A stretch of 63,999 bases of DNA, counting the filler, from Stramenopiles sp. TOSAG23-2 (taxonomy: Eukaryota), in the NCBI GenBank assembly GCA_900128395.1. It is 3 parts of 3 records of this genome, joined end to end, with 100 filler letters (N's around TTAATTAATTAA, not from the genome) between each part and the next. Parts side by side here need not be neighbours in the genome. Positions count along the whole stretch, not along the records: positions 1 to 31,144 come from LT649375.1; 2 more parts are not named here. One strand, 5' to 3'. Below the pieces are notes generated by a model. The model searched no databases. It was given only the letters and a program-made list of their open reading frames with translations, and had not been told where the DNA came from. Each line of letters opens with the position of its first letter. Position 1 is the stretch's first letter. The position numbers were made by a program, and so were the translations under genes. Below, in pieces: positions 1 through 63,999 of this stretch.

Positions 1-1
1 G

Positions 2-3000
2 TTGGCAGGTAACGAGGAAGTTGTATTAGATTGCTCATTTGCCCCAAAACGTGTTGGACTTTTTCATTCCAAAATATCAATGTACATTCGTCCATTAGGA
101 GGTACAAAATCACAACATATGACGGAAAGGCGATTGTTAAATATTATTGCGGAGGGTCGTACCGGTGCAGTAAAGTTTGAGCCTGAAAATATGGATATGG
201 GAACTACATTGGTGGGGAGCGAAGTTGATAAAACGTTGACTTTGTCAAATACATCGGATGCTGATTTGCATTTCCGATTGGATAGCATCTTAGCAGACGA
301 TTTGGATTTATTGGATGCAGATCATGATGGTAATATAAGTGCTGCTGAATTGCGTGCATATTCTAAGCAAAGAAACATATCAGCGGATAAAGATGCTGGG
401 GATGGAGATGGTAGAACAACAGTGGAGGAAGTTAAAAAACAACAACAAGTTGTCATGCTTGGATTTGAGCCGACGTTAGGACTACTCCCGGCCCGTTCGA
501 AATTGAAAGTAAAAGTGACATACCGGCCAAGTTATCCAACGACAAATCGTTTTCAAATTTTTTGCGATGTGGTAATAGCAGGTCAAGATGATACAGGTGT
601 TTGGGATCAATCGCAACGCGTAGCTGCATTGAGCCCACGTTCAAAAGCTAAACTAGAGGAGGAAGTTGAAGGAGAGCCTTTAATGTGCAGTTTAATTGGA
701 CGTGCTACGTATCCCACGTTACGTGTAGTTGATGCAAGGTCTGCGTTAATATCGCCAGCAATGTTATGGAAACAATTTAGTTTAAGTGAAATGAATTATG
801 AATTTTCAACACCGTTAACGACGGCGCAATTACGTTTAAACCAACAAACTGGTGTTGGATCAGGTGCATTGGATTATTTATATCAAAATTTCTTATGGGA
901 ATTTACACCAAGACCAGCTGGGTCTCCATCCGAAGTAGTATTATTGCGCTTTAAAAATGTTAGTAAATTGCCATTAGAATTTAGTTTTAAAATGCCAAAT
1001 GAATTGGATGTTGAAATTGAACATTGGGCAGATGCAGGGGAGCCAACGGAAGATGAACTTCGACAAAATAGTATAATCGATGCTAGATTATTTGAAATTG
1101 AGCCAAAACAAGCACAGCTACCTGAAGGGGAGACGGTTACCGTACGAATTAGTTATAATTACAATTCAATCGAATATGGTGGAGATCATTGCGTTCCAGT
1201 TTTATTTAAAATGTCAAAAGGTAAGCAAATCCGACTCTGGTTGCGTGGACGTACCTTACCCCCAGATCAAGCTCGTTTGTTTGTTCCAGTAGCAAATGCC
1301 GTCAAATTGAACCAAGTGCCAATAGGGCATGCATCACCACCAATACAAAATATTGTAATTCAAAATCCAAGTAGTTGCACCATCGAGTACAATGTCAATT
1401 TAAATGCGTTAAAAGATATTCAAGCGGACAATTTTAACTTTCCAATATTTAAACAATTCGATGTGGAAAGTGGTAGCGATGCTGTGGTGATTGATGAGGA
1501 AAATGGAAATTTATCTTTGAATGGATACGTTGAGTCAGGCAGCACCGCCATAGTCCCATTTGTTTTTCAACCATTGGAAGAGAAGAAATACGAATTGAAA
1601 GTTCCTATTACATATCGTGGTGCAAATGGCGAACCGTGTGCAATTGGCGTTGCAGTAGGAACAGGGGTTAGCGTTCCATCAACATCAAATGAAGCTGTAT
1701 TAGATGTTACTATTGTTGGTCGTGGATTTCACCCAGCTCCAATTGAAGAGGCAGTGAATGAAGATGAAGCAAGGGGGTTAACAAACGTGGATAAAGAAGT
1801 AGCATTGGATTTGGATTCAAAGGAACATTTAGAACGTATTAAAGTTGCTGCTTCTCGTGCACATGATCGTGAACAGCAAGCAATGGAAGCTAGTAAAGTT
1901 GCAGAGAAAAAACGTGGCAATGCTCTTGTGGAGATGGAAAATCCAATATACGGACCACCCCAGCAGCAAGAATTGCTGTGGGAGGGAATGATAGCAAAGT
2001 TAAGTGTCGATCGTCTCTCCTTCGGTATTGTTCCAGCTGGTTGTGTGACATATGCCGTTACTACTATTCGCAATACTGCACCGGTAAATTTAAATATGTT
2101 TTTAGAATTTGCGTGGGATACATTAGAAACTTTGAGCAACGTCATCAACGTATATCCACGTAATGGTCGTATCCCGCCAGGTGAAAATGTTGTTTGCAAA
2201 TTTACATTGCAATCAACGACGGAGGAAAAACCGAAGATAATCGATCAAAATATACGTTGCTTTTTGAACGGTATAGTGGAAAGTAATAATAAACGACGTG
2301 GTAAAGGTGGTCGTGGAGTTGGATCTAGAAGAAGTACTACTAGTCGATCTAGGGCAAGATCAGTCAGATCGAGCACAAATAATAGCCCAACCGGTAGCAT
2401 CAGTGGCATGTCTCGTTCCTCCGTTGTTAATCGTACTACAATGGCAAGTAGAGGTGGAATCGGGGAATCATTAGCAAGTATGGGATCCGTACAAGGTGGA
2501 TCAAGAGGTGGTTTTCGACCAGGTACAGGATCTACTGGCAATGGACGTAGTGCCTCTCGTATCTCTCGTATGACAGGAGCAAGTGGACGTGGTGGCATGG
2601 TAGATGATAATGAACAAGGAGCAAGCTCAATATTATTTTTAAATTTAACTGGTGAAATAGCCAATAGAAAAACGTTTCGTGACATGAATCGACAAACTGG
2701 TAGCATGGATAAATTTTTCACACCACGTTTACTTTCATCCACTTCTTCGGTACAAACAGATGGTGCGGTGTTAAACACGAAGATAAATGATGATGGAAAT
2801 GTGAAAGCATTAGCAAAAGATATCGTATCCGCTTTGATGGATGATTTAATTGCCGATCCTTCGATTGAGCATTTAATGAAAAGTATACCTGCACCTCCAC
2901 CGCCATATTTTGTACAGCTAAGCGGTAGTGAAACTCCACGTTTGACTGGTGCTCCAATTATTAAAGAAGTTGTTGGTGAAGGTGGAGATGTTGAATTAGT

Positions 3001-3208
3001 CGATGAAATAGAAAATGCTCGAAAACAAACATTGCAAGACAATGAAACACAATCATTGATATCGAAAATTATGGAAAATACAATATTTAATTTGGTACAA
3101 GATGTTGCAGTGGGAGATTTAGATTTAGCAAATATTGAAAAACGTTTTGTACGTGTGGAGAAAGATGATGATGGTGATGAGGAGGCAGAAGAGGCGGAAT
3201 TGATGTGA
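2..3208 (+). CDS. CFAP65: Cilia- and flagella-associated protein 65-like (ASH/MSP Ig-like repeats), 5' partial
   Basis: 1068-aa open frame running from the window edge. Repeated beta-sandwich segments (L.N.S...L.F, F.I.P..G.I.PG) and the EIEHWAD.GEPT..EL segment recall CFAP65/CCDC108. Confidence 0.75.
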   Translation: MAGNEEVVLDCSFAPKRVGLFHSKISMYIRPLGGTKSQHMTERRLLNIIAEGRTGAVKFEPENMDMGTTLVGSEVDKTLTLSNTSDADLHFRLDSILADDLDLLDADHDGNISAAELRAYSKQRNISADKDAGDGDGRTTVEEVKKQQQVVMLGFEPTLGLLPARSKLKVKVTYRPSYPTTNRFQIFCDVVIAGQDDTGVWDQSQRVAALSPRSKAKLEEEVEGEPLMCSLIGRATYPTLRVVDARSALISPAMLWKQFSLSEMNYEFSTPLTTAQLRLNQQTGVGSGALDYLYQNFLWEFTPRPAGSPSEVVLLRFKNVSKLPLEFSFKMPNELDVEIEHWADAGEPTEDELRQNSIIDARLFEIEPKQAQLPEGETVTVRISYNYNSIEYGGDHCVPVLFKMSKGKQIRLWLRGRTLPPDQARLFVPVANAVKLNQVPIGHASPPIQNIVIQNPSSCTIEYNVNLNALKDIQADNFNFPIFKQFDVESGSDAVVIDEENGNLSLNGYVESGSTAIVPFVFQPLEEKKYELKVPITYRGANGEPCAIGVAVGTGVSVPSTSNEAVLDVTIVGRGFHPAPIEEAVNEDEARGLTNVDKEVALDLDSKEHLERIKVAASRAHDREQQAMEASKVAEKKRGNALVEMENPIYGPPQQQELLWEGMIAKLSVDRLSFGIVPAGCVTYAVTTIRNTAPVNLNMFLEFAWDTLETLSNVINVYPRNGRIPPGENVVCKFTLQSTTEEKPKIIDQNIRCFLNGIVESNNKRRGKGGRGVGSRRSTTSRSRARSVRSSTNNSPTGSISGMSRSSVVNRTTMASRGGIGESLASMGSVQGGSRGGFRPGTGSTGNGRSASRISRMTGASGRGGMVDDNEQGASSILFLNLTGEIANRKTFRDMNRQTGSMDKFFTPRLLSSTSSVQTDGAVLNTKINDDGNVKALAKDIVSALMDDLIADPSIEHLMKSIPAPPPPYFVQLSGSETPRLTGAPIIKEVVGEGGDVELVDEIENARKQTLQDNETQSLISKIMENTIFNLVQDVAVGDLDLANIEKRFVRVEKDDDGDEEAEEAELM

Positions 3209-3266
3209 TACTCTCTAGTCAGATTATGTTTTACTTTGTATAATATGTAATTTTTTGAAGCTTTAT

Positions 3267-4145
3267 TTACTTATATGACACTTCTTCATCAATAAGGCGG
3301 TGAATCCAGGATCCACCTTTTGCCCCACTAACAACTGCATTGTCAGCTTTGGCTGTCATCAATAACATGTTACTTTGTGTAATGTTCATATTTAACAATT
3401 TCTTTTTTTTAACACAATCAATGATTGATTCAACAATTAGATAAAAATTTTTTAAATTTTGCTCCTTGGTACTAATGTACTTGAATTGCTTATAAGCAAT
3501 TTTACTCTCCTTATCTAAATCATTCAATATATTTACCAATTCTTCCTTTTTTTTTAATCTTTTATTGACAATATTATTTGCAATTTTTTTCCCTTCAGCA
3601 TGTGCTACTGTTATTAAAGCACCTGCTTCCCAAGCTGCATATATGGCACCATTAGCATTCCTAATTTTACTAGCTAATAAATGCAACTTTTCCTTAATTG
3701 ACATTGATGCCAATTTTTCATTTGTCAATGTTTCTACTTCTTTTTTTTTCAATGGAGATGTTGCTTTTGCATTGTTAAATGCATTTATAAACTCTTCAAC
3801 TAAAGCTTCACGCTTCTCTTTTTTTGATATGCATACATTTACATTCTTTTTTTTTTTCACAATAGATTCTTTTCCAACTACACTTTTCTTCACTGCCATG
3901 GTAATGTTATTTTTTGTTAAAAATTCTTCATATATATCACAGTCTTGTTGCAATTTCTCCATTTCTTCACCTTGAAGCAAATAGTCTTGTCTCAACTTAT
4001 CATATGCTTCTCTGAGCTCATCATACTGCAAATCCAGAGCATTATAGTCATTTTGCAGAGCATTATAGTCGTCGTCTTGTTGCTGGCAATCTGATGTTTT
4101 ACAAACATAATTATTAGTATCTGTGTTTTCCATCTTTGTGCTCAT
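3267..4145 (-). CDS. Orphan protein, 292 aa, N-terminal coiled coil
   Basis: Uninterrupted 879-bp ORF in very AT-rich DNA with heptad repeats (YNALQNDYNALDLQYDEL). No recognised family. Confidence 0.65.
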   Translation of the reverse strand: MSTKMENTDTNNYVCKTSDCQQQDDDYNALQNDYNALDLQYDELREAYDKLRQDYLLQGEEMEKLQQDCDIYEEFLTKNNITMAVKKSVVGKESIVKKKKNVNVCISKKEKREALVEEFINAFNNAKATSPLKKKEVETLTNEKLASMSIKEKLHLLASKIRNANGAIYAAWEAGALITVAHAEGKKIANNIVNKRLKKKEELVNILNDLDKESKIAYKQFKYISTKEQNLKNFYLIVESIIDCVKKKKLLNMNITQSNMLLMTAKADNAVVSGAKGGSWIHRLIDEEVSYK

Positions 4146-4946
4146 TTCAAGTGCTCTTTTCAGTTTTATATACTTGTATTCTCTTTGTTTGATTATTGTT
4201 CTCTTTTTGTTTGTTTGTTTGTATGTATCTAAAATATTTTGTATATGAAAATAGTGTATGTCATAATATATGATATATACTTCGGTAATAATTTCAATAA
4301 TAAATAATAATTATTATTATCTATATTACTACAACACCACTATAACTACTATACTAAGCGGTGACGACGACGACGAGACGACCCAATTCAACAGAGATAA
4401 TAAAATTTAAATTCAGTATTGTATCGAGTTTTGTGTCAAATTATCCCAATATGCACATCAAATAGATCGTGATATAATTTAAGTGTATTATAAATTATAC
4501 TTATAATTAGTATCTATGTACAATTAGTATTTAATCCTTATTAAATATTTTTATGTAATATTATATACGTAAATTTGACGCTTTTTTAAGGAAAACCGGA
4601 CATTCGGGTTTTATGACCGTTGGTCCAAAAAGTTCGATCATGCTTTGCAAAGTGAAGCAGAGAGGAGGGAGACCGCTTTCACATACAATATAATAATAAT
4701 ACATACCGGCAGAAGAATAATATTATAATAATAATAATAAATAATACATAATACAACATAGAACATAGATTTTAACCTGGTTAAAAAATATATCCACGTA
4801 GTTATAGGTCTAAACATAAAAACACAATAAACAACAAAACAAAAGGAGAACAATAATCAAACAAAGAGAATACAAGTATATAAAACTGAAAAGAGCCTTG
4901 CACAAAGATGAAAAAAAACACAGATACTAAAAATTATGTTTGTGGA
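4097..4946. repeat. Inverted repeat pair (about 4097-4220 / about 4829-4946) covering the leaders and first codons of two divergent ORFs
   Basis: 4153-4203 is the exact reverse complement of 4846-4896 (51 bp). Similarity extends into the codons KMENTDTNNYVCK / KMKKNTDTKNYVCG. Confidence 0.95.
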
Positions 4947-5678
4947 AAAGAAAATAGCACAGATTTTATGCACATGAATTTGAAACCTAAAGCAACGAGA
5001 AGCAACAAAAAGGAGCATGTAAAAAAAAATGTACCAAAAAACATTGGATTTGGATCAGGTACAGCAAGATTTAAAAGGAAACCAAAGCCTAAATTATTGA
5101 AAACACCTCCACCAAAGGAGAAAAGAGGAGCTAATGCAAGATCAATAATCGAAAAAATTGAAAGGAATAAAAAAGCAATTGAGGAAATTAAAAAAAAATT
5201 AAAAACTAAAGCAGATAAAGCTGATGTAGACAAACTAAAAGTTGAATTGAAAGAACTTAAAAATACTTTGCAAAAGCTATTAAATTCGAAATCATCTGGT
5301 GCAACTGGTACAACAGGTTCAACTGGTTCATCTGTTTCATCTGTTTCCTCTGTTTCATCTGTTTCATCTGGTAGTTGGTATGATGGTTTGGACTTGGGAC
5401 CAAAATATTTACGTATGGCTAAAATGGGAATTCCAGAAGCAGCTGTAAGACATGCTATGAAAAAGGATGGTGTTGAAAATGCAAATGGTGGTGGTAGTAG
5501 CAAAGGTGGTGTATTTGCAGCCATCAGAGCAGCAAAACAAAAAAGAAAAGCTGCTGAAGAAAAAGATGGTGGTGCTGGAAAAGCAAAAGCAAAAACTGGT
5601 GTTACAGGCCACCAAGCTGCATTATTTGCAGCAATTGCAAAACGCCGTGAAACAATGAAACCAGAATCACCAATGTAA
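4908..5678 (+). CDS. Orphan basic protein, 256 aa, with coiled coil, CCDC53/WASHC3-like helical motif and two WH2-like motifs
   Basis: Intact ORF. KYLRMAKMGIPEAAVRHAMKKDGV resembles the CCDC53-type KY.KML..G.P..AV..KM..EG motif; GGVFAAIRA and ALFAAIAKR resemble WH2 helices. Confidence 0.65.
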   Translation: MKKNTDTKNYVCGKENSTDFMHMNLKPKATRSNKKEHVKKNVPKNIGFGSGTARFKRKPKPKLLKTPPPKEKRGANARSIIEKIERNKKAIEEIKKKLKTKADKADVDKLKVELKELKNTLQKLLNSKSSGATGTTGSTGSSVSSVSSVSSVSSGSWYDGLDLGPKYLRMAKMGIPEAAVRHAMKKDGVENANGGGSSKGGVFAAIRAAKQKRKAAEEKDGGAGKAKAKTGVTGHQAALFAAIAKRRETMKPESPM

Positions 5679-5970
5679 CTTGGAAACAAAATAAAATTAA
5701 AAACATGATGTGAAAAATGCGACAGCAACAAAATGAAATTAAAAATATCACGCGTGAAAAATGCGACAGCAACAGATGTCCTCTAATGCCATTGAGCAAT
5801 GTGAACAATGAAAAAAATGTAAACAATGAAAAAAAGTACTTCGTAAAAACAACAAAAGTGCATCTTGACCTTTTTGAAAAGATGTGTGTGTAAAAAAATA
5901 ACAAAACAAATTATCTTTCCATATTTTCTTTTAACCTTTTCACCTATTTAAACACAAAACAATATCTCAA

Positions 5971-6203
5971 ATCAATTCCGCCTCTTCTTCATCACCATCA
6001 TTCATCTTTCTCCACACATACAAAACGTTTTTCAATATTTTGCTAAATATAAATCACCAACCTGCAACATCTTCAACTAAATTAAATATTGTATTTTCCA
6101 TAATTTTCAATATCGACGATTGCGTTTTCATTGTCTTGCAATGTTTGTTTACGAGCATTTTCTATTTCATCGACTAATTCAACATCTCCACCTTCACCAA
6201 CAA
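5971..6203 (-). pseudogene. Inverted, decayed copy of the CFAP65 3' end (2970-3204)
   Basis: The reverse complement aligns with 2970-3204, showing substitutions, four +1 insertions and a 9-nt deletion. Confidence 0.93.
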
Positions 6204-6277
6204 AAAAGAATTATAAAAAGTCAAAAAAATATATACAATATTTTTCTGTGCGAACTGTATCATGCATATAACTTTTC

Positions 6278-8061
6278 TTAAAAATCACCAAAGGATGAGA
6301 ATGGATCATCATCTCCACCACCGCCGCCGCCGCCGTTGCCATCATCGTCAGTTACTGGAAATGAATCAAAAGCATTATCAAATGCGTCTTCGCCATTATT
6401 ATTATTATCGTCAGTATTTCCAAATGTACCATCTGTATTTCCATCACCGGATGGGAAAGCATTGTCATCAAAAGCAATTTCGTCCGGCACATTAAAACCA
6501 TCGTTACTAGTACTACTTGTATTATTTGGCTCTTCTTTATTTTCAGCTGTATCAAATGCATCAAACGCACTTGTGCCATTATTGGTGGTATCCATTGATG
6601 CAAACGCATCACCACCAAATGCATCCCCATCTTTATTATTATTATCTGTAACATTCGTTGTAGTATTAAACGCATTATCATTAGTACTATCCATTGATGC
6701 AAACGCATCATTTCCGAATGCGTCCGGCACATTAAAAGCATCGTTACTAGTACTACTTGTATTATTTGGCTCTTCTTTACTTTCAGCTGTATCAAATGCA
6801 TCGAAACCGCTTGTTCCATTATTGGTGGTATCCATTGATGCAAACGCATCATTCCCGAATGCATCTCCATCTTTATCATTATCATCTGTAACATTCGTAG
6901 TAGTATTAAACGCATTAGTATTAGTACTATCCATTGATGCAAACGCATCATTCCCGAATGCATCTCCATCTTTATTATTATTATCTGTAACATTCGTAAT
7001 ATTAAACGCATTATCATTAGTACTTTCCATTGATGCAAACGCATCATTCCCGAATGTATCTCCTGCTTTATTCGCAATAACGTGTGTCGCATTGAACGTA
7101 TCATTATCGTTATTATTATTATTATTATTATCTTCCTCCTCCTCGCTTGATGAATTAATATAACTGGTTTGTCCACCGGATTTTTCTTCAACTACACCAC
7201 CACCAATATCACCAAATCCATCCGCCCCAGTAGTAGTCGTACCAAAACCACCATCACCAAACGAATGATCTTCTTCTGCTAAATTTACAAATTGTGTTTG
7301 ATCAAACCCTTTACCTGCTTGTTGTTCAATACTATTACTACTACTACTACTACCACTACCATTACTATTGTTTATCATATCAAACGTATTAAATGATTGT
7401 TCAACGTTAGTAACTTGTTCTGATAGTAAACTTTTCTCAGCAATTCTCTGTTCATGAATCCCCGTAGAACGATGAAGCTGCGATTTACTGCTTTGATATT
7501 TACTTTTTGCTTGCTCTCGCTGTAACTTTGCTTCTGCTAATTTATTTTTTAAACTTTCAATTTCGTTTTCCATTGACTCGATGCCTTGGTCATGCTTCGC
7601 ACGAAGATGGTCTAAATCTTTTGCACTGTCATTAAAATCTCTAATCTCCGCCTTCACTTGTTTGATTTCTTCGCTTATTACTTTCTTAAGATGTGTCAAT
7701 TCTTGTCTTCTTCCACGTGACACAAGTTCCTCTCCTCGTTTTTTCCATAGAACGTCTCTCTTTTTATTTAATTTCTCTTTCAACTTTTTCACTTCATTGC
7801 GTATATTATTTTCCTCTTTCATTGCATTTCGTGTAGATTCTTCAACAGTGTCTAATGTTTGTTCAACATCATTTAATAATGACATTAAGCTTTCTCTTTC
7901 GTCCTTCAAATTTCCTATAGCGACTTTCATTGAATTTAAAAATGCTTCGTTCCCTTTAACAGATCTTTGAATAATATTCTTGTTATTGTTGATAGTTTTT
8001 TGCATGGATTGGCTTTCTTCAACTATAATGGTATTAAATTGATTGTTACTACTATCATAGC

Positions 8062-8098
<37 letters not shown>

Positions 8099-9385
8099 TG
8101 GAGAGTTGCGACTACTACTAGTAGTAGTCATATTCTTCACACCATTATCATTGGAAAACGATTTGAAATTATTATTACTTGTCATCTTCATACTATCATT
8201 ATTACCATTCATTGGTGCCATCGTTGTTGTTGGAGCTTGTAACATATTTTCAACTACAAGAGGAGGCGAGGGAGCTTGGTTTGCTACTTCTTCTTCTTGT
8301 ATTTGTTGTATTTGTGGTGCTGCCATGTTTTGTTTTGCAACAACAGGAGCAGCAGGTATCGAGGAATTGATGTTGTTTTTAGGTGAGATCTTTGAGTTTT
8401 CCTCAATGATACTCATATCAATGCCGAGTGCACCTGCGACTGCATCTGCAATTTTTTTTGCTTTTGTGTTTGGGCTAGGCGGCGGCGGCGCTTGATTATT
8501 ATTGCCCATTTGAAGTTCACCTCCCGTTGCAATAGTTAATTTGTCACCAAATGTATCGTCAACGACATCACCATTTGTTGTTGTATTAATATTATTGTTG
8601 TTTCCCTCTACCATTTTTGCACTATCGAAAAGAACTCGTGGAAGTGATGGTGGCAATGTCTTTCCATACCGGCTTATTTTCACGATTAAATGGAATGCAA
8701 TACAAAATTCACTTTTTGATAGACAACCATTTTTTGTTGTATCCGACATATCCCAAATTTTTCCTAAAACTGGATGTGGTAAATTCGATTTCATCATGAA
8801 AGTTCTGGCCTCTACTCCTGTTAAATGACCTTTACGGCCTACATCTAGTTGATTAAAGTGTGTCAGATATTTTTCTTTTGCTTCTGGTGTAATTCTCCAA
8901 GCATCGTCTTCATCTTGGTTCACTTGCATGTTTCCCAAAGCTGTAGCAGGTTGTGTCGCAGCAACTTGTTGTTGTTGTGCCGGTGGTGGTGGTAATTGTA
9001 TGCCTTCAAACTGTGGCAGTGGCAAACTTTGAGATTGACTTTGAAGAACGAGTTGTGGTGTTAGTGGTTTAAAACCACGTTGTTTTAGTGTTATTAGTCG
9101 CAAAGCAACACTAAACCTGGCATAGTCTAAAAAACCCTTGCCATCCCAATCAGCAATATCCCATATCTTTTTTAATGTAGGGACATCTACTCTTGAACGT
9201 TTTAAAAATACAACAGCTTCACCGCCAGTAACACGACCGACAGTAGCAATACTTGCCATTTTAAACATGCTATTATAATATTGTTGTTCCGTGATATTTT
9301 GAGGAACATATGCAGCAGCGGCTACTGATGGTGCTCCACCAAATTGTGCCCCACCACCTACAGCATTGCCAGTAGGTTGATACAT
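6278..9385 (-). CDS. Eps15/Ede1-like EH-domain endocytic adaptor
   Basis: Two EH domains (LKKIWDIADWDGKGFL; LGKIWDMSDTTKNGCLSKSEFCIAFHLI), a central coiled coil and an acidic tail with many DAF motifs and a terminal DPF. Confidence 0.85.
6400..7070 (-). repeat. Intragenic tandem repeats (DAFASMD units; 240-bp higher-order period)
   Basis: cgtccggcacattaaaa recurs at 6481 and 6721; ccattgatgcaaacgcatc recurs five times. Confidence 0.9.
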
Positions 9386-9946
9386 ATTGTAAAATTATAG
9401 AATAATAATAATTATATATCTGTTATGATGCTAATAATAATATGTCAAATGCAGGTTGTTAATATTTATATATCTGTTATGATGCTAATAATAATAATAT
9501 GCCAAATGCAGTGGCTATGTCGGTATCTCGTACTTCTATCTATATATTATTACTTCTTGACATCTATACCATCACGTCACATACCATATGGAATGTATAT
9601 CTATATTAAAAAGATACACATTTACATTTATTCAATTTTTATTTCTTTTCTTTTTTTTTATCTTCTTCTTTTCGGCAACAATATCTTTTTAAAAATAGTA
9701 TGGACACACCATTGTCTTATACAAGGAATAGCAATATTATACTATGCGGCATATTAATATCGGAGCTAGTCATCATCAACAAGTATCACACAGGTTAGAA
9801 ACACAAAACCACCTCAGACAAACGTAAACGTAGCTCTAGCTCATATAAAAATGAAGTATAGGAAAGTTATAATTGAAATAATAATTCTTAATATAGTAAA
9901 AGTATACGTATCATATCTTAATACATGACGACGAAATACTTTATTT

Positions 9947-12900
9947 TTACCGTGATGGAGTTTCAGCTTGATATAACTCTTGCCATAATTTACTATCCCC
10001 TCCATAACCACTATCATACCATACTTGATAAATAAGTTCACTTGGTATAATATCAACGATGCCATCTTTGGAACCACCTTTTACTCCACCAAAAGTTATT
10101 AAATCACCATCCTTGATGATCACTTTATTATCGTACCCAGGACGAATTCGTTTTGCATTCAAAAATGTGCCATTTGTGCTATGTAAATCTGCTATATGAA
10201 TTTCTCGTTTTTGTAATTTACGATTAAAGCTGGAGAAAAAAGCGCAATGCACTTTGCTAATTATGCCACGATTTACATTACTATTCATTCTAACATCACA
10301 TTGGCTACCACGACCAATACGGAAAGGAGATGAGTTTATATCAATACGATGCATTAAACCATTGTAACACGTTTTTGAATTTTGTCGCCGTGGATCTTGT
10401 ACTAGTTTTAAAACAGGATATGGTGGTTCAATGAATTTTGACTGTAATTCAGGTGAGGCTTGTGAATATATAACGGGTATCCCATGCCTATCGTGCTTCT
10501 TCTTCAATGCTGATAAAATTGGACGTTGAAATTTCAAAGTAAATCTCGTGTTTAACAATGCAACTTTTTCCATATGTCGTTTGTTTGCCGTTTCTTTTTG
10601 CTGGATTTCTTGTTGCTTTACAAACTCTGCAGTTTGTTTTTTTAATTTGACCATCATTTGCTGTTGTTTCAATTTTATTTCCATCAATCTTTGCCGCCGT
10701 TTCAATTCTTTTGCCTCATGTGCTGCTTTGTGTTTCGAAAACTTCAGTTCATCCTGACTCATATGTTTCATTTTATGTAATTCAATTTCTGCCATTGATT
10801 TAAATTTCTGTGTATACTGAACTTTTATAGGACACCTTGGACAACGCCAATTTGATACAAATTCAGCTTGTTTCTTCTTTGCTCGCATACGTCGTGCAAA
10901 TTCAATTTCAACACGGCGTGCTTCTAACTTCTTTTGTCTTTCTATTTCTTCTAAACGCGCGATTTCTTTTTTCTCTTTGTATGATATCCTGCCTAAATAA
11001 CCTCTAAACACACGTTGTATTTCCATCGATGCATTTTGACGAGGAATATAAGTTTCACAGAAAATTCTTATTTTCTCCCGATGCTTCAAAAATTTATATC
11101 GAATCTTTGATTTGCGCACACGCGCTTTGAAGGTGTATATTGAACGAATTCTGCGCCTTAATTTTTTTTTCATAGAAAATTTACGAAATGTATTTTGTAT
11201 AATTTTACTTGCACTTGTTCTAAATTTAGATTCTGCCATTAAATAATATTGTATATTATCTTCTAGCAATGCATGTTGATGTTGCATTGCATGTAACATC
11301 AGTGGCATCATATGGTCCATTCTCGCATTTTGCGCTGGTGCACACGAGGAAGGAAATTCATGTGCATGTATAAACGTTGTTAAAAAATATTTAGTTTCTC
11401 CATTTTCCAAGGCTCGTTCTGTTGAAACTTTATGCGGATACAACAATTTTATATCAGCATAATTTACGCCAAATGCAATGTCTCTATCATCAAATTGTAT
11501 TGTACATTCTGCCCTACGTCTATGTGATGCAACTTTTATATCTTCAATTGTCCCGACAAAAAACTTTGACCAGCCTTTTAAACGTGCCATACAACGTGTT
11601 CCTTTTGTATACCATTCAAAATGAGTCTTATCATCTATCCAAAGCTCTTTACCATTCTTTCCATACCAAGTATGTGGATCATGAGCTTTCATCAATTCAT
11701 TTTTACAAATATTATGTCGTTTAACAATTTCAGATAAGTATTTATTTCTGTGTTTCATATGTTTTTTTAATTCTTGAAACTTTTTTAATTCAATTTTATT
11801 TCGATCATCATATTTACAAAACTCATAACCACGCCGTTTCAATAAATCTGGCCCGTTTACTGGTCGCAATGCGATTGGATATTTGCCTCTAGCCTTAATT
11901 ATTTCAATTTGTTGATCGATTTTTTCCAAAAAATTGTTATATATCCACAAATCTTGATCCAATTGTAATTTAGCTTTTCTATCTTTTTCCTTAATCTGTT
12001 TAAATTGTTTTTCTTGAAGGGCGTGAATCGTATATGCTTGCTCGTATTGTAAACGATATTTCATAATGTTTTTGATTGTGCCTGTATAATTATCTAATAT
12101 TGACTCATATTTTAGCAGGTACCCTGTCACAAACTTATATAATACTTGACCTAAATCTACCGTCTTCTTATCTATTGAAGATGACTCTTCACTGGACTCT
12201 TCACTTGAATTATTATCTTCATCATTTTCGTTTAAATCATCTGCATCATCTTCCTCCTCTTCACAACCTATTTCCCAAGAATCAAAATCTTCAATATCAA
12301 AGTCACCAACGGAAATTCCAGCGTCTGTATCTTGTTTATAGAGCATTTCTATTAAGTCGATATATGGTTGAATTAATTCCCTAGTTTCTTCGTTTAGATC
12401 GAACATTGATTTATCAAGTCGTTTCTTTTCAATAGTTTTTACTATTGTTGAAAACTGTGCAAACATTCTACGATGCTTTTCTATGTTTTTTTCCATTTCT
12501 GGTACCTTTTTTAAATATTTTCGTTTTGATATATGATGTTTTAATTCGAATTTCAATCGAGTTAAATCTTCTTTTGCATGAAATGCATTTAATGTTGCCG
12601 TAATATATTCATATGGTTTTGAATATTCTTTTAAGATATGTTTAAGCTGATTTATCCAATTATTTTTAACGATGGTGCTAGTAGTGGTATTAATACTACC
12701 ATTATTGTTGCCCGTGTTGGACGATGTTGATAAACTAGTTAAAAATTTATATTGATTATCAGTGCGCTTAATATCTGCTGATAGACCAATTGCTTTACGG
12801 TGTTTTGAAGTATGCTTCGAAACAGCATCGTCAATATGTGTTTTGCTTTCATCGTCATTATCCCTTTCTTCAGCATTCTTCATTTCGATTTTATTATCTT

Positions 12901-13750
12901 CTTCCATCTCTTCCTCCTGATCAATATCGTGCCATCCATTTTCCATTATTTCATAATATATACTTTGTACAAAATCACTTTTTAAATCTTTTCCTAACTC
13001 TGCATTATATATGTCAATCGTATCATGTCTACAGAGAGGAAGTTGATTCGTTTTAATTATAATATGTAAAATATCAAACATAAATTTCGTATATAAAGTA
13101 GTTGGATCGTATGGTGGGACATAATCTTCTTTGTCTAATTGTTTTTTCTCTTTTGCACTTTTGCTTTCATATTCTAATACGGCGTTATGTGCTATTTGCA
13201 TTTCCTTTATAATTTTAACAGGAATTTTATCTACAATTTTTGATGCTATGTTTACTAAATTAATAGGATTTTCAATACTTTTTAATTTATAGACTTCATT
13301 TTCATATTTTGCATAATGATAATTTAAATCTTTCATACATGATTGCAATTCTGACTTTTCTACAAGATATTTGTTCATAATTTTACTGACGACAACGCGG
13401 CAATTTTTGGCAACATCTAATGCTTTTGCAGCTTCATCTTTGTAATGTTTTAGCACAAAATGTAATTCATTAATTTCATTATATTTATCCTCTATATCCT
13501 CTATCATTTTTGTTTTCAACATACGGGGTTTCATTAAATATAATGTATGATGTAACGTTTTTAGCGTTCTTTTTGACGTATCTATAAGTGTATGTACAGG
13601 TTCTTTGAAGGACGGTCGGCGTTCAAATGAAAGTTCTTCGTCGTATGATATATTTGAAGATGTATCAGACATACCATCGTCATTTTTCTTTTTTGGCTTT
13701 GGACCTTTTGGTAAAGGTGGTTTTGAAACATTATTTCTTCTTGACGACAT
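9947..13750 (-). CDS. Coiled-coil protein with Tudor-like, IQ, C2H2-like and C-terminal FHA domains
   Basis: FHA (FRIGRGSQCDV...ISKVHC...DLHSTNGTFLN), IQ (IQRVFRGYLGR), Tudor-like (CTIQFDDRD) and CPRC...H...H. Confidence 0.8.
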   Translation of the reverse strand: MSSRRNNVSKPPLPKGPKPKKKNDDGMSDTSSNISYDEELSFERRPSFKEPVHTLIDTSKRTLKTLHHTLYLMKPRMLKTKMIEDIEDKYNEINELHFVLKHYKDEAAKALDVAKNCRVVVSKIMNKYLVEKSELQSCMKDLNYHYAKYENEVYKLKSIENPINLVNIASKIVDKIPVKIIKEMQIAHNAVLEYESKSAKEKKQLDKEDYVPPYDPTTLYTKFMFDILHIIIKTNQLPLCRHDTIDIYNAELGKDLKSDFVQSIYYEIMENGWHDIDQEEEMEEDNKIEMKNAEERDNDDESKTHIDDAVSKHTSKHRKAIGLSADIKRTDNQYKFLTSLSTSSNTGNNNGSINTTTSTIVKNNWINQLKHILKEYSKPYEYITATLNAFHAKEDLTRLKFELKHHISKRKYLKKVPEMEKNIEKHRRMFAQFSTIVKTIEKKRLDKSMFDLNEETRELIQPYIDLIEMLYKQDTDAGISVGDFDIEDFDSWEIGCEEEEDDADDLNENDEDNNSSEESSEESSSIDKKTVDLGQVLYKFVTGYLLKYESILDNYTGTIKNIMKYRLQYEQAYTIHALQEKQFKQIKEKDRKAKLQLDQDLWIYNNFLEKIDQQIEIIKARGKYPIALRPVNGPDLLKRRGYEFCKYDDRNKIELKKFQELKKHMKHRNKYLSEIVKRHNICKNELMKAHDPHTWYGKNGKELWIDDKTHFEWYTKGTRCMARLKGWSKFFVGTIEDIKVASHRRRAECTIQFDDRDIAFGVNYADIKLLYPHKVSTERALENGETKYFLTTFIHAHEFPSSCAPAQNARMDHMMPLMLHAMQHQHALLEDNIQYYLMAESKFRTSASKIIQNTFRKFSMKKKLRRRIRSIYTFKARVRKSKIRYKFLKHREKIRIFCETYIPRQNASMEIQRVFRGYLGRISYKEKKEIARLEEIERQKKLEARRVEIEFARRMRAKKKQAEFVSNWRCPRCPIKVQYTQKFKSMAEIELHKMKHMSQDELKFSKHKAAHEAKELKRRQRLMEIKLKQQQMMVKLKKQTAEFVKQQEIQQKETANKRHMEKVALLNTRFTLKFQRPILSALKKKHDRHGIPVIYSQASPELQSKFIEPPYPVLKLVQDPRRQNSKTCYNGLMHRIDINSSPFRIGRGSQCDVRMNSNVNRGIISKVHCAFFSSFNRKLQKREIHIADLHSTNGTFLNAKRIRPGYDNKVIIKDGDLITFGGVKGGSKDGIVDIIPSELIYQVWYDSGYGGDSKLWQELYQAETPSR

Positions 13751-14322
13751 TGTTTGTAAACTAACTATATATATATTTATAGACGTGATTTACAATTTTG
13801 TTACAGTACCATATAGTTGTTATTTAAATAATTGAAGACATAATTGATTTACACACCAGCTAGGTTTTTTTTATATGAAGAATAGTATTTAATAATGCTG
13901 TTTACGTTTCATTTGTTTGTATTGTTTAATTTGCTTGTTTGAGATAATGGAATGTTATGTATAAATAGTCTATAGCAATAGTGTATTAATAGTTATTACA
14001 TGTATTTATATTATAGAAAGAAATATAGTTGTTACAACTATGATAAATAAAAAGGCTGTCGTCCAGCTTAAGCTGTGCTGTGATGCGATTTTTATTTTGA
14101 TGTCCGCTGGTCCGCCATCGGAAGTTGTAAATACCCTTTTCAACGACCTTAATTATATTAATTTTTTTAAATAATTTCAAATAATTGTTTGTTGACAAAA
14201 ACAAAACCAAACAAAACAATATAGTAGAAAAACAAATCCCACAAGATCTATTCACCATTATCATAAACAACGTTTTTCTTTTGTGATATCCCAGATATCA
14301 ATTAATTTATTATATTGCGAAA

Positions 14323-15216
14323 ATGAATATTTACGATCAGCATAGTTGTCCAAAACCACTATCGTCCACGATAGGAAATTTGGAAATTATCAATTCAAAT
14401 ACCTTGGAGCCTACAAAACTATTGAAGTTGTATAATAATTTAACAACCGTTAACGATAGCTTATTAGTAGTATTTTTGAGGCATGTTGCGTGAAACATGT
14501 GTTGGGATCGCGTGCATGAATTTATCGATTTGATAGATAAGATAGAACGAGAATCTCAACGAAAAAATAATAGTAAAACTCAATTAGTATTAATAGGATC
14601 TGCATCACCAAATAAAATGTATGAATTAGCAATGGAAACACACGTAGATCCAAATTTTGTATTTAGCGATATGGATGCGTGCTTATATAATGCTTTTGGC
14701 GCACAACGCGGTATTATTAACACTTTTACCTGGAAGCGTGGTATGGAAAATGTACACGGCTTTTTAGATTTTGGACGACAAGGATTGTGTAAATGTCGTT
14801 GGCCGATGTATAATGCAGGTATGTTAAAATGTCATATATATATATTCTTATAAAAACTCATTCTAACCCAATATTATAATAATTTGTTTTTTTTCATAGG
14901 TGACCCGTGGTTACAAGGTGGTGTCTTATTAATTAGTCGAGAATTACATAGTAGAAAAAGTAATATTGGTTGCATTTGGTATCATGTAATGGAAACAAGT
15001 CCTGGGTGGCCACGACATGATTTAAGCAAAATAAAAAATCTTATTAATCATGTACGTACAACTAATAATAGGAATATTGCAACCTTGGAGAAAGAAATCG
15101 TCAAATTAGCATCTTCGACCACTATGCAAACATTCATACAAACTATTATTTTTATTTTGTTTATCTATATATGGATTATATTACCATCAACACAACCACT
15201 TATCATGGTAGTATAA
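14323..15216 (+). CDS. Selenoprotein, AhpC/TSA-2 (PRXL2/SelU/SelL-like) thioredoxin fold; exons 14323-14818 and 14900-15216; Sec TGA at 14491-14493; about 270 aa
   Basis: ATG 14323 reads open to LVVFLRHVA-TGA-NMC (UxxC). Removing a GT..AG intron restores the family-type motif AGDPWLQGGVLLI; FSDMDACLYNAFG also matches the family. Confidence 0.85.
14819..14899 (+). other. Spliceosomal intron (81 nt)
   Basis: CAG|GTATGT donor, TTCTAAC branch site at 14861, pyrimidine tract and CATAG acceptor. Removal joins the two ORFs in frame. Confidence 0.88.
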
Positions 15217-15302
15217 CTAAAGATATATTGGAAAATTATTGCTACAAGATATGTAATAAAAAAATATAAAAATTGAGATGTGTGTGTGTATATTAATGAA
15301 CA

Positions 15303-15385
15303 ATATTTTTGTCTATGATTCGCTTATTGACCAAAACATAATAAAAGGCCAATAATAAAAATAATATGCGAGGAGACAATATATA
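15303..15385 (+). promoter_or_regulatory. Candidate SECIS element in 3' UTR
   Basis: ttgtct-ATGA-ttcgc-ttattgacc-AAAA...ggccaataa...gcga-gGA-gacaa: a lower helix, ATGA/GA core, upper helix and apical As. The 3' arm has a non-canonical bulge. Confidence 0.55.
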
Positions 15386-15805
15386 AATATTTTAAATATG
15401 TGTCACAAAGTAACATGTTTGTTGTAAATTATAATTTTTATTTGAAAACAGTATTACCGAATGTTCTATTAGAAAAGTGTTAAATAAAATTAATATATAG
15501 ATATAATACATTTTATCCGAGTAGTAAAAGTAGAGTGTGTACAGATTTTACAGTCTGTGGTAGTACTGTTCGTGTAAATAAAAAATAATTATGATAGTTT
15601 TAATTCAAAAATTTATTCTGATTTCCTTCCTGATTTCTGATTTTTAAAAACTATTTATGCACTTATATCTAATATTAATAATATGGGCTGGAGTAATCTA
15701 TCAAGTAAGTAAGGTACTATTTATATAAGTGCATAATAAGAAGGGATTATAGGATATTATAGGATTGCGAAAGATGCGAAAGATTAAAATATAGATGTGC
15801 ACTAA

Positions 15806-16018
15806 TATAAAGATCCACCATATAGATATAAACATGTAGTTAAATATGACAATGGAGAACAAGAAGAAATTAAGCTTGGAGTGTGGTGTGCCATCACTCA
15901 AAGGGAAGCAAAGAAGGGACAAGGTAATTATGCAATAACAAAAAAGCAAATAAAACAACTCTCTAAAATTGGTTTTAAATGGAATCCCAAGAAGGGGAGG
16001 AGTGTACATAAAAAATAA
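15806..16018 (+). pseudogene. Helicase-associated (HA) domain fragment or terminal exon
   Basis: Frame reads PPYRYKHVVKYDNGEQEEIKLGVWCAITQREAKKGQGNYAITKKQIKQLSKIGFKWNP, matching the HA pattern P...LG.W...QR......I..L..IGF.W. There is no in-frame ATG. Confidence 0.7.
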
Positions 16019-16840
16019 AAAAATACATTTCTTGAAATCCTATCTACATGCTCACATCATCAGTGGAAAAATATAATATATGTGCGAAGTGTATTGTTAC
16101 AAAGCGTACAAAATAAATATATATATTGGCAAGAGAGAGAGAGAGAGTTTTATGTTTTAAAAATATATACGAGCGTACAAACGTATTACACAGAGAATAT
16201 TTATTTTGTTTAATTTATAAAACGTAATTATTTTAGCTTCTGCTGCTGATTTCTTAACCAAATGTCTGTATTTTACAAAAAAAATGTTTTTTTTTCTATT
16301 CTTCAATATATAAATATATATATATATATTAATGTATCGGTTGTAATGTTTGATAATATATGAATCTGATAATATTGTAATGACGTTTATTGATTTTACG
16401 ATCAGAATGTTTTGTATATATATGATTGATTGATTGATTGATCTACCATCGATATGGATATATATATTTTTATCCATCACAAATAAAATGTAAATAATAA
16501 CGTACATATATAATAATGAATAAGCAACAATGAAACGCTGAGGAAAATAAAGAGGTTAAGGTTTTAATTCCTCGAGGGTGATAGGAGAAAATAACACTAC
16601 AAATATCATGTACTGCGACAGCCTTTATTTTTTTTTTTTTGATGTAACAGTTAAGAAAACAACAACAACACCTACATATAACAGTAACTAAATACAACAG
16701 GTATATATATTAAATATACATATACAGAGATAGATAACTTGTATGGAAGAAAAAAAACATATCAACAATAGAAAACCAAAACATTTGTCCTGAAAAGTTG
16801 TTTCTATAGGCAAAGGTATTGATATAACTAATAATCAAGC

Positions 16841-19800
16841 ATGGACGATACGAAAACGGAAGAACCATCCAATGAAAATCCAAATGTAAAAAATACTAAT
16901 GAAGAAAATAATAACGATGAGAGTAATAATAATAAAAATAATCCAAAAACACCACGAAACTTAATCATCGATACATCTGTACAACAAGCACCTAATACAC
17001 CATTATCACCATTATCTCCTCTTGAACCACAATCACCTATGACAACATCCAACATCGATAGACATGGGAATCCATCCTCGCCATCATTTAAATATGATTC
17101 ATCGTCGGATGAAGAGGATGAAACGGCACCAAAAGAAAAATCTGGTATGGATATAATGATGTCTTTAGAAGGTTCTGCGTTAAATGAACTTAGAGCACAG
17201 TTTGAAAAAAAAGAGCAAGAAGAAGGCGATGGTCTAGACTTACCAGAATTTGTTGAAACGTTTTTGCAATTTTTAAAACCAAGCAAAGAAACACGTAAAT
17301 ATTTAGTCACTGATTTAGTAGAATTATTTCATCAAATTGATATAAATGGCGATGGAACTTGTGAGTGGGAAGAGTTCACGTCATATTGTGTAGAAGCAGG
17401 TTTATTAGCTACAAGACGTGTGAAAATCCCATTAAAATATCAATATGTACAGGATAAACGCTTAGGTAATATAGAAGGGTCAAAAGGTGAAATTGCTGGT
17501 GTGACATGGTTACCAGACATACAACGCTTAGCGGTTAGTTCAGTTGGCTCACATGTTTTGCAAATGTATAATTCTGATTTTGTTTTACGTGGTATTGTTG
17601 ATTTAAAAGTCGGGCTTGAGCGACTTTTGGCGGAATCAAACGAGGAGGAAGGGCATCAATTAAAAGATCCAGATTCCATAGAAGCTAGTATATTAGCATG
17701 TTGCTATGTCGAAAGGCAGAATTTATTGATTATGGCAACAAGTGATTTAGCAATAACAATGTGGGAAGTTGGGATACAAGCCAAGAATCCATTCATACAC
17801 CAAAGCACCGTTGTAAAGGATGACGAATATCGATTTGCTGGAATCGTACAAGCTGGTGCAATGATTTTGACATTGAAATATTGTCCACATATCGAAATGG
17901 TTTGGGCTGTTGGTGGACACGACGTTTTGCATGGCCATGGAAAACATAAACGCAGCAATGATAGCGATGATGAAGTTGATGAGGTTAGTCAAAATGATCA
18001 ACCTGGGATTATACAAGGGTATGCATTGAAATTAATTCCAAGTCCAGGAACGAAAGAAAATTGGGAATTAGTCCCTCACATACTTTTAGATGGGTTTCAT
18101 AGAGCATGTACAATGGATATCTTAGAGATTCCATCGGATGGAGTTTTAGTTACTGCATCTATAGATAAAAAAAGGAATTTAGGAGTTTGGGATATGCAAA
18201 CGGGAAAGTTTAAATCCAAATTGATTGGCCATAAACGAGGTGTAGTTTCAATAGCATTTGCAGATGAATATAAATTGTTATTAAGTGCAGGATTTGAATA
18301 TGATGCATTAATATGGGATGTTAAAGGTAGCAAATATCCAATTATGACAATACATGGACATCATGCACCGTTAATCGGGATACGTGTTGTACCATTTGCA
18401 AGTGGCACAAGGGCAATAACAGCAGATCGCAAAGGAGTGTTTCGTATGTGGGACATCAGGCGTTCCACGCACACGAAAGCATTGCAATTAGAAGCATGGG
18501 AAGATACTACTGAAGTTGGTGGTTTTCGCCCAAAGAGTTATGACATCATGACTCCAGGAAGAGATTGCGTTGCATCTGGATATAGCATGCATGTTTTTAG
18601 ATGCAGAAGAAAAAGGACAACGGAGGCAATACCATCAATTGTCATTTACAACGATGAGTTTATGCAATTTGCAGTGGCATTTGATAATGATGTATTTTTA
18701 TATAGTGCTGCTACAGGCAAACAAACACAGCATTATCGTAATATAGGAAAAAGTGCGATCACATCCATGTGTTTAGATAGACGCAGTAGGAAACTTATTA
18801 TAGGGTATCATGGAGGTGCTATATTAGTACATAATTTCATGAATGGTGCAGTAATGAAGAAATTTACGGGCCATACAAATGATGTTACCGCATTGCAATT
18901 TGCCGGTCCAGACGATTGTTTAATAAGTACATCATGGGACAAATCTATTCGTGTCTTCGATGAAGCAGCACCTGGGGAAGGTTTGCATCATCCTCCCAGT
19001 GGTCCAGTACTGCGTAGTGTAACCGATATCCACAATCGTGATGTTGGATGCATGGCATTTTCACATTCATTAAACTTAATTGCAACTGCTGCCACAGATT
19101 TTGTCGTGAGAATTTGGGATTTTCAACATTTAAAAATGGAAAAATATGGTAATTGCGTATCGCACAAAGCAGAAATCACGTCAATTATATTTATTGAACC
19201 ATACCCATTATTAGCAAGTGCAGATTGTATTGGCAAAGTATGTCTATGGGCTGTTAGGCCTGATTTACATCGTGGAAGACTACTCTTTTCATTTGAAAAT
19301 ATGGCTATTGTAAATACTTTCGTAAGCGCGAAGAAAATGGAGAAAATATTGAAAAAAGAAAAGCAAGAAAAATTTGCTTTTTTAACCGGTATTCCAATCC
19401 CGGAAGATGAAAAAATAGATAGTGATGATGAGGAAGAAAATGATTTGCAGCCAATAGCTATAAATGATATGAAATTAGGAAAAGTAGATAATGATGGTAA
19501 TCTCGTCATAATTTATACTGGGGATGATTTAGGATGCATAAAAAAATGGAACTTGAACCAAATAGTTAAACATTATGATATCCAAAAGCCGAAGAAATCG
19601 GTGACACAATTAAACAGTTACAACGCAAGACGTCGTTCATTTCGTTCTGGCAAAGCAGATTGGGCATCGGACAGAAAAAAAATGGACCCACTTAGCAGAG
19701 GGGGTGGCACGTCGCCGTTGTTTGCAAGGCAATCTATTATGAGTATGGATGAAAATATTTGTAAAGCAACATTGATGAAAACATGGAAAGCACACAACGA

Positions 19801-21568
19801 AGCAATAAATAATATAGAAGTTGTTAATCATCGACCATATTGTATCGTTTCGACATCGATGGATTTAAGTGTCCGAGTATGGTCTCATGAAGGTGCAAAG
19901 CTGGGTTCGTTAGGATTAAGTAGAATTGAAAAGCAACGAGCCGGAATCGGTGTGCCAAAGATACCTAAATGGGAACTATTTCCGCCAATAAAACATAAAC
20001 GGCATGATCGGCTAAGACATGGTAAAGTTGTATTACGAGACGTGGACGAACGAGCATATAAAGCAAGGCAATTGTTAAGAAGAATGTCATTGCGAACACC
20101 ATTATCATCACGCCTATCACACCGTCCAGAATCACCAAAGATAGTATCAAAAGCCAGTATTAAATTTGAAAAAATATTGACTCAAATGGATGGTGGTGAC
20201 GAAGATGGGGTCTCTTTACCAGCTCTGAAAAAGGCTAGAGGGCCATTTTATAAACATTTTAAGCATGAAATGGTTTCAAGAGAGCGAGATGTACAAGGTG
20301 CAATAGCACGTATTGAAGTTGATACAGCGTTATCGCCATTTTTAAAACAGAAGCTGGGAGACAATTGGAAATCACCAGAATCGAAAAGGCAAGAAAAAAT
20401 GAAAAAGAAAAAAGAAACGGAATTAGCAAGAGCCAAAGCTGAAGAGGATGCATTAGTAAAAGCTAGCAGAAAGAAACCAAAACGTGGGAAAACGCCACAA
20501 AAACAGGAAGCAACACCAAAAAAAATGCCTATTAAATTAGCAAAATTAGATACGAAAAAAGTACAATCAGCACCTGCATTATTAGGACTAGATGATATTT
20601 TTGGAGCAAACTCATCTTTATTATTTGAAGATAGTTCTTCAGCCTTACTACCTCCCTCTACTGCAAATAGCATGTCGATGGATACAAAGCCTGCTCAATC
20701 GCCAGAGGTAACGGAGGCCATCAAAGTGCGAAAACGTATACGAATGAGAAAGGCCTTAACTAAGGCAAATTCAATGTTGGCGGAGGCTGAGTTGATGGAA
20801 AACATGGACCATACTGATGACGACAAGGAACGTTTACGCGCAGTGACATCAACCATATTTGGTGCTAGAGCAGCAAGTGAAATTCCATTGAGCAAATCAA
20901 AGTCAAAGCAAAAAGAAGGAAGCTCCGGTGGTCATAAACACTTAAAACGCTTTGGTCCATATACCGTTAATGATATTTCAGCAGTTCGAGCATTATTCAA
21001 TTCGTATGATGAAGATGGTAGTGGTGAAATCGATGCGAGTGAATTCATATCAGCAGCAAATATGCAAAACTCTCATTTATTTGAAAATGCTGGGAGTATG
21101 TTTGCTAGCATAGACAAGGATGGCAGTGGTACTGTGAATTTTGTTGAAATGTGTGAAGTTTTGTTCCCAAATTTGGAAAAGCATGTTTATGATGAAATGT
21201 TAGAGTATGTTACTTCCGATGAGAAAAAAAATAGAAAACATCGCGAAGTTCAATTAAAAGACCATCAAATAGAAGAGATCAAACAAATTTTCCGCTTATA
21301 TGATGTTGATGCAAGTGGCGGTATTACCGTGGAAGAATTATATTTAGCATTAGCCAGTTCACATGGAAGTGGTGTTGAAGAATTTGAAAGCTACTTTAGC
21401 ATTCAAGAGTTGCGTGACTTAGTCTTGCAATATGATGATGATGGTAACGAAACTCTTGAAATCGAGGAATTTGTAGCCTTGTTTCATGATAATTTTTACG
21501 GGGATGTAAATGAGGAAGAAGAAGATAAAAATAAAGATGGCCCTCCTGGTCCAACGTTTTTAGATTAA
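16841..21568 (+). CDS. EF-hand and WD40 repeat protein (WDR49/EFCAB8-like)
   Basis: N-terminal EF-hand (DINGDGTCEWEEF), multiple GH...WD repeats and four C-terminal EF-hands. Confidence 0.88.
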   Translation: MDDTKTEEPSNENPNVKNTNEENNNDESNNNKNNPKTPRNLIIDTSVQQAPNTPLSPLSPLEPQSPMTTSNIDRHGNPSSPSFKYDSSSDEEDETAPKEKSGMDIMMSLEGSALNELRAQFEKKEQEEGDGLDLPEFVETFLQFLKPSKETRKYLVTDLVELFHQIDINGDGTCEWEEFTSYCVEAGLLATRRVKIPLKYQYVQDKRLGNIEGSKGEIAGVTWLPDIQRLAVSSVGSHVLQMYNSDFVLRGIVDLKVGLERLLAESNEEEGHQLKDPDSIEASILACCYVERQNLLIMATSDLAITMWEVGIQAKNPFIHQSTVVKDDEYRFAGIVQAGAMILTLKYCPHIEMVWAVGGHDVLHGHGKHKRSNDSDDEVDEVSQNDQPGIIQGYALKLIPSPGTKENWELVPHILLDGFHRACTMDILEIPSDGVLVTASIDKKRNLGVWDMQTGKFKSKLIGHKRGVVSIAFADEYKLLLSAGFEYDALIWDVKGSKYPIMTIHGHHAPLIGIRVVPFASGTRAITADRKGVFRMWDIRRSTHTKALQLEAWEDTTEVGGFRPKSYDIMTPGRDCVASGYSMHVFRCRRKRTTEAIPSIVIYNDEFMQFAVAFDNDVFLYSAATGKQTQHYRNIGKSAITSMCLDRRSRKLIIGYHGGAILVHNFMNGAVMKKFTGHTNDVTALQFAGPDDCLISTSWDKSIRVFDEAAPGEGLHHPPSGPVLRSVTDIHNRDVGCMAFSHSLNLIATAATDFVVRIWDFQHLKMEKYGNCVSHKAEITSIIFIEPYPLLASADCIGKVCLWAVRPDLHRGRLLFSFENMAIVNTFVSAKKMEKILKKEKQEKFAFLTGIPIPEDEKIDSDDEEENDLQPIAINDMKLGKVDNDGNLVIIYTGDDLGCIKKWNLNQIVKHYDIQKPKKSVTQLNSYNARRRSFRSGKADWASDRKKMDPLSRGGGTSPLFARQSIMSMDENICKATLMKTWKAHNEAINNIEVVNHRPYCIVSTSMDLSVRVWSHEGAKLGSLGLSRIEKQRAGIGVPKIPKWELFPPIKHKRHDRLRHGKVVLRDVDERAYKARQLLRRMSLRTPLSSRLSHRPESPKIVSKASIKFEKILTQMDGGDEDGVSLPALKKARGPFYKHFKHEMVSRERDVQGAIARIEVDTALSPFLKQKLGDNWKSPESKRQEKMKKKKETELARAKAEEDALVKASRKKPKRGKTPQKQEATPKKMPIKLAKLDTKKVQSAPALLGLDDIFGANSSLLFEDSSSALLPPSTANSMSMDTKPAQSPEVTEAIKVRKRIRMRKALTKANSMLAEAELMENMDHTDDDKERLRAVTSTIFGARAASEIPLSKSKSKQKEGSSGGHKHLKRFGPYTVNDISAVRALFNSYDEDGSGEIDASEFISAANMQNSHLFENAGSMFASIDKDGSGTVNFVEMCEVLFPNLEKHVYDEMLEYVTSDEKKNRKHREVQLKDHQIEEIKQIFRLYDVDASGGITVEELYLALASSHGSGVEEFESYFSIQELRDLVLQYDDDGNETLEIEEFVALFHDNFYGDVNEEEEDKNKDGPPGPTFLD

Positions 21569-21988
21569 ATTAGAGGGGAGGAAAAAGAGAGATAAAAAGA
21601 GATCACATATAATAATATTTATTTCAATAATATATCTCTCCAATGCAATAAAGAATTCTTTCTCTAAGAGAATTTTTTTTAACCTCTTACCACACCACAC
21701 GTGCACATCCTTCCGATACAAAATAGAAAATCAAAATATTTTACGAATTTCGTATGTATTCATTTAAATATCAATATCATATCATTTAAATGTATCATAC
21801 ACAAAAAATATATAAATATACGACTTCGAACGAATCGTAAATAATTCTTCCCCTAACTAGTTACTACCCTGGAACTTCTCAAAAAACATTTATACAAAAA
21901 TATATAAATATTGATACAGGTAAATATATATAAGAGCAACAGTTATATATATATATATGCAATATATACAGTATCATTTAATTCTAAA

Positions 21989-23257
21989 CTAATCATCTGG
22001 AACTTCAAATTCGTCTGACATTCCACTAATTCCAGACATTCCTGACATTCCACGCCCTCTATTCCTAGATGAACGTACTTCTTGTTGTAACATATTTAAT
22101 GTTTGTTGCATTGTAGAATATGTCGCAGTAAGAGACTTCAAATTGCCTTCCAATGATTTAATAGTATTGTGTTGGTTTTTAATTTGGCTACGGTTGCTAG
22201 ATATCTCTTTTCTTAATACCCCTATCTCTACACTCATTGTTTTATTCGCTTTTGCCATTGAAACTAAAGTTCGCTGCAATTCAAATAATTCTGCGTTATT
22301 AGAATTCCAATTTCCATTCATATTACCAGATTTCTTGAAGTTTATTAAATTACTGTTGGAAAAATTTACTGAGCTTGCAGTTTTTCTATCAGAGGGCCTT
22401 CTGTTGACTTTTGTTTTTGTTTTGCTTTCATTCAATTGCATTTGAGTGGTTGTTGTCACTATTTTTGTTTCTTCACTTTTAATTTTTACATTTTTCTTAT
22501 TTACAACTTTTTGTCGTTTTGCATTTTTTCCATTTGATTTTATGCTGTTATTATTATTATTATTATTATTGTTACTTTTATTATTATCAGTACCTGGCAC
22601 AACTAATGCTTTTTTCGATGTGCCACGTTTTCTTTTAATATTCTTCATATCGTCTTTTGCTTCACGCCTAAATAAAGGGTTGCTAAATTGTCTCATATTC
22701 GGCTCTTGATGAATAGTATAAAAATTGTACATATTCAATTGCCTCAAAAATGATGAGAATTTATCGTGTTTAAAATAACGTGGGAGGATGTGCTTTGAGA
22801 ACTCTGCTACACGTTTCACAATAATGCTTGTCCCATCTTTGCCCCAAGCAATGTAATCTTCTAAACCATCTTCTGATAGCATGTTGTACAATTTTTCTAG
22901 AAACGGTGGTACAACGGAAGAATTACGGCCACCTTTACCTTTTTTCTCTTTGGTAAATTTTGTCACTTCCCCTTTTGCCCCCTTGGCTTTACCTTTACGA
23001 AATTGACGATAATTTTGTCGATATTTATTGAATTTTGCCACTGCTATATCATCCCCAACCTCAAAGAAAGGTATTGAAAGTGGAGAGTCAGGAGATTCAT
23101 TTCCATCTTCCAAGTTGTTCGTATCATCTTCCAAACCATCAAACAACGAGTCGTTGCTAACGTCATCATCATATAAAAAACTAAAGTCCTGTTGAGATGC
23201 AGAAGCGTCAGAGGAATAACTCATTTTTCTAGATATGGAACTAGGACTACCTTCCAT
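21989..23257 (-). CDS. Heat-shock-factor type transcription factor
   Basis: HSF DNA-binding domain (PFLEKLYNML...IAW...FKHDKFSSFLRQLNMYNF) plus a C-terminal coiled coil. Confidence 0.92.
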   Translation of the reverse strand: MEGSPSSISRKMSYSSDASASQQDFSFLYDDDVSNDSLFDGLEDDTNNLEDGNESPDSPLSIPFFEVGDDIAVAKFNKYRQNYRQFRKGKAKGAKGEVTKFTKEKKGKGGRNSSVVPPFLEKLYNMLSEDGLEDYIAWGKDGTSIIVKRVAEFSKHILPRYFKHDKFSSFLRQLNMYNFYTIHQEPNMRQFSNPLFRREAKDDMKNIKRKRGTSKKALVVPGTDNNKSNNNNNNNNNSIKSNGKNAKRQKVVNKKNVKIKSEETKIVTTTTQMQLNESKTKTKVNRRPSDRKTASSVNFSNSNLINFKKSGNMNGNWNSNNAELFELQRTLVSMAKANKTMSVEIGVLRKEISSNRSQIKNQHNTIKSLEGNLKSLTATYSTMQQTLNMLQQEVRSSRNRGRGMSGMSGISGMSDEFEVPDD

Positions 23258-24036
23258 TTTCCTTTCACACTATAATAAATATTAACAGCAGCAGAGTTTT
23301 TGTCTTCAAAACTCCAAAAAATAAACACTTGTCTTACACTATTACACCAGATCTATATGTTTGCACGACGACAAGGTGTTATATCATCTATCTTATATAT
23401 ATTATATCTTTAATCTACAACCACTAAATAACACATGGCAAATATAAACTATTAATACATGTAAATTAGTTTTTTTTTAGTGAGATATTATTTTATATGT
23501 GTCCAACACTTATAATACCATCATCACACCATTGAATTAGTGAGAGAACTGGCCATTTATATTATTATTATTCTGACGATCTTTTCTTTTTTGCGACAAT
23601 GCTGTGTAATGTATATAATACATGTAATTGTGTCCATATTGGACACGCAGATGGCACAGCGAAGAGCAGAGAGTATGCTCTAATTTCCATTTCAAGTATA
23701 AATAAATGATAGTCCTTTGATAGGAGAATATTTTTCCATTTGGTTTTTTTGTGATGATGTGATGATGGATTATCTACTCGATCCCCTCATCTTCGCCTGC
23801 TACAGCCCAAAATCAGGAATTCTGAGCGCTAATGGATTATCCACACCAGAGCAAAACAGTATACATATACATGTATATATCCCTCTATTCAAATACAAAT
23901 GGTTATGAAAATGTTAGTTTATTTAATATCGAGAATCATAATCATGGCATAACATCGATACTATTTTTGAGAAAATTCTAAGCATTTAAGCTAATATGAA
24001 AAAAGTAGAACCCAAAATATCAAATAAACATCAAAA

Positions 24037-24321
24037 ATGAATAAAGACAAAGCTGGTATGACGTTGGATCAAATTGATCGTATTGAAATTAATGAAGCAT
24101 TTGCTGCACAATTTATTGCATGTGAATTAGGTTTGAATCGTGATATATGTAATGTGAATGGTGGTGCAATTGCATTGGGTAATCCAACTGGTGCTAGTGG
24201 TAGTCGTATTATAGGACATTTAGCACATCAAATGAAAAATGATAAAGATTTAAAATATACAATTGGTAGTGCATGTATTGGTGGTGGACAAGGTATTGCT
24301 ATTTTACTAGAAAATTGTTAA
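24037..24321 (+). pseudogene. Thiolase (ACAA2-like) C-terminal fragment
   Basis: EINEAFA, NVNGGAIALG and SACIGGGQG motifs are present. The N-terminal three quarters are absent and the catalytic GHP motif reads GNP. Confidence 0.8.
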
Positions 24322-24458
24322 AAATGATTTACAATATATATATTACCGTACGAATAATATATTTTATATTTAAGTTTACGCATGTAATTTATTTTTTTAT
24401 AAATAATTTAACACTCTCATAGTAATATATGACCCGATTTATCTGAGATACAAATTAT

Positions 24459-24616
24459 AATGCACGAGGTTTGATAGTAAAATATGTGTAATTTGTACTT
24501 ATTAGTATAATAAANNNNNNNNNNNNNNNNNNNNNNNNNNNNNNNNNNNNNNNNNNNNNNAATGCACGAGGTTTGATAGTAAAATATGTGTAATTTGTAC
24601 TTATTAGTATAATAAA
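24459..24616. other. Scaffold gap flanked by an identical 56-bp overlap
   Basis: 24459-24514 equals 24561-24616 on either side of an N-run, typical of an unmerged assembly overlap. Confidence 0.9.
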
Positions 24617-25299
24617 ATTTTATTTGACAACTGGAAGCTCTACTATCATTAGTCGAGATCCTCGCCTTCTTCGCTTGAAAATTCCATAAATGCATAATAT
24701 TAATATCCCGGATTTATGTGGTCCCGATTGACACTTGCCCATCACACATCCCTGTGCAGGTCAACCATATGCATACAAACGCTTTCCTGCTTCTTGTAGG
24801 AACCATTCTTGCGAATATTATATCCCTAGTACCAGCCGAGCTCATCATCTGGTAATTTTAGTCGAAATTGTTTTGTCAAATTTTTGCATTTTCTGTCAGC
24901 ATTGAACTTCAAGATTGCTGATGTTTTGGACGTTACAAAATCCGTTGCCTTGCCGGCTTCACGCTTTGTAGGGTTTAAACCTTTAATAGCGTAATACGTT
25001 CCAATAGCAAGAGAGGGTTGCTTTTCAAAATCGCCATGTACACAGCGAAGCCTGATTGTGGCATAAAGAATAACTTTCCATTGTTGTGCATCATTGGCAT
25101 AAATGGCGGAGACAATTGATGAAGCGGAAGCCCCTTGAAATTGTTTCACCAAGTGTGGTTATCTTTAATATCCTTAAAAATCCAACCCTCAGTTTTAGAC
25201 ACATACAAATTTATTAAATACAAACAAAACAAAATTCATTTATATATCGTACATCCCCTGTAAAATATGCGCCGTCCCAAGCTCTCTCTTATTCTTTTT

Positions 25300-28200
25300 T
25301 TACATAGATTTAAATTGAGATATATCCAACATATTTAAAGCTGCTGTAATTTCTTCTTCCATCTCTTCTGACATTTCTTCCTCGCCTATTTCTTTTTCCA
25401 TTTCTTCCTCCTCTTTTCCAGCATCTCCAACAAGACCTGCTACCGTGCCTAACCCCATTGGTAACAAGCTATTAATTACTGAATTAAAAATATCTGGTTT
25501 ACCAAACGCGCTTATGCCCAAGTATACAAATGATAATAAGAACAATAAGACAGCAAAAGCAACAAGGAACTGCGAAGAAAGTTGCATTATGTCTTTTTTA
25601 AATTTTCTTAATAAAAATCGCGTAAGTTCATCTTCAATTTGCAGTAAAATATGGAAAAAACCTTCCATATCAATTAGACCTGCAGCAGTTGAGTCTCCAA
25701 TACAAAGCAATTCTAATGCCTTATGGTCAGTTAATTCTATATTGTAGCATTTCATGACAGTTTGGAAATCATATAAGTTCAAATATCCTAACCTTGATTT
25801 ATCGAATGTGGAAAAGACAATAGCCACTTGTCGATTTCGTACATTTGAAATATCATCATCTTCCTCATTATCAGCCCCATCGTTTTGCTCGTCGTCATTG
25901 GTGTTATTTAGATCAGTTGGAACAACAATCTCATCGCCACTACCAATTAATGGGAAAATTCGTAATAGTAAATTGCTAATATCTATCATTAAAGCATCAT
26001 TATATTCTCCAAGCTCTCGTCCTATTAATCCAAAACTTTTCATATCTGAACGCGCAAGAGACATAATAGCTTTTGCTTCATTTACAGGACATCTTGAAGG
26101 TGGCCTGAAGTGTAAATCCATGTCAATTGAAGTGGAATTGTCATCTGGATAAGTAAAACATTTGCTAAATGCTTTACATGCTGTATCAAATGCTTCATTT
26201 TCTGCTTCCTCTGAATCCTGGGGACTGCAAAGGTTCACAATACTTCTGATCAGTTGATTTGTAATTTGTGGATCTCCATCAGGCATTGTTTTCCTGGAAA
26301 ATCCTTTCAACGAATCTTTGATTTGATCCATACTGTGGAGCGTAGCGTTATGAAAGTGTAATATGTTAGAGTTTATATCTACTATGGATATAGAGAAATA
26401 TAATTGTACTTACTACGTTGGTGCATCTGTTGATGCAAGAAACAAAGCATTTAACTCCTTTAAAAGCTCGTCGTCTTCAATATAATTTGCAAAAATAGTT
26501 TTCAACGATGTACCTATACTGCTGTCTCCTCCTTTACCTATGTTTGCTTTTCCAGAAGCATACAATTGGCATAATGATTCCACACTATCAATTAAGACAC
26601 TATTCTGTTTTTGCATGTCTACACTTAATTTTGGTAGCATGGAATTCTGACATCTTTTACGTATAATTAGCGGCAGTTGTTTAAATGGAAAAAATTTCGA
26701 AGCATCTAATGCAAATTCTTTAAAGTACACATGTAAACGATTTGCTACATATCCAATCTCTTTGTATAAATCTTTTTTACTAGATTTTTCACATAAACTT
26801 TGCAAATCACATGTAATAGTTGAAAATAAAAATTCGAACACTTTTTCTGAAGTTTCAAGTGGCAAATTTAAAAATTTGGAAAATCCAATTTTATGAGTTT
26901 CATTAAATTTACCTTGTCCGAAGCGCTTCTTTGTCACAGCTATTAAACCCGGTATTATATATTTATATACATCATTTACTATTTCATGTTTTTTATCATA
27001 TATCTTGCTATCTTTAACAACCATGCTTTGAACCCAATCTTCAAATGCAACAATATTATTTGTCAAAATGGAATAATACAGTTTGAAAAAGCCATCTTTT
27101 ATATTGAAAGTTCTGGATTTTAACTTGAGAGGAAACATATTTTTTGGTTCTTCTACATTCCATGCTTTTGTCAATTCATCGCCTTTCAGCAAGGTATTAA
27201 TCTCTTCGATGATAAATGGCTTTGCTTTACGATTAAAAACTAATAATAGATGCCGTAAAAGAGTTCTTTCCACAATATCCTCAACGCCCATTTCACCAAA
27301 ATACGCATCAACAAATTTTGGATCTCGAGAAGCAACAGCCAGCAAAAAATTAGTGATAAAAAGATCTTCAGCCCCGTCTTGTTTCTTTTTCTTTTTCTTT
27401 TTCAGCTTTCTTTTTCTTCTTCTTCCTGGTTGCCCTGATACATTGTTCGCCTTCTTTTTCGCTAATCTCCTTGCTTTTTCCCTGTTTTTTTGTCTTTTAG
27501 AAAATTTTCTTGCAAATTTATGATATAGTTCCCTTTCAATATCAACATCGGTGCCTTCATTTTTACAAACTTTGGTGATAACAAATGTGTTCCTTTCGAT
27601 TAATGCAATCAAAAAATCCCCGATTGTTATTTTCTTGTTTTGTTGTTTGACTTTTCCATCATATGACTCCGTGAAATATTTAAATATTGTTTTGCAAGCT
27701 TGCAAACTTACATGGCCTCTACATTGTGCACAAAGTATAATGCTGCAGATGAGTTGTGGCTGCAGATCTAGATTTGAACAAGTAGCAGTGACCCAATCCA
27801 ACACTATTTGTTGGTTCAATGAAGCTCCACTTACAAATGCCATACAAGTGGAAGAATTTGCGCGTATGCGATCGCAAATAAGCTTGACATCCTTGCGTAT
27901 TTTATTTTCATTTCCAATTGCAATATTTAAGAAGGACAAAACTATTTCAGGATCTAATGATAAATAAGAACATAAAACACTGCAATGGGTTTGAATGCTG
28001 CCAATATCATTTGCTGCTAATGCTGCGACAGCAGTCACTACTTCTGTCTTGGGGTGAATTTTAGAACTGACTACACCAACGGTGTTTGAAACTTCCCAGG
28101 CTTCTTTATTTTTACTAGCAAGGTGCAGCAAAAATTCTAAACCTGGCTTACTTTTTTTTCCTACACGCCCAAGCTTTAATTTCACGAGCATATTTGATAA

Positions 28201-31143
28201 TATTTTATATTCGTCAAATGTCAATTCCGCGTTTGCATTATTTGTTTTTTTGTATTTTATTTGTTTAAAACAACAATTTTTGCTTTGTCTATTGTGTGTT
28301 CTTTGACCTTTATTAGGCCCCTCCTTGATAATGCCACAAGCACATAGAGCACAACATGTTTGAAAGCTTTTTCCGCTATCACAACCATCGCATACGGCAA
28401 AAGAGCATTTCCCTCGTTTATTATGTACCCGTTTGCCCGAGCTATCACGAACCTCAACGCAATGACAACTTGCACAGCAATTCTCAAACTCTTCGCTATT
28501 GTCACAAGTACATGTTACACGACAGCACTCATTAGACGAATCTTCGTGCGTTCTTTTACCTTTATCTAGCCCTTCTTTGATAAGACCACAAATACATGGT
28601 CCGCAGCATTCTTTAAACTTTTCGCCACTCCCACAGGTGCATGGAGCACAGCAGTTTTTACTCTTTTTACCACTACCACACTTGCACAGGTGATTGCCTT
28701 GGACTTCTAAGACTTTATCTGCTGAACCAGATGCAACACTAACAATAAATTGTAGCTGCACATAAATCTGTGCCTCCTCCATTGCTTCTTGTAGAGCTTT
28801 CTTCTCAAATTTTTCCACATTGAAAGTCTTATTTTCTTTTTCTGCTTTATCTTTTGCTTTATCTCTCATTTTTTGAGTAATAGTTTTGAAATTCTTTTTC
28901 CTTCTAAAAGTGTAATTACCATTTAATATTAAACGCAATATGTTTATCAAATCGATATATTTCATATCGTCGTTGACATGCTCCATAAGTGCATCCAACA
29001 AATTTTTGGTATCATCGTCATCGCTTAGCTTACAAAGTTTGTCTTCAATTGAATTGTCTCCAGTGCGTTTATATCGTCCTTTTAATATGATCTCAAAAAT
29101 ATCATTGAAACTAAGATCCTCGTCTTCTGATTGTTCTGCATCTGTTTCCACGTCTGTGTCAGTATCACCTTTGTCTTTATCATCATCATCATTGTCGTCC
29201 TCGTCGTCATCATCATCGCCCTGTCCTTCTCCTTCTTTCGCGTCGTCTTCTTCTTCATCTTCATCTTCCTCGTCCATCTCAAATATATTTAGAAGCGATT
29301 CAAGAACCTCATCCATACTATCTTTATTAACTTCACCCTTTAATGTTTTTGTTACTTTCGCAAGAGCGTCACTATTATCACTCTCTGGAAGTGTTGCATT
29401 TAGTATAAATAATAAAGAATCTCTATCAATTCCTTGAAATTTATATTTTTTCAATGCTTTTGCAGCAAATCTACAGGCTGTTTTTGCATGCCGTATTTCA
29501 TCCCATTGACCATACGCACTAGGGCTGAAATCCAGGGGAATGACATGCGCTTGTGACAACAAAATAAATGCTGCTGCTGCCTCAGCCATATGTTTATTCC
29601 ACTTTAATTTTTCCTTTATAAATGTCCTAACGACATTTACATCTCCTTGCACCATTCTAATTACAGAAGTTACAACTTCGATATCTCTCATTTTGTATAG
29701 TAATGCTAATGGTCGAATGGTTTGCCGAATTGCCTCTCTTTTGTCTATTTTTGCTTTTGGATTTTCATCTCGGTATACTGCCATTATAGCTCTTAAATAT
29801 CTACCGTTAATTTTTACCAAAGAAATAGAATTGCCAATTTCATCACCATGTTTATAGTCTTGATTTACAATGGCGAGCAAAGCGGCCATAACTTTCAGTG
29901 ACAAACCGCAACGGGTAAACACTTTGTTCAGAGATGAAGATGTTAAAAAACGCGATAGTGGAATAAAAGATGTCACGGATGCAGCCACAAATGACAAGCC
30001 TTCAGCAACGTCAGCATCAAAGTTTACTGCCTGGGCTAAATCTTCAATGGAATCCACTTCGCCCGTAGCCAGCGATATAAAGCCACGAGCTAAATTCTCT
30101 TCAGGAGTGTTATGATAGAAACGTTTATTACCGATGAGATCAATTAAATTCCTCTTCACTTCTTTTTGATTTCTTCTGGCGACGTTTAATATTAGATTTA
30201 TAAATGCTTCTGGAATTTGAAGCTTATTTGCCAGTATGAAATTAGCTGTATATGCTTCTTCTTTCCATGATGGCAAGGGTAAAGGTTTTGCATATTTGGT
30301 GCTAAAGGCTACATATGCTGCAGCAACCACTTCAGCCGAGAATTCCATACTTTTAACTTTATTTCTAGCATTCCGAGCGGCCCGACGGAGTTCAAGAAAT
30401 GTTTTGTAGAACCTCAATAGTCTTGGTAGACGCACTAGGCGAAATAATTTATTAGCTCGAAGCGAATTGTCTTCACTGCTGGACAATAATAATATCAGAG
30501 ATACAGGAATGGAGGCGACTGCGTCTAAAAGAAAACCCTTTTTCAAATAATTTTTTCTAATTTTGGAAAAGTTTTGTTCTACGTTACCATTGTTTCGTAC
30601 AAAAGCTGTCACAAAATTCAGCAGAATATCTCCAATGAAAAGTATATCTATGATAGAATCTAAATATAGTATCTCAACACTAACAGGACTCTCAAGGGCA
30701 ATAAATATAATAGTGGATACAACAGCATACAGCGTTAACATGGAGATAAACATATCCCATAAAAGCTTTTGCGGCGAATTTGGGTCAATTGGTTGTATTC
30801 GTATCTTCTTTTTTACAGTAGCCCTTGAATCTTTGCTTTTTTTACTGAAAGACAATGTAACATCCCTGTTTAATTCTTTAGACATGCGTCTAACAAATTT
30901 GTAAGTCCCCAATATTTTGGCTTCTGGCGTTGTCTTGCCAAACATGTCAAAAAGCAGCGACAAGCTCATGTAATCTTTGCTTTTCTTGCCTACAAAATTC
31001 TTGCTCATTTCAATTTCAAATGATCTAACATGATCACTTGACTTTCTTCCAAATCCTCTGCACAAATTCAGGATTTCAGGATCCATACTATTCCTATTGA
31101 TATATTGGCCATTGTTACCATGATGTTCGATAACATTTTCTAA
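25300..31143 (-). CDS. Large membrane protein: S1-S4 voltage-sensor-like domain, helical repeats, SEC-C-like Cys repeats, EF-hands, C-terminal TM helices; exons >31143-26414 and 26332-25300; 5' truncated by gap
   Basis: Two long ORFs are joined in frame by intron 26333-26413. IDPNSPQKLLWD...FIGDILLNFVTAF...YLKKGFLLDAVASIP...LFRLVRLPRLLR is a KCNH/CNG-type S1-S4. The frame stays open upstream of Met 31086 to the gap. Confidence 0.82.
26333..26413 (-). other. Spliceosomal intron (81 nt)
   Basis: On the minus strand: GTAAGT donor, CTCTAAC branch site and CACAG acceptor. Splicing gives TA+T = Tyr in frame with the downstream ORF and removes the apparent TAG. Confidence 0.9.
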
Positions 31144-31144
31144 T

Positions 31145-31243
31145 NNNNNNNNNNNNNNNNNNNNNNNNNNNNNNNNNNNNNNNNNNNNTTAATTAATTAA
31201 NNNNNNNNNNNNNNNNNNNNNNNNNNNNNNNNNNNNNNNNNNN
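31145..31243. other. Artificial contig spacer (N-run, TTAATTAATTAA, N-run)
   Basis: Six-frame stop linker within Ns; neighbouring sequences are not necessarily adjacent in the genome. Confidence 0.95.
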
Positions 31244-33215
31244 NGAGCGATTGCAACAACATTTTCTTTTGCGATGAGATAATTTGCGACTCCATCGTAT
31301 TGATGAAATTGGCAACTTTTTTCAATTGAACAGCATAACGAAAATATTTTTCTCCATCTTTCACTGCACGTTGAATTGCTTTTGGAATTGCATATCCAAG
31401 TCCAGATAATTGTCGTGTATCTCGCAATAATTCTGCAAGTGATTCACTATAATTGACAATCATGTTGCCACTATCATGGTGGATTTCCATCAATCTACCG
31501 CTAACTTGTACGGATAATTCATCATTGTTCAGCTGATCTTCAATTTTTTCTTGCCAATCTCGTACTTGATCTTTGACCCATTTTTCCAACTTATCATGTA
31601 AGGCCTCTGCACGATCTTTAAACTCTTCAAATGAATCAAGATCTGAAAACATTGTTGATACAGCTTTTAAAGTATACTTCACTTTGTTTCTCAATTGCTT
31701 GCCCCAAACAACATTATTTACACAAAATGACGTGTTTTTACCTGTTGGTGGCTGATTTCTTCCATTTGAATTGCGATTATTACTACCACGATAAACATCA
31801 ACGGCTGATGATCGATTTTCAAAATCTTCCTCAATTTGTTCCAAATGAGTCAATAAGCGTACTAATAATGTTTCACGCTCGCTTTGCAATGCTTGTGCAA
31901 TGTTTGGTCGGCGTAACAATTGTTTGTACCTTGCAAATTCTCTTAAAAGTTGCTGTGGCTGATCGCTCATGGATTGAATTTGTTTTCGAAAATTACCAGC
32001 AATATGTCTTTCAACAGGTGCTAACAGTTCTTCATATGCTTTCACGGCACGTTGCCATTTTGCATCGGTATATGCAGAGTAATGCAATGGTTTTTTGCCT
32101 TCAAATGGCTTAAACATGTTGTCAACATCTAATTGGCGGCGATCAGAGGAAGAAAGTAAACGTAAAAGTTCTTCATGCATGGAACGTAAACGACCAACTT
32201 GTTCAACACGTTTACTGAAGTTTTTCAAATATTCATCTTCATATACATCATCTTTCCATGGATGTTCATCACTACCTGCCCAGTATTTACCAGTCAAATC
32301 TTTCGTCGTCCTGTTCCATTTTTCACATAAACGTACTGCTTGCAATAATGCTCCGCGTACTTGTGTAAAGGGTCCATTCCATACATTTATTTTTCCAATC
32401 TTTTTTTGAACAAATTGTCCAATAGAACTTGCAATAACACCAAATAAATGTTTCATTCGTTCTTGTGGATATTGATCATCACTATCAACATCTTCTTTCC
32501 ACACATCGTCTAAGCAATTATGTGTATCTTCCAAAAGATCAATAACTTCAGCAAATTTTAATTCGTTTAATGATGAAAATTTACTACCAACAGTTTCAAA
32601 ATAATCTCGGAATTTACCAGCCGGCCCACGTCTTGAACGTGATGCTTTCGATGACCAATATTCATATTCATCCTCTACTGAATTAATACTCGTAAAATTA
32701 TCTTCCTCTTCCTTATCATCGTCGTTAGAACGAACAGCACTTGCTAAGCGTTTATCCAGCTGTGCAAGTAATTCACCTAACTGTGGATCAACGTTTTCAC
32801 CACCTGATTCTAGCAACGATGGCAAGTACAATGAATGTAAGTTTATATATAAATTTTGCAACGTATTTTGCGTACGTCCAAAGGTAGATATTAAAATATT
32901 ATCAGTTATATTTGCATCCGTTAGTGGTTCAGCATTTCGTTTCACAAACTGAACACCACTTGTTGTTGTTCCATTATTATTATTATCTTTTGAGCTGGAT
33001 ATTCGAGTAGAAAAATCGACTACAACAGTGCCATTATCATTCCTAACAGTAACCTTCAATCGTTTACAATCTAAATTGTCTAGAAATTCAAACACTTCAT
33101 TATCTTGAAAAATGCTTGGAGATAGAGTTCCTATTTTAATATTACAACTACCAAGCACGACATTTTGAATATAATCAACACGTGGATCAGAGTTTGTATC
33201 TGTTTTCGATGACAT
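31244..33215 (-). CDS. DYNC2H1: Cytoplasmic dynein 2 heavy chain, N-terminal part (3' truncated by gap)
   Basis: DHC_N1 tail motifs typical of IFT dynein: EDEYEYW, LDDVWK...YPQERMKHLF, LTGKYW...HPWK, LKKVANFIN.M..QII.SQK.MLL. Confidence 0.85.
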
Positions 33216-34094
33216 CCTTTTTTTTTTTAACTATTTATTTAAATTATATATTCAAATATATGTATGTGTGGGTGTGTGTATATATATATATATAGTTCTA
33301 ATATATTGATTCTCCAATAGAAAACAAAAACAACAATAGTTGTGCAAAAATGTGAATTTAATAAATTATTGAAATCAATAAAGATATACTCTGTTACATG
33401 AAGCACAAAAGATAAAACTATTATGTATTACATTGAATCAGTAAATATATATAATAATACTTATATATATTGTTTTCGTTATCATCATGTTCAGTATTAT
33501 TAAAATCCAATAGTATTACGTTATAAAAAATTTCGAAATGATAAAATTATAAAAAAAACGATGAATTTTGAAATTATTCGACTCTATCACCTCTGTGTGT
33601 GGTGGTATAAATTGTGTGGTGTACTAACTTTGTAGTATATTTATGAAATAGTACCTATTTGATATTTTGTATTTTACGAGACGGACTGAATAAATCCAAC
33701 AAATAGTATAAGTAATACCAGAATACTGTGGATGTACTATTATACCTGGTAGTATTAAGGTAGTAATACAACTAAAAATACACAAATACACAAAACTTGT
33801 CATGTTGTAGATAGGCATAGAAAGATACTACTGAATAATAATAAGAAATATAATGATGTAGGTAATAAATAATAATAGTACATTTACATGACCAGTTCTA
33901 GAATTGCATTGCAATTGTACATATAAATAATTTAAATTTAAAAATGTATAGTTCATTTTTCCAATAATATATGTAAAACAAACAACATTTCATTTGCAAT
34001 ACTATAATATAAGCATTGAATCCATAAATTATTATTAAAAATCACTGATAATTATAATACAACAAAGCATCATAGAAATTATTAAAAAATAAAT

Positions 34095-35201
34095 ATGAAA
34101 AAAGAGGAAGCACTCAAATTAGTTGCGACTTCAATAAAAAAAACAAAAAATCAAAAAAATGGACAAAATCCAATTATCGGTATTGTTTCGATTAAAACGA
34201 TTGCAAGATTGTGGGCTGGTATGGGTTGTTGTAATGAAATAATTTATTATTTAAACAATAATGATCAAAAGAAAATGTCAATAGTATGTAAAGAAATATC
34301 AATGCCATCAGTTAGTGATGGTGAATTATGTTGTGGGGATGCACGAAAAAAAAATAGTTATATTGTGGAAAAAAACTTTTATGATAAGTTTGCTGCAATA
34401 TTGAGAAATAATAAAATAAATGTCCCTGAAGGACTTTATACAATTTCTACATCTACAAATTTATTTATTTGTATGTCTAAATTACAAGGTACAACGTTAA
34501 CTGGCTTGAATATAGAAGAAGCATCAAAGGCTGTGTGTTGGGCTGCAAAATTACATGCGTTTACATGGCAAAAAAAAGCAGAAACATTTGTTGAAACAAT
34601 AGGATTACAGAAAGAAGGAACTTATTGGTACTTAAGTACAAGAATGGAAGAACTTGAAAACATACAAAAAAATAAATCGTTTGAATCAAGGCTATTTTTG
34701 GCAGCACATGCTATTGATAAACGGTTGAAAAAAGATCCTTTCCAATCCATTGTTCATGGTGATTTCAAAGCAAATAATATGGTATGTGATGAAAATAATA
34801 ATCTAGGGATGTGTGATTTCCAATATTGTGGGAAAGGATGTTGTTTAAAAGACATTTGTTACATGATCGCTTGTTATTGCAATGATGATAATAATAATCA
34901 TGATCTGCATCATCATCATATGGAGGGGAAACTTTTTGAATTATATTATAATGAATTGAAAGTAAATCTTGATGCAAATACAGATTCAAGCGCAAAGATA
35001 CCATCATATAGTGAATTATTAAACACAGTTGATTTATGTTTTCTAGATTTATGTAGATGGATGGCAGGTTGGGGTTTTTGGGGGAATTCATTTTTAATAC
35101 CACGTGCAAAAATGATTTTAAATAAAATTGACAAGGGTAAAGTACTGAAGGATGCAGAAGAATATGTAACAGCAATTGATTTAACTTATCCATTATATTA
35201 G
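34095..35201 (+). CDS. Ecdysteroid kinase-like / APH-choline kinase family phosphotransferase
   Basis: E..FY, WAAKLHAFTW, Brenner motif HGDFKANN and CDFQYCGKG...D. Confidence 0.82.
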   Translation: MKKEEALKLVATSIKKTKNQKNGQNPIIGIVSIKTIARLWAGMGCCNEIIYYLNNNDQKKMSIVCKEISMPSVSDGELCCGDARKKNSYIVEKNFYDKFAAILRNNKINVPEGLYTISTSTNLFICMSKLQGTTLTGLNIEEASKAVCWAAKLHAFTWQKKAETFVETIGLQKEGTYWYLSTRMEELENIQKNKSFESRLFLAAHAIDKRLKKDPFQSIVHGDFKANNMVCDENNNLGMCDFQYCGKGCCLKDICYMIACYCNDDNNNHDLHHHHMEGKLFELYYNELKVNLDANTDSSAKIPSYSELLNTVDLCFLDLCRWMAGWGFWGNSFLIPRAKMILNKIDKGKVLKDAEEYVTAIDLTYPLY

Positions 35202-35633
35202 ATTTATAAATTTTGGCATACTTGCAATCTAAATCACAGAGTGAGGTTTAAATACTAAATACAGTACAGTACTGTGGGTATTATTTTCTAACATATTATC
35301 CTATTTGATTTTATAGTTATTATTATATATTATTAATTATTAATTATACCTTACCACTCTGTTTTTTTACAGCTTTTTTTACTACATGTGTATAATATAG
35401 TCACATCATCATCAACAACAAATTTGGGAGTTATTATACGCAGTGAAGTTTGGTTGCTTTGCCAATAGTTGTTTGGTTAAAATATTATTAATATTAATAT
35501 CTAATAATAAACTAAGTTTATAATATCAAACAAGAAACTTCCTAAGTTAACCAAACATTACTTTGCAAATATATACATACACACACGTGCATAATAATCC
35601 ATTCATAGTAAGGTATAAAACACCAACTTGGTT

Positions 35634-38600
35634 ATGGCATCAAATAAGGCCAATGAAGTTGCGAAACCGAAAGTTAATTTTAAAGTTGGTGACAACGTTG
35701 AAGCAACTATGGGTGAATATTGGAACAATGTGCATTATCCAGGAGTAATATCACGCATTGATAAAACAACTGATACTTGTTCGATTAATTTTGATGATGG
35801 AGAAAAACGTGATGCCATTATGCTAACGCATGTAAGACTTGTAAAGAAAAATCGTGCAGCAAAAAATAAAATTGAAATGCCAAAGAATCTGTCTATATTA
35901 AAAATAAATAAAAAGAAAGCTGCTTTAATAAAGGCGTTCAATTTTAAAGTTGGCGATAAGGTCGAAGCAACTATTGGAGTAAAGTGGGAACATAAATACA
36001 TTCCAGGTGTTATAACTTATATAAATAACGGTGATGCCACTTGCGCAATTGATTTTAATAATGGCGAATCTCACGAGGCAGTTGGTTTAGCAAACGTTAG
36101 ACAATGGTTCAAGAAGCACCAACGCCGTTTAACTTTAAAGTCAACGGAGGAACAAAAACAAATAATGATTGAAGCGCTAAAACAGCATAGTAGTAGAAAA
36201 AAACAAAGAAGACAGCGGAAATACACAGCATTTGAACTGTTGGAAGCGGCTGTTGTTGTTATTCAGGCATACATACGTGGTTATTATGCCAGGAAGTATT
36301 TAGTCAAACGTCAAAAAGCAGCAATATTGCTTTTGTATAGATATAGACGCTACAAAGCTAAAAAGGAATTAGCACGTAGAAAAAAATTAAAAAGTCTAGG
36401 TCCACGTGGTGGTATGTATTTAAATTTAAATAGAGCATGCAATAAACTTGTGTTATTTTTTCGTATGGTAAAAGCTAAAGGTGATGCGAAACGTAGAAAA
36501 AGGTGGATTGTAATAATGCAATCATTGATACGAAGATGGTCCACCAGGCAAATATTTCATAAATGTATATACGGATTTACCAAAATTCAAAGTTTACAAC
36601 GCAAAAAAGTAGATCAAACAATATATTTCATAAATAGAAATAAAATCATTAAATTGCAATCTAATATACGTGCATATGAAGCAACGATACAATATCAACG
36701 AAATAAATATTTGATGATAAAATTGCAAAACAATTTACGTCGTAGATATTTTAGAGAATTATATTCAAAAACACTTGGGGATGTAACACGTTTGCAATCT
36801 CATATGCGCAAACATATGCAAAGAAAACTTTACATGAAAACTATTCAATCATTTACAGCGTTTCAAGCAATTGTAAGGCAAAATTTAATAAAAAAGCAAT
36901 ATTTGCATAGTAGAAAATTAATAATTCTTTGCCAATCACTTTTAAGACGATTTAATTCACTCCAATGGTTTTGGCACCAACGGTATTTGGTCATTAAAAT
37001 ACAGGCATCATTAAAACGTAGACACTTTCAATATTTATACAACATGACTAGAAATAATTTCATTGCTCTTCAAGCATTGACTCGAAAATGGGTATATCAA
37101 AGAAAATATATTAAAACACGCCATGCTTTCCTTCGTTTACAATGTCTTGTCAGGCAATTTCTATCTAGAAAAATACTCCAAATAAAGAAAACAAATTATT
37201 TAAAACGTGTGTTAGCAGCAACCCAGATACAAGCAGTGCAGCGAGGAGGTACGACGCGGTATCAATTATGGTTAGAAAGTATTGAAACATTATGTAAACA
37301 AGCGGAGGAATTGTATAACCTTGGCCGTATAGAATCGGCGACAAAAATACAATCATATGCTAGAAGATATATTAAAAAAAAACAATTCAAGTACAAGCGA
37401 TATTTAATAACCAAAACCCAAAGTCATGCTAGACGTGCTTTTGCACGAACAAAAAGTAGGAAGAGACTCCAACGAATTAAACGGGTGCAAAGTTTTGCGC
37501 GAACATTCTTAATTAAACAGAAACTTAAACTATGGCATGGTAAAGTCATTATTATTCAAAGGAATTGGAGAAGATGGTCTTGCATGAACCACTTACATCA
37601 TGTACTTACAATATCGATGTTACACTTACATTCATTTGCACGTATGGCAATTCAACGATCGAGATATCTATATATTTTGAAGTGTGTAAGAAGAATTCAA
37701 AATTCTTATCGATTAAAAAAGTTCTGTGGTCTAGTAAAGCGTCTACGTCCCAATATAATTAAAACGCAAGCTGAGGTGCGTAGACATATATTCCGTAATA
37801 AATACATAAAAATGAAGCAATCTACCTTGATAATACAACGTTACATCCGCCGCTATTTATGTCAATTGGAACGGTTGTATTTAAAAAGTGGCGATTACGC
37901 AGTTGTAATACAAGCATTTTGGAGAGGTTCAAGACGCCGTTTGCGGATTTATCGTGGTGCTAGAGTAATATCAAGTGTCATTAGCCAAACTCGCTTGAGA
38001 CGTGTATTTAATAAAGAATATCAAATTTTGATGTTAGAAGCAATTGAAAAGCACCGTGTTGGAAAACTATTAAAAGGCCTTGGAGCGAATGATGGTCGTG
38101 AAATATCTGATGTCGGATTAAATTGTTTAATTGAAACTCGTTTAAAAAATACAAAAAAACAGAAATTTTTATCTAAATACGCACGCTTAATACATGCTGC
38201 AGTGCAAATACAACGAATCTTTCGTGGCCGTAAAACTCGATTAAAAGTCTTAAAAGAAACAAATATTTTAATCCGCGCCATTGGTGTAACTAATAAATGG
38301 AGAAGGAAGGAGCACGAACGCCGAGAATGGATGTTGGAAAAAATGGCGTTAGATGAAGAAAATTTACATAATCATGATGTATTAACTATTTCAGCTAGTA
38401 TGATCAACAGTTTGCTTCAATCGCACAATATAAATACAAATAGCAAGAGAAATAATTATGATGAAACAAAACAAAAATATGTAGATGAGAGTGATATTAT
38501 AGAAAGTAAAACGGAAATACATTCAGAAGAAAAAAGTGATAGTGGTAGATTGGCAATGGAAGATTTATCTATAACAAGACGATTAAAAACTTCTTCTCCC

Positions 38601-39380
38601 TCGAAATCTGCAATTGAACGCCAACGAATGAAACGAAAGAAGAAACGATGGATTGAAAACAAATTTAAACCATATTTGCCATCCCAAAGCCGATTGGTAG
38701 ATCTTCATCCAAAATATGAAGATGTCAATTCTGTCTATACTAGATTATCGACGCACAGTTTGCATTTGCTGCATAAAACAAAAGTGGAAGAGCGTCAATT
38801 GAAAGAGAAGAAAGAAATCTGCAGTCGAAAAATACAACACGTTGCTCGAACATATCTTCGAATGCTTCATAAAGTAAAGGAACGAGCGAATAAGACATAC
38901 GGCGACAATGAAATTGCTCAACGGGGAGTTGTACTTCTACAAGCAAGAAGACGTGCAATACGCGAAAGAATTAGATACAAAAAAAAACAGGAAAATAGGA
39001 AAACATTTCTAAAATGGGAGAAAAAATACAATTTAGTGGAGAACACAAAGAAACGTTTGCGTGGAATTACGAAATTACAAGCTGTCATTCGAGGAAGAAT
39101 TGTAAGAAACTATTTTTTGAGAAAACATGAGAAAGAGGTGAGAGAAAATGCAATTAAATCGTTTCGTGAATCACAAGAAGAAATACAGAAAGATCGAATA
39201 TCAAAAAAAGAAAAAGACGCAGCAGAAAAAGCTAAAAAAGCCGAAATTTCAAAGTTAAGGATTATGAGTGAGGAAATATTTGCTGAGATACAATTCCAAT
39301 TACTAGAAATGAAAAACTATGACAGCAGCAGTTGTAATTTTAGAAGTGAGAATAATAGCAGCAGCGATAGTAATAAATAG
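35634..39380 (+). CDS. Tandem Tudor-like domains plus long IQ calmodulin-binding repeat array
   Basis: Two FKVGD.VEA...W...PGVI......C.I.F..GE repeats followed by many IQxxxRxxxxR motifs. First ATG is at 35634. Confidence 0.8.
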   Translation: MASNKANEVAKPKVNFKVGDNVEATMGEYWNNVHYPGVISRIDKTTDTCSINFDDGEKRDAIMLTHVRLVKKNRAAKNKIEMPKNLSILKINKKKAALIKAFNFKVGDKVEATIGVKWEHKYIPGVITYINNGDATCAIDFNNGESHEAVGLANVRQWFKKHQRRLTLKSTEEQKQIMIEALKQHSSRKKQRRQRKYTAFELLEAAVVVIQAYIRGYYARKYLVKRQKAAILLLYRYRRYKAKKELARRKKLKSLGPRGGMYLNLNRACNKLVLFFRMVKAKGDAKRRKRWIVIMQSLIRRWSTRQIFHKCIYGFTKIQSLQRKKVDQTIYFINRNKIIKLQSNIRAYEATIQYQRNKYLMIKLQNNLRRRYFRELYSKTLGDVTRLQSHMRKHMQRKLYMKTIQSFTAFQAIVRQNLIKKQYLHSRKLIILCQSLLRRFNSLQWFWHQRYLVIKIQASLKRRHFQYLYNMTRNNFIALQALTRKWVYQRKYIKTRHAFLRLQCLVRQFLSRKILQIKKTNYLKRVLAATQIQAVQRGGTTRYQLWLESIETLCKQAEELYNLGRIESATKIQSYARRYIKKKQFKYKRYLITKTQSHARRAFARTKSRKRLQRIKRVQSFARTFLIKQKLKLWHGKVIIIQRNWRRWSCMNHLHHVLTISMLHLHSFARMAIQRSRYLYILKCVRRIQNSYRLKKFCGLVKRLRPNIIKTQAEVRRHIFRNKYIKMKQSTLIIQRYIRRYLCQLERLYLKSGDYAVVIQAFWRGSRRRLRIYRGARVISSVISQTRLRRVFNKEYQILMLEAIEKHRVGKLLKGLGANDGREISDVGLNCLIETRLKNTKKQKFLSKYARLIHAAVQIQRIFRGRKTRLKVLKETNILIRAIGVTNKWRRKEHERREWMLEKMALDEENLHNHDVLTISASMINSLLQSHNINTNSKRNNYDETKQKYVDESDIIESKTEIHSEEKSDSGRLAMEDLSITRRLKTSSPSKSAIERQRMKRKKKRWIENKFKPYLPSQSRLVDLHPKYEDVNSVYTRLSTHSLHLLHKTKVEERQLKEKKEICSRKIQHVARTYLRMLHKVKERANKTYGDNEIAQRGVVLLQARRRAIRERIRYKKKQENRKTFLKWEKKYNLVENTKKRLRGITKLQAVIRGRIVRNYFLRKHEKEVRENAIKSFRESQEEIQKDRISKKEKDAAEKAKKAEISKLRIMSEEIFAEIQFQLLEMKNYDSSSCNFRSENNSSSDSNK

Positions 39381-39478
39381 TGAGAGAGTAATATGCATAG
39401 CAGCAGCAGCAGCGATAGTAATTAGTAGTGACAACACTGAGAAAGTAGATCCACTAGATATCTAGACATCTTTACCTT

Positions 39479-40477
39479 TTACACCTTTATCGCATCTTCA
39501 CCTTTTACACCTTTATCGCCTTTGTCACCTTTCTCCCCTTGTGGACCTCTTATGGATTCACCGTTTTTACCGTTTTTACCACGAGGTGCTACAAATTCTA
39601 TCCAATGGCCATTTAAATCATCTTTAGGCTGTTTCAAAGCAGTAAACCCCGTTTCAGCAATAAACATAGATTTGCCCCTTGAATCTGTACCTGTTGTTAT
39701 GACATAATCACCTTTGACAAAATCTTTTCTTAGTGCAAATGTTTTAAATGTAAAACCCACACCTGCTGGACCCTCTCTACCTTTTGGACCCGGCACTGCT
39801 CGCCCATGTTGACCTTTTTCTCCTCTTAAACCTCTATCACCTTGTGGACCTGCTGGGCCTTCAACACCTCTATTACCTTGTGGACCGGCTGGGCCTTCAG
39901 AACCACTATCACCTTGTAAACCTCTATCACCTTGTAAACCTCTTGGTCCCTTGTCACCTTTTATTGCAATTCCTGGAGGACCTTGTGCCCCTGTCGCGCC
40001 TCTCATTTTTTTTGTATGGTATAGATTTTCCAATATGTTTCTTTTAAAAGTTTTCATATCTGCTTTAAAATCTGCAAATGCCTGTTCTGTTTTTACTAAC
40101 TCCGCCGCTACCATTTCCACGTCTGCAATATCTTGCAAACCGACAATATCGATACCATTTAACTGTTTTTGGCTGCAATATAATTTTGGCCCTGTTATAT
40201 GAACAGCAAAACGAACTTTTTCGTTATACAGAGTAGCTTTACATCCTTGTGGTATATCAATCGCCATTGCCCCAAAATTTTTAACACTTTCAAATCCAGC
40301 ATTTTTTCTTTTACTAATAGCAGCAACAACGTTCAAACTTCCACATTCCCTATAAAGTTTTGCTTCACCAAGACATAAATCATGATCTAAGTTGACTGCT
40401 CTTGGAGATACATCAATTGATACTGCCGGTTTAATTAATGCTAATATAGCAACTAATATGATAAACTTTGCCAGCAT
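39479..40477 (-). CDS. Secreted collagen triple-helix repeat protein, possibly C-terminally truncated
   Basis: Hydrophobic signal peptide and Gly-X-Y runs interrupted by a small globular module. It ends within a 26-bp tandem duplication that shifts the frame. Confidence 0.78.
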   Translation of the reverse strand: MLAKFIILVAILALIKPAVSIDVSPRAVNLDHDLCLGEAKLYRECGSLNVVAAISKRKNAGFESVKNFGAMAIDIPQGCKATLYNEKVRFAVHITGPKLYCSQKQLNGIDIVGLQDIADVEMVAAELVKTEQAFADFKADMKTFKRNILENLYHTKKMRGATGAQGPPGIAIKGDKGPRGLQGDRGLQGDSGSEGPAGPQGNRGVEGPAGPQGDRGLRGEKGQHGRAVPGPKGREGPAGVGFTFKTFALRKDFVKGDYVITTGTDSRGKSMFIAETGFTALKQPKDDLNGHWIEFVAPRGKNGKNGESIRGPQGEKGDKGDKGVKGEDAIKV

Positions 40478-40954
40478 TTTTACAGAATATGATATATATA
40501 ATTGCCGTCAATTCAATATTATCTATATGAATATGAAATATCTTGAAAAGATGATATAGTGTAGTTGGCAATTTGTATGTGTATTAAACTTGTATATATA
40601 ATGTGTAAATATATACAGTATAATACAAATTAAGAACCATTTTTGATACTGTGTTCATAGTATTATTAATTATTAGTTTTAAAAGTTTTTCTGCTGCCAG
40701 TCTGCTCCAGGCATTAACAATCTAAATCCCCCTCTTTTTTTGGTTTTCTCCTATTTCTTCCTGTGCGAAAAAGTGGTCAGCTGGTTTGCCATTGCACGCG
40801 TTTTTGGAACTCTGTATTTTTGGTTTTTAGAATACAAATTATATACTAAATATATTTACCTATATATATAAAGTCCTCTCTCAGATAAACGGGGTCATAT
40901 ATGATAAAAAGTTTTATGCATTAAAAAATTTAAATAACCACTCTGCTGTACACA

Positions 40955-43900
40955 TCACCTCCTTGAGTTTTTTTTCTTCGTTCTTACTTTTCTCCGATTT
41001 TTTATTTTTTTGCTGGTCCCCATTTGGAACCCCGTCTGTCCGTTACCAATCGACGGCGATGGTGTAGGCCCTGCACCAAAAGTACCACCGTTAAATGATG
41101 TACTCGACTGCTGCCCGCCAAATCCCGTAGATGTTTGCCCCCCACCAAAGCCGCCGCCGCCACCACCAAAGCCACCACCACCAAAGCCACCGCCACTAAA
41201 TCCAGGTGTATTACTTGTTGATGCTTGTGTTCCACCCCCCCCAAATGTATTTGTCGAACCTGTTGGTTGTCCAAATGCACCCATTGACTGTGCCAAAGCC
41301 ACCGCCACCAAATACAGGTGCATTACTTGTTGATGCTTGTGTTCCACCCCCCCCAAATGTATTTGTCGAACCGGTTTGTTGCCCAAATGCACCTGTTCCA
41401 CCCACCCCAAATGTATTTGTCGAACCGGTTTGTTGCCCAAATCCACCTGTTGACTGAGTATTACCACCAACACCACCAAATAAAGCACTAGTTGTTGGTT
41501 GTGGTGTAGGAACTGCAGATGCCGAAGACGTTGCTTGTCCAAATATCATATTACCACCAGCAGCAGGTTTTGTGGCACTTGGTTGCGATGTCATTCGTTG
41601 TTTAATTAAGTCCGTCTTGCTCAATGGCTGGTTTTGACCACCACTAGTAGTAGTGCCACTGCCAAATTGAAATGCGCCACCAGCCTTTGTCGCCTTAGGT
41701 GGTTTTGCCATTCGTTCTTGGATTTTACTAAGTTTCGTTGTATCCCCGGTTTTGCTTGTTGTGCTACCACCAAAACTGAACATTCCGCCACCCCCACTAC
41801 TACCAGTTTTTGCACTTGTATCCGTGGTATTACTTGTGGAATTAGCAACAAAGTTAAACATACCACCATTTCCATCAGTTTTCGCCGTTGTATCTGCCAC
41901 CTTATTTGTTGTGCTGCCACCGCCAACACCACCAGCGAAATTAAACATACCACTAGTATTTTTCACTGCTGTATCCATTTTACTAGTAGTTACTTTAGAT
42001 GTATTATTGGACGTACTACCACCACCAAACGTGAAACCTGAAGTAGCTGCTTTTGGTTTATCATCTGATTTATCACTACTGCCACTAAATTTAAAACTTG
42101 TAGTAGTTGCTTTCGGTTTATCATCCATCGCTGTGCTTGGTGCACTGTTCCCAAATTGAAAACCTGTAGTCGCGGCTTTCGTTTTATCATCTGTTGTTTT
42201 ACTTGTCGCACCACTGCCACCACCACCACCAAAGCTGAACATACCGCCGCTGCCACTTTTGGCTTCGGTTTTGCTACTTGCTGTTGTTGTTGTTTTTGGT
42301 GTATCCTCCGAACTACCGCCAAACGTAAACCCGGTTGTTGATGCTTTAGGTTTATCATCCGTTGTCGTGCTTGTTGAGCCGCCACCAAAGCTAAATATGT
42401 TACTGGCACCGCTTTTTGGTGCTGTATCAGCTTTAGTAGCAGTAGCCGTCGTATTAGGTTTATCCTCTGTTTTGCCACTGCTACCACCAAATGTAAAACC
42501 AGTCGTTGGTGCTTTTGCTTTATCATTCGAGGTATCCTTACCCCCTCCAAATGTAAATCCGGTACTTGAAGCTTTAGGTTTATCATCCGATTTACTACTG
42601 TCACCACCAAATGTAAATCCAGTTGTTGAAGCTTTAGGCTTGTCATCCGATTTACTACTGTCACCACCAAATGTAAATCCAGTAGTTGAAGCTTTAGGCT
42701 TATCATCTGTTGATGTGCTTGTTGATCCTCCACCAAAAGTAAACGTACCGCCACTTTTTGCTCCTGAGCTAACTTCTCCTTTCGTTGTAGCAGCAGTCGT
42801 TTTGCTGCTACTTCCACCAAAAGTAAATCCACCAGTAGACCCCGTCGTTTCACTTTTTTTCTCTGGTTTAACGATTGCAACGACTTTTTTTACAGAAGAT
42901 GTTGATGTAGGAGATGGTTTTGGAGCTTTACCAAATTTTAATTTAATACTGGTGCTAGCACTACCTTTACTATCGCCCCCAATGCTAGTGTTTGCATTCG
43001 TCGTTGCTGACAATGAGCTGCCAAAACTAAAGCCACTCGAGCTTATATTTGGTTTCTTGAAGGTGTTATTATTACTACTAACCGGTGCATCCGCTCTTGG
43101 TGTTTCACAAGATACGCATTTTATTGCACTTTTTTCATTTAATACGCTGCATGCTTTACAGATCCATTGACCTGGTTTAGGCATAAATTTTGCAAATGGA
43201 TTTGCGCCTGCAATGGTGTTCGCTATGACTGCCGACACCAATGGCCCAGAACTTATTGGCTTTCCACTACTATTAGCGAAGGATGAATTTGATGTTGAAG
43301 ATTTCTTAGCTTTCTTCGTTGATGATTTATATTTACTAAATTCTATACTATCATCTTCCTCTTCATCCAAATCAACTGGGTATGCACTATCGAAATCATC
43401 ATCCTCTGGGTCGGAAAAGGAAAATGCATGATTATTCCCATATTGCTTTACTTCCTCAATAACACTCCGTACTTTATTTCTATCAATTGCATTTTTAGGT
43501 GGCGGGGAAAAAATAAATTTATGAGGAACTTCATTTTCATCATTCATTCGCATAGTTAAATTGCTATTCAAAGTCTTTTTACTACCACTATTACTACTAC
43601 TATTGTTATAATTAGTTTTGCTTCCAGCGGTGCCATTTAATACACTTGTAATATTTGGTTTTTTGTAATTTGAAAAAACGGATACAGGTGGTAACATAGC
43701 ACGATCATTACTATTATTATCGATCATTGTGTGGCTACTATTTGATAACGCAGACAGCGATTTCAATGGATTTTTTTTTACAGATTTTTTCTTTGACATT
43801 GACAATTTTAAATCAGGAGATACACCAACTTCACCAAAAATTCTACTTGGGCTAGTTGCTAAAGCGTATGGATTTCCACCATTACTATCATTAGAACCTT

Positions 43901-46900
43901 CAGCCAACGCGCGTGCATGTGCACTTTGTACATTTCTCGATGTGAGACGCGAAGATGAGGACCCAACAAATGTCCTACGAGCATCGCTCAATGGGGTGGA
44001 CATTTGTTCCAGCGTATCCAATATTCTTTTTGCGACATCCGTCGTAGCTATCGGAGTTGATTTGTTTAAAATTCGCCCATTGTGGTTCCCTGGTGCTACT
44101 GCAGCATTTCCTAATTGCCGTGTACGCGGCTTTGAGCGAGGCCTGGCATATCCACCAGTGTAGCTAGACGAATATGTATTACGGGATGCAGAGGAATACA
44201 AACTTGAATATAGAGGTGATGCCAGGGGCAAACGGCCATAATTGCTGTATTGCGATGAGGACAGCCGCCTTTTTTTTAAAGATCGTACATCCATGCTATA
44301 TCCGCCCAAGTCTGAAACTTGCAAAGACTTGTTTTGCGACTCCCTTGCCATATCAATTGGCCGTGAACGTTTCGATGTGGACGATCGAATTGGCAGCAAC
44401 GCCCTTTGGTCACTATACATACCTCCTCTGGAACCAGACATAGGATAATTACCACCAAGCGATGCACGTCTTGAATAGCGATCTCGTGGCGTAACGGATC
44501 CGTAAGGTGATTGCCTTGGTCTCCTATCATAGACACTTTGCGGAGGAGGCAAATATGAACGTGCTTCAAAACCAGCACTTGCTGGTGGGTATACAGCAAG
44601 TTGGTCATTTCGATTTGATACTTGGAATGGTGCTACAAACGATGAAGCGGGTCCGTCATCTAAATCCGTAACTTCAATATTAGTTTGTCTTGCTACCACT
44701 GCTGTGCTCTTAGATCGACGATGTGATCCCATCAATGTTTTTACTACATCAATGGCATTTCCCTTTCCCTGTTTTCGAGGCTGTGGTTTAATTAATTGGC
44801 CATTGCTACCCTTATTGTCATTTTCTATTGCAGAACTACTTCTTACTGGCTCTGGTTTTACCAACCGATCAGTACTACTGCTAACATTAACACTGCTATT
44901 ACTTTTACTCTCCACAAGAGACTCAATCTCCTGTTTCACGTGTTCAGGTGGTAATGGCGGATCGGGTTGCTGTTGATTTAATGATTGATCGCCAGACATT
45001 GCCAATTTTAATCTTTCTTTCAAGTCTTCATCGTCTAATCGGTCTAACACATTTTTGAATTCATCTTGATTAATTTTTCCACTCGCCTTTAGCACATCTT
45101 GCATTTCTTCTTCGTCGTCGTCATCATCCTCCTCCACAACCACCACCTCCTCCTCGTTGTAGTTGTTGCTGTTACCTCCCTCTTGCTTATTACCATCCAT
45201 ATTTCCTCCATCAAATGATACACCTTCCGTTGCGAGTTCTAAGTATTCCCGTCCTACTTGTTCTTCTGTCATTTCAATGTGTGCCGCACCATCAATTTCC
45301 ATATTATTTAATTCATCATCATCTGAGAGAACGATCGGGTTTGTTTTAGAATTATCAGCTTTTGGTTCAGATTGATGACGGCGCTTTTTTCTTACATGTA
45401 ATTGTAATTCCTCATCTGAATCTTCTTCCTCTTCTTCCTCTTCTTCCTCATCAACAATTATTAAATTGTTACTACTATTATTATTCAACGGTTGATCCTG
45501 TTCATTTTCCACCTCCACCTCCATTTCCGAGTTCTTTTCAACATTTGCATCCTCCTTTTCCTCCAATGCTTTCGATTTTCGCTTCCTTTTTCGTGCTGGG
45601 CTTTGTTTTGGTGATTTGACCTTTTTGAGGGGTGCTGTGTTTCTTCTACTGCTCCTTCTAGAACTACTGGTTGTTACTTTCGCTTTGGATTTATTTACAG
45701 CTACTTTTTTCCTTTGCGAACGTTTTGAAGATTTTTTAACAACTTCCTTCTCCACATCCATCTTTTCACTTCTCCCTACTTTTTTTTGTGATACTCCACG
45801 CTGTTTTGCTTTGGCCTTTGGTTGTGCATTTGTTTTCTCTTTTTTCTTAGGGTTTGTTTTTTCTTCCCTATCATCGTCACTTTTTCCATTTAATATATTA
45901 TTTGATAGATCTTTTTTTGTACCTTTATCACTAACTCCATATTTCCTAGCCAATTGAATTAATTCCGCTTTCTTTTTTCTCATTAATATCGTATATGTGA
46001 AATTTTCTTGCTCTGCTTCTGCTTCTTCGTTTGATTCATCCATTTCCTGAACAACTATCTTTTTTGTCGACTTAGCTTTTGGTTTCTTTTTTGCTTTTGC
46101 TGGCGGTTTCTTCTTTTCTTTCGTCGCTGCTTTTGGCCTTCCTCTACCTCTTTTTGTTGTTTTAGTTGGAGCAACTTTTTTCTTTGGTACTGGCGATTTT
46201 GATTTTTTCTCAGCATTTGCGCTTCTACTTGCTCTTCTGGAAGCTCTTGTTGATCTCGTCTCTTTTGCTGGCACTACTTCTTCCTTTGATTTTGAACGAC
46301 TAGAACGCCTTCCAGCTTTTTTCTTTGGAGATTCTACCTTTTCTTCTTCCACTACATCATCCTCCACCTTTGTTTTCTTACTTGTTTTATTTGTATTTGT
46401 ACGTCGAGTACTCCTCCTAGTTGTGGTTGTAGTTTTCGTATTCGATTTCGATTTCTTTGTTCTTGCAACTAGTGGCGATTCAATTTTCTCAACTTCTTCT
46501 TTCATCTTTCCAGATGTTTTTTTGCCATTTTTTTTGCTAACGTGACTACTACTGCTGCTGCTGCTGCTATTACTACTTTTACTTTTACTTGGGGTTGCAT
46601 TAGCATATGGATCTGAATGATGTATTTGAATTACAGCTGCTATTAACATTTCTTTTAAAACATCTTTTCTACCTTCTTGTGGTAAACCAAGTGTTTTTAA
46701 ACCTGCTTTTATTCTTGAAAGTTTCATATTTTTAATATAACAGCCTTGGTATTTCAATTTACTTACATCTACTGGTTCCAATTTCACTTTTTGATCTTGC
46801 TGTTGTTGTGATGTCGTAGTACTCGACGTTGTCTTTAAACGAAGACCTATACCAGCACCAGTATCACCTTCACTAGGTGCTTCTTCAAAGCTAATTGTGT

Positions 46901-47231
46901 TTTTCCTACCTTTATTCCTATTGTTGTTTCTTCTTTTATTATTACTAGTATTGCTACTGCTGCTACTATTGTCGTTGCCATCAAGAAATGACGCAGCATC
47001 AATTTGATCTGGGTATGCATTTTCATTTTCATCTCTGTCGCTTTCATCACCACTACTATAATTATTACTATTATCACTTTCTTCTTCTACATTACCAGAA
47101 GCTAATAAATTACCAATAATTGGTGTCACAGCACGTCGAATTGCACCTCCAATACTACTAAACATGGAAGTTTCAGGAGATTCATTTGTTGCTGATCTCT
47201 TGCTTCTTCTAGATCTTCTTGTAGAACTCAT
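40955..47231 (-). CDS. NUP153: Nup153/Nup1-like FG nucleoporin with SAP-like motifs and a RanBP2 zinc finger; one frameshift near 41291
   Basis: AKRILDTLEQMSTPLSDARR (Nup153-like), WICKACSVLNEKSAIKCVSC (RanBP2 ZnF) and FTFG repeats. The basic C-terminus FQMG...RRKVRTKKK lies in the adjacent frame (ORF 40955-41542). Confidence 0.78.
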
Positions 47232-48634
47232 ATTGAAATATATTGAAAGGACAACACTTATGAAAAATTGCAAAAATTATTATTCTATATTGTATAAAGA
47301 CTATACTATGACTTATATAGAAAATAAGGCGGGATGGATGGGTGGATGAAATAATTTAATAAAATATGATATATATATATATATGTATGTATGTATATAT
47401 TATGTGCTACAACAAGTATATATATACAATACAAGTTGACCTTATATAAGAAATATTGTACGAAACAATGAAAAAGTTGATGCGAATATATATATATAAA
47501 TTGTTCTGAATCTAGTAATTGTACAGTATAACTCTCACTAATTTATTATTATTTATTTTTTTTAAAAAATTAAAATATATTTTTTGATTTTTCGAAATTT
47601 GCAAATTTGATGGTTTTCCGTCCAGGTAGTTCATTATCCTGGTATTCCAGTATTAGTTTCATGTACACCAGTACACTATCCGGATCACAATCAACTTTTT
47701 ATTCATGATGTCCAGATGTCCAGATGTCACACATGATGTGAATTGACCTCCATGCTAAGGCATGCTATTGTTGAAAAAAGCTATTCTGAGTGGTAGTTTT
47801 CAAATTTTTAACGAATTAAGATATAAATATCCGATATAATGCTTTGTATAATATAATATTGTGTATATATCTATCATTATGGAGTAGTTTCATACAGTAT
47901 TTAAATTCTTATACATATTACCATTAAATATTTGATTTGTTGCATTTGCCTGATGATCGAATGGCCGTGGCGGTTAATATTGACTCTTCTGGTGGTAGCA
48001 TGCACGCATCAAAGAATAGAATGTACTTAGTGTACATTGTATAAAAATTGAAATGACTAGTATCAGCATACCATTATCATCAGGTTTAAAATAAGCTGAA
48101 TGAAATAGAAAGAAGGCTGAGGCACACACACCACCACATTAATGAATAATGAATTGATATAATTTATATCATGGAAAGAAACAGATTTGAAAACAATCTT
48201 AGTCGTCTACACAAAACAACAATAGACAACGGTGAACATACAGATATATAACAGAGGAGATTAGAGCAGTGATTTATCAACGTAGATACGTGCGTAGGTT
48301 TATTACAGTACAGAGACAAGATATATAGATATCAAAGAAGATAGATATACATATCATATATTGTGAAACTAGAATTATTATTATTTCAGTTTATATATAT
48401 ATATATTTTATATATAAATAGTTTTTTGATAAAAGAAAATTTCATATATTATAATATCATCATTCATATAGATTTGTAAGTGGGGTTTGTTGTATTCATT
48501 TATTTTTATTTATTATTTTAATTGTACATATCGATATTAGTGTTTGTTTGTTTTCATCGAAAAACATATATACATACTTTTAAAAGATAAAATAGTAATA
48601 ATAATAGTAGTAAAATAGTAAATAGTTATAAACA

Positions 48635-49627
48635 ATGTCAAAAGGGAAAGGAAAAGGTGGTGCTATGAACATAGACAATATTATTGATAAATTACTCTCT
48701 GTAAGAGGTAAACGACCTGGTCATCAAGTAAACTTGGAGGAAAGAGAAATATATTTCATATGTGAAAAAGCGCAGAAAATCTTTTTGGAACAGCCAGTAT
48801 TGTTAGAGCTTGAAGCACCCTTAAAGGTGTGCGGGGATGTACATGGCCAATATTATGATTTGTTAAGATTATTCGAGTATGGACAATTTCCACCAGATGC
48901 TAACTATTTGTTTCTTGGGGATTACGTTGACCGTGGCAAACAAAGTCTTGAGACTGTATGCTTATTGCTTTCATACAAAATCAAGTATCCAGAGAACTTT
49001 TTCATGCTTCGTGGAAACCATGAAGTGGCAGGTATAAACAGAATTTATGGGTTTTTCGATGAATGCAAACGTCGTTATAATGCGAAATTATGGAAACGAT
49101 TTAACGATGTTTTTAATTGTTTACCATTTAGTGCAATTATTGATGAGCGTATTTTATGCGTACATGGTGGTTTATCCCCTGAACTTACAGATATCAATCA
49201 ACTACATCAAATTAACCGTCCAGTGGATATCCCAGATCAAGGTTTATTATGCGATTTGCTATGGGCAGATCCAGATCAAGATTTGATGGGATGGGGTCAA
49301 AATGATCGTGGTGTTTCGTATACATTTGGTGGTGATGTAGTTGCAAAATTCTTACGTGACAATGATTTTGATTTAATTTGCCGTGCCCATCAAGTAGTAG
49401 AGGATGGATATGAATTCTTTGCAAAAAGGCAACTTGTTACGTTATTTAGTGCACCTAATTATTGTGGGGAATTCGATAATGCTGGTGCAATGATGAGCAT
49501 CGATGAGACATTGATGTGTTCATTTCAAATATTAAAACCAGCAGAAAGGAAACAACGATATGCATATGGAGGAATGGGATCTGGTGGAGCACGTCCAGCT
49601 ACACCACCACGTGGTGGTAGAAAATAA
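48635..49627 (+). CDS. PP1: Serine/threonine protein phosphatase 1 catalytic subunit
   Basis: GDVHGQ, GDYVDRG, RGNHE and [11 protein letters not shown] motifs, with the C-terminal TPPR site. Confidence 0.97.
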
Positions 49628-50321
49628 ATACATATATATGTATATATATATATATAAATATAAAATATGTAAAGGCACTGACAATAGTAAGAAGAAGAAT
49701 GATATGGGGAAGAAAATGAAAATGGTGTGTGCGTTTTGTATGTATGTATATATATATATATATAGTGGTATTTTAAAATATGATAGTGTTTGGGGTGTAT
49801 GCTAGTATGATAGTATAACAATATAAGATGTGAGATGGTGTTAAAAAAAAGAGAAAAAACATAAAACAAGAGAGAGAGTATTTTTTACGTATAAAAAAAT
49901 ACACGATAAAATATTTGTTTTTAAATAAATAACACTCTCTTATATTTTACGAAAAACATATTTATTTTATTTTATAATATATAAAAAAAATATATAATAA
50001 AAAAACTAAAAAAATTTAAAATACACACACACACGTACTCGTACATTTTGATATTTTAAAATGATTACGAAGTTCGTACGAGTTCGTATACGAAGCTTCT
50101 TTATTTTTGATATTTTTGACATAAAATTTTTGTTATGTAATGCATATTATTTTTTTTATTTTTCCTTTTTACATATCTATCCTTGCCTGTTTTACATTAA
50201 TTTATTATTACATTTCATCTCACGCACCACAAATGTACAACACATTCACACAGATATTAATTGTGTGTGTGGGAAGAGTAATAACATATATATCATATTT
50301 TAAGAGGTAAAAATATAAAAA

Positions 50322-51377
50322 TTATATTTTCAATCTTGCTAATACACCTGTAAATTCTGCAAATGAAACATTACCTTCCATATTTGTTCCTAATTCCATC
50401 ATCAATGCAGCTATATCTTCATCCATCGGTTCCATGCCTAAACTTTCTAGTACAATTTTCAAACCACTTGATGGAATTCTACCAGTACGCTGTTGATCTA
50501 CAACACCAAATGCTTCTTGCAATTGTGAAAGTTCTTCTTGGTTGAAGACACCGCCAGCAACTTCGATTGCTTTTGCACCACGTTCAGCAGCACGTTTTCT
50601 ACGTACATTTGCAACTGCTTCAGTTAAAACTTCATCTGTATTTACAAGACCTAAACGTTGTAATTGAAATGCACTAGATGCATTTTGTGCTAAAAATTCA
50701 CGTTGTGACTCTTCATCTGCAAATGAACTGGCTGGAATGTCTTGGTAAACACCACATTTCGCTGTATCATCAACCCATTCACCTTCATACATTTTACATG
50801 TAACACGGTAAAAATATCTACCTGGACCTTCTTTTTTATCATTTAACCAGTGACCTTCGTAACGATCACCGTTTGCCATAGTCAATACACCTAAGCCAGA
50901 CCGTTTATCTTCCACCCAATCGCCTTCGTATACATCGCCAGTTGCGTACACCATTTTACCACGTCCATGCCTTGTATTTTGTCTCCATTCCCCTTCATAT
51001 TTATGACCACTTTTATAATAAAATATACCAACACCGTCGCGTAAATTATCCAACCAGTCTCCTGTATATTGTTTACGTAAACGTGCACCTTCTTTGACCC
51101 AAAACGTACCTTTCCCATGTCGTTTATTTTGATACCAATCGCCTTCGTATTTATTGCCATTTGGCCACGTTTGCGTACCAAACCCTTGTCGTTTATCATG
51201 GTTCCAATCACCATTGTATATCTTCCCAGATTTCCATGCCGGTTGTGGTTTTCCTGATTTTTTACTTTCCTCATATTCTGGATTATGTCGTATAAACGAT
51301 ATAGCATGTCTTGGTCCATTTTTATGTGACCTTGCTTCATTTACTTTCCATCTTTTTTCAAAATTACCTGCATACAT
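50322..51377 (-). CDS. MORN3: MORN repeat protein 3-like with C-terminal EF-hand pair
   Basis: About seven YxGxWxxxKRxGxG repeats, a MORN3-like KNG.RH start and a calmodulin-like tail. The likely ATG is 51377; the ORF track uses an upstream GTG. Confidence 0.78.
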   Translation of the reverse strand: MYAGNFEKRWKVNEARSHKNGPRHAISFIRHNPEYEESKKSGKPQPAWKSGKIYNGDWNHDKRQGFGTQTWPNGNKYEGDWYQNKRHGKGTFWVKEGARLRKQYTGDWLDNLRDGVGIFYYKSGHKYEGEWRQNTRHGRGKMVYATGDVYEGDWVEDKRSGLGVLTMANGDRYEGHWLNDKKEGPGRYFYRVTCKMYEGEWVDDTAKCGVYQDIPASSFADEESQREFLAQNASSAFQLQRLGLVNTDEVLTEAVANVRRKRAAERGAKAIEVAGGVFNQEELSQLQEAFGVVDQQRTGRIPSSGLKIVLESLGMEPMDEDIAALMMELGTNMEGNVSFAEFTGVLARLKI

Positions 51378-51755
51378 CTTGTTATTTTCAATACTATAAT
51401 CGTTATATTTATCGCTATATATAATAGTTTGTTTTTTTTCTTGAAACAAAAAATATGATTTGAATGTATTTCTTTTGTCTCTCTTTCTACTATCGATTGA
51501 TCTGTTTATCTTCTGCACTTCTATCTAAAGTAATCTTATATTATTAGCAGTGCAACTACCAAACGGCTTTTAAATTTGTTGAGATGATTTTTTGGTTCTT
51601 TTCATCGTCCTGATGAAACTGTGATTTATACTTTATCGTATACTAATATTATATAGTTTGTGTATCACGTGTATCCCACCAGGAACATACCAGTATTAAT
51701 ACTGATGTAGAGAGAAACCGATTCTAACATTTAAGGTTAAATGCTCCCGTCGTCC

Positions 51756-51937
51756 AAATAAATGATGTGCAAATCGAAAAATTGGATTATGTAATAATAT
51801 TAAAAAATAGTAAAGTTCAAGAATGTAGAATATAGAGTGTGGAGAGAGAGAGAAAATAAATGATGTGCAAATCGAAAAATTGGATTATGTAATAATATTA
51901 AAAAATAGTAAAGTTCAAGAATGTAGAATATAGAGTG

Positions 51938-51969
<32 letters not shown>
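51756..51969 (+). repeat. 98-bp tandem duplication ending in a (GA)n microsatellite
   Basis: 51756-51852 is repeated from 51854. Confidence 0.9.
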
Positions 51970-51971
<2 letters not shown>

Positions 51972-52020
51972 TGAAGTAGTCATTACTTTTTGCTCATTGT
52001 TCTTTTTGTCCTACGTTCAA

Positions 52021-52380
52021 ATGACATCATTAGCAGAAGGGAATGATAATGTTGTGGAAGAAAACGCAACAACTACAATAGTAGCACCAAATGTAAAAAA
52101 ATTAAATGTCCCAGATAAAATAAAAGTAAATTTACAAGCAACTGGAAGGGCACAAATATTGAAAAGAAATAAATTTAAACTATCAAAGAATGATAAATTT
52201 TTAAAGTTGCAAATGTTTTTAAGAACGCAATTAAAGCTTGAACAATCGGAAGCATTGTTCCTTTTTGTAAATAGCAGTTTTGTCCCACGTGCGGATGAAA
52301 CATTGGGAACGCTTTATGAAAATTTTAATGTTGGTGGTGAACTTATAATTAATTATAGTAGAGAAATTAGCTGGGGATGA
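52021..52380 (+). CDS. ATG12: Ubiquitin-like autophagy protein ATG12
   Basis: KIKVNLQATGRAQILK...LFLFVNSSFVP...LYENF...LIINYS..ISWG with a terminal Gly. ATG at 52021. Confidence 0.92.
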   Translation: MTSLAEGNDNVVEENATTTIVAPNVKKLNVPDKIKVNLQATGRAQILKRNKFKLSKNDKFLKLQMFLRTQLKLEQSEALFLFVNSSFVPRADETLGTLYENFNVGGELIINYSREISWG

Positions 52381-52644
52381 CTAATATTATCATATCTTTT
52401 TCGATGTCCAACACAGTATTACGGTATTGGTTGCTATTATTATGTACGAGCTCGTACGCGCGTAGTTTTAAAAAAAATGGACTCGATTTAAGAAAGGAAA
52501 AGAGTATAAAATAAACAGAGACTAAAAATTTACGTATACGAATATTATAATATGATGTATATATGCGTTGTATTTATCTTTCTCTTTTTTATAAAAAACG
52601 CACGCACTCTCTCCTCTTTTTTTTTGTGCGTGCGTTTTCTTTTT

Positions 52645-54900
52645 TTATAAACTTGGCAATTTCTTATCTTCACCTCGAAATTTTTGCATCAATCGAAGGC
52701 AGGTTCCACCACGACAAATACATCCACAGCACATACATAATGCGATAATTTCAAAAACGCTTAGAAGCATATGATGATGAGGTTGTAATGATTTATCATC
52801 AACAATTTTTGCTGTCAAAGCATCTGTTTTTGCAACACCATTTACAGTACTACCTTTTGCAATCGGTTGACTACGCATCGCTTGACTACCCATCGCATTG
52901 CTATCCTGCCTCAATGAACTTGCTACAGTTCCAGCATTTGCACCAGATGGCATACACGTAGATCCAGTGAAACCAGGGGCACATTTTTCACATTGATCTC
53001 CAGCAAAATTTACACTACAAGAACATTTCCCAGATGTTTTATCGCATACACCATTGTTTTGACATTTACAATTTTTTAGTGGTGAACATACTGGATAATC
53101 CATATTGTGCCCTTTAGCGCATTGATCACATTTTGCACCAGCAAATCCTGATCTACATTGACATGTTGTTTTATCTTTACTTAATTTTCCATGGCCACAA
53201 TCTGGGTTTGCAGGTACAAAACCAGCGGCTTGAGGTTTCATCTCTGTTTTTGGCACTGGTTGTTTAATTGGTTGTTCACAAAAACCATATACCGCTCCAC
53301 CTTCACAATTTTTATCTTTCACGAAACACCATTTTCCGTTACCAATATCATGCCCACATTGAGCACCTATATCAGTATATCCCTTATGCGATGTCCATAA
53401 ATCACATTCACATCCTTTTAATGTTTTCCCTGGAACAACAGCAGCAGTAGCAGCAGCAACTGCTTTATCAGTACGAAGTTTCGCTAAACGTTGACGTTCT
53501 GTATCTCCAATTTTATCCTCTTCGCAAAAACCAAATTCACGATCACCCTCACACATTCGATCTTTCACAAAACACCATTTTCCTTGACCTCGTTCATGCC
53601 CACAATAATTATTATCCTCTGGGTACCAATGTGAATGTTGTTCGCCCCAATGTTTGCACTCACATCCACTGATTGTTTTTATTAATACTGCTGCAACTGC
53701 TGCAGCTTTTTTAGGAGTAGTTGCTGGTGCTGCTGGTGCTGTTGGTGTTGTCACAACTGCAGGTGCTTGTGCTGGTGGTGCTTTTGCTTTTTGAAGAATG
53801 GGCGTACAAAAATCCCATCCCTTGCCTTGTTCCCCTTTACATTTATGTGGGTCTATATAACACCATGATTTACCTTCCATTATATTATCTGGATCGCCAC
53901 AATTATTGGGATATGAGAAAATTCTACTGTTGAATTCCCAATGTTGCAGGCATTCACATCCTTTTTTGGTTTTTATAACACCTGCCGGTTTTTTATCTTT
54001 CGGTATTGGGGTACAACGATCCCAATGATGATGACCATCAACACCTTTACAACTTGGCTTTTCCTCTGTTAAACACCAGGAGAAACCTCTTAATCCATCT
54101 GGGTCTCCGCAATTATTTGGATATTCAAATAAACTAGCCCCAACAGCCCATGATGTTTTACAGAAACAACCACCACCGGTTTTTAATTTATGATATCCTT
54201 CCCTATCATCAAGCCGTTGTTGTAAATCTATGTTGCTTTCCGATTTTTTTTCCGTTGCAATTGTTTTTGTTGCCGTTGTTGTTACTGCTGCTGCAGCAGC
54301 CACCGGAGCGGCAGGTTTTGGCATAGACATTGTCGGTGTAAATCCTTCAACAGCGAATTGTTGAAAAATGCTTGTGCCATCACAATTACCACCATCAACA
54401 TTTGAGGCTGCACCTTTTTTTTCTACTTGCAAACAAGTTCCTTTTGGTTGATCCTCGAATTTCATCCTTGACATGACTAAACCATTTGATAAAAAATCCC
54501 ATTTTTGATTTGCACTGTCAGCATTGCATGATCCTAAATAAACATTATGTTTGGATTCTGCGTCTGGGCTTACCTCAAAACACATTTTAGGTGCTTTGAA
54601 TGGACGAAACTCTCCTGCTTCTGTATAACTAAAATAATTCTCTTCCCCTTTATGACAGTCATAAACTTGTATATTTGTCCCAGCATGGACAGTACCACTT
54701 GCTAAATTAATACAATAACCACCATTAAACGCTTTGATAAATTTATCTTTAAACGTGTTTGCTTTTTGCAATAAACGTGCATTAGTAAAGATATTATTGC
54801 TATTGCTATTGATTTGAATGATCGTTATTGTGACTATTAATAAGAATATATTATTCATATATTGTTTGTATTTATTATTATTATTATATTGTTTCATCAT
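52645..54900 (-). CDS. Type I membrane protein: ricin-B lectin, FN2/kringle-like Cys repeats, EGF-like repeats
   Basis: Signal-like N-terminus, (QxW)-type beta-trefoil, four T..GC.C..W...CG......WC....C....(W/F)..C units, EGF/laminin-EGF repeats and a C-terminal TM segment with a Cys cluster. Confidence 0.8.
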   Translation of the reverse strand: MMKQYNNNNKYKQYMNNIFLLIVTITIIQINSNSNNIFTNARLLQKANTFKDKFIKAFNGGYCINLASGTVHAGTNIQVYDCHKGEENYFSYTEAGEFRPFKAPKMCFEVSPDAESKHNVYLGSCNADSANQKWDFLSNGLVMSRMKFEDQPKGTCLQVEKKGAASNVDGGNCDGTSIFQQFAVEGFTPTMSMPKPAAPVAAAAAVTTTATKTIATEKKSESNIDLQQRLDDREGYHKLKTGGGCFCKTSWAVGASLFEYPNNCGDPDGLRGFSWCLTEEKPSCKGVDGHHHWDRCTPIPKDKKPAGVIKTKKGCECLQHWEFNSRIFSYPNNCGDPDNIMEGKSWCYIDPHKCKGEQGKGWDFCTPILQKAKAPPAQAPAVVTTPTAPAAPATTPKKAAAVAAVLIKTISGCECKHWGEQHSHWYPEDNNYCGHERGQGKWCFVKDRMCEGDREFGFCEEDKIGDTERQRLAKLRTDKAVAAATAAVVPGKTLKGCECDLWTSHKGYTDIGAQCGHDIGNGKWCFVKDKNCEGGAVYGFCEQPIKQPVPKTEMKPQAAGFVPANPDCGHGKLSKDKTTCQCRSGFAGAKCDQCAKGHNMDYPVCSPLKNCKCQNNGVCDKTSGKCSCSVNFAGDQCEKCAPGFTGSTCMPSGANAGTVASSLRQDSNAMGSQAMRSQPIAKGSTVNGVAKTDALTAKIVDDKSLQPHHHMLLSVFEIIALCMCCGCICRGGTCLRLMQKFRGEDKKLPSL

Positions 54901-55562
54901 TTAATAAATGAACAAAATTCAATATAGCCTGAAATAGGTTATTATTTTTATGCAATGTAATTACACTTGTTACAAAATTAAAAACTATGTAATAAAAATA
55001 AAAATACTATTTGTTATTCAACACTTTCTATGTTTCACCTAAGTTGTTATAATGAATAAATGTAATAATTCTTTTGAAATGAAATATATATTTTAACTCC
55101 TACAGGACACATATGCATAATACGCAAAAAGTCTTTCATTATAATCTTCTCTACACCACATGTATGTATGTATTATTATTATTATTATTTTTTTTTGGGA
55201 GGAGAAAATTGATGTTGGAGTTTCTTTTGGTTAGGGTTAGGGTTGTGAAAAGATAATACAATACCTTAATATTATCCTACGATGATCATAGCATTGGTTT
55301 CATTCAGAGGATCAAATCTCAGTGGTATTGTAATACGCACGCAATCCTATATGTCTCGCGTGTACTCCGTGAGGATTTGCATTCTAGAAGTCAGGACATA
55401 ATTTTTATAAAAAGAAGGGGGGATTTGATATATATATGATGTAATGAATTTATAAAATATGACATTACACAGAGATATATACGTAAACATATAGAAACAT
55501 ACATACGTATAAATAGCGGAAGAGACCTGATCGATCTAAACGAATATACAACAACAAAAAAG

Positions 55563-56338
55563 ATGTATAAAATTACCTATGTTGTGATTGCGGTGATCCT
55601 TGCATTTCATGCATCCAATGGACAATATTTACGAGATCCAATGACCGATGCGATTAATAATGGAAATCCAACTTTTAGTCAACTTGATAATATGAATAAT
55701 ATCATGCCAACGTATGGAGCTATTCCAGTACCACCACCTGGTGCTGCTGCTCCTTCTTATGGTATATATGGTAGCAAATTACCTGTTGTACCTGGACCAG
55801 GAAATGTTGGTTATGCTGTTAACAATCATCCAGGTGCTGGAGATGCGGAAGAGAAAAGTGCAACAGAATGCCAGCATTTGATGGGATTAAAGGTTTGCAT
55901 GGTGACAAAGTATTAGCTTTATTAGGCTTAAATAATAAACGTGCATCGGAGAAAACTGCTATTGCTAGACGTGATGCACAAGCATTAAGAGCTGATTACG
56001 AAGCAAAAGGTATGGGCGAAGAGAAAAAAGTGAAAAAAGAAATCGATACAGATGATGGAACACCAAAAGATGGTAAAGAAACGTTGGAAATGGTTTTTGA
56101 ACGCATCATGGGGCGCGATATGAATTTAACGTGGACGAAACCACAACATTATAGTAACAATAGGACCTTGCCAAATCCATTAGAAATGGCAAAAGAAGAA
56201 TGTTTAGGTGGTAACTGCAATATCACTGCCGTAGATGAAAAGAATGATAAACATGTCAAAGTATTAGTAAACAGGAAAAGAGTAGCTGCCCAACCAATGC
56301 CATCAGCTGGGGCGGATATGCCAGTTAAAAGATTATAA
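55563..56338 (+). CDS. Putative secreted protein split over two overlapping frames (shift about 55840-55870)
   Basis: A signal-peptide ORF (55563-55916) overlaps a second coding-like ORF (55868-56338). No intron is evident. Confidence 0.5.
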
Positions 56339-56716
56339 ATACAGAAAAAGGGCGTGTGTGCTTTTTTAGCAAAATTAACATGTGTGTTATATATTTTTTT
56401 TACAAAAAAAAGAGAGAGAGAGGAGAGTGTGAAAAAAATGTATTTTATATACCATTTAAAATCTATTGTAGACACATTTTATATTACTAAATCATCCGCC
56501 AGAGTGTTTTTTCATCTTTTTTAAAAGATCAGAATTGAAAGGAAGACAAAAAAAAAATATCGAAGGATACATATATTTAAAATGTATGATGAAAAAATAT
56601 AGTATGATAAATGGATAAACCTTATATATTATGTGACATATATTTTTAGAACACATATATATAAACGATACACTAATCTAGATATATATTCGGGGGGAAA
56701 TATGACATATCAAAGC

Positions 56717-57103
56717 TTATTTTGGTACATCATATCCACCTAACTCCTCTTTTAAATTATTAAATGGCATTTCACGTGTAACTGTGCGCTTGCGTCCTGG
56801 TGCATCCCAAAAGTAAACAAGTCCCATAAGAACTGCAAAAAAACCTAAACCACTTCCAAACCATTGAGCACCTTCACTACGAGAATAGTTTGGTACGTCA
56901 AAATCAATACAAGTTTCTGGTGCAACACCATCATCCCAAATAAGCTCATGTTCTTCCGTCAATGGACGAGTAGGTTTACTAAGGCGTGCAAATGGTGCTG
57001 GTCTTGGGACATGTCCACCACCACGGGTTGGTAAATTCTTACGTGCTGCTGCTAATGCAGAACGACGATAAACAGATGATAATACAAATGCTCGGTTTGC
57101 CAT
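56717..57103 (-). CDS. NDUFB8: Mitochondrial complex I accessory subunit NDUFB8-like
   Basis: Arg-rich presequence, ELIWDDG..PE.CID motif, one TM helix and P.NNLKEELGG tail, as in plant/protist NDUFB8. Confidence 0.8.
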   Translation of the reverse strand: MANRAFVLSSVYRRSALAAARKNLPTRGGGHVPRPAPFARLSKPTRPLTEEHELIWDDGVAPETCIDFDVPNYSRSEGAQWFGSGLGFFAVLMGLVYFWDAPGRKRTVTREMPFNNLKEELGGYDVPK

Positions 57104-57119
57104 ATTATTTATTTTGATT

Positions 57120-57152
<33 letters not shown>

Positions 57153-57706
57153 ATAAACAATAGACTACAATTACAGGTATATGTATTTTATGTATAAATA
57201 TATCTATATCTAGCACACACAAGTTCCTGAACACTATGACGACGATTGATTTATATATTTTAGTCTTTGATATCTGATATGTATAATTATCTTTCAATAA
57301 CATAATATTTATTTTAACGATCTTCATTCATTTTTCCTGTGGTATCCTCCTCTGTCACAACAAAGTGTGTAGGTATAGTAATTTTTATTGGATTAATTTA
57401 TCAGCTTTTTAACACAATACTATTTCAATGCTAATTTTAATACTACACAGCACCCTTTATTCAGACTTTTGGTGTTCCAGTGTTGTTTCTTTATACTGGG
57501 ATGATTTTTTCAACTAATAATAGTAGGTACCAGGTATGATGCGGGCTAATAATTAATAATAGTTTTTTAATAATTTCAAAACAATATACGTTATTAATTA
57601 AAACAAAATTATACATATATATATATATTATGACATGTTTATATATTGAAATAGATTGTTTAAAAATCTTCATCGTAATATAGATAACGCCCATTAAAAC
57701 AATACT

Positions 57707-59332
57707 ATGGCAGACGAATGGCTAGAAGTATATGATGAGTCATCAGGTCATACTTATTATCAAAACAATGTAACAGGAGAATCGTCGTGGGAAAAACCTG
57801 CAGGTTTTGTGTCAAAAGCGGAATTGCAACCGGAAAAAGCTGTTGTTGTAGAGAAAAAGAAACCTGCAAAGAAAAAATTAACCAAAGAAGAAAGAGAGGC
57901 GCAAAAAGCAGAACGTTTAAAAAGACGTGCGGAACAATTAGAGAAAAAACGTCTCCGAGATCTTGAAAGGGAGAAAATAAGAAAAATGGAAGAAGAAATT
58001 GAAAGAAAACGACTTGAAGAGGAAAGAAGACAGCGTAAAATCAAAGAAGCAAAAGAAGCCTTAGAAAAAATCCAATATACATTATTAACAGCAAAACAAC
58101 AAAAATCATTGGCAGGTAAAGGGATACGTGCCGTAAAGCAAAATAGTATGGGAGGAATAAAAGTGTACTTAGCAGAAGTAGAGTTACGTAAGGGTGGTTT
58201 TGAAGATGAATATGGAACACACTTCGACTCGATTAATGCTAAAGATTATAACTTAAACACACCATTACATGTTGCGGCAAAGTTAGGGCATTCAAAATTA
58301 GCAAAAAAGTTCTTAAACCTTGGTATGGATCCGTCAACGATCAATGCAAGTGGATTAAATGCATTACACTTAGCCATTGCAAATAATAATTTAGACATTG
58401 TATGTTTGATTTTAATGAAAGGGGGTTGTAAATATGATGAACCTACTAAAAGATTGCGTTGCCGTTCCGTATTGGAATCTGGTTTTAGATGTCCAAATGA
58501 TCAAGTAGAAGGTGGATTTTGTACAAATCGTGCATGTAAAGAGACGGGTAACGATATGCTGATGGCAGCTATGAAAAAAGCTAGGGAAAATAAGGTTAAG
58601 TTTGAAATTGCAGAATATAATAAACAAGAAGATAGCGATTTACAAGATAAAGCACCATTAATTATTGCAAAACTGCGAAAATGTCCTATGGTAGCGTTAT
58701 TTTTAGAAAATTTTGCAAATGGTGGTGTTGAAATATGTAAATTACTACAAACGCTAAGTGATACAACAACGATAGAAGAGGTAGAAGAAAGCTTCAATTC
58801 AATCTTGGCATATCTTAGAGATTCAAAGAAACAATGTAAAGAAAATATAAGCAAGCGTAATGTATATAAAAATAGAGAAACTACCAAAAATATTAGTGGT
58901 AGACCTTTTTATGACATGATCTCATGTTGGAAATCACTATTATCTGCAATATTACAAGAACCAGAAATACCGAATGTTTATGGTCATGTATTACGATATG
59001 AATATGGAGTATCCACAAAATGGGAGCAAGTTTCTAAAATACATAAAAAGCGGTTTCGATCGAAAGAATGGACTGCAGTAATCCAATTATCATCGGACCT
59101 GATTAGTAGTGAACTTGGAGATATTCATGAGATATACTCACATGACAGGACATTGTTACAAGAAGTAAATTACGACATCGGTCCTTTAACAGAGGAGCAA
59201 AAACAAGCTGTTTTGATGCAACAATTAAATAGTGATTTAAAAGCAGGTGAAGGAGGTGGTGATTTTATAAATGATGATGATGAGTTACCGATGATAGACG
59301 ATGATGAAGCAGCGGATGATGATTTCTTATAA
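57707..59332 (+). CDS. WW domain and ankyrin repeat protein
   Basis: WLEVYDESSGHTYYQNNVTGESSWEKP (WW); NTPLHVAA and NALHLAI (ankyrin). Confidence 0.85.
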   Translation: MADEWLEVYDESSGHTYYQNNVTGESSWEKPAGFVSKAELQPEKAVVVEKKKPAKKKLTKEEREAQKAERLKRRAEQLEKKRLRDLEREKIRKMEEEIERKRLEEERRQRKIKEAKEALEKIQYTLLTAKQQKSLAGKGIRAVKQNSMGGIKVYLAEVELRKGGFEDEYGTHFDSINAKDYNLNTPLHVAAKLGHSKLAKKFLNLGMDPSTINASGLNALHLAIANNNLDIVCLILMKGGCKYDEPTKRLRCRSVLESGFRCPNDQVEGGFCTNRACKETGNDMLMAAMKKARENKVKFEIAEYNKQEDSDLQDKAPLIIAKLRKCPMVALFLENFANGGVEICKLLQTLSDTTTIEEVEESFNSILAYLRDSKKQCKENISKRNVYKNRETTKNISGRPFYDMISCWKSLLSAILQEPEIPNVYGHVLRYEYGVSTKWEQVSKIHKKRFRSKEWTAVIQLSSDLISSELGDIHEIYSHDRTLLQEVNYDIGPLTEEQKQAVLMQQLNSDLKAGEGGGDFINDDDELPMIDDDEAADDDFL

Positions 59333-59745
59333 TAAAACAATCACTCCCTGATTTCATTATATATTTGTCGTTTGATTCGCAATGTGTCCTTGTAATCCCC
59401 CCGGATTTGCAATTGAAATGAAAAGTGCACTTCTCTGAAATAAGCTTAGCAGACTACAGAAATTACATAGGGTGTCATCTGAATTTTTTGATATTATGGT
59501 GATAGGAGTCGAAAACAGTAGTGTTAGTAATTCAATAGTACAAAATATACACATCACACATTATCACACATATTATCATCACCCTCTAATAAACATACAT
59601 TTAAATATATACAAATTTAATAAAACACAATTAATAATCGCCGGCATTATTTATTTATATCCCTATGAATATTACGCCGGCGAATTATTATAAAACAATC
59701 ACTCCCTGATTTCATTATATATTTGTCGTTTGATTCGCAATGTGT
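59332..59745 (+). repeat. 56-bp direct repeats enclosing a 302-bp segment
   Basis: 59332-59387 is identical to 59690-59745. Confidence 0.9.
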
Positions 59746-60140
59746 TTAATTCAATAACTATTAAACACATATTTGTGCATTTCCGGCGGGCACTACTTTT
59801 TTTTCGGAGGAAACCGGTGAAGAAGTAAGACGTTTTTGTATAGTAAAATTCTTGAATTTCCTATATTAATAATAATAATAGCTTAATCTCTCTCAACTTC
59901 ATCATCATCCTTCCATCTAAGGCCAGGGCAGCAGGCCTGGCAGGCCTACTTTTTTTTATTTTGGTAGATTTTATTTGTTGCATATATATATTTATTTTAG
60001 ATATATTGGTATTGAGAGATTGTGTCTATCAATATTAATTTATGTTCTTCATTCGTTTAGGAAAGAAGACAACAAGATTTCATATTAGCATATAATAATT
60101 GTATAGATAGCAATACTTGCATTTATATATATCATTTGCA

Positions 60141-61775
60141 ATGATGAATAATAATAGTACGACGAGGAATACAGAAGATGATGCTGCTTTGCCTTTGCTT
60201 GTAAGAAAATTAGCTGTTTTTAGAAAAAGTCTTGTTAGAGAACGTGGTTTAAGAATAGATTGTGAAGGAGAAATTCAAAATCTTTCAGAGAAATTGAAGT
60301 TAACAAGCAACATGTTGAAAGAAAAAGAAATTGTAGCAATGGAATATTCGAAAAAATGTAAAGAACTGCAAGGACAAATTAAAGAACAGCAAGAAATACG
60401 TAGTAATGAGCAAAAGTTAGAAAAAATATTTAGTAGTTTTGGTACTAAAAAATCAATAGAAAGTGAAAATAAGCTATTGAAAAAAGAAATTTTATCTTTA
60501 AAACGTAATCGAAAAGGGTACACATTGCGTATTGAAGAGTTAGAAAGCGAATTAAGCAACTTGCAAAAGCAAAATGCTACAAATTTGCAAGTATCGCAAT
60601 CGCGTGTTGATATGTTAGAAAGAAATTTAAAGGATAAAGAGGAAGATGTTATTCAAACTAAATTAATCTATGAAAATTTACAAACGAAAATGCGTGGGCT
60701 AGAGAAAATAAGAGAAAATTTTGAGGAGGAAAGAAAAGAATTACTGGCTGACAGAGATGCGGCATTGATAGAGACGGAAAACGAACGGTTGGAGAAAGAA
60801 CGTTGTTTACAGAAATTGACGGATCTGTTAAATACTAATCGAGTTGTTGAAGATATGAATAATTTAGAAAAAGATTTAGTACGTAGTCGATCAAATAGTT
60901 GGGCTGGTAGAAGAAGTACTGCATCTTTTTCAAAATCAAGAACAAATAGTAGAAGTAATAGCATTGGAATTGATGATGATGATAATGATGACAATAATAA
61001 CAATACAAATAAGATGTCCGGTAAAAAACGTGTACAAAGTAATGGAAATAATAATAACAATATTCTCAATGTAAATAATAATAACAATAATAATAGAATT
61101 TCTATAGCAGAAGAAGTCGATAATGTTGGCTTTGATGTTTTGGTTAAAGAATTTAATGTATATAAATTGCGAGATTTTTTTCCAAAAAGACCAGCTAAAA
61201 TTACCATACGGAAACAATTGCTCACGGGGTCAATATCAATAGTTGTTGAACGTGCCGGTGTTGCCCGTATTCACAAAGCAGGAAGTATACGAGGAGCATC
61301 ATTTGAAGCTCAAAATACACAATTTTTCAGTGATTCAAATTCTACAAATACAGATATAGTAACATTTCAAATTGATTATTATAATCAAAAATCTGATATG
61401 TTTGAAAGTCATCAACGAAGTAAAATATGCAATGCAATAAATGAGGCATTAAAATTGTCTCAGATGAATCCTCAAAACCAGAGGTTATCAAAACAATTTA
61501 ATTTATATTCAGATGGTGGTGAAGAAAGTAATTATGGTAATAATAATACAAATCTGCGTGTGGATCAAATTCGACGTATAAATGGTAATGATAATAGAAG
61601 TATGAGTTTACCAAAAGGAAAAGCAAATGGAAATCCTCAAAATCGCCAGAAATCACAAATGTCTTGGAATGGGCGTCAGCATGTTAAAAATGATAGCAAT
61701 ACTAATGTAAAAATGCAACGTGCAAAAAGTGAAGAAAATATTTCTGATGAATTACAATTTTTCTTCGGTTTGTAA
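60141..61775 (+). CDS. Coiled-coil protein with possible PH-like C-terminal domain
   Basis: Long ORF with heptad repeats, an Asn-rich linker and a beta-rich segment ending in a helix. ATG at 60141. Confidence 0.7.
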   Translation: MMNNNSTTRNTEDDAALPLLVRKLAVFRKSLVRERGLRIDCEGEIQNLSEKLKLTSNMLKEKEIVAMEYSKKCKELQGQIKEQQEIRSNEQKLEKIFSSFGTKKSIESENKLLKKEILSLKRNRKGYTLRIEELESELSNLQKQNATNLQVSQSRVDMLERNLKDKEEDVIQTKLIYENLQTKMRGLEKIRENFEEERKELLADRDAALIETENERLEKERCLQKLTDLLNTNRVVEDMNNLEKDLVRSRSNSWAGRRSTASFSKSRTNSRSNSIGIDDDDNDDNNNNTNKMSGKKRVQSNGNNNNNILNVNNNNNNNRISIAEEVDNVGFDVLVKEFNVYKLRDFFPKRPAKITIRKQLLTGSISIVVERAGVARIHKAGSIRGASFEAQNTQFFSDSNSTNTDIVTFQIDYYNQKSDMFESHQRSKICNAINEALKLSQMNPQNQRLSKQFNLYSDGGEESNYGNNNTNLRVDQIRRINGNDNRSMSLPKGKANGNPQNRQKSQMSWNGRQHVKNDSNTNVKMQRAKSEENISDELQFFFGL

Positions 61776-62359
61776 ATATGAACGTACGTAACAAGATGGG
61801 AAGTGGTCGTGCTGTCTTGTATAAAAATTGAAAAAGGACGTGTGTGTGTATATGACGTGTCATATAATGGGTTATGAGATTTAAATAGTGTATGTGTGTG
61901 TGTGTGTAAATAGTGGAACAAGGAAAAAAAATGTACAGTACAGTTTTTTTCGTATATATAATTTAATTTACGCATAATTTATTATATATAATGATGATAA
62001 TATATATACGAAGTATATATTATCATTATTTAGCTTAATATATTTAATTAATGCATTAACTTATTTTTTTAATTTACTCATGATAATTCCGAGACTCTCC
62101 AGAAAGAATACAATAACTGAGACATCATATTAATATATAATTTATTCGTATATAATATATAAAGATGTACGTAATGAATATAATAGTATCATAATTATCT
62201 TTTATTTATCTCACACTCTAATGTGTATTGTACATCTCATTAAAAGTATTTGTGTGTGTGTAAATATTTAGATTACACAACAATCTTAAAAATTGATAAA
62301 TGTTATTTTTTACTTTTATTCCCCTTCTCTTATTTTTTTAACTTTTTTTACAACAAACT

Positions 62360-62459
62360 NNNNNNNNNNNNNNNNNNNNNNNNNNNNNNNNNNNNNNNNN
62401 NNNTTAATTAATTAANNNNNNNNNNNNNNNNNNNNNNNNNNNNNNNNNNNNNNNNNNNN
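62360..62459. other. Artificial contig spacer
   Basis: N-run, TTAATTAATTAA, N-run. Confidence 0.95.
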
Positions 62460-62735
62460 ACTTTTCTTTTCAAACTTTAAATCTCCAAGGCGTATAAATG
62501 TATTAATATCAAAAACACGTACTTCAGTTACATTTAACTCATTTGCTATTTTTCCTGTTAATAACTGTTCAACAATATGACAACCTAACATACCAGATGC
62601 ACCTGTAACTAATATTGTTCTTCCATTTTTCATCATAATATTGTCATCATTGTTTTCGATAATTACTTGTTCATCTTTTTTGTTGTTGTTGTTGGTTTGT
62701 TTGTTTTTTGGTGTTTTTACACGTTTTCTCGGCAT
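62460..62735 (-). CDS. NAD-dependent epimerase / 3-beta-HSD family N-terminus (3' truncated by gap)
   Basis: Rossmann motif ILVTGASGMLGCHIVEQLL...VRVFDI. Confidence 0.8.
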
Positions 62736-63161
62736 AATGATTATAATATGTTCGAATAGATAGAAGAATCGAACGGCGTGGTATATTATTGGTAACTACA
62801 ATGGTTGTAGAATGATAATTAGGTATGAACAAAAATGAAAAATAAAGAAATTCTTAAATTCTTAAAATCTTATAGCAGCAATAATAAAATGATAAAACGA
62901 CAATTGAGCAATGTTTATGATGTATCGATATATAATGTAAAATAATATATAACAATATCAAAATATCAACATATTAATAAAATCACTAATAATAATAATA
63001 ATAACAGCAGTATCAATGATCACAATATTGTTCACTAACAATCTGATAAATACATATTAACATACCAATCTACCAATCAAACGAGCTTATATATATACAT
63101 ATATTGTTAATTATAAATTTTACATCCAAAAACCCGTCCGTAATTCAATTCGGAGAGAGTC

Positions 63162-63480
63162 GATCGGAGGTGCAATGGCCCATCTAATATACGTATGGAA
63201 GCAATATCAAATATATATATACCATACATGTAACATATTAGTATATGTCCATACAAATAAAAAATTAACAAACTAGACTGCTCGTCTAATACAGTATGCG
63301 TATGGAGACGCATACAAAACGATATAAACCATACGGGTAAAATATTAATAAATGTCCATACAAATAAAAAATTAACAAACTAGATCAGAGGTGAAATGGC
63401 CCATCTAATATACGTATGGAAGAAATTACAAATATATATAAACCATACAGATAAAATGTTTGTAAATGTCCATATACAAA
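63162..63480 (+). repeat. Three diverged tandem units of about 110 bp
   Basis: cgtatgga, ccatac and atgtccata occur in each unit; caaataaaaaattaacaaactaga occurs in units 1 and 2; atggcccatctaatatacgtatggaag occurs in units 1 and 3. Confidence 0.85.
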
Positions 63481-63999
63481 TATCCTATTTCCTCCATCTC
63501 CTAGATTCCTGATATTTCTTCAAAAAAGATCCAATTTTTCTATTTCGTTCCAATTTATTAAAGGTTAAGGGAAACATCTATCCCAACCGACAATTGTTAT
63601 ATGTCTTTACATTGACCTTTTTAATAAATAATGTGATAAAGTCCTTAAAAAATACCATGTGTTTTAATATATATGAAGGAATTTTATTTCATTTATATAT
63701 ATGCATGCATGCATATAGTTCTTATGAAGTAGGACATAGAAAGAGACTCTTTATAGTTGAAACGTTGAAACATCAATATTTGACATATATTATCCTCCAT
63801 TTTTTTCTTTCTTGTAGGAACCCGATGTTTATACTTACTATTATTAAATACATAGTATAGCTTAACGTAGTAAACAATTCAAAAGTATTATATCTTTAAA
63901 ATATATATATAGTGATTTAGTCAGGAATAAATTTCAAAATTGCACAATAGAAAATAATATTACCAAACATGAATATATTTATCATATTAACAATAATAA

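Follow-up and report, generated by a model that had tools for sequence, protein, structure and literature searches.

The closest described parallels come from Drosophila, where the duplications found at inversion breakpoints have, in the portions of the study drawn on here, a median length of 321 bp (range 46 bp-1.9 kb) and an identity of 88% ± 5.4%; only one breakpoint was duplicated in 12 of 18 inversions, and the non-functional copies collect both point and indel mutations (Ranz et al., 2007, PMC1885836). Here, we describe a locus of Stramenopiles sp. TOSAG23-2 (GCA_900128395.1), an uncultured marine flagellate with a compact, intron-poor genome, in which two nested pairs of inverted arms surround two divergent genes. 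The locus lies within the LT649375.1 part (positions 1-31,144) of the 63,999-nt stretch of DNA that was analysed, hereafter the window. On balance, it is probably the scar of a natural and fairly old local rearrangement, by break repair or micro-inversion, around two ordinary divergent host genes, and it points to no new kind of mobile element.

Two nested pairs of inverted arms

The features of the locus are, from left to right:

2-3208, + strand: 3' part of a CFAP65-like gene, whose ORF is open at the left edge of the window; Ig-like domains of CFAP65 by Pfam (best E 1.1e-48)
2970-3208, + strand: outer arm A, the last 79 codons and stop of CFAP65 in the CFAP65 frame, the original copy
3267-4145, − strand: ORF1, all-helical, 292 aa in length or 288 aa if counted from its second Met, apparently a lineage-restricted host gene; own record P0001
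4101-4220, − strand: inner arm B, the 5' leader (~75 nt) and first codons of ORF1
4221-4828, no strand: AT-rich loop of unique sequence, presumably the promoter region shared by the divergent genes (a role suggested by the divergent gene starts only)
4829-4943, + strand: inner arm B', the 5' leader and first 12 codons of ORF2
4908-5678, + strand: ORF2, 256 aa, with a basic N-terminus, a coiled coil, a Ser/Thr/Gly linker and one CCDC53-type C-terminal motif
5967-6203, − strand: outer arm A', which has the same orientation as the EH gene and is a pseudo-copy, broken by frameshifts, of the sequence coding for the CFAP65 C-terminus
6278-9385, − strand: EH-domain (Eps15/Ede1-like) gene, convergent with ORF2; Pfam EH E 4.9e-31, 2 stretches

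The nested arms had been noticed in the initial annotation and BLASTN recovers both pairs: A and A' share 90.5% identity across 243 columns (E 1.7e-88), B and B' 86.9% across 122 columns (E 6e-33). The outer pair differs by 13 substitutions, four +1 insertions and one 6-nt deletion (23/243 columns), and the inner pair by 5 substitutions and 3 indels (16/123 columns), which gives substitution divergences of 13/233 (5.6%) and 5/111 (4.5%), respectively. The arms contain exact inverted stretches of 51 nt and 52 nt, the latter being the longest exact run, and identity runs are not longer than chance would give (rough estimate p ~0.1-0.25). The same annotation had centred the whole structure on 4525, which holds for the inner pair (midpoint ~4523) but not for the outer pair (~4587); the symmetry is thus only rough, and the spacers from arm to arm are unequal (892 nt on the left, 1023 nt on the right). 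The flanking genes are convergent, as had been proposed. The stops of ORF1 and CFAP65 are 58 nt apart and, at the other end, A' lies 74 nt past the stop of the EH gene.

Filtered self-BLAST of the window returned 14 repeat pairs of at least 50 nt, of which a single one, the outer arms, is inverted; the inner pair is detectable by self-BLAST only with the low-complexity filter off. A search for other copies of the arms or ORFs, suggested at the outset, found none in the 64-kb window (BLASTN). Transposase, integrase and reverse transcriptase domains are likewise absent by Pfam from the 14 ORFs scanned (4 local ones, namely ORF1, ORF2 and the two flanking genes, and 10 elsewhere in the window), in line with the earlier remark that no transposase or integrase was visible. 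None of the Rfam matches reached the gathering threshold of its family: the top one, which falls outside the loop at 3386-3432, scored 24.5 bits where 41.2 are required (E 0.17). A scan for tRNA genes was also negative.

Arm A is the genuine CFAP65 C-terminus and the original copy, because its C-terminal peptide is conserved in the relative L001, which is 69% identical to CFAP65 across the C-terminal 154 residues. The four +1 insertions and the 6-nt deletion lie in A', which has stops in every frame and is a dead, frameshifted copy. Derived synonymous changes are also present in A (L001 as outgroup), so the duplication is not recent. The L001 locus, the only related one covered, stops 1.07 kb after CFAP65 and the neighbour gene there is a different one, so the site has been rearranged between lineages. 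Direct repeats abutting 2970 and 6203, as expected for a target-site duplication, were not found in the flank alignment.

ORF1 and ORF2 begin alike: both take the same ~75-nt 5' leader and first 12 codons from the inner arms, with Met5 of ORF1 aligned with Met1 of ORF2; B and B' probably act as the working 5' end of both genes. Further on, the dissimilarity of the two bodies that had been described is borne out, since no residual similarity is detected between 3209-4100 and 4944-5966: the DNA local score of 21 compares with 17.3 (sd 1.9) for the average shuffle and is matched or beaten by 12/200 shuffles, and protein scores in 3 frames lie within shuffles. There is also no palindromy between the halves of the loop (4221-4828).

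The divergent genes and their counterparts in other samples

Both ORFs appear host-like rather than foreign, given that they share the codon usage of the host (r 0.83 for ORF1, 0.84 for ORF2), that ORF1 has relatives, that ORF2 carries a cellular motif and that viral or transposase matches are lacking; the GC of the unit is host-like as well. They are not the orphans that they were initially taken for: fragments of ORF1 occur in other samples at 68-88% identity and ORF2 contains a known motif. One of the ORF1 relatives, P0130, is 70% identical to residues 101-258. The divergence of ORF1 from its relatives is similar to that of CFAP65 (roughly 70% vs 69% identity), and a wild contig carries in-frame 9-nt and 3-nt indels in ORF1. 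With ORF2, phmmer returned 123 proteins at E<=1e-3, nearly all matched on residues ~165-191, and all 9 of the matches scanned have PF10152 above cut-off (E 7e-23 to 6e-121). ORF2 itself, compared as a whole protein, reaches 20.0 bits with PF10152, below the cut-off of 24.6, and covers profile positions 118-142 of 147 only; P0004, from another sample, is a C-terminal fragment of ORF2 (85-89% identity). No relatives of either ORF were found among 2.9 million viral contigs, and neither ORF has a Pfam cell-type regulator domain.

The structure is present in wild populations. Letters specific to A' recur in marine runs of independent studies: a contig of X17, a polyA RNA run, covers 6098-6181 with 0 mismatches, and a contig of X3, a DNA run, covers 5768-6031 with 1 mismatch and includes the 5967 junction. 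The polyA RNA evidence fits A' being part of the EH 3'UTR. Junction support, one of the checks initially proposed, was obtained in part: contigs of independent runs bridge 2970, 4101, 4220 and 5967, including both edges of B (X3 contigs 4020-4158 and 4173-4290), and on the EH side 3 runs extend 30 nt into A', whereas none of the contig pieces listed bridges 3208, 4829 or 4943. Wild variants are unevenly placed in CFAP65, with 6 of the 13 listed at 2980-3028, within the first 60 nt of A, and 7 in 2000-2969; in a 943-nt wild contig, 3/5 mismatches fall at 2980-2991.

Some of the other material departs from the window. In P0128, ORF1 residues 40-73 recur at 97% identity but are attached to an unrelated body, and the sequence of an X2 contig parts from that of the window at 3254; P0128 and the wild contigs that diverge right after CFAP65 hint at a possible cassette site.

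Origin of the arms

We infer a break-repair mechanism and, for its timing, a single event. The starting material would be two short stretches of once-unique host DNA, each copied in inverted orientation. A copy of the final 239 nt of CFAP65 coding sequence would have been placed beyond ORF2, just downstream of the EH stop, where it (A') would then have decayed through frameshifts, while ~120 nt (5' leader and first 12 codons) would have been copied to form a common start module for ORF1 and ORF2. Such copies could arise by non-homologous repair of staggered breaks or by replication template switching, in one complex event or as two nested micro-inversions; the similar substitution divergence of the outer and inner pairs is compatible with one event. 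The outcome would be inverted duplicates of breakpoint-adjacent sequence around a segment whose sides are otherwise unrelated, and the intervening segments would presumably be inverted relative to the ancestral order. Unrelated bodies and an unrelated loop are in fact expected from this model, because only breakpoint-adjacent pieces are copied. There are, however, a number of difficulties: (i), a single staggered-break inversion yields interleaved repeats and the arms are nested, so that two events, or a complex one, have to be assumed; (ii), the rough symmetry is left unexplained; (iii), the inner copy must have joined another gene's body at codon 12 without loss of frame, by luck or selection; (iv), the wild contigs and P0128 hint at other bodies behind the same flanks, which the model does not predict.

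Alternatively, though this is unlikely, a single fold-back (palindromic) duplication could have run from the CFAP65 tail through the ORF1 5' end, one body being later replaced or diverging until unrecognisable, while gene conversion from arm to arm preserved their likeness. An old inverted duplication with replaced gene bodies had been one of the origins first envisaged; it may hold, though there is a more economical reading. The nested, roughly symmetric geometry and the similar divergence of both arm pairs suit a fold-back, and the variants clustered at the start of A resemble conversion tracts. Yet arms that have diverged by ~5% should be accompanied by bodies that still align, and none do, in DNA or protein; moreover, the domain motif of ORF2 is absent from ORF1, the loop lacks symmetric shoulders and the exact runs are no longer than chance would give.

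We give little credit to the right half (~4794-6223) being a chimeric processed retrocopy inserted upstream of ORF1, and just as little to the route this would take, from an ORF1 transcript (its 3'UTR antisense over the CFAP65 tail) to an ORF2-parent mRNA and then to the ORF1 5' end. Such transcripts may overlap, as the ORF1 and CFAP65 stops are so close. The 30 nt after A' are 70% A in the ORF2 sense, a richness in A or T seen in 0.45% of 30-nt windows, but on a weak alignment this tract can also be read as the arm continuing in decayed form. Similarly, an 11-nt direct repeat at 4783 and 6224 could mark the insertion, but its length is reached in 90/1969 AT-rich control pairs (p ~0.05, chosen post hoc). 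AATAAA at the ORF1 stop and 11 nt past the ORF2 stop suggests short 3'UTRs that end short of the arms, bearing in mind that a signal of this type is seen in only 5-6/20 genes. The retrocopy would also require two template switches and a reverse transcriptase, absent from the ORFs scanned, and it matches the ORF1 locus at its two ends only, the body being unmatched.

It is similarly improbable that the locus is a recombinational cassette site, at which loop flip or body exchange would let different cells or strains make different small proteins associated with the cytoskeleton, and a shade more so that it is a working switch, in which the promoter loop is inverted by exchange from one inner arm to the other, or bodies are swapped by way of the flanks. 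The two unrelated bodies do have their 5' module and their 3' flank in common and lie in inverted order, the arms offer long exact inverted stretches, and both P0128 and the X2 contig show other sequence next to familiar sequence. P0128 and the loose contig ends may nevertheless stem from other organisms or from chimeric assembly. No strand-changing joint occurs among the contigs listed, although unitigs break inside the arms and could not show one; an outer-arm crossover would truncate CFAP65, and cell-type regulator domains are missing from both ORFs by Pfam.

The initial annotation favoured a selfish or viral-derived cassette among its options, that is, a mobile or virus-derived element that would have entered between CFAP65 and EH and would end in inverted repeats of ~240 nt. 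The form fits, with long terminal inverted repeats and two small genes of unknown function, but the left 'terminal repeat' is the conserved host CFAP65 C-terminus, also found in L001, and we regard this origin as very improbable. Mobility domains and viral relatives are lacking in the searches above, codon usage and GC are host-like, ORF1 relatives diverge about like CFAP65, and the unit is single copy within the window with no clear target-site duplication at 2970/6203. Equally improbable, and largely refuted, is a fold-back chimera of whole-genome amplification or assembly: the best-matching run is very small (10 million letters) and amplification chimeras are mostly inverted sequences (>85% of 475, in the part of PMC1855051 drawn on here), but the arms differ by both substitutions and indels, and the 5967 junction and A'-specific letters occur in the independent X3 (DNA) and X17 (polyA RNA) runs, so that the earlier judgement against a fresh amplification chimera stands.

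Meaning and comparison with known systems

If the break-repair origin is correct, the locus would be a clean, small-scale example of break-repair duplication in an uncultured marine protist, in which a dead flagellar-gene fragment was left in a neighbour's presumed 3'UTR and a second gene gained a ready-made leader and start codon, with bearing on the reshuffling of compact protist genomes and the origin of new gene starts. It also calls for caution in annotation, where the dead CFAP65 fragment might pass for an exon or be dismissed as an artefact of amplification. If instead the locus were a cassette site, it would offer a eukaryotic counterpart to invertible-promoter or flip-flop switching.

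The C-terminal residues ~165-191 of ORF2, preceded by a coiled coil, fit the C-terminal motif of the CCDC53/WASHC3 family (PF10152), but the protein as a whole scores below the family cut-off. Long proteins of unrelated kinds, a formin among them, carry as many as 11 copies of this CCDC53-type motif, and ORF2 is therefore not identified as the WASH subunit.

As for the locus itself, its layout recalls the flip-flop mating-type switching of methylotrophic yeasts, where two different cassettes lie in inverted order within inverted-repeat bounds; as far as the parts of that work considered here go (PMC6692504), the likeness is one of layout only, the present locus having neither silencing context nor regulator-type genes. 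In a TIR DNA transposon or foldback element the arms would belong to the element, whereas the left arm here belongs to the host gene CFAP65. Fold-back or palindromic duplications with arm gene conversion share the nested rough symmetry, the unique spacer and the hints of clustered variation in one arm, but here only ~11% of each half is similar and the bodies are unrelated. The staggered-break duplications of Drosophila, in the portions of that study drawn on here (Ranz et al., 2007, PMC1885836), likewise consist of once-unique sequence, often a gene end, inverted around a segment: the arms described here (~240 and ~120 bp) fall within their size range, lie near their mean identity (90.5% and 87%) and include a spare copy, A', that decays by point mutations and indels. 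There are nevertheless differences: (i), those cases are chromosomal inversions, while the segments here span 0.6 and 2.8 kb and are bounded by two nested pairs; (ii), one copy apparently serves a second gene as its 5' end.

Two inverted arm pairs and their support in independent runs

The block where the 3' part of CFAP65 adjoins the EH-domain gene's side includes:

2970-3208 and 5967-6203, inverted: outer arms A (left) and A' (right), 90.5% identity over 243 aligned columns, E 1.7e-88
4101-4220 and 4829-4943, inverted: inner arms B (left) and B' (right), 86.9% identity over 122 columns, E 6e-33
3267-4145, minus strand: ORF1, 292 aa, between the arms
4908-5678, plus strand: ORF2, 256 aa, between the arms

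The inverted repeats reported in the initial annotation are present and lie far beyond chance at these E values. When the window is compared with itself under filtering, the outer arms are the sole inverted pair among 14 repeat pairs of at least 50 nt, the inner pair being detectable only with the low-complexity filter off; the rest of the 64-kb window holds no further copies of the arms or ORFs. Aligned position by position, the outer arms show 13 substitutions, four 1-nt insertions and a 6-nt deletion, and the inner arms 5 substitutions and 3 indels (substitution divergence 5.6% and 4.5%, with wide errors). The symmetry proposed for the block is only rough: the midpoints fall at about 4587 (outer) and about 4523 (inner), and the distance from outer to inner arm is 892 nt on one side and 1023 nt on the other. 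The flanking genes, identified with Pfam, are convergent, and the ORF bodies are as unlike each other as had been stated, their DNA and protein comparisons remaining within shuffled controls. The central loop (608 nt) shows no palindromy when its halves are compared, and Rfam and tRNA scans of 2900-6300 returned one sub-threshold Rfam match and no tRNA.

An artefact had to be considered because the run best matching the stretch is very small (10 million letters) and because amplification chimeras are mostly inverted joins, according to PMC1855051. The view that this is not a fresh chimera is borne out: the arms are non-identical and independent marine sequencing runs reproduce the diverged A' copy. 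In particular, a DNA contig from run X3 (5768-6031, one mismatch) spans the 5967 boundary and includes the 6-nt deletion and one insertion that are specific to A', and a polyA-RNA contig from run X17 (6098-6181, 0 mismatches) carries a further A'-specific insertion along with four substitutions; boundaries 2970, 4101 and 4220 are likewise bridged by X3 contigs. Contigs from X2, X11 and X17 begin at 6174 and extend into the EH gene, with 30 nt within A', one letter below the bridging threshold. Contig ends some 30 nt inside the sequence common to both arms (2988 and 2999 on the CFAP65 side, 6174 on the EH side) are what a repeat in two different contexts in those samples would give. Among the contig pieces listed, boundaries 3208/3209, 4828/4829 and 4943/4944 are uncovered and count neither way, and the same holds for bins 4944-5127, which have zero depth in every run. 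We conclude that the structure is real and confirmed in populations, and we read it as a local rearrangement scar around two ordinary host genes.

Two host genes with a common start

The proposal of a selfish or viral-derived cassette is not supported: codon usage correlates with that of 15 pooled window genes at r 0.83 for ORF1 and 0.84 for ORF2 (host genes, r 0.80-0.97; three antisense ORFs, r 0.58-0.71), the GC of both resembles the surroundings, a viral contig collection holds no relative of either, and no transposase, integrase or reverse transcriptase occurs in the 14 ORFs scanned. Neither ORF looks foreign. The inner arms contain a leader of about 75 nt and the first codons of each gene. 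Met5 of ORF1, where its public gene model begins, aligns to Met1 of ORF2, followed by 10 positions of which 8 are identical; the leader and first 12 codons are common to both genes, on either side of one AT-rich loop. The two genes probably have their translation-start context in common, and perhaps their regulation.

ORF1 belongs to no Pfam family. Its fragments in other samples are 68-88% identical, and a 232-aa metagenome protein (P0130) is 70% identical over residues 101-258, with an N-terminal part that aligns weakly and a start about 45 residues later. ORF1 seems to be a fast-evolving yet maintained gene, given that a wild contig across it has two deletions, of 9 nt and 3 nt, neither of which shifts the frame, and that 5 of its 6 listed wild substitutions are amino-acid-changing. 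AlphaFold models (mean pLDDT 37.0 from the single sequence, 38.8 with a 5-row alignment) are too poor for a fold search, and the ESM Atlas gave no usable match. Three contigs encode another metagenome protein, P0128 (132 aa), that is 97% identical to ORF1 residues 40-73 (window 3930-4031) and continues into an unrelated 98-residue body that is absent from the window; in the ESM Atlas, P0128 scored 0.85 or less only. A paralogue or allele whose body has been swapped may explain it, as may a chimeric assembly. A contig from X2 tracks CFAP65 and departs from the window at 3254, 46 nt past the CFAP65 stop, its 30-letter continuation matching nothing in the window; other contigs depart at 3902 and 3907, and X2 depth has spikes at 3922 (484) and 5741 (469), against about 5-25 nearby. 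We give very little credence to the idea that P0128, the departing contigs and the spikes reflect alternative gene bodies that the population carries within these flanks; assembly chimeras or contigs from other organisms would account for them equally well.

For ORF2, an exhaustive phmmer search returned 123 proteins at E<=1e-3, nearly all matching at residues 165-191. PF10152, the CCDC53 subunit of the WASH complex, occurs in all nine of the matches scanned, mostly as many tandem copies of the C-terminal motif, and one of these proteins also has a formin FH2 domain. Because its own PF10152 score is 20.0 bits, below the family cut-off of 24.6, ORF2 is a motif-bearing protein that we do not call a WASH subunit. 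A word-based homologue search, in which none of 8000 word-rich candidates scored, was probably swamped by low complexity, given the motif family that phmmer recovered afterwards. Another sample contains a 70-aa fragment with 85-89% identity to the ORF2 C-terminus. The ORF2 linker (5292-5372) has a 9-nt periodic repeat encoding Ser/Thr/Gly, and the 3' region (5685-5774) has a 21-nt exact direct repeat (5710-5730 and 5754-5774) in a unit of about 46 nt with 87.5% identity.

The CFAP65 end and its copy beside the EH gene

A relative's metagenome contig, L001 (GC 41%), encodes CFAP65 with 69% identity across the C-terminal 154 residues, and since these include the arm-A stretch, A is, on sequence comparison, the ancestral CFAP65 end and A' the copy. 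With L001 as outgroup, A' has derived substitutions and indels and A has derived synonymous changes as well, so that time has elapsed on both copies. Synteny is broken right after CFAP65: the L001 contig extends 1.07 kb past the gene, and this stretch has a very basic 156-aa ORF on the opposite strand (L001 2216-2686, minus) that belongs to no Pfam family and matches nothing in the window, nor ORF1, ORF2 or P0128. Given this different ORF without a window counterpart, the site downstream of CFAP65 is rearranged between the two lineages.

The A' copy lies in the orientation of the EH gene's strand, 74 nt beyond the EH stop codon, and has stops in all frames. Overlapping X17 RNA contigs connect the EH coding region, by way of the spacer, with A', which fits A' lying within the EH 3'UTR, the link running through a 74-nt stretch common to the CFAP65 mRNA and the contigs being unstranded. 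Some 240 nt of CFAP65 sequence, in sense orientation, are probably part of the EH transcript. Crossing over between A and A' would swap the conserved last ~50 residues of CFAP65 for frameshifted sequence, and should thus be selected against. Among the 13 listed wild CFAP65 variants, six lie at 2980-3028, within the first 60 nt of A (five of them amino-acid-changing), and seven at 2000-2969; in a 943-nt wild contig, 3 of 5 mismatches fall within 12 nt in the first part of arm A.

The EH protein (gene 6278-9385, minus) has two EH domains and a coiled coil; its C-terminal third (DNA 6466-7100) is built of tandem repeats (240-nt and ~99-nt units, 65-93% identity) encoding repeated acidic motifs with D-A-F. 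In this combination the protein resembles an Eps15/Ede1-type endocytic scaffold. Elsewhere in the window, two sets of tandem copies with 100% identity probably stem from scaffolding or gap closing: 24459-24616 (56 nt either side of an N run) and 51756-51951 (98-nt copies, head to tail).

A proposed break-repair origin and its rivals

A duplicated body would still be alignable at ~5% substitution divergence, which means that the arms do not derive from a simple palindrome of the whole block, unless one of the bodies was replaced later. We consider an origin within the break-repair family of explanations somewhat more likely than not. Fold-back duplication followed by replacement of the body, in line with the old inverted duplication raised in the initial annotation, appears unlikely to us: it explains the symmetry better than break repair and could draw on gene conversion, which the crowding of wild variants at the start of arm A (6/13 and 3/5, respectively) would favour, but exact-run lengths in the arms are no longer than chance. 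A clean stretch with 1 difference in 74 nt differs from the rest at Fisher p 0.02 in a post-hoc split of 84 versus 159 columns. It is most improbable that the right half is a chimeric retrocopy, as a tract rich in A and a direct repeat of 11 nt at its ends might suggest on weak post-hoc statistics. Candidate poly(A) signals sit directly at the two ORF stops and argue against 3'UTRs long enough to extend into the arms, though just 5-6 of 20 genes surveyed show such a signal.

Break repair, our preferred reading, has a counterpart in Drosophila inversion breakpoints, where, as at this locus, short inverted copies of once-unique sequence flank a segment and one copy is decaying. In PMC1885836, such duplications are attributed to staggered breaks, filled in and rejoined, and are reported for 17 of 29 inversions (median 321 bp, range 46 bp to 1.9 kb; identity 88% +/- 5.4%), a single breakpoint being duplicated in 12 of 18. 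The similar divergence of the two arm pairs here is compatible with one event. However, a single staggered-break event yields interleaved repeats whereas this locus is nested, so that two micro-inversions, one nested within the other, or a single complex event of replication template switching would be needed to arrive at this arrangement.
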